Shown: positions 1 to 38,956 of the stretch, piece after piece | Numbering within the stretch: the first letter of the stretch is position 1 | How the letters are laid out: each line of letters begins with the position of its first letter | Source of the DNA: Pedobacter sp. | GTDB lineage: Bacteria; Bacteroidota; Bacteroidia; Sphingobacteriales; Sphingobacteriaceae | NCBI GenBank assembly: GCA_041652175.1 | Contig: JBAZHY010000001.1 | Location: forward strand, 305 to 39,260 | Direction: 5' to 3' | DNA: 38,956 nucleotides | Translations under genes and position numbers: made by a program | Notes under the pieces: model-generated | What the model saw: the letters and a program-made list of their open reading frames with translations, nothing else | Databases searched by the model: none | Told to the model about the DNA's origin: nothing

Positions 1-2
1 CG

Positions 3-1145
3 CCTTCTGCAACGTATTCAGGTGCAATTTCAGCATCAAACTTTTCAGGAAGTTCATCTGGCACAAACACAGGCGACCAAACAACAATTACAGGCAACGC
101 AGGAACGGCAACTAAGTTAGATACTGCCCGGACTATCGGAACTTTAACAGGTGACGTGACATCAGCAGGAAGTTCTTTTAATGGGTCTGCTAATAACACC
201 AATGCAACAACTTTGGCAACTGTGAACGCAAATGTCGGTTCTTTTGGTTCATCAACATCTATTCCAACATTCACAGTCAACGGAAAAGGATTGATTACTG
301 CTGCATCTGGTAATGCAGTTATTGCGCCTGCCGGGACATTGACAGGCACAACATTGGCTGCCGGGGTAACTGCATCAAGTTTAACATCAGTAGGAACACT
401 TGCAAATCTTACAGTAACAAATCCAATTACAGGCAGTATTACAGGCAATGCAGCGACAGTAACAACCAACGCTAATTTAACAGGAGTAGTTACATCGACA
501 GGGAATGCAACTGCCATTGCGGATGCAGCTTTATCTATTGCCAAAACAAGTGGATTACAATCTGCTTTAGATGCAAAAGCCCCTTTAGCAAGTCCAGCCC
601 TAACAGGTAATCCAACTGCTCCAACACAAACCGCAGGAGATAATAGTACTAAAATAGCTACTACGGCTTATGTGGATGCTTTGGGTGGAACTATTTTGGC
701 AGCGCAAAAACAATTATCGGTTTCATATTCAAGTGTTCCGAGTTCAATAATAGGTGAAGTTATTTTAAATAATTACACCATACCATTATCATCTTTATCT
801 TCTGACGGAGATAGGATAGATTTTAAGGTCGGTGGCACACTTGCAAATAATACAAATACAAAAGGTTTTAGAATTGAAATAGCGGGCACAAACGTAACCA
901 ATACATTAAGCAGTAATGGACAAAATATAGGATGGATCCTTGACGGTACTATCATAAGAACAAGTTCAACCACTTATAAATTCATAGCAAGATCAACAAA
1001 TCTTGGAACGAATGCCATTTTTTATAATGGTACAGTATCTGGTTTTAGCTCGGGATTAACAGTTCAGACAATAGCAAATACAGCCACAAGTAATAGTGAT
1101 TTAACTTTAGAAATGGCATCATTTACAGCAACTAAAGCACCATAA
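3..1145 (+). CDS. Tail fibre/adhesin-like protein, C-terminal part (5'-truncated)
   Basis: Frame is open from base 3 (PSATYSGAISAS...), upstream of the track start at 156; T/G/S/A-rich with fibre motifs ITGNAGTATKL and KAPLASPALTGNPTAPT...STKIATTAYV. Confidence 0.8.
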   Translation, partial: PSATYSGAISASNFSGSSSGTNTGDQTTITGNAGTATKLDTARTIGTLTGDVTSAGSSFNGSANNTNATTLATVNANVGSFGSSTSIPTFTVNGKGLITAASGNAVIAPAGTLTGTTLAAGVTASSLTSVGTLANLTVTNPITGSITGNAATVTTNANLTGVVTSTGNATAIADAALSIAKTSGLQSALDAKAPLASPALTGNPTAPTQTAGDNSTKIATTAYVDALGGTILAAQKQLSVSYSSVPSSIIGEVILNNYTIPLSSLSSDGDRIDFKVGGTLANNTNTKGFRIEIAGTNVTNTLSSNGQNIGWILDGTIIRTSSTTYKFIARSTNLGTNAIFYNGTVSGFSSGLTVQTIANTATSNSDLTLEMASFTATKAP

Positions 1146-1146
1146 T

Positions 1147-1275
1147 ATGAAAAAAGACTTAGGCGATCACATCGGTAAAAAGAAAGGCTGGGCTTGGTAT
1201 GAACTCTTTGAATTGATTAAATTAGCGATTAAGAATCCGCAAGTAATTAAAGACATATTTAAGAAAAAGAAATGA
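1147..1275 (+). CDS. 42-aa basic amphipathic peptide in the lysis cassette
   Basis: Read by hand: MKKDLGDHIGKKKGWAWYELFELIKLAIKNPQVIKDIFKKKK; fills the gap and overlaps the next gene by ATGA. Confidence 0.6.
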   Translation: MKKDLGDHIGKKKGWAWYELFELIKLAIKNPQVIKDIFKKKK

Positions 1276-1472
1276 TTGAAACTTTGGAAAAACATCCGGT
1301 AGTAACAGGACTATTATCCGCTGGTTCATCGGTAGGATTCAGCATCATTGGCATTTTATCTCAGGAAAGCACAGTCAGATTACTTGGTTCAATCGGTGCG
1401 ATATTGGGTATTATATTAACGATATTATCAATTTGTATAGCTGCAAAAAAATTGTTTAAAGATGGCAAATGA
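1272..1472 (+). CDS. Putative holin (two hydrophobic segments, basic C-terminus)
   Basis: 66 aa, two TM-like stretches, directly upstream of and overlapping the endolysin. Confidence 0.55.
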   Translation: MIETLEKHPVVTGLLSAGSSVGFSIIGILSQESTVRLLGSIGAILGIILTILSICIAAKKLFKDGK

Positions 1473-1845
1473 AGGACAACTAACTAAAGACTTTCATATC
1501 AGAGAGTTTAAATGCAAAGATGGGACAAAAGTACCTGCTGAATTAGAATCCAATGTAAGGCTATTAGCGAATCAGTTACAAGTTATCAGGGATTATATCG
1601 GTGTTCCTATCCATATTAACTCTGCATACCGTACAGAGTCTTATAATGCTAAAATTGGGGGTAGTCCTAAAAGTCAGCATAAGCAAGCAAAAGCAGCAGA
1701 CTTAGTAACATCAAAATATACTCCGAAGCAATTAGCCAATATCATCAAGAAACTGATTAAGGAAAAGAAAATATTGCAGGGCGGTGTTGGTGTTTATCCG
1801 AGCTTTGTTCATTACGATATTAGAGGGACTGAGGCAAGATGGTAA
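1462..1845 (+). CDS. Endolysin, peptidase M15A-type Zn metallopeptidase
   Basis: INSAYR...N..IGG...SQH..AKAAD...GVGVY..FVHYDIRG motif set. Confidence 0.9.
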   Translation: MANEGQLTKDFHIREFKCKDGTKVPAELESNVRLLANQLQVIRDYIGVPIHINSAYRTESYNAKIGGSPKSQHKQAKAADLVTSKYTPKQLANIIKKLIKEKKILQGGVGVYPSFVHYDIRGTEARW

Positions 1846-1900
1846 TTAACTTAAATAACAATCGCTCTATTTAAAAAATGGGGTAAAAACTTAAATAGCT

Positions 1901-2242
1901 ATGCAAAAATTCACAGAACTAATGCTAGGAGGTCAAGATATTTCGACCTATGCAGCATACTTTATTTTCGCTCTGATTGGGGCGTTGCTTTCACTTTATG
2001 TCAAATCATTGAAGCGTGACCCATCAAGTCCGAATACTCCGGCTAAATTCTCTTGGTATTTTCTATTTCAGGATAACTTGATGCGGTTGGTAGCAGGATT
2101 CCTATTCTCTTTCATCTCATTCAGGTTCTCTAATGAATTTCTGGGAACAGAAGCTACGATGTGGGGGGCAGTTATTATCGGAGCATCTACAGATAGATTA
2201 GCAGGCATTTTTGAAGGGTTGCAGGAGAAAGCAAGGAAATAA
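1901..2242 (+). CDS. Multi-pass membrane protein, possible second holin/lysis accessory
   Basis: 113 aa with about three hydrophobic segments, follows the endolysin. Confidence 0.5.
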   Translation: MQKFTELMLGGQDISTYAAYFIFALIGALLSLYVKSLKRDPSSPNTPAKFSWYFLFQDNLMRLVAGFLFSFISFRFSNEFLGTEATMWGAVIIGASTDRLAGIFEGLQEKARK

Positions 2243-2325
2243 TGGAACCATATAAAATAACATTAGTAGTCATTATTATATGCATTCTTGGGGGAATAGT
2301 GTATAAGGTTTGGTTTGAGGATTAG
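2242..2325 (+). CDS. 27-aa single-TM peptide
   Basis: Read by hand: MEPYKITLVVIIICILGGIVYKVWFED; TAATG coupling to the previous gene. Confidence 0.45.
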   Translation: MEPYKITLVVIIICILGGIVYKVWFED

Positions 2326-2449
2326 TTAAATTATAGCCTAACCGATTATCGACGCTATTGTGAGGTATATAAGCCGTCCTGTCAAGTCTTACACGTGCTT
2401 CTAAGCTTATCATTATACTATTCGGTTTTATAGCTTTTGACTATAATAT

Positions 2450-2665
2450 TTAATCTACATACCCAATTAACTTAACATCGGTAGATGCTTTAAACACTAT
2501 TTTCTGCTTGCCTGTTAAATCTGATATAATAGGGGCAAAATTACCATCAACAAGCTTAATTGTCAATCGGTCTGGGTGTACCTGCTCTTTTTTGTAAGCA
2601 ATTCCCCTACGGCCATCTTTAAGTTCTAAATACATTCCCGGGTTTCTCATTTCAATTCCTCCCAA
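2450..2665 (-). CDS. Hypothetical protein (start may be the internal MRNPG ATG)
   Basis: Last ORF of the leftward gene chain. Confidence 0.6.
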   Translation of the reverse strand: MGGIEMRNPGMYLELKDGRRGIAYKKEQVHPDRLTIKLVDGNFAPIISDLTGKQKIVFKASTDVKLIGYVD

Positions 2666-2685
2666 GTCTTTTTAATTATGTTAGG

Positions 2686-3006
2686 TTAATCTGTTAAATA
2701 ATCATCAACCAATCCTGTTGACTTTACACCCTCTAATAGCTCTGCTCCAGTAGGCGTAACTATGACGGTTACGTGAGGATGATGGTTTTCGCAAATATGC
2801 TTGATAAGCATCCTTGCACTGCTCTCAAAATCTTTTGATAACTCGTTTTGAAAGTCTTGTAATAAATCAACAATTCCGTTGAAATCGAAACTTCCGTGTT
2901 GACCGTTATTCCAATCTCTTTTTTCTGTGATAAATTTTTCTGCGTTCATAGTTTTAAATTTTTCCATTCTCTTAATCGAGGTTAGTGGTGGCGGGGTTAG
3001 CTTCAT
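2686..3006 (-). CDS. Hypothetical phage protein
   Basis: ORF in leftward chain; C-terminal HHPHVTVIVTPTGAELLEG segment resembles small phage proteins; start uncertain. Confidence 0.65.
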   Translation of the reverse strand: MKLTPPPLTSIKRMEKFKTMNAEKFITEKRDWNNGQHGSFDFNGIVDLLQDFQNELSKDFESSARMLIKHICENHHPHVTVIVTPTGAELLEGVKSTGLVDDYLTD

Positions 3007-3022
3007 AATTCATTTCTAAATA

Positions 3023-3289
3023 TTAAATAGTATCATATTCAGTATAATCTTTCTTTTGCAATGATTTATCGAAATATTCACAAAGTCTTTGCTCAGAGAA
3101 AATAAGATTTTTGCCATCTCTACTATCACAGCATTGTCGAATCATAACATTAAGATTAATTCTGGATTGTTCAGAATTTTCGGTTTCTACTGCTTTCTCA
3201 TTAATTATTTCAGCCATTCTGCTGAATGTAATTTTGCCTAATGTGCATTGCCTAATCAGGTCATGAATCATTGCTTCTTTTATTTTCAT
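3023..3289 (-). CDS. Hypothetical protein
   Basis: ATGA overlap with upstream gene. Confidence 0.65.
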   Translation of the reverse strand: MKIKEAMIHDLIRQCTLGKITFSRMAEIINEKAVETENSEQSRINLNVMIRQCCDSRDGKNLIFSEQRLCEYFDKSLQKKDYTEYDTI

Positions 3290-3367
3290 TTCTCAAAATT
3301 AAATAGTCTGATTAAATCTTCTATGTCTTGGATGGTGGTGGCGTTGGGAACTTCAATCCAATGTCCG
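3283..3367 (+). repeat. Direct repeat copy A1 (partner 4957-5041)
   Basis: First 58 bp differ at 3 positions; offset 1674 bp. Confidence 0.9.
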
Positions 3368-3495
3368 GCAACAAAAATATCCACAACGGACAATTCATCA
3401 TCATACACATTAATTTTATTCTTTTTACCGAATGTAAAATCATTTTCATCCAGTTCGATAAACCCAATTTCAAGTAGTTCTTCTTTTGTTATCAT
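3286..3495 (-). CDS. Hypothetical protein, stand-alone paralogue of the C-terminal domain of 4960-5304
   Basis: GHWIEVPNATTIQDIEDLIRLFNFEK vs GEWHKVPNCTTIQDVKDLIRLFNIEK. Confidence 0.75.
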   Translation of the reverse strand: MITKEELLEIGFIELDENDFTFGKKNKINVYDDELSVVDIFVAGHWIEVPNATTIQDIEDLIRLFNFEK

Positions 3496-3499
3496 GATT

Positions 3500-3772
3500 T
3501 TATCTCCAATCTACACCATAGGATTCTCCAAATAATTCATTGGCTTCGTCGGCATCAAAATCCCATGTATATCCATTTTCCATAAGACATTTCATTATTT
3601 TTTTCTTCCAAGATGTTACTCCTGCGTTTTCTTTATTATTATCAATATCACTATTAATCATAATTGATTCTAACAAGTGAAGAGCATCGGATAGTTTATT
3701 TTCTGTTTTAATAAGCAAATCAACAGCTTCAAATCCGTTGTTAGGGGTATTTCTTTTAATATTTAGTCCCAT
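3500..3772 (-). CDS. Hypothetical protein
   Basis: ORF tiles the leftward operon. Confidence 0.65.
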   Translation of the reverse strand: MGLNIKRNTPNNGFEAVDLLIKTENKLSDALHLLESIMINSDIDNNKENAGVTSWKKKIMKCLMENGYTWDFDADEANELFGESYGVDWR

Positions 3773-3783
3773 TTTCTTATCTT

Positions 3784-3996
3784 TTAATTATAATTAATCC
3801 CAAAATCAGTTCTACTCCCATCTTCGTCAATCTCCGCTTCAAGCAATCCATCAACTTTGCAATAGCCCAATCCGTTACGCTCGCAGAAGTTCTGGGCATC
3901 GGCAAAAGATATGCCCGGAACGTTTTGACCTGCATATAGGGTTAACTCTCCTGTGGTTGGTGATATGGCCTGTATTATGGTTGTGTAGATGCTCAT
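3784..3996 (-). CDS. Hypothetical protein
   Basis: ATGA overlap with 3993-4514. Confidence 0.7.
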   Translation of the reverse strand: MSIYTTIIQAISPTTGELTLYAGQNVPGISFADAQNFCERNGLGYCKVDGLLEAEIDEDGSRTDFGINYN

Positions 3997-4514
3997 TTCT
4001 TAAACTTTTGGCTGCTAAAGTCATGGGCAGAATCAACTTCCATAAACAATCTGGATATGCGACAACGCAATAACTCTTTTTTAATCCTAACAAACCCTTT
4101 ATTATCTTCTGGCCATTCCTGTTGGTCGAAGTGATTCAATACCAGACTTTGAATTTCATGAAGCGGATCCAGTCTTTCTTCCATCTGCCCCTGATCTTTT
4201 CTGACTAAGGTTCTTGTAACTTTGTACCCATTATATTTTCCTGCGGCATCTTCCTTTACATACATCAACTCAGGATGTTTGAAACCGTAAACATCCTCTA
4301 AATATATATCGCTACCAGTAGCAGTCAAATCCTCTTCACTTACCAAACACCCATCCGGCAGTTCGATATCAGTGTCAAGTGTTATAGGCGGGTTATCTTT
4401 TGCGAATCGTGATATTTCTGGATTTTCTTCGCCATACTTTTTAAGGTACTTTTCTGCATACGGATTAATCCGTACAAGAGTTCCTTTTGTGTGTTTTAGG
4501 TTGTAGGTTTTCAT
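3993..4514 (-). CDS. Hypothetical protein
   Basis: 173-aa ORF with ATGA overlaps at both ends. Confidence 0.75.
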   Translation of the reverse strand: MKTYNLKHTKGTLVRINPYAEKYLKKYGEENPEISRFAKDNPPITLDTDIELPDGCLVSEEDLTATGSDIYLEDVYGFKHPELMYVKEDAAGKYNGYKVTRTLVRKDQGQMEERLDPLHEIQSLVLNHFDQQEWPEDNKGFVRIKKELLRCRISRLFMEVDSAHDFSSQKFKK

Positions 4515-4963
4515 GGGGTTAGGGTTTCAAAATAAAATATTACTTGCTTGCCTGTTTCTTTAACTAATCCGTAGCGTTTAGCAAACTTGTATTGGTTGGT
4601 GTAACTATTCAGACTATGAATAAAAGCCGCTATTCGTTCCCTAAACGATTCGATAGATACACTAGACTTGAGAATGTTGCAAGACGCGCACGATGGGTTG
4701 TAGTTATCAATATGATTTGCATCAGGGTTATAAAATCCATCCTGAACTAATTTATCTTCTACCCATTTAACTCCATTCATTAACAATTCTTGTTCTGTCA
4801 TTCTATGACCATCGGGATTTGACCAGTGCCCCCTAACCCATTTTGTTTTCCTTTGACATGGTTCTAAATGATCTACATGCCAACCTTTAGCTAAATTGCA
4901 TCCGCAATAAGCACATTTGCCACCATATTTATTAAAAATTATTTCTCTCTCAGATTTTTTCAT
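4511..4963 (-). CDS. HNH endonuclease
   Basis: GKCAYCG...WHVDHLEP...NYNPSCASCN..K. Confidence 0.9.
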   Translation of the reverse strand: MKKSEREIIFNKYGGKCAYCGCNLAKGWHVDHLEPCQRKTKWVRGHWSNPDGHRMTEQELLMNGVKWVEDKLVQDGFYNPDANHIDNYNPSCASCNILKSSVSIESFRERIAAFIHSLNSYTNQYKFAKRYGLVKETGKQVIFYFETLTP

Positions 4964-5041
4964 TTCTCAATATTAAATAGTCTGATTAAATCTTTTACGT
5001 CTTGGATGGTGGTGCAGTTGGGTACCTTATGCCATTCTCCG
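4957..5041 (+). repeat. Direct repeat copy A2 (partner 3283-3367)
   Basis: TTTTCATTTCTCAA.ATTAAATAGTCTGATTAAATCTT.TA.GTCTTGGATGGTGGTG is shared. Confidence 0.9.
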
Positions 5042-5304
5042 TGTATTAGGACATGAAGAACTGAAGGCTTATCATCAAATGGGCTCAATATTATCCTGCC
5101 ACCGTAGTAAAAATCGTTTGGTCGTCTTTCCACAAACCCCAATTCAATCAACCCATCTTTTGCGATTGGGCCGGATTTCGGATTGGCATATTCATCCATA
5201 ACATCGCTGGCATATCTTCTTGGGGCATCACCTCCGCCTGATATACCAGAATCTAAAGTTGGGTTCTTTAACCCTTTACTTTTTAAATATTCTTTTGCTG
5301 TCAT
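4960..5304 (-). CDS. Two-module hypothetical protein
   Basis: Start moved to MTAKEYL at 5304 (ATGA overlap with upstream stop); C-terminal domain paralogous to 3286-3495. Confidence 0.7.
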   Translation of the reverse strand: MTAKEYLKSKGLKNPTLDSGISGGGDAPRRYASDVMDEYANPKSGPIAKDGLIELGFVERRPNDFYYGGRIILSPFDDKPSVLHVLIHGEWHKVPNCTTIQDVKDLIRLFNIEK

Positions 5305-5651
5305 AATTCGGGCATTTTTGGTAAATCCATCCACATTAAAACATTATAGTTATCATCAAATTCAGCATCGCCATCTATCTTGCCGTAGCAATTAGCCCAG
5401 ACTATTGATTCGTTTGAAATATTCATTAAGCACATGACCTGAATATTAGTATAGCCTTCAACTATTGCTAATACATTTTCTGAGTAATCTTCGCCATCTA
5501 TCATTTCTGGCAATCTCTCAGAACATTTAATCCATTTCGGATTGGCAAATTCTGCGCCTTTAATAAACGCAATACATTTAAATACGCAATAGGTAGTACC
5601 TTCTGGATACCTGTTAATAGCTTCCTGTTCTATTTCCGCTTTAATTTTCAT
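5301..5651 (-). CDS. DUF551-domain protein
   Basis: WIKCSERLPE...VLA...VLMWMDLPKMPE signature. Confidence 0.8.
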   Translation of the reverse strand: MKIKAEIEQEAINRYPEGTTYCVFKCIAFIKGAEFANPKWIKCSERLPEMIDGEDYSENVLAIVEGYTNIQVMCLMNISNESIVWANCYGKIDGDAEFDDNYNVLMWMDLPKMPEL

Positions 5652-6105
5652 GATTCATAAATTGTCTGGCGTATAGTTCTGTGGCTTCATCAATAATTGA
5701 TAAATGGAACTCCCAATCGTCGTGTTCTCGGTCTAATCTATCAGATGGGATTGTGGTATAATGCTCGTAAGAATTATAGCCGTAACGTTGCGATATTTCG
5801 TTTTTAAAATCTAAAAGACTTTTCTTATCAAATTTTTGTGTGTAATATAATTTGCAATATTCCTCGACCATAATTATAATATTTTTCATAGTTGCATCAA
5901 TATTAGATAGATAAATAGATAATGGGAATCCATTATTTTTACCCACAATGTCTTTGCACTCGCGCATGGTTTTTGTACTTTTTACAATTTCCCCGTCAAT
6001 AAATCTCTCAGACCTATCCTCACGTTCTCTGAGGGACTTATCTTCGTAGTACTCCGATTCAAGTCTTTCGTCTTTTTTGGATTGGTGGCCTTCTTCTGGA
6101 TTCAT
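5641..6105 (-). CDS. Hypothetical protein sharing an N-terminal module with 7074-7229
   Basis: Start set at MNPEEGHQ (6105) by alignment to the paralogue; the track start is 6129. Confidence 0.7.
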   Translation of the reverse strand: MNPEEGHQSKKDERLESEYYEDKSLREREDRSERFIDGEIVKSTKTMRECKDIVGKNNGFPLSIYLSNIDATMKNIIIMVEEYCKLYYTQKFDKKSLLDFKNEISQRYGYNSYEHYTTIPSDRLDREHDDWEFHLSIIDEATELYARQFMNHEN

Positions 6106-6106
6106 G
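5996..6106 (+). repeat. Direct repeat copy B1 (partner 7120-7230)
   Basis: 39-bp identical core 6032-6070 = 7156-7194; offset 1124 bp. Confidence 0.92.
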
Positions 6107-6119
6107 TTAGTGTGGTCTT

Positions 6120-6215
6120 TTACCGCCATAAGCCCATGCAGTTTAGTTTCGCCTCCCCTGTTCCATCTAGTCTCACTAGCTTTCCAGAGGTGTGTTTATG
6201 GGTTGGTTGGGTCAT
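6120..6215 (-). CDS. 31-aa ORF, possible truncated paralogue of the N-terminus of 3993-4514
   Basis: MTQPTHKHTSGKLVRL vs MKTYNLKHTKGTLVRI; ATGA-coupled to upstream gene. Confidence 0.45.
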   Translation of the reverse strand: MTQPTHKHTSGKLVRLDGTGEAKLNCMGLWR

Positions 6216-6370
6216 GGGTTCATAATTAAATTTTCGATAAACGGATAAATTACCTCGCCTTTAATCGAATCGTTTTCAAATCTTACTATAGTTTGTTTTC
6301 CGTTTGTCATCTTATACCAATACAGTCCTAAGCCGTACATTCCAAAGCCATAGTCAACTATTATCTTCAT
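6212..6370 (-). CDS. Hypothetical protein (52 aa)
   Basis: Read by hand: MKIIVDYGFGMYGLGLYWYK...ENLIMNP; ATGA overlaps at both ends. Confidence 0.6.
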   Translation of the reverse strand: MKIIVDYGFGMYGLGLYWYKMTNGKQTIVRFENDSIKGEVIYPFIENLIMNP

Positions 6371-6645
6371 AAAATCCGTTTAACCTGAAAAGTATCTTTA
6401 TGGGCACTATTAATCCAATCGCAATCTTCTTTAGCGGACTCATAGGACATATACGTCATAAGTGTCAGATTTTTACTCGGATTTTGGGGATAACTATCTC
6501 TATATCGTCTATCACTTGATATATCTGTATTATTTTTTGCTCTATAAATAGCTCGTTCTCCTCCCATGCCAAGGGATTCACCCTTAAAATTGAAGTGTTC
6601 TTTCGCTGGAGACCAGGCAATAAATCTTTTTTTTAGTGTTTTCAT
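6367..6645 (-). CDS. Hypothetical protein
   Basis: ORF tiles the leftward operon. Confidence 0.7.
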   Translation of the reverse strand: MKTLKKRFIAWSPAKEHFNFKGESLGMGGERAIYRAKNNTDISSDRRYRDSYPQNPSKNLTLMTYMSYESAKEDCDWINSAHKDTFQVKRIL

Positions 6646-6671
6646 TTGCTTTTATTCGAGAACTGGTATGT

Positions 6672-6869
6672 TTATGTACGTATTTGGGTTATGTTTTTTA
6701 CTTCGATTATATATTTATCCATACCGTTATCACAATCAAAATGCGCAGTGGTTCCAATAACGACATTGAAGGATATATAGGGCGTGTTAAACGTTTTACC
6801 CTTATTTTCGCCATTTCCCTTAAATGTCACTCTTACACGTTGTCCTGATTGTAACTCTTCTATTTTCAT
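6672..6869 (-). CDS. Hypothetical small beta-rich (SH3-like?) protein
   Basis: MKIEELQSGQRVRVTFK pattern; fold is a guess. Confidence 0.6.
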   Translation of the reverse strand: MKIEELQSGQRVRVTFKGNGENKGKTFNTPYISFNVVIGTTAHFDCDNGMDKYIIEVKNITQIRT

Positions 6870-6899
6870 ATCCTTTTGTTTAGGGTAAATTTATTGGGG

Positions 6900-7055
6900 T
6901 TACTCCCTCCAATCGTAGAGTGGCAAAGGGCAATAAATACCATTCTCTGCGTCGTCATCTGTAATTGGACATTGTGGGTGGTCGCATTCACAATCCCTGC
7001 CAGCCATACATTCGGTTAACGGCTTGACTTGCTCCTGATCGGTTTTCTTTTCCAT
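6900..7055 (-). CDS. 51-aa Cys-rich peptide
   Basis: Read by hand: MEKKTDQEQVKPLTECMAGRDCECDHPQCPITDDDAENGIYCPLPLYDWRE. Confidence 0.6.
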   Translation of the reverse strand: MEKKTDQEQVKPLTECMAGRDCECDHPQCPITDDDAENGIYCPLPLYDWRE

Positions 7056-7073
7056 CTTTAGTTTTCATAGTTA

Positions 7074-7229
7074 TTAAAATATTTCTTCTTCGATAATCCA
7101 AGGTTTTTGTGAAGCATTTTCAATAAATCTCTCAACTCTATCCTCCCGTTCTCTCAGGGACTTATCTTCGTAGTACTCCGATTCAAGTCTTTCGCCTTTT
7201 TCGGATTGGTAGTCTTCGTATGGGTTCAT
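7074..7229 (-). CDS. 51-aa acidic protein sharing the N-terminal module of 5641-6105
   Basis: Read by hand: MNPYEDYQSEKGERLESEYYEDKSLREREDRVERFIENASQKPWIIEEEIF. Confidence 0.65.
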   Translation of the reverse strand: MNPYEDYQSEKGERLESEYYEDKSLREREDRVERFIENASQKPWIIEEEIF

Positions 7230-7230
7230 G
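7120..7230 (+). repeat. Direct repeat copy B2 (partner 5996-6106)
   Basis: See copy B1. Confidence 0.92.
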
Positions 7231-7262
7231 GTGTTAGTGGTTTGGTTAAAAAATGTCTTTAT

Positions 7263-7288
7263 AAAGGGGGCTTTTTACACCCCCTTTT
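7263..7288. terminator. Hairpin, possible terminator/attenuator
   Basis: AAAGGGGG-N9-CCCCCTTT perfect stem. Confidence 0.55.
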
Positions 7289-7417
7289 CGCTCGGCGGAT
7301 TAATCTTCTACTAATTTGAATAAGTCCCTACAATTAAGCTCATTACGGGCTTGTTGGTGTTCACCTTTTGTAATGCCATTTAATCCTAAATATTCAAACC
7401 AATTAATCCTATTTAGT

Positions 7418-7475
7418 TGAGCCGCCCGAGGGTTCGAACCTCCTACCTAACCTTCCGAATCGTCATTCAGTGCTC
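7418..7475 (-). ncRNA. tRNA-like element (T-arm plus partial acceptor stem; no canonical cloverleaf)
   Basis: Minus strand GAGC-A-CTGAAT(GACG)ATTCGG-...-GAGG(TTCGAAC)CCTC-GGGCG-GCTC-A. Confidence 0.4.
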
Positions 7476-7513
7476 CCTTTTCCAAAAAGGGTATAAATTG
7501 GAAGCTGTGTAAT

Positions 7514-7711
7514 TTATATCGGTTTGCCGTTTAAAACAATAAATGCCGTTTGAGCATCTATGAATTTATAAAATTCAGGATTAGATTTTGCTTGGCTTAA
7601 ATGTGTTCTAAGATTTTTAATCTCCGAATCTGTACTCATTGGGCTTGCAATGACATTAAAGTGTTTACCCCCATTGCAGTCAGTGATGTATATATTATTA
7701 CAGCCTCCCAT
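7514..7711 (-). CDS. Hypothetical protein, first gene of the leftward operon
   Basis: Starts about 45 nt downstream of the leftward -7 box. Confidence 0.6.
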   Translation of the reverse strand: MGGCNNIYITDCNGGKHFNVIASPMSTDSEIKNLRTHLSQAKSNPEFYKFIDAQTAFIVLNGKPI

Positions 7712-7755
7712 TTGTTTCGCATGTTTTTCAGCAATCCTTCATTGAATTGCATATT

Positions 7756-7763
7756 CAAATGTA
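7756..7763 (-). promoter_or_regulatory. Leftward Bacteroidota-type -7 box (TACATTTG)
   Basis: CAAATGTA on + strand matches TAnnTTTG; AT-rich intergenic region. Confidence 0.7.
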
Positions 7764-7830
7764 AGGGAAATATTTTGAATAAAAAAATAAAAGTGAAAAT
7801 AAATATATTTTTATTGTAAACTATTTTTAT

Positions 7831-7838
7831 TACATTTG
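7831..7838 (+). promoter_or_regulatory. Rightward Bacteroidota-type -7 box (TACATTTG)
   Basis: Exact TAnnTTTG match 16 nt before the ATG at 7855; divergent from the 7756 box. Confidence 0.75.
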
Positions 7839-7854
7839 GTAAAATTTTAAGCAA

Positions 7855-8055
7855 ATGAGAAAACAAATCCAACCAATCAGAAAAAAAGCATCCACATTAA
7901 GGGATGAAAGAAACAGCCGTATTAAAGATATGTATAATACTTTAATGGCAATCGAAGGAAGCCAAAGGACTGCCGTATGCGAACATATTGCAGATGTATT
8001 GAAAAATGAATATCCTGTAGTGAGTTATTCAACTGTTATAAAGGTTACAAAATAA
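7855..8055 (+). CDS. Small putative HTH DNA-binding protein in the Cro position
   Basis: ERNSRIKDMY...EHIAD...VSYSTVIKV resembles an HTH; first gene after the divergent promoter. Confidence 0.55.
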   Translation: MRKQIQPIRKKASTLRDERNSRIKDMYNTLMAIEGSQRTAVCEHIADVLKNEYPVVSYSTVIKVTK

Positions 8056-8066
8056 AGTTTAAGATT

Positions 8067-8094
8067 ATTTTACTATATGACAATTCAATGACAA
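8067..8094 (+). promoter_or_regulatory. 28-bp site with tandem ATGACA repeats, inverted partner at 17065-17092
   Basis: ATTTTACTATATGACAATTCAATGACAA; 26/28 match to the reverse complement of 17065-17092. Confidence 0.7.
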
Positions 8095-8113
8095 AAGTAT
8101 TAATAAGTCAGTG

Positions 8114-8121
8114 TATATTTG
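8114..8121 (+). promoter_or_regulatory. -7 box TATATTTG
   Basis: TAnnTTTG followed by an A-rich leader and ATG at 8145. Confidence 0.7.
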
Positions 8122-8144
8122 ACTATACCAAAAACGAAAATAAT

Positions 8145-8378
8145 ATGACAACTCAAACATTCAACACCGAATTAGAATTTAGCCAAATGTTCAACTTTAA
8201 CATTCAGCCAAGTGCAATTAAAAAAGTTAACGGAATTGAAGTAAATGTATTTCAGGCACCGTTGCAAAAAAATAGTCTTTCGGTTACAAGAAAGCACGTA
8301 ATGCTTGAAAATTATAGCGTTGCAGCACAGAGCACCGATTACACATTTATCAATGCACCTTTTACAGTTGAATATTAA
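8145..8378 (+). CDS. Hypothetical protein
   Basis: Start moved from 8088 to MTTQTFN, downstream of the promoter. Confidence 0.65.
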   Translation: MTTQTFNTELEFSQMFNFNIQPSAIKKVNGIEVNVFQAPLQKNSLSVTRKHVMLENYSVAAQSTDYTFINAPFTVEY

Positions 8379-8389
8379 ATCAAACGAAC

Positions 8390-8488
8390 ATGAAAACAAT
8401 CCACCCACTACTAATGACTATTCTAAGAGTAGTAGTCATTGCAGCATTAATCTTTATTGTTGTTTACCCTTTAGTTATTAGGTTATGA
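8390..8488 (+). CDS. 32-aa single-TM peptide
   Basis: Read by hand: MKTIHPLLMTILRVVVIAALIFIVVYPLVIRL; ATGA overlap with next ORF. Confidence 0.55.
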   Translation: MKTIHPLLMTILRVVVIAALIFIVVYPLVIRL

Positions 8489-8622
8489 CCAAAATCTACG
8501 AATGCCTGATGCCGTTTAGATGCGGAAACAGGTCTTACCTTTGGGGCGAGCAAATCGGACACCGTGAATACATGGCACTATTGCCTAAACATAGGATTAA
8601 CTTTTCAATTGCAACGAGGTAG
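8485..8622 (+). CDS. Hypothetical protein (45 aa)
   Basis: Read by hand: MTKIYECLMPFRCGNRSYLWGEQ...; tiles the gap. Confidence 0.55.
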   Translation: MTKIYECLMPFRCGNRSYLWGEQIGHREYMALLPKHRINFSIATR

Positions 8623-8624
8623 TT

Positions 8625-8867
8625 ATGGAAAAAATAACAGTAAATGCAGAGTTCTTATTTGAACTAAAAAGCAAGCAGGATTGGGTAAACAAAGTGCCGA
8701 ATATTTTGCCTGAAAAAATAAGAGGTGGTGAAACTTGGATATGGTTAGATAAAAATGGCGATGTATTTGAAAGGGGATTAGACTTTATGGCTGCCGAAAC
8801 ATTAAACACATACCCATGCAAAGTTTACAGAACAATAAATGTTGCACACAATGATATTAAACAATGA
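8625..8867 (+). CDS. Hypothetical protein
   Basis: Operon tiling. Confidence 0.7.
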   Translation: MEKITVNAEFLFELKSKQDWVNKVPNILPEKIRGGETWIWLDKNGDVFERGLDFMAAETLNTYPCKVYRTINVAHNDIKQ

Positions 8868-9133
8868 CCCAAAGAACCGAAATAGACACTCAACTCAGCA
8901 AGGCTCAGAGAGTGCCACAGGACAGTAACGAACTGTTTGAGCAGATTAAAATTAACAGTCTGTCAGAACTTGACAGGATTAAAAGAGAATCTTATGTTGA
9001 AAAGTTAAAGAAGCATATTGAATATCAAAACGGACTTATCAAGGTCGTTATGCCTAATTTCTCTAAAGATTCTCAGGATTTACTACAAAGGGCTATCAAT
9101 GAAGGCAAAGAGTTAATTGAGGAGGGGAGATGA
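8864..9133 (+). CDS. Hypothetical protein
   Basis: ATGA overlaps. Confidence 0.7.
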   Translation: MTQRTEIDTQLSKAQRVPQDSNELFEQIKINSLSELDRIKRESYVEKLKKHIEYQNGLIKVVMPNFSKDSQDLLQRAINEGKELIEEGR

Positions 9134-9354
9134 TGGATAAGCTAAGAGTACAAAGTAGTGCATATCCAAACGGTGACTACATTACCTATTCAGATGGTAT
9201 GCCTAAACCTCGCATACTGCCATCAAATCATCCAGACGTATTAAAGATGCGTTACCAAAGGGCAGTAAATCGTTACAAGCCTGAGCGTACTGTCACAGAA
9301 CAGGCACAGGTAATTATCAACATGACTTCGGCAAAGTTAAGGAGGGCGAAGTGA
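9130..9354 (+). CDS. Hypothetical protein
   Basis: ATGA overlap. Confidence 0.65.
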   Translation: MMDKLRVQSSAYPNGDYITYSDGMPKPRILPSNHPDVLKMRYQRAVNRYKPERTVTEQAQVIINMTSAKLRRAK

Positions 9355-9470
9355 TGAAACGCAACCCAGAGAACTTGACAGCGTTCTGGTTAATAATTTC
9401 CGCAATGTCAATTGTAGTCTTATTTTTTTTAGCTGAGGTATTTGTTAAATTTTATTTGGAAGTGTTATGA
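9354..9470 (+). CDS. 38-aa single-TM peptide
   Basis: Read by hand: MKRNPENLTAFWLIISAMSIVVLFFLAEVFVKFYLEVL; coupled on both sides. Confidence 0.55.
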   Translation: MKRNPENLTAFWLIISAMSIVVLFFLAEVFVKFYLEVL

Positions 9471-9679
9471 TTTGCGGAAAATGTAATAAAGAAGCAAGCA
9501 GCCTGCATTCTATTTTTGGCGAATCTGGGTATTGCCTTAACTGTTATCACGTTAAGCGAGATAAAGAGTTTCCATTCATTGTTAGATTCGATAATGAGTA
9601 TCGAGAATTTGCAACCACAGAGGAAGCAAATGAATTTGTAGATGAATTACACAGGGCTTATGTTGAACGCAAAAACTAA
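9467..9679 (+). CDS. Small zinc-finger protein
   Basis: CGKC...YCLNC. Confidence 0.7.
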   Translation: MICGKCNKEASSLHSIFGESGYCLNCYHVKRDKEFPFIVRFDNEYREFATTEEANEFVDELHRAYVERKN

Positions 9680-9683
9680 AATC

Positions 9684-9803
9684 ATGAAACACTCAAACGA
9701 CAACTACCCAAATCGGCAATCCCATCACGAATCCGACAATGTAATATTATGGTTAGAAATCGGATGGGTATTGCTTATTTTGATTTGTTTTTTAGTATAT
9801 TAG
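9684..9803 (+). CDS. 39-aa peptide with C-terminal TM segment
   Basis: Read by hand: MKHSNDNYPNRQSHHESDNVILWLEIGWVLLILICFLVY. Confidence 0.45.
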   Translation: MKHSNDNYPNRQSHHESDNVILWLEIGWVLLILICFLVY

Positions 9804-9904
9804 TATCATTGTCCAGCTTCGAAATTATGACATCACCTAAAACATTATCCTTACTGCCTAAGTACCGAGTCGAAGCCGGGAAAGGGCGTGAGGATTTTTA
9901 ATTT
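9796..9904 (+). promoter_or_regulatory. Promoter-like box plus structured leader (loop pseudoknot, U-tailed hairpin) upstream of erf
   Basis: TATATTAG box; 9812-9822 pairs with 9870-9880, inside the loop of stem 9847-9859/9884-9895. Confidence 0.55.
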
Positions 9905-10462
9905 ATGGAAAAATCAGAATCAATAATCAATCTTGCAAAGGCTTTAATGGCTTTTCAGATGAAGGTTGCAAAAATCAACAAAGATGCGGTAAATCCTTTT
10001 TTTAAATCTAAGTACGCTTCACTTTCAAACATTCAGGAAGCTATTTATACTCCACTTGCCGAAAGCGGTTTAACTTACTCTCAACTTCCATCAGGACAAA
10101 ATGGGCTATGCACTATTTTAATTCATGCAGAATCGGGAGAGTATTTTTTAGATACATACACCATGCCTGTTGCTAAACAGAACGATCCCCAGGCAGTAGG
10201 TAGTGCGATAACATACGCTAAAAGATATGCGTTAGTTGCCATGCTTGGCTTAAACATAGATGAGGATGATGATGGAAATGAGGCAAGCAAAAAACCTAAG
10301 CCAGAAAATAAAAATGATGATAAGAAATGGTTAAATCCACATACTCCCGAATGGAATGAAGCGGTTAAATATTTATCTTCCGATGGAACTATTGAAAAAA
10401 TCAAGAGCAAATACATGATTTCTAAAACAAACGAAGAATTATTAAAAAAAGCAATAATATGA
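9905..10462 (+). CDS. erf: ERF-family single-strand annealing recombinase
   Basis: NPFFKSKYASL...HAESGE...PQAVGSAITYAKRYALVAMLGL..DEDDDG. Confidence 0.92.
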   Translation: MEKSESIINLAKALMAFQMKVAKINKDAVNPFFKSKYASLSNIQEAIYTPLAESGLTYSQLPSGQNGLCTILIHAESGEYFLDTYTMPVAKQNDPQAVGSAITYAKRYALVAMLGLNIDEDDDGNEASKKPKPENKNDDKKWLNPHTPEWNEAVKYLSSDGTIEKIKSKYMISKTNEELLKKAII

Positions 10463-10908
10463 GCAAAGAACTATTCTTTAACATGAGAGCCGAAGAAATG
10501 GCTACCATGTATGACCATTCTTTCACTAAAAAAGATGCTGAAACAACAGGGTTAAATCTTGTTAAACAAATCTTTGAGAATGGCGAAGTTGAACCGATTA
10601 AGGTCATGTCTAATATTGTCAGATTAAAGGCCGTAATAGATTCGGCAGAGAAATCATTCAGGGAACGCCTGAGCCTTCAAAATGCTGATAGTTGGAATGG
10701 TGTAACCTTTACCCCTAAAAATGGCTCAGAGAAGCTAAATTTAAGCGAAGATCCTGTTTATGCTGAATTGGAAGCTAAACTTAAAGAGCGTGGCGAATTG
10801 GTTAAATTAGCAACCAAATCAAAAGATACTATTTTCGATAGTGATGGATGCGAAGTACCAAAGGTATCATCAACTTTTAATAAGGCATCAATTACAATTA
10901 CTTTCTGA
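10459..10908 (+). CDS. Hypothetical protein of the recombination module
   Basis: Coupled to erf; helical protein with KVS...SITITF end. Confidence 0.75.
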   Translation: MSKELFFNMRAEEMATMYDHSFTKKDAETTGLNLVKQIFENGEVEPIKVMSNIVRLKAVIDSAEKSFRERLSLQNADSWNGVTFTPKNGSEKLNLSEDPVYAELEAKLKERGELVKLATKSKDTIFDSDGCEVPKVSSTFNKASITITF

Positions 10909-11321
10909 TGAAAATAGTTTTAGTCAAAACATTATCAGGCTCAATTATTCCGGCATACGATCAGGATAAAGAAAAGTTAAAGCAGTTTAAAGCAGGAGAG
11001 CCTTTTATGGCAGATGTAACCAAGCCGAGAAATTTACGATTCCACAAAAAGGCGTTTGCATTATTTAATATGGTTTTCCAGAATCAAGAAGTTTATACAA
11101 ATTTAGATGATTTACGATACGATCTAACCATTGAGGCAGGATTCTTTGTCGAAGGTTCAAACTTCTTAGGTGAGCCAGTAAAACGGCCAAAAAGTATATC
11201 ATTTGCAAGCATGGATGATTTGGAATTTGGGGAATATTACGAAGCGATTATAAAGACAATAGTCAGGTGTTTTAACTTTGATAGGCAAGACATTTTAGAT
11301 AACGTGGAGGATTTTGCATGA
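10908..11321 (+). CDS. DUF1367/NinB-like protein
   Basis: KPRNLRFHKKAFAL...PKSISFASMD..EF..YY. Confidence 0.8.
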   Translation: MKIVLVKTLSGSIIPAYDQDKEKLKQFKAGEPFMADVTKPRNLRFHKKAFALFNMVFQNQEVYTNLDDLRYDLTIEAGFFVEGSNFLGEPVKRPKSISFASMDDLEFGEYYEAIIKTIVRCFNFDRQDILDNVEDFA

Positions 11322-11590
11322 GAAACAGGTCACTTAAAAGAGCAAAGCAAGAACGTGAATATTCTAAACTTCGGGATAAGTTTTTAGCAGATAATCCGAT
11401 TTGTATGTTTCCTGAATGTCAAAGTGAACAGGTCGAATTGCATCATGCTGCCGGAAGAGTTGGTAATTTACTTACCGATGTATCGACATTCAGATCATTA
11501 TGCAGGTATCATCATCAATACGTAGAACTTCATCCTGACGTAGCCAAAGAATGGAATTTATCAATTAGCAGATTAGAAAAAAGAATATGA
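11318..11590 (+). CDS. Small HNH-fold/Zn-binding protein
   Basis: PICMFPEC...ELHHAAGR...LCRYHH..VE.HP. Confidence 0.7.
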   Translation: MRNRSLKRAKQEREYSKLRDKFLADNPICMFPECQSEQVELHHAAGRVGNLLTDVSTFRSLCRYHHQYVELHPDVAKEWNLSISRLEKRI

Positions 11591-12495
11591 ACCTCGGCAT
11601 TCCATACATGGGTAGTAAAAGAAAACTTGCTCCAGACATTTTAAAGCTAATTACATCCAGACATTCTGGAATAACTGACTTTTACGACCTATTTGGAGGC
11701 GGTGGATCTATTTCTTTTAATGCTATTAAAGACTACCGATTCAATGTTCATTACAATGAGTTAAACAGGCATATATACCACCTCGTTAAATACCTGAAGG
11801 AAAATAAAGAACTCGAGCCTAAATTTTATGAATGGGTTACACGGGAGGTTTTCTTTGAGCAACTGGATCGTGAGGATGCTGATTGGTATTCCGGATTCGT
11901 TATGTCATGCTGGAGTTTTGGTAATAACTCCGAAAAAGGATATATGTACGGTGCAGATATTGAGGAGATAAAAAGGTGGGCGCATCAGTTTGTTGTATTC
12001 GGCTGTCTTGATTCAATGCACGCTTTAAAAATAAATATTCCAGAATTATGCTCAATTAAAGACGTTCAAAAGAGGCGGATTTATTTTTGTGATTATATTC
12101 AGAAAACAAATAAAGAGCGTTTTGATATTCAGAATTTAGAAAGATTTGTACAGTTAGAGCGCATTCAAAACCTGCAAAACCTGCAAAACCTGCAAATTAC
12201 GAATTTTTCCTATAAAAACGTAATAATAACAGGGAAAAATCCTGTCATTTATTGTGATATTCCATACAAAGGAACAGGAGAATATAAAGAAGGTGGCTTC
12301 AATCATGAAAGGTTTTATCAATGGGCAAATGACTGCCAATATCCTGTATATATAAGCGAGTATGACGCCCCATTTGAAGAAGTTGAATCATTTACACATA
12401 GAAGCTCTTTGAGTGCCACAAACAACAAAAAGAAAACGATTGAAAAGATATTCTGGAACGGTAAAGGAATTATAAACCAAACTAAACTATTCTAA
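11587..12495 (+). CDS. Orphan DNA adenine methyltransferase, D12/Dam class
   Basis: PYMGSKR, DLFGGGGS (SAM motif), YNEL, IYCDIPY (DPPY-like), YISEY. Confidence 0.85.
   Translation: MNLGIPYMGSKRKLAPDILKLITSRHSGITDFYDLFGGGGSISFNAIKDYRFNVHYNELNRHIYHLVKYLKENKELEPKFYEWVTREVFFEQLDREDADWYSGFVMSCWSFGNNSEKGYMYGADIEEIKRWAHQFVVFGCLDSMHALKINIPELCSIKDVQKRRIYFCDYIQKTNKERFDIQNLERFVQLERIQNLQNLQNLQITNFSYKNVIITGKNPVIYCDIPYKGTGEYKEGGFNHERFYQWANDCQYPVYISEYDAPFEEVESFTHRSSLSATNNKKKTIEKIFWNGKGIINQTKLF
12166..12196 (+). repeat. In-frame tandem repeat (CAAAACCTG)x3 + CAAA, encoding QNL repeats
   Basis: Read directly. Confidence 0.9.
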
Positions 12496-12671
12496 TGAAA
12501 CCAACAACCAGCACCTCCTACATTGATTCAACAGGTCAGACATTCATATTGCATCAATCAGTCGATGTTTATCGAGGCGAATATACCAATCGTCCCGGCA
12601 AGCCTGATTTTCAAACAACATCAGAACACGTTAAAAAGGCATTACATTTTAAAACATGGAAACCATGCTAA
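12495..12671 (+). CDS. Hypothetical protein (58 aa)
   Basis: Read by hand: MKPTTSTSYIDSTGQTFILHQ...KTWKPC; TAATG coupling. Confidence 0.55.
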   Translation: MKPTTSTSYIDSTGQTFILHQSVDVYRGEYTNRPGKPDFQTTSEHVKKALHFKTWKPC

Positions 12672-12964
12672 CAAACACTAACCTATTCGGGCTGAAAGAG
12701 ATAATCAATCAGCCGAAGCGAGAATACAACGGTGAATTCGCACCTAATTGCGACCATGCTCCTCAGGCAAATGTTAAGCGACATCTCGAGGCAGGCCTTA
12801 GTATAACCGTTCTCCAATGCCTTAAGCTATATGGTTCAACTGAGGCTAAACGAATCATTTGCAGGCTAAGGAAATCAGGAATGCCTATTGGGGACAGATG
12901 GCATTATCAAAATAATAAAAGGCGTTATAAGGTGTATTTTTTAGTTAAAGAAATAAAGAAATGA
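12656..12964 (+). CDS. Winged-HTH protein
   Basis: HLEAGLSIT..QCLKLYG...RIICRLRKSGMPI...YKVYFL. Confidence 0.75.
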   Translation: METMLTNTNLFGLKEIINQPKREYNGEFAPNCDHAPQANVKRHLEAGLSITVLQCLKLYGSTEAKRIICRLRKSGMPIGDRWHYQNNKRRYKVYFLVKEIKK

Positions 12965-13296
12965 ATTACTACATATTCCCCGGACTTGATAAAAAAGTCC
13001 AAAGACGTTTTTTAATCGGAGAGGTCAATTCGATTATAAACGTAACCTGTTCATTATTTAATGTCGATCCTGAAGATGTGATTTCTACAAATAGAAAACG
13101 TATTTATACTGAGCCTCGACAAATAGCTATGTATTTTATACGGAATAAAACCAATTTATCATTTGCTAAAATTGGTAAGATTTTCAGCGATAGAGATCAT
13201 AGTACTGTACATTATTCAGTTGATTTGGTAAAGGATATGATTGACATTAATAAGAGGTTTAGGAAAAAAATTGAGGAGTTGGAAAAATTGATTTGA
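12961..13296 (+). CDS. Stand-alone DnaA domain IV-like DNA-binding protein
   Basis: PRQIAMYFIR..TNLSFAKIGKIFSDRDHSTVHYSV. Confidence 0.9.
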   Translation: MNYYIFPGLDKKVQRRFLIGEVNSIINVTCSLFNVDPEDVISTNRKRIYTEPRQIAMYFIRNKTNLSFAKIGKIFSDRDHSTVHYSVDLVKDMIDINKRFRKKIEELEKLI

Positions 13297-13299
13297 TTT

Positions 13300-13425
13300 T
13301 TTGTTATTAAATATTAAATTCTTATCTTAGTACTGTAATAAAATCAGGGTGGTAGCTGGTTAAACGATTTTTAAACCTTTTCGGGGGCGGCGACTACCAC
13401 AGCCAAACTCGAAAAGGTTTCTTTA
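13300..13425 (+). promoter_or_regulatory. Promoter (TTTG-N19-TATCTTAG) plus kissing-loop structured leader
   Basis: Hairpin 13342-13361 loop GTGGTAG is complementary to CTACCAC (13394-13400) in the loop of stem 13373-13385/13408-13420. Confidence 0.65.
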
Positions 13426-13440
13426 TTAAAAAATATTTTT

Positions 13441-13674
13441 ATGAACGTAATTGATTTAAGAAACAGAAACAACTATCCAATGCTTTTGCAATTCAGTATT
13501 GAAAATTCAACTATTGATTTTTGTAATACCTCATTATCAGAGGTGGGAGATGAAATTATTATTCTCAATCACATTGGACTTATTAAAACCAATATAGTTA
13601 AAATATTGGACAATAGGCAAGCTAAACCGTATCATCAAGAAGGTATAATTTGGCAACGGGTTTTGGTTAAGTGA
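13441..13674 (+). CDS. Hypothetical protein
   Basis: ORF between the leader and the initiator. Confidence 0.6.
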   Translation: MNVIDLRNRNNYPMLLQFSIENSTIDFCNTSLSEVGDEIIILNHIGLIKTNIVKILDNRQAKPYHQEGIIWQRVLVK

Positions 13675-13675
13675 T

Positions 13676-14317
13676 ATGGCAAAAGATCCAGCATTTTTAT
13701 TCTACCCTGGGGATTGGCTCGGCGGAACTATGGGTATGACCTTTGAAGATAAAGGCGCATACATGGAACTACTTATGATGCAATTTACAAGAGGTCATAT
13801 GACCGACCATATGATAGGTCAAACGGTTGGTCAACTTTGGGTCAACATACAGGACAAATTTAAAAAAGACGATCAAGGTTTGTGGTTTAATGAAAGGTTA
13901 GATGTAGAGAAAGAAAAGCGAAAATCATACACAGATAGCCGTAAAAACAACATTAAAGGCACTAATCAACACACTAAAAAGGATAAAAAAACACATGGTC
14001 ATATGACCTCCCATATGGAAAATGTAAATAAAGATGTAATTATAAGTATAGTTAGTTATTTAAATATAAAGGCAGAAAAAAAATTTAAAACAGATTCTGA
14101 TAAAACAATCAAAACAATTACGGCAAGAATTAATGAAGGATATTCAGAAAATGATTTTAGAAAAGTAATTGATACGAAGTGTTTGAAATGGAAAAACGAT
14201 TTAAAGATGTCAGATTATTTAAGACCTGAAACATTATTTGGGACAAAATTTGAAAGTTACCTTAACGAAACCGCATCAATAAAAGTCGATCACTCAATAC
14301 CCGGCATGGTTTACTAA
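13676..14317 (+). CDS. Replication initiator (DUF1376-like N-terminus, conserved phage C-terminal domain)
   Basis: PAFLFYPGDW...KGAYMELL N-terminus; YLRPETLFGTKFESYLN C-terminus; directly upstream of the helicase. Confidence 0.85.
   Translation: MAKDPAFLFYPGDWLGGTMGMTFEDKGAYMELLMMQFTRGHMTDHMIGQTVGQLWVNIQDKFKKDDQGLWFNERLDVEKEKRKSYTDSRKNNIKGTNQHTKKDKKTHGHMTSHMENVNKDVIISIVSYLNIKAEKKFKTDSDKTIKTITARINEGYSENDFRKVIDTKCLKWKNDLKMSDYLRPETLFGTKFESYLNETASIKVDHSIPGMVY
13793..14017. repeat. Iteron-like repeats, probable replication origin inside the initiator gene
   Basis: GGTCATATGACC(GA/TC)CCATATG at 13793 and 13997; GGTCAA at 13817, 13829 and 13840. Confidence 0.7.
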
Positions 14318-16047
14318 TGGAAAAATCAAACTCGCAACTTTTACAGGATTTAGGCATTGAACTGAAGAATATAAAAACGTCAGGCAAAACGATCTGCCCG
14401 AAATGTTCGCACGATCGGAAAAAGAAAACAGATCCATGCTTATCGGTAAATGTTGAACAGGGAATGTATCGGTGTCATAACTGCGATTGGAAGGGCTACG
14501 TTTATAACAAATTTGAAAAACCAGAAAAAACATACTCAATTCCAGAATTTAACAACCGGACGGAATTGCCGAAAAATACAGTTGATTGGTTCTTTAAAAG
14601 AGGTATATCTCAACAGACATTGATTGACTTTAAAATAACTCAGTCCGAGGAGTGGATGCCACAGACAGGGAAAAAAGAACGTTGCATTCAATTTAACTAT
14701 TTCCGATCCGAAGAGTTGGTAAATATTAAATATCGGACAGGGCATAAGCATTTTAAGCTATTCAAAGATGCCGAATTGATTATGTATAATATTGACAGTA
14801 TTGTTGATTCGGATGAGTGCATTATTTGCGAAGGCGAAATAGATGCAATGTCATGGCATGAAGCAGGGTTTAAAAATGTGGTGAGCGTTCCAAACGGAGC
14901 AAGTAAAGGGGCAAGGCTTGAATATATTGATAATTGCTACAAGTATTTTGAACATAAAACTAAAATATTCTTATCGACCGATAATGATGAGCCGGGTATT
15001 GCATTGCGTGACGAACTATGTCGGAGGTTCGGAATTGAAAGGTGCTATAAAGTTAATTTAGGTGATTATAAAGATGCAAATGAGGCACTTCAAAACGGGT
15101 TTAAGCTAACATTAGATACCGCTACAATCTTCCCTATTGAGGGAGTTTTTACGATAAATGACGTTTGGGATGATATTGAGGATATTTACAATCACGGATT
15201 ACCCGCAGGAGATAAGACCGGGGATATCGGACTTGATAATCACATTGGGTTTATGCCCGGAGAATTAACAATGGTTACAGGCATTCCGGGACACGGTAAA
15301 TCAATTTACTTAGATCAGGTTAGCGTTGGACTTGCGATTAACTCTAATTGGTCATTTGCGGTTTGTTCTCCCGAAAGTTATCCGATTGGATTTTACTATA
15401 CCCGATTAATAAAACGGATTTTAGGTAAAAAATTCAGCAAATACAACATTACACCCGGCGAATTGCAGGAAGTTAAAGATTGGATAGCTGATAGGTATAA
15501 CATCATTATGCCCGGTTCTGGTTTTAATCTTGACACGATTTTAGAAAAGGCAAAAGCATTGGTTTTACGAAAAGGAATTAAAGGTTTAATAATTGATCCG
15601 TGGAATAGGATTGAAAATAACATATCTGAAGGAAAGGATATTATTTCAAATCTTCTTAAAATCATTAACTTTAATCAGCAGACAGGTGTACATACATTTT
15701 TAGTCGCCCACCCGACTAAAATGCCTAAAAAAGAGGATGGTATAAATTACGTTATTCCAAACCTATACAGCATTTCAGGATCAGCACACTTTTTTAACAT
15801 GACCCAAAACGGGATGACAGTATACCGGAATTACAGCACTCAGGAAACTGAGGTTTATATTCAGAAAGTAAAATGGGAACATTTGGGTAAGATTGGGCAA
15901 GTAAATTATAAGTATATGGAGGAAAACGCCCGGTTTGTTGGCGAAGGAATAGAACCTTATGCCTCATGGATAGCGAAAAAAGAATTAACGGCAATACAGC
16001 CAAATTTAAACTTTGATAAAAATGAAGAAGAATTTGACCTCTTTTGA
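14317..16047 (+). CDS. Primase-helicase, T7 gp4/Twinkle-like
   Basis: CPKC...CHNC zinc domain, TOPRIM EGEIDAMS and DND, Walker A GIPGHGKS, IIDPWN, LVAHP. Confidence 0.93.
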   Translation: MEKSNSQLLQDLGIELKNIKTSGKTICPKCSHDRKKKTDPCLSVNVEQGMYRCHNCDWKGYVYNKFEKPEKTYSIPEFNNRTELPKNTVDWFFKRGISQQTLIDFKITQSEEWMPQTGKKERCIQFNYFRSEELVNIKYRTGHKHFKLFKDAELIMYNIDSIVDSDECIICEGEIDAMSWHEAGFKNVVSVPNGASKGARLEYIDNCYKYFEHKTKIFLSTDNDEPGIALRDELCRRFGIERCYKVNLGDYKDANEALQNGFKLTLDTATIFPIEGVFTINDVWDDIEDIYNHGLPAGDKTGDIGLDNHIGFMPGELTMVTGIPGHGKSIYLDQVSVGLAINSNWSFAVCSPESYPIGFYYTRLIKRILGKKFSKYNITPGELQEVKDWIADRYNIIMPGSGFNLDTILEKAKALVLRKGIKGLIIDPWNRIENNISEGKDIISNLLKIINFNQQTGVHTFLVAHPTKMPKKEDGINYVIPNLYSISGSAHFFNMTQNGMTVYRNYSTQETEVYIQKVKWEHLGKIGQVNYKYMEENARFVGEGIEPYASWIAKKELTAIQPNLNFDKNEEEFDLF

Positions 16048-16270
16048 ATTACCCAGCGATCAGCAATTAGTCGCTGTTTGGGATAAAGTTGACAAAATGC
16101 AACCAGGCGAAAGGATTATAATTAATTCCGCAGCACCTAATTTTCCCGAATTGCTTGTTAAAAGCCTTAAAATGTGGATGGACTGTTTCAAAGGGGGTGA
16201 GTTCAATTCTGATTACTCAGTCTTTCGGAAAATGGATATAGCCGAATACTTAAATTATAAAGCAGGATAA
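16013..16270 (+). CDS. Hypothetical protein
   Basis: Overlaps helicase end, coupled to the next gene; start uncertain. Confidence 0.65.
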   Translation: MIKMKKNLTSFELPSDQQLVAVWDKVDKMQPGERIIINSAAPNFPELLVKSLKMWMDCFKGGEFNSDYSVFRKMDIAEYLNYKAG

Positions 16271-16584
16271 TGCATACCTACCAAACACCAAAAGGAACGG
16301 TAACGGTAATGAGCCGGGATGAATTTCAGGATAAAAAGAAAATTGGGGTTAATTGCCTTACACGTAGTTTATGGCATTGGGATAAATACGGTGGAGATAT
16401 AATTTATGATTCAAACCATGTAAAGGTTGTTACCTCTTCACGTTATTATCATGACCATGTAGAGCAATTCAATCCAATAGACATTTCAAAGTTCGGCATA
16501 GATTATTTTCTGTCCGCTCATAAAGATTTTTTGAACGATGATGAAATTGAGATTTTAAAAAGGTACTTTAATGAACAAATATAA
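16270..16584 (+). CDS. Hypothetical protein
   Basis: Operon tiling. Confidence 0.65.
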   Translation: MHTYQTPKGTVTVMSRDEFQDKKKIGVNCLTRSLWHWDKYGGDIIYDSNHVKVVTSSRYYHDHVEQFNPIDISKFGIDYFLSAHKDFLNDDEIEILKRYFNEQI

Positions 16585-16879
16585 AAACAGTAAAACGGTT
16601 GTCGATGGCCATAAATTCGATTCCCAAAAAGAAGCACGATATTACGGCATATTAAAAATGCGAAAGCTGGTAGGCGAAATAAAAGACTTCACGCTTCAGG
16701 AAACGTACTTGCTTGACGTTAATAATGTTAGAATAGGGAAATATATAGCCGACTTTAAAATAATTCATTACAACGGCTCTATTGAGGTCGTGGACGTTAA
16801 GGGTTTTAAAACTCCGGTTTACAATCTAAAAAAGAAATTAATGAAAGCGATACACGGAATTGAAATAATTGAGGTATGA
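16571..16879 (+). CDS. DUF1064 PD-(D/E)XK nuclease-like protein
   Basis: NKYKN.KT.VDG.KFDS.KEA...YIADF...VVDVKG.KT..Y.LKKKL. Confidence 0.88.
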   Translation: MNKYKNSKTVVDGHKFDSQKEARYYGILKMRKLVGEIKDFTLQETYLLDVNNVRIGKYIADFKIIHYNGSIEVVDVKGFKTPVYNLKKKLMKAIHGIEIIEV

Positions 16880-17058
16880 AAAATATGAAAACACTAACAG
16901 ACGAACAATTTGAAAAAATCAGGATGGCGATTAATTCAACCAACCTATGCCTAATGGCACATCCAGACAATGAGCCAGATTCGGAATTTGCAGACAGGAT
17001 TTATGATTTGCAAGAATGCCAATCCATTTTAAAAAGTATTGAGCATAAAGAGGTATGA
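16876..17058 (+). CDS. Hypothetical protein
   Basis: ATGA overlap. Confidence 0.65.
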   Translation: MKNMKTLTDEQFEKIRMAINSTNLCLMAHPDNEPDSEFADRIYDLQECQSILKSIEHKEV

Positions 17059-17064
17059 ATTGAA

Positions 17065-17128
17065 TTGTCATAGAAATGTCATATAGTAAAATTGCTATTG
17101 ACACGTATTAGTATTAGTACTATCTTTA
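17065..17128 (+). promoter_or_regulatory. Inverted copy of the 28-bp TGTCAT-repeat site, followed by promoter TTG...TATCTTTA
   Basis: TTGTCATAGAAATGTCATATAGTAAAAT at 17065-17092; -7-like box at 17121-17128. Confidence 0.65.
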
Positions 17129-17151
17129 TACTATACAAAAAGACAAAGAAA

Positions 17152-17421
17152 ATGAAAGCAATAATTGAAAACAAAAACACTTACAAAGTAACAGGGGAAA
17201 GGGGCGATTTTTTTATCACAGAAGATAATAGGGGAAAAATTAAAATGTTTGTAAAATCTACTGTAGAAATTGTGGAAATCGATGCTTTGCCAAAAGCGAA
17301 AAAATATTCAGCTGGACGTGTGCCATCTGATGCACAATACGCTCAAACAAGAAAGATGTTTGCAATGGCAGAAGCTAATGATTTGTATCTTCCTTGCCAA
17401 GTTTCAAGAATGAAGTTCTAA
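17152..17421 (+). CDS. Hypothetical protein, first gene of the moron
   Basis: Start moved to MKAIIENK after the promoter and A-rich leader. Confidence 0.7.
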   Translation: MKAIIENKNTYKVTGERGDFFITEDNRGKIKMFVKSTVEIVEIDALPKAKKYSAGRVPSDAQYAQTRKMFAMAEANDLYLPCQVSRMKF

Positions 17422-17432
17422 ATTATATAAAA

Positions 17433-17615
17433 ATGAAAAACTGGGATAAATTAACATCGCAACAAAAAAAAGCTTTTGGAGATCGTTTCATTACTCACGA
17501 AAGCAACTTGTCCGCATGGGATAAAAATTTTGACGAACTTTCGCCGCTAAAAAAGTGCAGAGTTATTAATTTTTTGCCATCTGACACATCGACACTTAAT
17601 TACGTTATCTCTTAA
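17433..17615 (+). CDS. Hypothetical protein
   Basis: Start moved to MKNWDKL. Confidence 0.65.
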   Translation: MKNWDKLTSQQKKAFGDRFITHESNLSAWDKNFDELSPLKKCRVINFLPSDTSTLNYVIS

Positions 17616-17809
17616 TGACCCCATCAATTAAAACAGCCCGGTTAAATGCCGGGCTTACTCAAAAACAGTTAGCTGATAAAATCAATAGTTATTCCGCTAA
17701 CATTTCCGAAATGGAATCGGGGAAGTTTAGTCCAAACTTAAAAACTCTGAAAAAGATTTCCAATGCGCTAAATGTCACTTTTGAAATTAAGCCCGATTTG
17801 CATTATTGA
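17615..17809 (+). CDS. XRE/Cro-family HTH regulator
   Basis: IKTARLNAGLTQKQLADKI...ISEMESGKFSPNLKTLKKISNAL. Confidence 0.92.
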   Translation: MTPSIKTARLNAGLTQKQLADKINSYSANISEMESGKFSPNLKTLKKISNALNVTFEIKPDLHY

Positions 17810-17825
17810 AAAATTTGTATATTTG
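17797..17825 (+). promoter_or_regulatory. Promoter for packaging genes (TTTG-N17-TATATTTG)
   Basis: Both Bacteroidota consensus boxes present upstream of terS. Confidence 0.7.
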
Positions 17826-17850
17826 AATAATCAAATTATTTCAGAACCGT

Positions 17851-18105
17851 ATGCAAGAGAACAGAGGAGGAGCCAGAGAAGGTGCAGGGCGTAAGCCTAA
17901 AGCTACCGAAATACAACTTATAGAGAGATTATCGCCTTTAGATGATCTTGCCTTAGACACTCTTAAAATGCGTATAGCAGAGGGAGATATGGCAGCCGTT
18001 AAATTATTCTTTGAGTATCGTTATGGTAAACCAAAGCAAGATATTGGTGTGTCTGGCGAAATGTCGCTTATCTGGAACGAAATCAAAAAATACGAATCTA
18101 AATAA
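17851..18105 (+). CDS. Terminase small subunit (putative)
   Basis: RGGAREGAGRKPK N-terminus; coupled to terL. Confidence 0.75.
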   Translation: MQENRGGAREGAGRKPKATEIQLIERLSPLDDLALDTLKMRIAEGDMAAVKLFFEYRYGKPKQDIGVSGEMSLIWNEIKKYESK

Positions 18106-19418
18106 TGGAACTATCCATAAAACAAACGATAGCCTTAGATTATTTAGAGGATGATATTACAAAAGAGTTGGAGTTTGGAGGAGGAGCAGGCGGTGGTAAA
18201 TCAGCATTGGGTTGCTATTGGCAAATTAAACGCAGGTTGCAATATCCGGGTACAAGAGGATTAATTGGTAGGGCATCTCTTAAAACTCTAAAAGACACAA
18301 CACTAAACACTTTCTTTCAGATTGCATCGATGCAAGGCTTAAAAGCAGGCAATCATTTTAACTACAATCAGCAATCAAACATCATCAAATGGTTTAATGG
18401 TAGTGAAACTCTGCTAAAAGATTTATTTTTATACCCATCAGATCCAAACTTTGACGAATTAGGTTCGCTTGAAATTACGGATGCTTTTATTGATGAAAAC
18501 AATCAGATAGTTGAAAAGGCTTGGAATATAGTAAAATCACGTATCAGGTATAAATTAGATGATTTTGGATTGATCCCCAAAATGATGGGATCATGCAATC
18601 CTTCAAAGAATTGGGTTTATAATCGCTATTACAAGCCGTTTAGAGATGGAACGCTACCGGATGATAAGAAATTTGTGCAGGCTTTAATATCCGATAATCC
18701 CTATATCTCAAAGCATTACAAGGAAAATCTATTAGGATTAGATAAAAACTCAATTGAAAGGCTTTTATATGGGAATTGGGAGTATGACGATGATCCATCC
18801 TCTTTAATACCTATTAACAAGATTTACGACTGCTTCAGCAATGAGTTTGTAGATGACGGCGAAATGTACCTATCTGCTGATATTGCACGATTTGGCAGGG
18901 ATAAGACTGTTATAGGCATTTGGAGCGGGTTCAGGCTAATTAAAATAGTTACGATTGATAGAAACAAAGTGACTGAGGCTGCTGATCGAATAAAATTACT
19001 ATGCAGGGAGTTTTCAATCCCGATTAGTAACGTAATTATTGACGATGATGGAGTTGGTGGAGGTGTAACTGATATACTTTCCGGTGCGACTGGATTTGTA
19101 AATAATTCAAGACCGATTGAAAATTCTCAGTCTGGTGAAGTTGAAAATTACAATAATCTAAAATCACAATGTTATTATAAGTTGGCAAATCAGATAAACT
19201 GCTCAAATTTGTATATTGCTGAAAATGAGTACAGAGACTTAATCGTTCAGGAATTAGAACAGGTCAAACAATATAATCAGGATAAAGACGGGAAAAAACA
19301 AGTATTGCCAAAGGATAAGATTAAGGAATTGATTGGCAGATCGCCCGATTTCTCCGATATGATTATGATGCGGATGTGGTTTGCTTTGGGTAAGAGATTT
19401 GAATTTGCAATAAAATAA
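18105..19418 (+). CDS. terL: Terminase large subunit
   Basis: Walker A GGGAGGGKS, Walker B FIDE, SCNP, nuclease motifs ADIARFG.D, IDDDGVGGG, SPDFSD. Confidence 0.95.
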   Translation: MELSIKQTIALDYLEDDITKELEFGGGAGGGKSALGCYWQIKRRLQYPGTRGLIGRASLKTLKDTTLNTFFQIASMQGLKAGNHFNYNQQSNIIKWFNGSETLLKDLFLYPSDPNFDELGSLEITDAFIDENNQIVEKAWNIVKSRIRYKLDDFGLIPKMMGSCNPSKNWVYNRYYKPFRDGTLPDDKKFVQALISDNPYISKHYKENLLGLDKNSIERLLYGNWEYDDDPSSLIPINKIYDCFSNEFVDDGEMYLSADIARFGRDKTVIGIWSGFRLIKIVTIDRNKVTEAADRIKLLCREFSIPISNVIIDDDGVGGGVTDILSGATGFVNNSRPIENSQSGEVENYNNLKSQCYYKLANQINCSNLYIAENEYRDLIVQELEQVKQYNQDKDGKKQVLPKDKIKELIGRSPDFSDMIMMRMWFALGKRFEFAIK

Positions 19419-19431
19419 TTACATTTACAAC

Positions 19432-19596
19432 ATGAAAACGTCTGCATACGAACTTTTAATTATATTTGCAATAGGTTTTTTACTATTTTCGTTTATTGCA
19501 GGAAGTATAAACACATTAGATTGGGGTATTATATTACGTTCAATATATATTTTAGTATGTTCGGCTGTTTTTTTAATCAATAAAAGATATGGCTAA
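19432..19596 (+). CDS. 54-aa two-TM membrane protein
   Basis: Read by hand: MKTSAYELLIIFAIGFLLFSFIAG...LINKRYG; TAATG coupling to portal; TACATTTA box upstream. Confidence 0.6.
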   Translation: MKTSAYELLIIFAIGFLLFSFIAGSINTLDWGIILRSIYILVCSAVFLINKRYG

Positions 19597-21002
19597 TGTT
19601 TAAGGGGTTATCCAAAATTATAGGCACTTTTCAACCGGTTGAGAATAATATCCTCAGCCAAATAGCCTATCAGTATTTTACCAATAATGACATTGTTTGG
19701 TACGATAATGCACAAGCGGAAGTATTCGTCAATAGAGGTTACAGGCAAAACGCTAATGTTTATGCCATTGTCCGAAAGATTGGGGATAAGAATAAAATAG
19801 CTCCTTTGTTGGTTTATACTGAAAAGAAAGGTAAAAAGAATCTCACCACAAAATATAAACAATACAAATTTTCAGGCAATTCAGATACTCATACGCAGTC
19901 TATTGCGATGCGTTCAAAGGCTTTGGAGTTTGCTGAAGGTACTGATTTAGGGCAATTGCTAAGACAGCCCAATCCGCATCAAACATGGTCTGAATTTATG
20001 GATGATGTTTCTGGATTCTATAATACTTGCGGTGAAGCGTTCATTTATGGAGTAGGCCCCGGCGAAGATTCAAAGAACTTTGGAAAATATACAGAACTTT
20101 ATGCAATGCCTTCGCACTTAGTTACAATTGTAGCAGGTGACATCATGAATCCGGTTAAAGGATATAAGCTACGTATTGGGGATGTGACAAAAGAGATTTC
20201 TGCAAGGGATGTCTGTCATATCAAAATGTTTAACCCTTATTGGACTGTTACAGGCGATCAGCTAAGAGGTCAAAGCCCATTACTTGCAGGATTAAAATAC
20301 TTGAAGCGTAATGATGTAGGATTATATTCATCATCAAAGTTATTAGAAAACAGGGGGGCGGAGACGATCGTAAGCCCAAACCATCCAGATTCAAAATATT
20401 GGTTAAATCCTAATCAGGTAACTGCCACAGAGCAAGCATTAGGGGAAAAGATAAACGGCCCAGCAAACAAAGGTAAGACCGTAGTATCTGGTATGCCATT
20501 ACAAGCGATTCAATTAGGATTAAGTCCGCAAGCCTTGCAGATTATTGAATCAATGAATGACGATGTTACGACACTTTGTTCACTTTGGGGAATAGACCCG
20601 ATATTATTAGGAAGAGGTACGGGAACTTATTCAAATCAGGAACAGGCACGAAAGGCATTGGTAACTGACATTACTATACCGTTTTTGAACATGATTGAGC
20701 AAAAGTTAATGCAATGGTTAGTACCTGCTTACTCAAAATCGGATAAAGTTGAGTACATCATTGACTTTGATACGACTGTTTACCCTGAATTGCAATCTGA
20801 TATGAAGCTGATTAAAGAGGTTTACTTAGATTCAAAAGTTCTTACAACGGATGAAAAGAGGGTAATGATTAACTTTGATGAGAGGGGTACTCCAGATGCT
20901 GATGTTATTTTAGTTGATTCAGGGATGATACCTTTATCAGATGCCTCAAGTTCAATGCCTGATGATGGAGAAGCAAAAGACATCTTTGGAGATTATCGCT
21001 AA
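19596..21002 (+). CDS. Portal protein, HK97-like
   Basis: LLRQPNPHQTWSEF, GEAFIY, RGQSPL, TYSNQEQA; position after terL. Confidence 0.93.
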   Translation: MFKGLSKIIGTFQPVENNILSQIAYQYFTNNDIVWYDNAQAEVFVNRGYRQNANVYAIVRKIGDKNKIAPLLVYTEKKGKKNLTTKYKQYKFSGNSDTHTQSIAMRSKALEFAEGTDLGQLLRQPNPHQTWSEFMDDVSGFYNTCGEAFIYGVGPGEDSKNFGKYTELYAMPSHLVTIVAGDIMNPVKGYKLRIGDVTKEISARDVCHIKMFNPYWTVTGDQLRGQSPLLAGLKYLKRNDVGLYSSSKLLENRGAETIVSPNHPDSKYWLNPNQVTATEQALGEKINGPANKGKTVVSGMPLQAIQLGLSPQALQIIESMNDDVTTLCSLWGIDPILLGRGTGTYSNQEQARKALVTDITIPFLNMIEQKLMQWLVPAYSKSDKVEYIIDFDTTVYPELQSDMKLIKEVYLDSKVLTTDEKRVMINFDERGTPDADVILVDSGMIPLSDASSSMPDDGEAKDIFGDYR

Positions 21003-21129
21003 TGAGCGTTACCCAATCCCTGCAAAGTGTTGCACGATCAGACTAAGGCAGATACTTGCTAAAAGAAAATTACTTATAGAACGACTGACCAATGACCGAG
21101 AGAGAGATAAGGAGATTATACCAACGTGA
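20941..21129 (+). CDS. Small basic hypothetical protein (start probably later, MMEKQK)
   Basis: Bridges portal and head-morphogenesis genes, overlapping both. Confidence 0.45.
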   Translation: MPQVQCLMMEKQKTSLEIIANERYPIPAKCCTIRLRQILAKRKLLIERLTNDRERDKEIIPT

Positions 21130-21874
21130 TCTGAACCGCTATCTGAAATTCGCTTACCGTGAATTTTACAAAGGGCTTAAAGAACAGGTCAGTCCAGCTT
21201 TAGAAAACCCATACGCTCAAGTATCAGCCGAGCCAATGATACGGGCATATAATCGGGTCTATGAATATGCCGGAACAGATCAAGCTAAAAAAGAATATGC
21301 AAGGCTAAAAAAACAGGAAGGCACAAAAGTAGAATTACAATTACTGTTAGCTACTTGGCGTTTATGGATGCGTGATTATGTAGTTAACAATTTAGCTACC
21401 ATGATTACCAATGTTTCACAAAACACTCAGGATGCGATAAATAGAGCCTTGCAGGATGGATTGTATGAGGGCGATACTCAATATCAATTAGTTAATCGAA
21501 TTTACCGTTATACTTTGGGGGAGGTTGGCAGAGTTCGTTCCCGATTGATTGGCAGAACGGAAGTTACCAGAGCGACCAACGTAGGGAAGCGAAAATCAGC
21601 AGACGATTATTCCAATCTGAATAACGGAATAACCATGTATAAGAAATGGATTCACGTTCCACAGAAAGAGAATAGAGATACTCACGTTGCAGAGGGAAAC
21701 AAGCCTCCGATTCCGATTGATCAGGATTTTGAGGTGCTGAATCAACAGACTGGTGGCATAAATCTAATGGCACAACCGGGGGATCCTACGGCAGGGGCAT
21801 CACAGACGTGCAATTGTGGATGTACGGTAATTTATATGTCTGAAAGATTTGCACGTAGAAATTATAAAATGTAA
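21092..21874 (+). CDS. Head morphogenesis protein, Mu gpF/SPP1 gp7-like
   Basis: RSRLIGRTEV.RA.N, KKW, R.TH, PGDP...NCGC. Confidence 0.9.
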   Translation: MTEREIRRLYQRDLNRYLKFAYREFYKGLKEQVSPALENPYAQVSAEPMIRAYNRVYEYAGTDQAKKEYARLKKQEGTKVELQLLLATWRLWMRDYVVNNLATMITNVSQNTQDAINRALQDGLYEGDTQYQLVNRIYRYTLGEVGRVRSRLIGRTEVTRATNVGKRKSADDYSNLNNGITMYKKWIHVPQKENRDTHVAEGNKPPIPIDQDFEVLNQQTGGINLMAQPGDPTAGASQTCNCGCTVIYMSERFARRNYKM

Positions 21875-21910
21875 ATTAGTGCTTTCATCATTAGTGTTTG
21901 GTTTATGGGG

Positions 21911-21943
21911 ATCGGGTGTCTTGGGAGAGCATCCGATTTTTTT
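21911..21943 (+). terminator. Intrinsic terminator
   Basis: ATCGGGTG...CATCCGAT stem followed by a T-run. Confidence 0.7.
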
Positions 21944-21951
21944 GTATTTAA

Positions 21952-21972
21952 TGTTACAAAGTGTTACATTTA
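21952..21972 (+). promoter_or_regulatory. TGTTACA direct repeats overlapping a TACATTTA -7-like box
   Basis: TGTTACA at 21952 and 21962 (10-bp period); third copy at 22003. Confidence 0.55.
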
Positions 21973-21976
21973 CATT

Positions 21977-22201
21977 ATGGCAAAGAAAAGAATATTTGTT
22001 AATGTTACAGATAACCAATTAAAGGTTATTGAAAAATTAAGGAATCAAGAAAATAGAAGTCAGTCATACATTGCAACTATGATTTTTAATGATGGTTTTA
22101 AGTTAGTAGAGAAAAATGAAATTGGAATATCAGGCGATGGGTTTATTGAATTTCAGGAACGGTTAAAAAATCATCCGTTTTATAAAGAAAAAAATAAATG
22201 A
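21977..22201 (+). CDS. Ribbon-helix-helix (CopG/Arc-like) regulator
   Basis: Start moved to MAKKRIFVNVTDNQLKVIEKLRNQENRSQSYIATMIF: beta-strand, helix, xSxS, helix. Confidence 0.7.
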   Translation: MAKKRIFVNVTDNQLKVIEKLRNQENRSQSYIATMIFNDGFKLVEKNEIGISGDGFIEFQERLKNHPFYKEKNK

Positions 22202-24480
22202 ACACAAAGCTATTAAGGCTTAACGATCTTGAACGCTCCCCGTTATGGGATACAGGTAACAGGAAATTTTTACACAGATGGAAAGAACACAATCAAATAT
22301 TTACTAACGAAATGGCAAAAGCTAAAAAACCCAAAGGTTTAAAAATTCTGATTACTACCGTATTTGACCGTAACTATAAAGAAGCTGGCAAAACAATGTT
22401 TAATACTATCCGAAGATATACGGATTGCACAAACATAGATTTTAAAGTCATTACGGCTGATACCGAAGTATTAAAAGAGTTTGGAGCGGATAACTGCCAT
22501 TTTATAACCGATGAGATAAAAGCAAGATATGCAAATGTAAAATATAGTACTGATTTGCCGGAGAATAAGTATGCGACTTCGTGGTATCGGTACGAAATAT
22601 TTAACATGACCGGATATGATCGGGTTTTGTGTATTGATTGCGATTGCATTTGTATTCAGGACATTTCCTATCTGTTTTCAGAGGAATTAAGCGAATTTGA
22701 TTTGATTTCAGTTGAGGATCATATTGTATCAAAGTGCTTTATGGCTCATGTTCCTGCTTTAGAACGTCAGGGTCTCAGATTTGAAAAGCTAATGCAACGG
22801 ATGAAAGAAGGCAAGATTGATATTCAGCCTGCTTTATTGGTTGCTAATAAATCAATAGTGAATAACAAATGGTATAGCAAGTTACTTGATTATGCTAATT
22901 CAGCAGACTTTTCATATTCGATTGATGAGGGGGTATTGAATGATTTTATCTACATGGAAGGTCTTAAGATTAAGTTACTTCCTTTAGAATGGGATTATCA
23001 AGACTGTTATGAGATTCATTGCAGGACACTACCAATACCTACTAATCCAATTATTGTTCATTGTCAGGAATCTAAGCCTTTTAAAAAGACTAAGCAACAA
23101 ATAGACAAACGAATGCACAAATGGCATGATAGATGGCATGAAGAAGCTAAACCGATTCAAGACAGAACGATTGTTGCTATTATCATTTGGAACAGGTTCG
23201 AGAATCTTAAATTATGGCTTAACTGTTGGAATCAATGCGATAGAGCCGGTGCGGAATTAGTTATCGTTCACAACTTAGAACAAGATAATGACAGATATGC
23301 TCAGATATGTAGCGATTACGGTGTGAAGTATGTTCCGCGTGAAAACAAAGGCTTTGACATAGGGGCTTTTCAGGATGTATGCAAAGAACGATTAAAAGGA
23401 TTCCCGAATAAATGGGATAATTTAATATGGATTACAGACGACTGCATACCAATGTCTAAAACTTTTGTAAGCCAGTATTTAACTGAATTAAATGCAGGGA
23501 ACTTACCTTGTTATGAGATTTCAGATGTCGTAAAAAGGCATGTAAGGACAACAGGATTCTCAGTAACTAAAGAAATAGCTAAGCAATTGACATTCCAGAA
23601 AGACCAGATTGAAAACCGCGAAGACTGCTATCACTTTGAGCATAAAAGCAAAACGGCTTTATATGAGCAGATTATAAGCATGGGGAAAACGCCTGTAATG
23701 CTTTCCAAAGACCTGAAAGAATCACCATTATGGGATGAGGGGGTAAGAGGCCATTTAGATTTGAAAGGAAAACATGAACAGGTATTCCAGCCACTTCCAA
23801 AAGGAATTACTAAATTAGAAAATGATAGTATTCTTGACCGGTTGGCAATTAAACATAAATGCGATAAGTCATCACGTTATCACAACTATTGCGTAAAGTA
23901 TGATAAGCTACTTTCGCATTATCGAGATACATTTACATCTATTCTTGAAATAGGTGTTGCACAAGGGCAGTCAGTTAGCATGTGGGCTGATTACTTTTCA
24001 AGGGCTATCATACACGGGGCTGATATTTCAAAAGCATCTGAATCATGTGAGGCATATTCTGACCGGATTAAGTTTCATTTGCTTGACCAAAGGAATTTGG
24101 CGCAATTAAAAAACATTGAACAGTTTTCACCGTTTGACTTAATTATTGACGATGGGAATCATTTCTGGATGGAACAGATTCAAACATTCCAAACCTTATT
24201 CCCCTATCTTAAATCGGGAGGTATTTACATTGTTGAAGATACCACTACATCCTACTGGAGAGAGTACAAAAATGCAAGGATTTCACCTGTTGAATATTTT
24301 AAAACCTTTGCAGATGATGTTCACTTAAAAGGGCGTAGGGGAACTGTTCCGTTAAATGCACCGGCTGAATTTGGAGATTGGGCAAAAGGATGGCACCGGA
24401 GAGAGGACTGTCATACAGGTGTACCGTTATTTGATTCGGTTCAATTTATGAATGGATTTATAGTAATTACGAAAGCATGA
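22198..24480 (+). CDS. Trimodular protein: GT8-like glycosyltransferase, RgpF-like putative glycosyltransferase, class I SAM (MycE-like) sugar O-methyltransferase
   Basis: YDRVLCIDCDC, DEGVLN, IVHC...KP (GT8); RENKGFDIGAF, WITDDC, HVRTTGF (RgpF-like, less certain); DKS..HNY...Y, ILEIGV, IIDDGNH, LKSGGIYIVED (O-MTase). Confidence 0.8.
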   Translation: MNTKLLRLNDLERSPLWDTGNRKFLHRWKEHNQIFTNEMAKAKKPKGLKILITTVFDRNYKEAGKTMFNTIRRYTDCTNIDFKVITADTEVLKEFGADNCHFITDEIKARYANVKYSTDLPENKYATSWYRYEIFNMTGYDRVLCIDCDCICIQDISYLFSEELSEFDLISVEDHIVSKCFMAHVPALERQGLRFEKLMQRMKEGKIDIQPALLVANKSIVNNKWYSKLLDYANSADFSYSIDEGVLNDFIYMEGLKIKLLPLEWDYQDCYEIHCRTLPIPTNPIIVHCQESKPFKKTKQQIDKRMHKWHDRWHEEAKPIQDRTIVAIIIWNRFENLKLWLNCWNQCDRAGAELVIVHNLEQDNDRYAQICSDYGVKYVPRENKGFDIGAFQDVCKERLKGFPNKWDNLIWITDDCIPMSKTFVSQYLTELNAGNLPCYEISDVVKRHVRTTGFSVTKEIAKQLTFQKDQIENREDCYHFEHKSKTALYEQIISMGKTPVMLSKDLKESPLWDEGVRGHLDLKGKHEQVFQPLPKGITKLENDSILDRLAIKHKCDKSSRYHNYCVKYDKLLSHYRDTFTSILEIGVAQGQSVSMWADYFSRAIIHGADISKASESCEAYSDRIKFHLLDQRNLAQLKNIEQFSPFDLIIDDGNHFWMEQIQTFQTLFPYLKSGGIYIVEDTTTSYWREYKNARISPVEYFKTFADDVHLKGRRGTVPLNAPAEFGDWAKGWHRREDCHTGVPLFDSVQFMNGFIVITKA

Positions 24481-26399
24481 AAATAGTACTATTCGGAGGC
24501 TCAGGTATCTTAGGAACCGAAATGCAGAAACATTATGACCTGAATTACCCATCAAGGGCAGAGGTCAATATCACTAATATGTCTGATATCCTGATTTACT
24601 TAAAATCAATTAGACCGGATGTGGTTATCAATGGGGCAGCGGTTACGGATAACAGGATAGTTGAAAAGAATCCAATTTCTGCGATTGATACGAATATTAT
24701 AGGTTCTGCAAACTTAGCCATTGCCTGTTTATCGCTTAATATCAGATACGTTTATATTTCGACTGATTACGTTTATCCTGGGGATCATGGAAACTATCAG
24801 GAATCAGATCCGATAATGCCGTTCAATTTGTATTCATGGACAAAGTTAGGAGGCGAATGTTCAGCAGTAGCGGTTAAGAATCATTTAATTATCCGTACTT
24901 CATTTGGTGCAAATACGTTCCCATATAAAGAGGCTTTTACCGATAAATGGACTTCAAAGGATTATGTAGATCAGATTGCGCCTTTGATATATGAGGCTTC
25001 AATAAGTCCATTGACAGGAGTTTTAAATTTGGGGACAGAACGCAAGACATTGTACGATCATGCCTCAGAACGCACTGAAGTAAGCCCAGTTAAGATTTCA
25101 GATACTAACTTTGCAACGCCTTACGATACTTCATTGAACTTGCAACGATGGCAAAATTACAAAGCTGATAAGTCAATTGCAAAGCCTCACACAAATTGCA
25201 GGGTTTGCGGTTCGGATAAGTTGGTAAAATATCTTGATTTGGGATTAATGCCATTAGCAAACAATCTTGAATCAAAGGCAGTTGATGCAAAATCAAAAGA
25301 GCGTTTCCCATTACAAGTCATGTTCTGTACTGATTGTTCACTATCTCAGTTATCCGTAGTTATAGACCCTGAAAAAATGTTCAGTTATTACACGTATCGG
25401 AGTAGTGTAAATAAGCCGTATGTAGATCATTGCAGACAAATGGCAAATGATTTAAGATTATACGAGATTGACGAAAACTCATTTCATATCGACATTGCCG
25501 GGAATGATGGAACACTATTAAAAGAGTTCAAATCAGTACACAACCATAAAGTCCTAAACATTGACCCTGCATCAAACCTGACTGCAATATCAGAGGCAAA
25601 CGGAATCCCTGCAATATCTGACTTTTGGAGTCAGGACGTTGCCATTGATGTAGTGAATACATACGGAAACGCAGACTTAATCACGGCAACCAACGTATTC
25701 GCTCATTTGGATGATGTCAAAGGGTTTTTGCAGGCTTGTGAATATACTTTGTCATATAATGGAATATTGGTAATTGAAAACCCGTACCTGATAGACTTCA
25801 TTGAAAATATGGAGTTTGATACGGTTTACTTTGAGCATGTGACTTATTGGAGTTTAACGCCGCTTGTAGAGTTATGTAAGCATGTAGGTTTAACCGTTAT
25901 CGATGTTCAAAAGCAAGATATTCACGGTGGTACAATGAGGTACATAATTGCTAAGGATGAATCTTATAAACAATCTGAACAGGTAAGTAGCCTATTAATT
26001 TCTGAAATTGAATATACTTATTTATCAAAATATACTGATTGGTCAGCAAAGGTTTATGATTTGGTAGGCAACTTTTCGGCTCAATTACTTGCACTTAAGA
26101 AGTCAGGTAAAAAGATTGCAGCGTTTGCGGCTTCGGCAAAGGGCAATACCTTGCTAAACATGGCAGGCATGAACACGGATATAATTGATTTTATTGCAGA
26201 CGATACGCCTGAAAAGATTGGCAAGTTTTCACCGGGTACAGGGATTCCTATTGTCGGCATAGGGGAAGTTAAAAAGCATGAACCTGATTACATAGTTATA
26301 TTAAGTTGGAATTTTACAGATGCAATCATTGAAAGATTAAGACCTATTTACAAAGGCAAGTTTATCGTGCCTATACCTGAATTTAAAATTATAGAATGA
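24477..26399 (+). CDS. Fusion of RmlD-like NDP-4-keto-sugar reductase and NDP-hexose C-methyltransferase
   Basis: GGSGILG, YISTDYVY, YSWTK (RmlD/SDR); CRVC...CTDC Zn site, YTYRSS, DIAGNDG, FDTVYFEH, IHGGTMRY, ASAKG, LSWNF, FIVPIP (TcaB9/NovU/TylC3 family). Confidence 0.88.
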   Translation: MKIVLFGGSGILGTEMQKHYDLNYPSRAEVNITNMSDILIYLKSIRPDVVINGAAVTDNRIVEKNPISAIDTNIIGSANLAIACLSLNIRYVYISTDYVYPGDHGNYQESDPIMPFNLYSWTKLGGECSAVAVKNHLIIRTSFGANTFPYKEAFTDKWTSKDYVDQIAPLIYEASISPLTGVLNLGTERKTLYDHASERTEVSPVKISDTNFATPYDTSLNLQRWQNYKADKSIAKPHTNCRVCGSDKLVKYLDLGLMPLANNLESKAVDAKSKERFPLQVMFCTDCSLSQLSVVIDPEKMFSYYTYRSSVNKPYVDHCRQMANDLRLYEIDENSFHIDIAGNDGTLLKEFKSVHNHKVLNIDPASNLTAISEANGIPAISDFWSQDVAIDVVNTYGNADLITATNVFAHLDDVKGFLQACEYTLSYNGILVIENPYLIDFIENMEFDTVYFEHVTYWSLTPLVELCKHVGLTVIDVQKQDIHGGTMRYIIAKDESYKQSEQVSSLLISEIEYTYLSKYTDWSAKVYDLVGNFSAQLLALKKSGKKIAAFAASAKGNTLLNMAGMNTDIIDFIADDTPEKIGKFSPGTGIPIVGIGEVKKHEPDYIVILSWNFTDAIIERLRPIYKGKFIVPIPEFKIIE

Positions 26400-26400
26400 T

Positions 26401-26571
26401 ATGAGCGATATTAAGTACTGTCCTGAATGTGGCGAAAAGGCTTATATATACCGGCCAATGTATAGAAAAATAAAGCAGACGTTTTTTACTTATAAACAAT
26501 GGAGTTGCTACCAATGGGAGTGTCTGAAGTGTAAGCATAAATCAGATGAAATTTGTGAAAGAACTATTTAA
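26401..26571 (+). CDS. 56-aa zinc-ribbon protein
   Basis: Read by hand: MSDIKYCPECGEK...WECLKCKHKS; fills the gap exactly. Confidence 0.65.
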   Translation: MSDIKYCPECGEKAYIYRPMYRKIKQTFFTYKQWSCYQWECLKCKHKSDEICERTI

Positions 26572-27102
26572 ATGATTATCCACTTTATAACCCCATTTGC
26601 ACGAGATAAAAACATAGGCAGAGAATATAACTCTCGCATATCAGAACTTCCTGATGACTGCTATATCTGTCTCCGAGATCAGGACACTTTACCATTACGA
26701 CCAGACTTTGGCGCACAAATCTATCAGGTAATTGAAGCTAATCCTGACTTTCAAATTATCGGTTGCATGACTAACCGATTAAGAGCGCCGTATCAATTAG
26801 TAAACGGCAAGTTTAATTCAGATTCCGACATTTCAAATCATATTGAAATCGCTAATCAGCAATGGGATAAGTACGGTACTAAAGTAACAGAAGTCCCAAT
26901 GGTTGCCGGGATGTGCATGATATTTCATAAGTCTGTTTGGGATGAAGTAAGGTTCAAAGAGAATTCAATATTCTTTGATAAAGAATTCTGCAATTCAGCA
27001 CGTAAAAAGTTTAAGATCGGAGTAGCTAAAGGTGTGTATTTATTTCACTTGTATAGATGGGGGCAAAATAATCCGTTTACCTATGTTAAGCATTTATTAT
27101 AA
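26572..27102 (+). CDS. Minimal GT-A (GT2-like) glycosyltransferase
   Basis: NIGREYN, YICLRDQD (DxD), VAGMCMIFHKSVW..V.F.E, FDKEFC, VYLFHLYR. Confidence 0.7.
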   Translation: MIIHFITPFARDKNIGREYNSRISELPDDCYICLRDQDTLPLRPDFGAQIYQVIEANPDFQIIGCMTNRLRAPYQLVNGKFNSDSDISNHIEIANQQWDKYGTKVTEVPMVAGMCMIFHKSVWDEVRFKENSIFFDKEFCNSARKKFKIGVAKGVYLFHLYRWGQNNPFTYVKHLL

Positions 27103-27318
27103 TTATACGCATTTAAAACAATGTTTGCAATACGGTGCTTCAAAACTATTAGCGGGCACAATAAACTCATGTTTGCATTTTAGGTTTATATAAACTCCTG
27201 CATTGTTTTCAATTACATATAATACATCAATAGGCAACCTATGTTTTTCAGGATCATGATTTATAAAAACTTTATCGTGTAACCCTATTTTGCATTTTCT
27301 TTTTACTTCTTCTGTCAT
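27103..27318 (-). CDS. Small protein with C-terminal Cys/His cluster
   Basis: CKHEF...YCKHC; ATGA overlap. Confidence 0.6.
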   Translation of the reverse strand: MTEEVKRKCKIGLHDKVFINHDPEKHRLPIDVLYVIENNAGVYINLKCKHEFIVPANSFEAPYCKHCFKCV

Positions 27319-27602
27319 AAGTTACCATATTTAGGATAAGTGTAAGTAACCCGTGCTGTTTTTAAATTTTTTATAAAATCATCCCGGTCAAGACCAATTT
27401 CGACTTTGCTTATGTTTCTAATAGCATTCTTTAATTTTTCTTTATTTTTTGGGTTTAACATCTCAGCAATAATAATATTTGATGCCGGATCTTTTAAAAA
27501 TTCATTAGATACTTTTATATACAATACTTTCCTTTCTCGCTCAAAAAACTTCTTAAGTTTCTTATGTAGCTTAATTTGCGATTTCCTTATTTTTTTACCC
27601 AT
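27315..27602 (-). CDS. Basic hypothetical protein
   Basis: Middle gene of the antisense three-gene unit. Confidence 0.6.
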   Translation of the reverse strand: MGKKIRKSQIKLHKKLKKFFERERKVLYIKVSNEFLKDPASNIIIAEMLNPKNKEKLKNAIRNISKVEIGLDRDDFIKNLKTARVTYTYPKYGNL

Positions 27603-27775
27603 GTTACTTCATTTTGTTCATATCCAAATTTGGCAAACCATCTCTTAATAGTACTTTCCTTTAGTTCTCCATTTATAAACCTACGCTTAAACAAAAACGC
27701 TGCCTGAGCGGACATATACGGAGCGTACCATTTATGCTCTGATGTTATTAGTTTAAATAGTTCTGGTGTTGTCAT
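27587..27775 (-). CDS. Small hypothetical protein, possible DNA binder
   Basis: First gene after the minus-strand promoter. Confidence 0.65.
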   Translation of the reverse strand: MTTPELFKLITSEHKWYAPYMSAQAAFLFKRRFINGELKESTIKRWFAKFGYEQNEVTWVKK

Positions 27776-27785
27776 AATTCTATAT

Positions 27786-27816
27786 CAAAGCTACGCATAC
27801 AGTTCTGTATATCAAA
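27786..27816 (-). promoter_or_regulatory. Minus-strand promoter TTTG-N19-TAGCTTTG with palindrome ATACAG-TT-CTGTAT in the spacer
   Basis: Consensus boxes at canonical spacing; palindrome at 27797-27810. Confidence 0.75.
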
Positions 27817-27856
27817 ACATTCTAAGCGTATTTTTTTAATATTTAATTTTACGTCA

Positions 27857-28519
27857 ATGAATCAGCTAACGAAAGACCACAATTCCGAAATTAAGGAGCT
27901 TGACGAAAAGAAAGGCTACGTTGAGGCTATTGCTAATGCTTATAATAATGAGGATAGCGATGGGGATATCTCGCATCCTGGTTCATTCATGAAAACTGTT
28001 TCTGAGGGGCGTAAAAAGCTAAGGGTTTATAAGAATCATGATACAAGGCTTTTGGTCGGAGTACCTAAAGAGTTAAGGCCTGAACATCCTGATGGGTTGT
28101 TTACAGGTACTCAGTTCAACATGGAAACGGACTTAGGCAAGGATATGTTTAACGACATAAAGCTAATCCACTCAAACGGTCAGGAAGCTGATTTGTCAAT
28201 AGGCTATCAAGTTGTAAGACGTGACCAGAAAAACCCAAAGATAATTACTGAGTACAATCTCAGAGAATATTCATTCTTGACAAGCTGGGGAGCAAATCCA
28301 AACGCGGTTGTTTTAGGTGCAAAGTCAAGTGCTTCCGATATTATTGACCATTTAACTAAAATGTATAACCTTCCTTATTCTGATTCAAGATTAATGGAAG
28401 TAGAAAAAATACTAAAATCACTCACAACAGCGCCGGACAATTCCACCCTGAAAGATGAGCCGATTGATGCGAAACAATTATTAACTCACATTCAAAACTC
28501 ATTCCGATATGGAAATTAA
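27857..28519 (+). CDS. Prohead protease, HK97 type
   Basis: DSDGDI..PGSF.KT, YKNHD, LSIGY, LREYSFLT.WGANP.A. Confidence 0.92.
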   Translation: MNQLTKDHNSEIKELDEKKGYVEAIANAYNNEDSDGDISHPGSFMKTVSEGRKKLRVYKNHDTRLLVGVPKELRPEHPDGLFTGTQFNMETDLGKDMFNDIKLIHSNGQEADLSIGYQVVRRDQKNPKIITEYNLREYSFLTSWGANPNAVVLGAKSSASDIIDHLTKMYNLPYSDSRLMEVEKILKSLTTAPDNSTLKDEPIDAKQLLTHIQNSFRYGN

Positions 28520-29798
28520 AGAAATAACTGAAGCTATTGACTTAGCTTCTAAAGGCCTGAAAGATGGCGTAGAGGGTGCAAAAACACAAGCAACTGATGC
28601 TTTAGCTGAGGCTAAAAAAGCACTTGAGGCACTTGAGGCAAAAGCCACAAAAGAGGATATTACTGCTATCAAAGATGATTTGACAGCGAAAGTAAAAGAA
28701 TTGCAAGATCAGCATGATGCCCTGTCTACTAAAATGAATAAGAAAACAGAAACAACCGGAAAACTTAAATCATTTGAGCAGGCATTCACTGAGGCTTATA
28801 TGGAGCAAAAGGACACTATCAAAGCAATCATTGCAAATGATGGCAAACAGGATGGCCCTTTGGTATTCGATTTAAAAGAAGCAGTAACAATTGGCGACTT
28901 CAACACGATTGAGGCGGTAGGTTCTGAAAGCAATTACAGCTTAACTCAGAATACAGGTATTATCAGCCCTATCCGTAAACGTCAATTGACTTACTTGCAA
29001 AACGTATCAACTGGGTCAATGGCTAAACCTTATGCGATGTGGATTGAGGAGTTGGATGAGCAGGGCACTCCAATCTTTATTGGTGAGGGCGACACTAAAA
29101 CATTTTTGTCAGTTCGTTATGAAGAGCGTCAAATGGTTGCTAAAAAGATCGCTGTTTACGGCAAGGTTACAACCGAGTTTATGGATGACTTGCCACAACT
29201 GATGTCATACGTTCAGAACAACTTGATGAAACGTGCCGATATTGCAACTGAAACTGATTTGTTTTCGGGGCCTGGAACAGGCGACAACCTGAAAGGACTT
29301 GATGAGTATGCAACTGCATTCACAGGTTCTACAATGGCCGGGACTATTACCGATGCAAATGAGTTTGACGTTTTAATCGCTGCAATCCTGCAAGTTAAAA
29401 AAGCGTTTGGTATTCCTACAGGATTCTTTGTAAATGAGGGATTCCTTGCTAAAATGATTTCGACTAAAACCACCGTAGGGGAGTACACTAATCCAACTGC
29501 GTTTTTAGGTCGTGACGCTCAGGGTTACACAACTCTGCAAGGTGTTCGATTGATCGGAACTAACGCTTTAGATTCTTTAGGAATTGACTTCATTGGTGGT
29601 GACTTATCGGTTATCAATGTACTATTTAGACAAGGCATGAGGGTTCAGATTGGATTGGATGGAAACGATTTTATCAATAACAAGAAAACTATATTGTTAG
29701 AGCAGAGATTGGTTCAGTTCGTATCTGCTAATGATACTCAGGTGCTTGTTAAAGGTGATTTTGCAACTGCAAAGGCATTGCTTGAGGCTACAACCTAA
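28509..29798 (+). CDS. Major capsid protein, HK97 fold with N-terminal delta domain
   Basis: Coiled-coil N-terminus, FIGEG..K, KKIAVYGKVTTEFMDD, G.GTGDNLKGL. Confidence 0.93.
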   Translation: MEIKEITEAIDLASKGLKDGVEGAKTQATDALAEAKKALEALEAKATKEDITAIKDDLTAKVKELQDQHDALSTKMNKKTETTGKLKSFEQAFTEAYMEQKDTIKAIIANDGKQDGPLVFDLKEAVTIGDFNTIEAVGSESNYSLTQNTGIISPIRKRQLTYLQNVSTGSMAKPYAMWIEELDEQGTPIFIGEGDTKTFLSVRYEERQMVAKKIAVYGKVTTEFMDDLPQLMSYVQNNLMKRADIATETDLFSGPGTGDNLKGLDEYATAFTGSTMAGTITDANEFDVLIAAILQVKKAFGIPTGFFVNEGFLAKMISTKTTVGEYTNPTAFLGRDAQGYTTLQGVRLIGTNALDSLGIDFIGGDLSVINVLFRQGMRVQIGLDGNDFINNKKTILLEQRLVQFVSANDTQVLVKGDFATAKALLEATT

Positions 29799-29820
29799 GT
29801 TAAGCAACTCATAAGATAAG

Positions 29821-29855
29821 AGCCCTGTTATCTGCTAAAGGTGGCAGGGCTTTTT
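29821..29855 (+). terminator. Intrinsic terminator after the capsid gene
   Basis: AGCCCTGTTATCT-loop-AGGTGGCAGGGCT then TTTT. Confidence 0.8.
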
Positions 29856-29867
29856 AATTATCTAATC

Positions 29868-30032
29868 ATGAAAGTAGAATATATCAAATCACATAGTTCA
29901 GGGAACAGAGGGAAAATTGCAGAGGTATCGGATAGCTTCGGGCATTACCTGATTATCTCCGGTCATGCTTTGCAGTTGACTAACAAAAAGGATAAATCAA
30001 CTTATAAAACGAAAGACGATGTTTCAAAGTAA
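29868..30032 (+). CDS. Small virion-module protein, L9 N-terminal-like
   Basis: Start moved to MKVEYIK...GKIAEVSDSFGHYLI..G.A. Confidence 0.55.
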   Translation: MKVEYIKSHSSGNRGKIAEVSDSFGHYLIISGHALQLTNKKDKSTYKTKDDVSK

Positions 30033-30618
30033 GATAGTAACTGATTTAACCGAAGAACCTGTAAGCCTGCAATATTGTAAGGACTTTATGGAGATTGATT
30101 TTAGCGACTTTGATACTTTAATTACCAGACTAATTAAAGCGGCTCGTATTTCCTCTGAAAAGTTCACAGGCTTGGCATACGGGAAAAAAGAGATCCAATT
30201 AGTCAGCAATCAGTATAAAGTTGATTTGCCTTACGCTCCGTTTAAAGAGATTATCAGTTTAGTAGATAAGGATGGAAACGCTATAAGTTCAACTGATTAT
30301 AATCTATTCGGGTATGATACGCCACAAATTACGGTTGGTGTACCTTGCAGACCTGCAAATTATGACCCGTATTGGGATATTTTAGGTACTGCCTTGCGAA
30401 CTTACAACGAATGGACTTTGAACTATTATACAGGCTATTATACTCAGACAGGTTCAGTAGTTACCAATACATTACCAGAAGATTTAAAATCAGCTATCTG
30501 TATGAGAGTTGAAACGGCTTTTAAGTACAGAGCAGATGCAACTAATGAGCAAGTAAATAAAGCTATCAATACAAGTACTGAATTAGAGTTTAGTTACCGT
30601 TTAAATCCGATAGTATAA
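30019..30618 (+). CDS. Head-tail connector protein
   Basis: EPVSL..CK.FM.ID..D.D.LI..LIKAAR...EKFTG; LPEDLKSAI. Confidence 0.85.
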   Translation: MFQSKIVTDLTEEPVSLQYCKDFMEIDFSDFDTLITRLIKAARISSEKFTGLAYGKKEIQLVSNQYKVDLPYAPFKEIISLVDKDGNAISSTDYNLFGYDTPQITVGVPCRPANYDPYWDILGTALRTYNEWTLNYYTGYYTQTGSVVTNTLPEDLKSAICMRVETAFKYRADATNEQVNKAINTSTELEFSYRLNPIV

Positions 30619-30956
30619 TGACCGGGAATTATGATCAGCGAGGTACTTTTATTGACTTTCAGGATATATCTGATGGTGCAGGAGGTACAACACCTGAGCG
30701 TATTGAATTGTTACGAACTTTCATTGCTATTGACCAAATCCGATCACGTTCTGATTTAGAACAGATGGAAAGGCAATTAGAGCAGATTTATAGATTAAGG
30801 ATTAAGTATAGAGAAGCATTTACACCAACTAACTTAATGTATCTCGAATGGAACGGTTATCAATATACTATCAATTCAGTTGAATTACAAGGCACAAGGC
30901 ATAAAAGAGAATACACTATGTTAATAGTTCAGGACAGACCAATTGAAACTACGTAA
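30618..30956 (+). CDS. Head closure/head-tail adaptor protein
   Basis: SDGAGG, YRLRIKYR, WNG.QY.I.SV; synteny. Confidence 0.8.
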   Translation: MTGNYDQRGTFIDFQDISDGAGGTTPERIELLRTFIAIDQIRSRSDLEQMERQLEQIYRLRIKYREAFTPTNLMYLEWNGYQYTINSVELQGTRHKREYTMLIVQDRPIETT

Positions 30957-31432
30957 TGGCAAATGCAACGGTTAAAATACAGGGATTAAAGTCACTTGAA
31001 AATCGGTTAAAAAAGCTAAGCGAAAAGACTATTGCTGATGTAAAATTGCAAGTGTTGGATAGTGCAACGCAGATTGAGCAAGATGCTATAAGGGATGCCC
31101 CTAACTTCTTGCTGATTATGGGTAAAAAATCAGATCCAGAATCAATTAGCGTTGCTCAGTTCATAAATAAAACGCCTTTAAATAATGGATTTGCATTTGA
31201 CGTAGGGATTGAGGCAAGTAATGAGATCCCGATTTATGTAGAATTTGGAACAGGTACGGATGCAGCATCATACGTGCCTACATTGCCACAAGAAATACAA
31301 CAAGCTGCAAGGAAGTTTTATAAAAACGGTAAGGGTCGCATAATGAAACAACCATATTTAATACCAGCTTTCTTAAAAGAGAGTCCATTATTTATTGCAG
31401 AGTTAAAAAAGATACTAAAGAACAATGTTTGA
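30956..31432 (+). CDS. HK97 gp10-like tail completion protein
   Basis: I.GLKSL...L, YVEFGTG, QPYLIPAF. Confidence 0.85.
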   Translation: MANATVKIQGLKSLENRLKKLSEKTIADVKLQVLDSATQIEQDAIRDAPNFLLIMGKKSDPESISVAQFINKTPLNNGFAFDVGIEASNEIPIYVEFGTGTDAASYVPTLPQEIQQAARKFYKNGKGRIMKQPYLIPAFLKESPLFIAELKKILKNNV

Positions 31433-31883
31433 AGTACAAACCGAATTAAGGCAGTCATACTTAGCCAAACTTTCCACAATAGAAATATCGGGAACGGTAA
31501 TACCATTCTACGATGAGAGAGTTGGTGCCGAGCCTGCACAAATCGGAACTGCTATTGCTTACGGGATTATCACTAATCAAACTGCATCCGATATAATGAT
31601 AAAGTGCGGTTTTTATCAGGATTGTTCTATTACAATTGACATAGTGACTAAGTTCCCAAAGCAAAAAGGGGGGAAACTACTTTCAGAACAAATATCAAAT
31701 GAGGTTCTGCAATTACTTAGAACTGGCAATACTTTAGATTACCCGACTATGGATAACTTTCAGATTGTAACGGTTCGCAAGACCTTAGACAGAGGACTGA
31801 CCGAGGACAATGTAGCTGATACGGTATATCGCAAAATATTAATATTCACACATAAAATTAAACAGATTTCAACAACCACTTAA
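31425..31883 (+). CDS. Tail terminator protein (putative)
   Basis: Position before the tail tube, size, IPFYD and SITIDIVT motifs. Confidence 0.7.
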   Translation: MFEVQTELRQSYLAKLSTIEISGTVIPFYDERVGAEPAQIGTAIAYGIITNQTASDIMIKCGFYQDCSITIDIVTKFPKQKGGKLLSEQISNEVLQLLRTGNTLDYPTMDNFQIVTVRKTLDRGLTEDNVADTVYRKILIFTHKIKQISTTT

Positions 31884-31894
31884 AACAAATAATT

Positions 31895-32326
31895 ATGGCA
31901 ACTTTTGTAAATGGGGATGATAGCATCCTGTACATTCTAAGAAATTCGGAATACGTTCCAATCGCTTGCTTAACTTCAAGCGGAACGGCTGAAACCGTAA
32001 CTTTTAATGAGGTTCAAACTAAATGCGATCCTGGAGTAATTCAGGTAACGCCAAACGCTTACAGTTACAACAAACCTTTAGAGGGTCTGCTTACAGATAC
32101 AACCTCAGTTGGTGGCGATACTGCTTTGGCGTCTTGGGATTACCTGAAAGGCTTAATGAGGGCAAAAACTTTGATTTACTGGAAAGAAGAAATCGGCAAT
32201 CCTGCATTTGTTACTGAATACGGCGAGGGTTATCTTGAGAACTTGGAATTGACTTCACCGGCAGGCGAGAATATCACTTTCACAGGTTCAATCAAAGGTA
32301 ACGGAGAGATTTCACAAACAACCTAA
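31895..32326 (+). CDS. Major tail tube protein
   Basis: NGDDSILY..PIACLTS...G.GYLENLEL.SPA.E.ITFTGSI.G.G; synteny. Confidence 0.85.
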   Translation: MATFVNGDDSILYILRNSEYVPIACLTSSGTAETVTFNEVQTKCDPGVIQVTPNAYSYNKPLEGLLTDTTSVGGDTALASWDYLKGLMRAKTLIYWKEEIGNPAFVTEYGEGYLENLELTSPAGENITFTGSIKGNGEISQTT

Positions 32327-32329
32327 TTT

Positions 32330-32707
32330 ATGGCAGAGATTTTCAAAATACCTGTAAACGGTAAGGATATGGATTTCCATTGTGGGACGTATGCGACTGA
32401 AAAGACGCTTGAAGCGATGGGGATTTCATTATCCGATATAGGTGAATCATTAGATAAAAAATTTGTTCCAACAATTAGACATTTTATATACTTTTCGGCA
32501 AAGGATGCACAAAGGCTAAAGACTGAAAAAGGTCAGGCTATTGATTTCCCTTATGAGCCTGATAATGTATATGATTGGCTTGATGAATGGGGCGGCGGTA
32601 ATTCGCCAAAGGTTGCAGAGTTTACAGCCAAACTTCTTGTGGCATTGTTTGGCACTCAGGAAGAACCGGAGCAAAAAAAAAGTATGAACGATCAAGCGTC
32701 CGAATAA
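32330..32707 (+). CDS. Tail assembly chaperone (gpG analogue)
   Basis: Between tube and tape measure genes; A9 slippery run at its 3' end. Confidence 0.8.
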   Translation: MAEIFKIPVNGKDMDFHCGTYATEKTLEAMGISLSDIGESLDKKFVPTIRHFIYFSAKDAQRLKTEKGQAIDFPYEPDNVYDWLDEWGGGNSPKVAEFTAKLLVALFGTQEEPEQKKSMNDQASE

Positions 32708-33015
32708 ACTGGCGTAAGGATATACTTCAGGTCGCAGTAGGTGAGATTGGATTAACGTATGATTATTTTTATAGCCTTTCGCTTGCAGAATACTACGTTA
32801 TTTTAGATGGGTATAGAGTAAAGCAACTTGAAGAACTAAAAACAATCAGGTGGCAGACTTGGCAAATAGTGAGGCATAATCCATTCTTAAAAACGCCTCC
32901 TGCAAGTCCTGAAAAGTTATTGAAGTTTGCAGACGAGGAAGCAGCAGACGAACAAAGAATACAAAAGGCAGCTGAAAAATTAAAGCAAGCAATTAAAAAT
33001 CATGGCAGACGCTGA
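32680..33015 (+). CDS. -1 frameshift extension of the chaperone (gpGT analogue)
   Basis: ATG-less -1 frame KYERSSVRINWRKDILQVAVGEIGL...FYSLSLAEY...NHGRR, entered at A AAA AAA (32674-32680). Confidence 0.8.
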   Translation, partial: KYERSSVRINWRKDILQVAVGEIGLTYDYFYSLSLAEYYVILDGYRVKQLEELKTIRWQTWQIVRHNPFLKTPPASPEKLLKFADEEAADEQRIQKAAEKLKQAIKNHGRR

Positions 33016-34969
33016 ATTAAAAGTACGGATTGATGCGGAGATAGGTAATTTCTCAAGCAACCTTAAAAAGGGTGAGCAGGACTTATCTAAGTTTTCAGAC
33101 AAGGTAAATGCCGACTTAAAAAAGACTGCTCAAAATGCTGCTGCTGTTTCTGCTCAATTAGGTGGTTCAGTTGCTAAGGGAGCAAATCAGGCAGGATTTG
33201 CACTTCAAAACTTAGGCAGAGTTGCTCAAGATGCGCCTTTTGGTTTTATTGGTATTCAAAATAACCTGAATCCTTTATTAGAATCATTCCAATCGTTAAA
33301 GGCTCAAACAGGATCTACAAGCTTAGCATTTAAGGCTTTAGGTGCTTCGTTATTAGGGCCAGCAGGAATCGGAATTGCCTTATCGGTTGTAAGTTCTGCT
33401 ATTTTACTTTATCAGCAATATCAGCAAAGAGCGAATAAAGAAACAAAAGTTGCAGTAGATGCAAATAAGGAATTATCGGACAGTATTTTGAATATCTCTG
33501 ATGTTCGTGCAAAAGCAATAACAAACGCATCAAAGGAATTATCTACATTTCAAACGCTTTTCAAATCAACTCAAAACGCAAATATACCATTAGCTGAAAG
33601 GTTAAAGATTGCAAAGGAATTAATTGATAGATACCCAAAGTATTTAAAAGGGATTACAGCAGAGGGCGTTTTAGCTGGTCAGGCAGCAGATGCCTATGAA
33701 AAATTAACTAACGCAATTCTTGCAAAGGGGTTGGCTCAGGCTGGGGAAGAAAATAGGCAAAAATTAATTAATCAACAATTACAGACAAGCGTAGATAAAA
33801 GAAAAGAGGAAGCTAACTTATTAAAGTTAAATACATCTTTACAAAGAAAATCTGTTTCATCAACAGATTTATTAGGGCAAGAAGGAACCATTGCTTTATT
33901 GGGGGTGATTCAAAAAGAAGCTGAAAAAAGTAAGCAAAAAATTGCAGAATATACAAAAACGCTTGAAACTGGAGCAAATGAAATAAAAGTACTTGATGAG
34001 GTTACTCAGGATCTGATTAAAACTTTTGGCTCTGAAATATTATTTGACGATAAAAAGCCTAAAAAGTTAAATAAAGAAGTAAAAACTATTTCTGATATTT
34101 TAAAACAATTGGATGTTGATTTTAAGAAAGTATCTGCATCGGTTGATATTACTTTTGGCGATGGTAAAAAAGAAAAAATAAAAGCTATTGCAAAAGCTAT
34201 TGATGATTTAATTGCGATTGGTATAAAAGGTGATAATCCAATAGTTACAAGATTACAGAATCAAATACAAGCAATAGGTCCTTCTGAATTTAAGCCAGCT
34301 TTAGCAAATTTAGGGAGTCAAATAAGCCAGTCAATTGGTCAGTCAATTGGTCAGGGAGCAGTTGACAATGTAGATTTACAAGGCAAATTAATTAAGCCAT
34401 TTGACGCTTGGGGGGACTATGTGAATAATAACCTATTGCCAAAAATACAGGGTAATTTTGAACAGTTTTTTAATAAGATTTTAGAAACTGGCACGATTTC
34501 ATTTCAATCTTTAGGTAAGGCTATATTATCCACTTTAGCATCTGTTGCAGCATCGGAGGCAGCTGCCGGATTGGTTAATTTATTCAAAGTAAATACAGGG
34601 CAAGATTATACAGACTCAAAGAAAAAAGGGGGATTAGGTTTTGCTTTAGCTGGGTTATTCGCTAAAAAAGCCGTTGCTACCGGTGGAGCAACATCAGGAG
34701 CTGCTGCAACAGTAGCAACAGGTACAGCGGCAAGCGGAGGTTTATTATTACCTATACTTGGAGGTATTGCAGCAGTTGCAGGAATTGCATCATTATTCAA
34801 AAAGAAACAACCTGCACCACAACCTGCATATTCTACAAGTACTGCAAGTACAAGCTCTGCGAGTTCCGTAGATTTCGGAGGCGGTCGGGTAGTGTTTGAA
34901 ATATCAGGCGTTAACTTAGTAGGTGTCCTAAATCGTGCAGGTGCTAAACTTCAAAGATTCGGGCCATGA
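33002..34969 (+). CDS. Tape measure protein
   Basis: MADAELKVRIDA start, long Ala/Leu/Lys helical body, QDAPFGFIGIQNN, Gly/Ala-rich hydrophobic C-terminus. Confidence 0.9.
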   Translation: MADAELKVRIDAEIGNFSSNLKKGEQDLSKFSDKVNADLKKTAQNAAAVSAQLGGSVAKGANQAGFALQNLGRVAQDAPFGFIGIQNNLNPLLESFQSLKAQTGSTSLAFKALGASLLGPAGIGIALSVVSSAILLYQQYQQRANKETKVAVDANKELSDSILNISDVRAKAITNASKELSTFQTLFKSTQNANIPLAERLKIAKELIDRYPKYLKGITAEGVLAGQAADAYEKLTNAILAKGLAQAGEENRQKLINQQLQTSVDKRKEEANLLKLNTSLQRKSVSSTDLLGQEGTIALLGVIQKEAEKSKQKIAEYTKTLETGANEIKVLDEVTQDLIKTFGSEILFDDKKPKKLNKEVKTISDILKQLDVDFKKVSASVDITFGDGKKEKIKAIAKAIDDLIAIGIKGDNPIVTRLQNQIQAIGPSEFKPALANLGSQISQSIGQSIGQGAVDNVDLQGKLIKPFDAWGDYVNNNLLPKIQGNFEQFFNKILETGTISFQSLGKAILSTLASVAASEAAAGLVNLFKVNTGQDYTDSKKKGGLGFALAGLFAKKAVATGGATSGAAATVATGTAASGGLLLPILGGIAAVAGIASLFKKKQPAPQPAYSTSTASTSSASSVDFGGGRVVFEISGVNLVGVLNRAGAKLQRFGP

Positions 34970-36924
34970 GTTACAACCTTAGATATTATTTCACTTTTTA
35001 TGCGGATAGAGATAAGCGTAATCCGCTTGTTATCAATGAATATTTATGCAAGATTTCTGAACTTGATGGAGTCGATGCAGCAGAAGAAATAGAGGCTCAG
35101 GAGAGTCCTGTTATCATTGACTACAATAATAGTTCCGATTACAAAATGCAGCCACTACGAGGCTCGGAATGTACGTTAAATCTAATAGCTACCGAAAATT
35201 TTCAACTGCAAGACCTTTACACAGAGAATGAGCAAAAGTGGTTAGTTGAAATTTACCGTAATGCCTCATTAATTTGGTCAGGTTTCATTATCCCTGATGG
35301 ATGTCAGGAATCATTTGCTTTTACTCCGTACACAATTCAGGTGAATGCAGTTGATGGATTAGGATTGATTAAGAACTTATCATACGTACAAAATGACGGT
35401 AATTTCTGGTTAGGCAAGCAATCGTTTTTAGAGGTTATTTACAACTGTCTTAATCGATTATCTTATCCTTCAATAGTGATTAATACGTGCGTAAATATCT
35501 ACCCCGATAGTTACACACCTTCAGATACTTTAGATCCGTTAAATACTACGTTTGTAGATGCTCAAAGGTTCTTAAAAGATGATGAGATAAACCCTATGAA
35601 CTGCCAGGAGGTTATGGATTCAATTTTAAGGCAATGGACTGCCTGTATTATTCAATCAGAGGGGGAGTGGTTTATTTATAGACCAAATGAAGCTGCATTA
35701 TCAGATACTTTAGTTTTCAGGTCTTATACCGATAATGTTTATACAGGTACTGTATCTAAAAACATTAAACAATTATTAGGAGGATATTCACAGGGTATAA
35801 TTATCGCACCATATTTTCATATTTTGACCGATCAATTAAGTATGATAGAACGTGCTTATAAGAATGTTTCCATGTCTTATAAATACGGTGTCAAGCAGAA
35901 TCCTGATGAAGAATTGGATAATCCGACTTTTATAGGATTTTCAAGAGGTTGCGTTGGCGACCCTGCATTGCCTTGCGATGATGTAACTATACCGGGATGG
36001 ACTAAAACAGGAACTATGTATATAGGTACTGCATCTGGTGGTGGTTTGATATTCTTTTCGGATGGTGGCACTTATCCAACTTTGACAAATTACTATGAGA
36101 ACAATAACACAGTTTCAATAGATAATGGGAAACGTTTTAAGCTATTAGTAGATTACGAAAATCCAGATCCGCTATTCGGTACTGATATGAATTTTGTCAT
36201 TAAGCTAAATGATGGCTTAGATAATTACTATTTGCAGACAGGTGGTATTTGGTTAAAAAGTATAGTTGATTTACCCTATACTGAAAGAAGTCAAGTAGGT
36301 ACAGGTGGTACTTTTCAGATAGTATCTGACATAGTTCCAATAACAGGGTCATTTACAAAATCAATTACAGTCAGGGTTCTTGCTCCTTCAGGAACAGTAA
36401 ATGATATAATTTATACTAATATATCAGGATTTATTTTACTTGAATTAGGGGCAGTAGTTGGAGAGATTCATACGGCAACACAAACAGGAGATTTTAGTTT
36501 TGTACCTGAAACTATTGATGTTTTTTGTGGTGATAGTGAGGCTTCGATATATTTGGGCGCAATCTATGAAAGTGATGAAACAACATTAACAACCGATTGG
36601 AAACGTAGAGGCTTATCGGAATCTGCACTATCAGAGCCATTTGAAGCAACTAAGCCATTTTTAAGATTAGCAGTTGAGGAACTTCAAAGAATGTATGCAG
36701 GGCCATTTGTCAAGTTCGAGGGTTCTATATTTAATTATTTCAATCCATTATCTTTGTTTACGATTGATTTGGTAGATGGCAGATTTATGCCTGTATCTTT
36801 GAGGTATGATTTACAGGCGAATATCTGCAAGGCAGTTCATACAAGAATTTCAAATACTGAAATTGCTATGGATTACACGCTTGAACCTGATTATGGTGAA
36901 ACGACTAAAGTAACTGTAAAATGA
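34966..36924 (+). CDS. Tail tip/hub protein
   Basis: 652 aa, beta-rich, directly after the tape measure gene. Confidence 0.7.
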   Translation: MSYNLRYYFTFYADRDKRNPLVINEYLCKISELDGVDAAEEIEAQESPVIIDYNNSSDYKMQPLRGSECTLNLIATENFQLQDLYTENEQKWLVEIYRNASLIWSGFIIPDGCQESFAFTPYTIQVNAVDGLGLIKNLSYVQNDGNFWLGKQSFLEVIYNCLNRLSYPSIVINTCVNIYPDSYTPSDTLDPLNTTFVDAQRFLKDDEINPMNCQEVMDSILRQWTACIIQSEGEWFIYRPNEAALSDTLVFRSYTDNVYTGTVSKNIKQLLGGYSQGIIIAPYFHILTDQLSMIERAYKNVSMSYKYGVKQNPDEELDNPTFIGFSRGCVGDPALPCDDVTIPGWTKTGTMYIGTASGGGLIFFSDGGTYPTLTNYYENNNTVSIDNGKRFKLLVDYENPDPLFGTDMNFVIKLNDGLDNYYLQTGGIWLKSIVDLPYTERSQVGTGGTFQIVSDIVPITGSFTKSITVRVLAPSGTVNDIIYTNISGFILLELGAVVGEIHTATQTGDFSFVPETIDVFCGDSEASIYLGAIYESDETTLTTDWKRRGLSESALSEPFEATKPFLRLAVEELQRMYAGPFVKFEGSIFNYFNPLSLFTIDLVDGRFMPVSLRYDLQANICKAVHTRISNTEIAMDYTLEPDYGETTKVTVK

Positions 36925-37364
36925 TGAACGGCAACGATTGCATATTATATTGGAATGATGAACCTATTGCCTGCCTTACATCAAACGGATTAAGTGAGGC
37001 GGTTACTTTCATCAATACGGCAAAACGTACTCAGTCAGGGGCTTTAAAATCGATTCCTTTGGCTAACTCTTACCAAATTAACTTTGAGGCTGTAATGGTT
37101 TCAGATTTGGGTATGTCATGGGAGGATTTATCAATCTTGATGAGGGCACAAGTTATCGGAGGTTGGGAAATGACAGGGGTAAATGATGCAGGCACAGGAT
37201 TTTTGTCTAATCTTGAAATGGTGTCAAATTCGGGTGAAATTATTACATTTACAGGAACAATAGTTGGATTTGGTGAAATTATTCCTGCGGATGTAGATCA
37301 AAATGTTTGGTATCAGGACGTAGATGTTTACGTTGATAATGGTGTTTATGTATTTGTAAATTAA
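36921..37364 (+). CDS. Second tail-tube-like protein (paralogue of 31895-32326)
   Basis: NGNDCILY..PIACLTS..E.VTF..SW..L..LMRA..G.GFL.NLE...GE.ITFTG.I.G.GEI is colinear with the major tube. Confidence 0.8.
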   Translation: MMNGNDCILYWNDEPIACLTSNGLSEAVTFINTAKRTQSGALKSIPLANSYQINFEAVMVSDLGMSWEDLSILMRAQVIGGWEMTGVNDAGTGFLSNLEMVSNSGEIITFTGTIVGFGEIIPADVDQNVWYQDVDVYVDNGVYVFVN

Positions 37365-37370
37365 AATGAT

Positions 37371-37709
37371 ATGCCAGTAGTTGGAATATATACAAAAGAT
37401 TTTCCGGCATTCTCAGGAACGCTGGCAGATAGCACGATTATAGTTGTAGCTGAAACAGGGAATAACGTAACCTATCGCACGACTATCGGGGCTTTGCGTG
37501 GAGTTTTAAATGATACTATTTCATTCACATCAGATTCATCAGGGAATTACGACTTTACAGCCCATTCAGGTGGCGACCCATTGCCTGCTATTCCTGCTTT
37601 AAAAACACTTTACGCAGGTGACTATTCGCAACCAATGGGGGACTTTAATTTAACAACCAGAATCATGTCCGGCTTACAACCATCAACAAATTACGTTTTA
37701 ATTTATTAA
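37371..37709 (+). CDS. Hypothetical tail-associated protein
   Basis: Synteny. Confidence 0.65.
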   Translation: MPVVGIYTKDFPAFSGTLADSTIIVVAETGNNVTYRTTIGALRGVLNDTISFTSDSSGNYDFTAHSGGDPLPAIPALKTLYAGDYSQPMGDFNLTTRIMSGLQPSTNYVLIY

Positions 37710-37711
37710 CC

Positions 37712-38956
37712 ATGAAAAAATTATTATTCTTACTATTATTCCCTTTATGGGTACAGGCTCAAACGAATGTAACCGTTCGTAGAGATGCAACAACAGGAAT
37801 AGTCAGCACGTTTTTGAATCCGAATTACTTAGATACATTACCTCGTGCGCGATTAACGGGAATAACCAATGGTCAATCATTAATATGGAATAGCACTTTA
37901 AAAATGCTTACACCATATACTTTGCCTAGTGTTCCCATAGGCTTGCAAGACAGCTTAACCAAAAAAGCTAACCGAACCTTTGACAACGTAGCTTCGGGTG
38001 CGATTGCTAAGGCCAAAGTAGACACTTCAGCAACAGGATTACAAACTGTTTCAAACTTCTTCCCTAAAGGAGATACGAGATATTTAAGAGGTACAGGGAC
38101 AGGAGTAGCATCCGTAACTGGCACGGCAAATCAAATAACAGTTACAGGGACATCAACACCGGTTTTGAGTATACCCAGCACTTTTATTGCACCGGGGAGT
38201 ATTGCGGCAACAACGGGGGTTAGCGGAACAACTGGCACATTCGCGGGAGACGTAACAGCAACAGGGCTGTTCTCAAACACAACATACAATTCTTCCGGTA
38301 CTCTTGCGGCTAATTTTGCTAACTCTAACGCATCTGGGTATGGGGGAAAAATCAGAGGGGGTTCAGGATCTTTGTATTCATTTTTAGTTACCGATTATAA
38401 CGATGCGTCATTGCTTAATATTTCTCCGGGTGTAGGTGCAACATTTGGACTCAGGCTTAAAAGTCCGGATTTTGATTGGATAAGGCAAAGCAATTTCGGT
38501 TATGCTTCAGTTTATAAAACGCAGATAATAGGGGCAACAACAGGTAATCAAACCATAGCTTTTGGCGTTGATCCGATTTCAAATGTGGGTGCCACATTTT
38601 CTGGAAACGGCTCAGAGTATATGTTCAGAAACGCGGGGAAGTTTATTACCCCAAATTCAGGCAATACAGATTATACCACTTTACTGTCTTGGAATAGTTC
38701 GGGGGGTGTTCTATATCCTACATTGTCTGGGTCAGGGAATGTTATCACGGGGGCAGACAATACAGGTTTATTAGGTAAGATTACTATCGGGTCAGGACTT
38801 TCCTTAACATCTGGGGTATTAACAGCGACAGGCGGTAGTTCAGGAAGCGTTACAACAGCAGGCGGAACATCAGGCAAAATAGCGAAATTCACATCTGCTT
38901 CAAATATTGAAAACAGTATTATGACAGAAGCAGGTTCGGATATTGCAATTGCTGGT
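37712..38956 (+). CDS. Tail fibre/adhesin-like protein with N-terminal signal peptide (3'-truncated, at least 415 aa)
   Basis: Absent from the ORF track; read by hand and open to the window end: MKKLLFLLLFPLWVQA-QTNV..., G/S/T-rich, IGSGLSLTSGVLTATGG, IAKFTS.S.I.NS. Confidence 0.85.
   Translation, partial: MKKLLFLLLFPLWVQAQTNVTVRRDATTGIVSTFLNPNYLDTLPRARLTGITNGQSLIWNSTLKMLTPYTLPSVPIGLQDSLTKKANRTFDNVASGAIAKAKVDTSATGLQTVSNFFPKGDTRYLRGTGTGVASVTGTANQITVTGTSTPVLSIPSTFIAPGSIAATTGVSGTTGTFAGDVTATGLFSNTTYNSSGTLAANFANSNASGYGGKIRGGSGSLYSFLVTDYNDASLLNISPGVGATFGLRLKSPDFDWIRQSNFGYASVYKTQIIGATTGNQTIAFGVDPISNVGATFSGNGSEYMFRNAGKFITPNSGNTDYTTLLSWNSSGGVLYPTLSGSGNVITGADNTGLLGKITIGSGLSLTSGVLTATGGSSGSVTTAGGTSGKIAKFTSASNIENSIMTEAGSDIAIAG

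Follow-up and report, generated by a model that had tools for sequence, protein, structure and literature searches.

Sugar-modifying genes among the head genes of a tailed phage, and the threonine-ended virion proteins that are their probable targets

Why does a phage of about 39 kb keep a set of sugar enzymes among its head genes, and what do these enzymes modify? In the window (the whole stretch of DNA analysed, 38,956 nucleotides) the cassette lies between the gene for a MuF-like head morphogenesis protein (21092-21874; phrog_2468, E = 1e-33; plus strand here and below unless stated) and that for the prohead protease (27857-28519; phrog_80), as a sequence-only reading of this DNA had claimed. 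The MuF gene is the left border of a variable slot, and is common to the related loci L002, L016, L017 and L022 and to Cellulophaga phage phi12:1. Three small reverse-strand genes (27103-27775) separate the cassette from the protease gene. One of them, a conserved 62-residue gene divergent from the protease gene (27587-27775, minus strand; phrog_26076), forms the right border and recurs in L002, L015-L017, L019 and L020. The cassette genes encode, in order, a 74-residue ribbon-helix-helix (RHH) regulator (21977-22201), a 760-residue protein with GT8-like, RgpF-like and O-methyltransferase domains (22198-24480), a 640-residue fusion of an RmlD-like reductase to a C-methyltransferase (24477-26399), a 56-residue protein with Cys pairs (26401-26571) and the 176-residue glycosyltransferase GT176 (26572-27102). 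Their junctions are two ATGA overlaps, a 1-nt gap and a 0-nt gap, in agreement with the tight coupling noted before. The cassette is intact, and purifying selection acts on it (dN/dS of 0.03-0.15, compared with 0.04 for portal and capsid). Profile and structure matches support the glycosyltransferases, O-methyltransferase, C-methyltransferase and 4-ketoreductase proposed earlier.

The upstream end carries its own signals. An intrinsic terminator (21910-21944), a bulged hairpin followed by T7G, folds with z = -3.08, and one of 200 shuffles was equally good. A simple terminator scan did not pick it up; the nearest relative, L002, has a different stem at the same position with the same GGGAGA core and T-run, so that the terminator of the earlier reading stands. 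A 98-residue reading frame from 21905 begins just ahead of it and reads through it. The RHH protein, which is Arc-like (phrog_3431, E = 1.2e-7), was also recognized correctly, and its gene is likely to be leaderless; L002 has another RHH protein in the same place (PF07878, E = 3e-8). The candidate promoter TTTG-N20-TACATTTA (21941-21976), which we take to resemble the Bacteroidota consensus with one mismatch, overlaps two TGTTACA repeats 10 nt apart that may serve as RHH operator. A third copy starts at 22003, and the region holds three of the four TGTTACA/TGTAACA copies of the window, the motif having been picked post hoc. Promoter and operator are not kept in L002, whose RHH protein differs. 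The promoter-like box thus stays a tentative assignment: the Bacteroidota-like site speaks for it, but sigma-70 matches were at chance level (38 observed, 36.4 expected). Self-regulation, also proposed, would apply at most to this phage and L002; it is not general, because the cassettes of L016 and L022 have neither terminator nor RHH gene and are directly coupled to the MuF gene.

The 760-residue protein begins with some 35 residues (22198-22302) that align to the end of its own RgpF-like domain, the remnant of a deleted second domain of this kind; the whole extra domain is retained in L006, L010 and L011. The GT8-like domain (22336-23151) matches PF01501 with 29 bits (cut-off 24.3), and its motifs D147-x-D149, D243-E244 and H288 are invariant in all six aligned homologues. 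The following GT-A domain (23164-23787) shows RxNxGxDxG and TDD motifs which are invariant or nearly so across 51 rows. Its match to PF05045 (E = 0.009, 15.2 bits) is below the Pfam cut-off of 25, seven of the 51 relatives match RgpF (E up to 0.05, best 0.0027) and seven match GT2, and profile search found no PDB relative; we use 'RgpF-like' as a mere label for this second GT-A-like domain. It is the usual neighbour of the C-methyltransferase (within 1.5 kb in 39 of 63 phage clusters) and a candidate for transfer of the branched sugar. The O-methyltransferase domain is of the MycE/TylE type (23827-24480; 8ia9, E = 2e-18; 3ssm, E = 3e-17). The EIG SAM motif, the DDGxH base and the ED metal ligands (with D652, H655, E680 and D681) align and are invariant in six of six sequences, and the N-terminal part and one 7-residue loop of the macrolide enzymes are missing. 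Structure prediction of the whole protein reached a pLDDT of only 36.5. With GT176, the 'up to three' glycosyltransferase domains of the earlier reading are accounted for, all of GT-A type, one under a weak label.

In the 640-residue protein, the reductase domain (24477-25160) belongs to the RmlD-like reductases of NDP-4-keto-6-deoxyhexoses. The nine best PDB matches of its profile are RmlD enzymes (E = 9e-27 to 3e-19), while the plant epimerase/reductase 4qqr reached only 2e-6. GxxGxxG (residues 7-13), S95/T96 and Y119-xxx-K123 are kept in five of five aligned sequences. Assignment to the RmlD equivalog was rejected: TIGR01214 gave 99.5 bits against a cut-off of 224 over about 285 positions and the domain has 228 residues, hence 'RmlD-like' only. 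The C-methyltransferase (25176-26399) is of the TcaB9/MtmC type. It has the three-part architecture of zinc-binding, SAM-binding and C-terminal domains (about 400 residues; PF08421, PF13489 and PF08484, all above cut-off) and aligns over its full length with MtmC (4rv9, E = 7e-74) and TcaB9 (3ndi, E = 2e-56). C241, C244, C284 and C287, presumably the zinc ligands, and H410, Y451, E453 and H454, presumably the active-site set, align with TcaB9 and are invariant in seven of seven sequences.

Which sugar would result? No match to rmlA, rmlB, rmlC or a flippase was found among the phage frames scanned, as the earlier reading had stated. The binned genome contains rmlB, in line with its suggestion that a host 4-keto-6-deoxy NDP-sugar is used; RmlC was not found in this 81%-complete genome. 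The analogy with mycarose proved poor, because a 2,3-dehydratase and a 3-ketoreductase are absent. All solved relatives found of the C-methyltransferase are C3 enzymes, the reference set having no C5 enzyme. A virion glycosylated with some other unusual sugar is improbable, be it a C5-methylated (noviose-like) or keto sugar, one from a GDP, CDP or UDP donor, or the product of a C-methyltransferase acting mainly as ketoreductase. The missing C5 comparison, the missing RmlC, a reductase domain some 60 residues shorter than RmlD and the bifunctionality of MtmC, which can reduce instead of methylate according to the available text of PMC10269268, would fit such a sugar; the alignment with TcaB9, the fusion to a separate RmlD-like domain and the dTDP-rhamnose reductases as best matches argue against it.

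The 56-residue frame is zinc-ribbon-like and has a sub-threshold Pfam match only, with no sugar-enzyme domain; we regard it as accessory. It is missing in L002, where the C-methyltransferase gene overlaps that of GT176. Of the four coupled genes of the earlier reading, three have sugar-enzyme domains. GT176 (phrog_14179, E = 1e-57), the last sugar gene of the slot, is constant. It has a minimal GT-A fold (model pLDDT 95.9, with GT-A structure matches; D36-x-D38 and H159). STIV A197 (PDB 2c0n), likewise a small viral GT-A protein, heads the fold search (Z = 11.5, rmsd 5.3, 140 residues aligned), but the match shows the fold only, because identity is 11% and other GT-A enzymes are tied with it within 1 Z unit. 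Mycobacterium is absent from the groups that were tallied by name for its 142 matches in cultured phages, which leaves four single-record groups aside.

GT176 is also the candidate priming enzyme for protein glycosylation, as the ends of the virion proteins suggest. Thr-Thr ends occur in only four of the 58 phage frames (binomial p = 2e-4). Profiles identify three of them as virion proteins, and position the fourth: the major capsid protein (28509-29798; PF05065, phrog_10; ...EATT, tag codons 29790-29795), the head closure protein (30618-30956; phrog_25; ...IETT), a protein between the neck and tail-tube genes that is probably the tail terminator by its position (31425-31883; phrog_27535; ...STTT), and the major tail (tube) protein (31895-32326; phrog_1407, E = 6e-20; ...SQTT). 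All four are candidate acceptors. Distinct frames ending in Thr-Thr number 90 of 1361 in 107 GT176 loci, seven of 1038 in 71 C-methyltransferase loci without GT176 and two of 218 in 14 cassette-free capsid loci. Of 59 Thr-ending frames picked by hand, 47 encode virion proteins, namely 21 capsid and 16 major tail proteins, 7 head closure proteins and 3 others. Capsid clusters end in Thr in 38 of 42 cases with GT176 but in none of 19 without it (11 clusters and 8 cultured nearest relatives, whole records without GT176). The four exceptions end in ISS, GTA, NAS and VVK, the last from a locus with broken frames; among 29 clusters set aside for short flanks, four have a Thr end although GT176 was not seen in them. 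On supported branches, seven independent pairs link Thr end and GT176 (median p = 0.016), while metagenomic rows alone give two to four pairs, which is not significant. Capsids 81-91% identical differ in their ends, e.g. ...TFQQTT and ...SFSSGS.

The tag thus travels with GT176 across unrelated phages, and since the Thr pair stands on four head and tail proteins, the particle is likely to be sugar-coated. We hold virion glycosylation through GT176 to be very probable. The virion as target, proposed before, now has the C-terminal tags in its favour. The argument given for it at the time was that the proteins lack transmembrane segments and hence do not act on the cell surface. The cassette proteins indeed have no transmembrane stretch (highest 19-residue hydropathy 1.41). 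Soluble enzymes of the GT8 and RgpF types act on lipid-linked glycans at the inner membrane, and for this reason the argument is weak. Two observations count against the virion as target: here a terminator stands between the upstream head genes and the cassette, and in phage phi92, whose capsid ends in ...TTA, the homologue of GT176 is encoded close to the DNA polymerase, beside a TAGT-like gene.

The tag evidence bears directly on GT176 and not on the branched sugar, as only 11 of the 63 C-methyltransferase clusters have GT176 nearby, and 20 the reductase. The slot is hypervariable: GT176 is kept in relatives while the other sugar genes are swapped. It behaves like a serotype locus, with priming enzyme and tag constant and chain-building genes exchanged. 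In 44 of the 63 other phage clusters the C-methyltransferase has a virion gene no more than 3 kb away, at different slots; a labelled replication gene is as close in two. The low count near replication genes speaks against the DNA as target, namely its hypermodification with a methylated glycan as protection from restriction or CRISPR. The scanned frames (a few below 80 residues left out) gave no match to TET/JBP, hydroxymethylase or DNA polymerase, the phage encodes an ordinary D12-class adenine methylase, and the Thr tags would be left unexplained. In phi92, gp166, the GT176 homologue, adjoins the TAGT-like gene (PF20691, E = 7e-5, below cut-off); we nevertheless consider this explanation extremely unlikely.

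Alternatively, targets may be split. GT176 would then act on the virion, and the remaining domains (GT8, RgpF-like, O-methyltransferase, reductase and C-methyltransferase) would work at the cytoplasmic face on a glycan of the host surface, be it O-antigen, capsule or a protein glycan, so as to prevent superinfection or receptor binding. The terminator and RHH gene here and in L002, the occurrence of the C-methyltransferase module without GT176 in 52 of 63 clusters and the cell-envelope names of the GT8 and RgpF families in Pfam would agree with this, as would the LPS modification that the authors on phi18:1 suggest for a homologous gene in the available text of PMC11946311. The same text describes phi18:1 as without identifiable lysogeny genes, and the present phage has no match to an integrase or repressor and no unassigned frame of integrase size except a tail-fibre-like one. 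A Gtr-type serotype conversion cassette was rejected, given the lack of transmembrane segments in the cassette and of an integrase match. Further, the module repeatedly lands among virion genes, the C-methyltransferase gene overlaps that of GT176 in L002, and L016 and L022 have the slot coupled to their head operon. We therefore regard split targets as unlikely.

It is very improbable that the cassette is a passenger derived from a host polysaccharide locus, or serves in anti-defence or in a small-molecule function, with Thr ends that are structural or inherited. Some slots of head modules do tolerate morons, the small reverse-strand genes being variable here, and Woeseiaceae cellular loci contain related C-methyltransferase, reductase and O-methyltransferase genes. 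Yet the cassette is under purifying selection, the C-methyltransferase falls, in a FastTree tree, into clades on starred branches in which phages make up 15 of 15 and 25 of 28 rows, and Thr ends are shared by several structural proteins that are unrelated but missing from near-identical capsids without GT176. The refuting case named in the sequence-only reading, a decaying host fragment that other phages do not conserve, does not apply.

We thus consider it probable that the cassette sugar-coats the particle, GT176 glycosylating the Thr tags and the other enzymes extending the chain with a C-methylated 6-deoxysugar and O-methylating it; that the branched sugar is on the GT176-primed glycan appears somewhat less assured, although still favoured. 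The host would likely supply dTDP-4-keto-6-deoxyhexose. The fused enzyme would use SAM for its C-methylation, most likely at C3, and NAD(P)H for reduction at C4; from families and residues we infer a 6-deoxy-3-C-methylhexose donor, with activity, position and stereochemistry as predictions. GT176, as its co-occurrence with the tag suggests, would likely act in the cytoplasm and prime the Thr tag. Elongation would likely fall to the GT8 and RgpF-like domains, in an order that is presumed; the RgpF-like domain, as its gene linkage to the C-methyltransferase suggests, would add the branched sugar, and the O-methyltransferase would likely cap or decorate the chain.

Virion glycosylation in mycobacteriophages was reportedly described by Freeman and colleagues in Cell Host Microbe in 2023. 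In the available portions of the sources, capsid and tail-tube proteins bear the glycans at their C-termini (PMC12619734), and these are made by tandem glycosyltransferases beside an O-methyltransferase (PMC11600133). The present phage resembles that system, so far as these portions and that of PMC12582341 describe it, in being a small tailed phage with several soluble glycosyltransferases and with capsid and tail-tube C-termini as sites, and it resembles cluster O in the O-methyltransferase as well. It differs in its likely Bacteroidota host, its own nucleotide-sugar tailoring by C-methyltransferase and reductase, the position of the cassette inside the head module, and a Thr-Thr tag that extends to head closure and one more tail protein. 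The mycobacteriophage glycans have been measured; those of the present phage are predicted from its genes.

Closer in arrangement are the Helsingorvirus phages phi12:1, phi18:1 and phi17:1 of Cellulophaga, with the same gene order and slot. Their cassette consists of a PF13578 methyltransferase and a 407-residue glycosyltransferase (gp39-gp40 in phi12:1), without C-methyltransferase, reductase, GT8 or RgpF-like domain. The C-terminal half of phi12:1 gp40 is a GT176 homologue (38%), and its capsid ends in ...SGT and its tail tube in ...VGT. The earlier remark that no such system was known in a small Bacteroidota siphophage needs qualifying, as these cultured siphophages have a simpler cassette in the same slot. 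As far as the available text of PMC11946311 goes, the cassette is mentioned as a structural-module glycosyltransferase, with no link drawn to the virion, the gene is read as LPS, DNA or regulatory glycosylation and the methyltransferase is counted with DNA methylases. The Stephanstirmvirinae are likewise comparable: among the phi92 glycosyltransferases gp163-166, gp166 is a GT176 homologue (42%), and an RmlD homologue (37%) is also encoded. Unlike the present phage, phi92 has 148 kb, its cluster near replication and lysis genes and no C-methyltransferase match; its decoration protein ends in ...FTS and its sheath in ...VSS.

Branched deoxysugar pathways of actinomycetes, among them those of nogalose and noviose, offer the enzymatic parallel. 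MtmC/MtmTIII (D-mycarose) and TcaB9 (D-tetronitrose) share the homologous C-methyltransferase, zinc site and catalytic residues with the phage. The phage lacks their 2,3-dehydratase, 3-ketoreductase, aminotransferase and aglycone genes, uses GT-A transferases, has the C-methyltransferase fused to an RmlD-like domain and probably acts on a protein-linked glycan. According to the accessible parts of the papers, a 4-ketoreductase acts after methylation (PMC10269268), and MycE/TylE O-methyltransferases are of the Mg/His type (PMC9539859), two further parallels.

Our literature search found no paper on the GT176/Thr-tag pair or on a phage-made branched sugar, and within the literature searched, mycobacteriophages are the only tailed phages whose virion glycosylation has been measured. 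What is added here is a candidate priming enzyme together with a two-residue tag. Since cultured phages carry the pair (phi12:1 was checked; phi18:1 and phi17:1 have the enzyme), the idea is directly testable. With slightly better than an even chance, we think that tailed phages possess a serotype-like glycan locus, in which GT176 reads Thr-Thr on capsid and tail proteins, from Bacteroidota to HK97-like phages, and outer-chain modules are exchangeable; the mobile module for a C-methyl-branched, O-methylated deoxysugar would here provide a virus-made branched coat. If this is true, glycosylation would be predictable from capsid ends in the sequence, and both the glycosyltransferase of phi18:1 and the 'DNA methylase' beside it would have to be reinterpreted. 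Compact enzymes for making branched sugars and for glycosylating protein C-termini site-specifically would also be available from phages, and the variable slot would reflect selection on the surface chemistry of the particle in the wild, by grazers, glycosidases, proteases or host sensors.

The stretch makes up nearly all of a contig, C1, from a binned genome. The contig has one short N gap, and its two ends share 17 bases, which makes a circular phage genome of about 39.2 kb likely. Its gene order (terminase, portal, MuF, sugar cassette, protease, HK97-type capsid, connectors, tail) matches that of the Cellulophaga siphophage phi12:1, and no integrase was found among the window ORFs scanned. 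The bin, which has 52 SusC matches (23 above cut-off), looks like Bacteroidota; bin membership alone does not prove the host of the phage. Both rmlB and an rmlD-like gene are present in the binned genome, while rmlC was not found, an absence which is uninformative in a bin that is 81% complete. A Gly/Ser/Thr-rich frame without a family match (37712–38956 and 3–1145) apparently spans the contig junction and the N gap; it likely encodes a tail fibre and is a possible further glycan acceptor.

The cassette (21977–27102, forward strand) encodes an RHH regulator, a 760-residue protein with GT8, RgpF-like and O-methyltransferase (O-MT) domains, a 640-residue protein with reductase and C-methyltransferase (C-MT) domains, a 56-residue protein and GT176, a 176-residue transferase. 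Genes, junctions and domains agree with the sequence-only reading, and all catalytic motifs are intact in alignments. Compared with the nearest relative, L008, dN/dS is 0.039 for GT8, 0.032 for the RgpF-like domain, 0.028 for O-MT, 0.038 for the reductase, 0.055 for C-MT and 0.147 for GT176, the portal and capsid genes giving 0.040 (simple Nei-Gojobori estimates with dS close to saturation). Judged by selection, the cassette is real and functional.

A structure prediction for the 760-residue protein from a six-row alignment was discarded (pLDDT 36.5). For its second GT-A-like domain the RgpF label has a Pfam score under the cut-off, a profile search of PDB gave no match (best E 0.5), and an Atlas search returned mainly unnamed viral clusters. 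Reading the short reductase as a bifunctional epimerase/reductase was rejected as weak (4qqr with E 2e-6 versus RmlD with 9e-27). The GT176 model is a minimal GT-A domain with D36-x-D38. Its fold does not name the acceptor. The matches to ppGalNAc-T2, ColGalT1 and STIV A197 tie with other GT-A enzymes and were given no weight in arguing that the acceptor is a protein.

The cassette had also been described as self-regulated. The terminator upstream of the RHH gene is supported by RNA folding and by the relative L002, where a different stem has taken its place. The promoter-like box and operator are plausible at most, with a sigma-70 promoter scan at chance level. As a general trait self-regulation did not hold: terminator and RHH gene are both absent in the relatives L016 and L022, where the first transferase directly follows MuF. 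Folding found no terminator structure 3' of GT176. An RHH start at 21905 (98 residues) was rejected, the frame passing through the terminator hairpin. A short divergent interval (27776–27856) separates a 62-residue gene from the protease gene. A TAnnTTT(G/A) box lies 12–18 nt upstream of the starts of these two genes and of the RHH gene, which suggests very short leaders for all three.

A survey of related phages at the same locus found sugar genes between MuF and protease that are exchanged among relatives. Even where capsids are 73–94% identical, the contents of this slot differ and include GT2 enzymes, FkbM and TylF methyltransferases and a cupin. In L002, L015, L016, L017, L019, L020, L022, L208 and L209 the sugar genes of the slot end with GT176; in phi12:1 the slot holds a methyltransferase and a 407-residue fusion with GT176 at its end. 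For phi18:1 this gene has been noted within the structural module, with proposed roles that concern LPS, DNA or regulation (PMC11946311). The prohead protease is also swapped among close relatives (27857–28519 in the window versus L015:4659–5327, L017 and L022; about 30% versus 87–95% identity), their capsids still being 73–82% identical.

A profile scan for C-MT gave 93 viral loci, of which 80 were kept; with more loci from a further search, clustering at 90% yielded 63 clusters besides the window. A virion gene label lies within 3 kb of C-MT in 44/63 clusters and within 5 kb in 50/63, a replication gene label within 3 kb in 2/63. Within 1.5 kb, the RgpF-like domain is found in 39/63 and the reductase in 20/63. 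O-MT accompanies C-MT in 15 of the 63, GT8 in 12, GT176 in 11 and all five in two. Labels derive from window proteins and 130 of 377 cluster representatives that were scanned, so that neighbours without a label are undercounted. In unrelated phages its position differs: terS and terL flank the module in some, and in others it comes behind the capsid gene or ahead of the portal. The cassette could instead be a decaying fragment of a host polysaccharide locus. In a FastTree phylogeny including the 80 best out of 561 cellular loci, however, the window C-MT falls into starred sets of 15 rows (15/15 viral) and 28 rows (25/28 viral), where the viral rows include three bin contigs that carry phage genes; the window C-MT is thus no recently acquired remnant of such a locus.

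Several further arrangements were seen. L009 (9218–12145), L112, L114, L115 and L116 carry a GT8, RgpF-like and O-MT protein 63–71% identical to that of the window, either in fusion with an MptE/Maf-like domain or next to one, and a sulfotransferase-like gene follows downstream; their capsids are of an unrelated type and have no Thr end. A separate phage C-MT clade (L089, L091, L092, L096, L097, L098) directly follows a different capsid gene, and there two unannotated paralogues precede a GT2-like gene, the RgpF-like domain being absent. In the phage of L004 (7464–12728), whose capsid is crAss-like (phrog_11589), the structural region includes genes for the RgpF-like domain, O-MT and reductase/C-MT. 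Woeseiaceae and related genomes (L125–L144) hold a neighbouring C-MT clade, in most cases close to O-MT and reductase-like genes; the module may have its cellular counterpart there.

According to PMC12619734, mycobacteriophages carry glycans on the C-terminal ends of their capsid and tail-tube proteins, and for this reason the C-termini in the window were inspected. Thr-Thr (TT) ends occur in 4 of 58 ORFs (binomial p 2e-4), namely those for the capsid, head closure and tail tube proteins and for the one located at the tail-terminator position. Among distinct ORFs, 90/1361 near GT176 end in TT, compared with 7/1038 in C-MT loci without GT176 and 2/218 in cassette-free capsid loci. A sample of 59 from 147 Thr-ending ORFs, biased because it was hand-picked with preference for TT, comprised 47 virion proteins, four of unknown families, seven without match and one primase/helicase. 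At 93% clustering, the capsid ends in Thr in 38/42 clusters with GT176 (32 TT; the exceptions end in ISS, GTA, NAS and VVK) and in 0/11 without; 29 clusters with short flanks, four of them ending in Thr, were excluded.

Independent-pair tests on the metagenomic rows alone (quick tree) gave 2–4 pairs and were not significant. Eight cultured phages were then added, chosen among the highest-ranking capsid matches to five GT176 lineages; their capsid ends were unread before selection, though match ranges hinted at differing ends. GT176 is absent from all eight whole records (the control phi12:1 was matched), and none of the capsids ends in Thr. The tree with these phages gave seven independent pairs on starred branches and none opposite (median p 0.016, range 0.016–0.031). 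A control search with L243 returned Helsingorvirus capsids only and hence no GT176-free control.

GT176 with one or two further transferases is found in L228 (1639–3560 and 8237–9391), L234 (9992–11913 and 17025–18233) and L235 (5484–7667 and 10608–12545); the capsids end in TT and are 81–91% identical to those of the cultured enterobacterial phages ENT39118, mEp235 and FSL SP-016. These loci appear to be a compact two-gene version of the GT176-tag system. Among loci that have a Stealth-like gene (PF11380, weak; L065:7803–8522) and lack GT176, the capsid ends in Ser in five of six cases (ATS, NAS, NVS), the exception being IEA; the capsid ends concerned include those of L023, L070, L078, L081 and L082. 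In L076, with both genes, the capsid ends in Thr. The Stealth-like protein may be another priming enzyme, paired with a Ser tag. Large tail-region proteins without PHROG match (L063:17014–19206; L272:15309–18374) have PTT ends in several GT176 phages.

The analysis shows directly that the enzymes belong to the named families and keep their catalytic residues under selection, that the slot varies, that C-MT is linked both with the RgpF-like domain and with virion genes, and that the tag and GT176 occur together. We propose that host dTDP-4-keto-6-deoxyhexose would be C-methylated and then reduced, the predicted product being a 6-deoxy-3-C-methylhexose because 2-deoxygenation genes are absent. 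This sugar would presumably be evalose-, virenose- or nogalose-like; a noviose-like C5 product may arise instead of the C3 product. C-termini of capsid and tail tube presumably face outward, and GT176 would prime their Thr, GT8 and the RgpF-like domain would lengthen the chain, and the MycE-type domain would O-methylate it. MtmC followed by MtmTIII serves as model for the first two steps (PMC10269268), and MycE-type enzymes use Mg and a His base (PMC9539859). The weakest link is the placing of the branched sugar on a GT176-primed chain; as most C-MT modules lack GT176, other priming enzymes would be needed elsewhere.

O-glycosylation of the virion with a branched, methylated sugar is thus what we predict, with fair though not high confidence. 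The proposed cassette would work like virion glycosylation in mycobacteriophages, where glycans have been measured (PMC12619734, PMC11600133, PMC12582341). Among the matches listed for open PMC and bioRxiv text, none describes a sugar C-methyltransferase in a phage, a pairing of GT176 with a Thr tag, or glycans measured on the virions of Bacteroidota phages, and nothing relevant came up on O-glycosylation of C-terminal threonine, glycans of phi92 or nogalose enzymes. The terminator of the cassette itself speaks against the virion as target. So does phi92 (148 kb; L198:9809–15246, L013:12001–15177), whose GT176 homologue lies beside a TAGT-like gene in the replication region and whose capsid ends in TTA. 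The homologue is one of four tandem transferases there; the decoration protein ends in FTS and the sheath in STVSS. Phage phi92 offers a cultured test case for glycosylation of the virion versus that of DNA.
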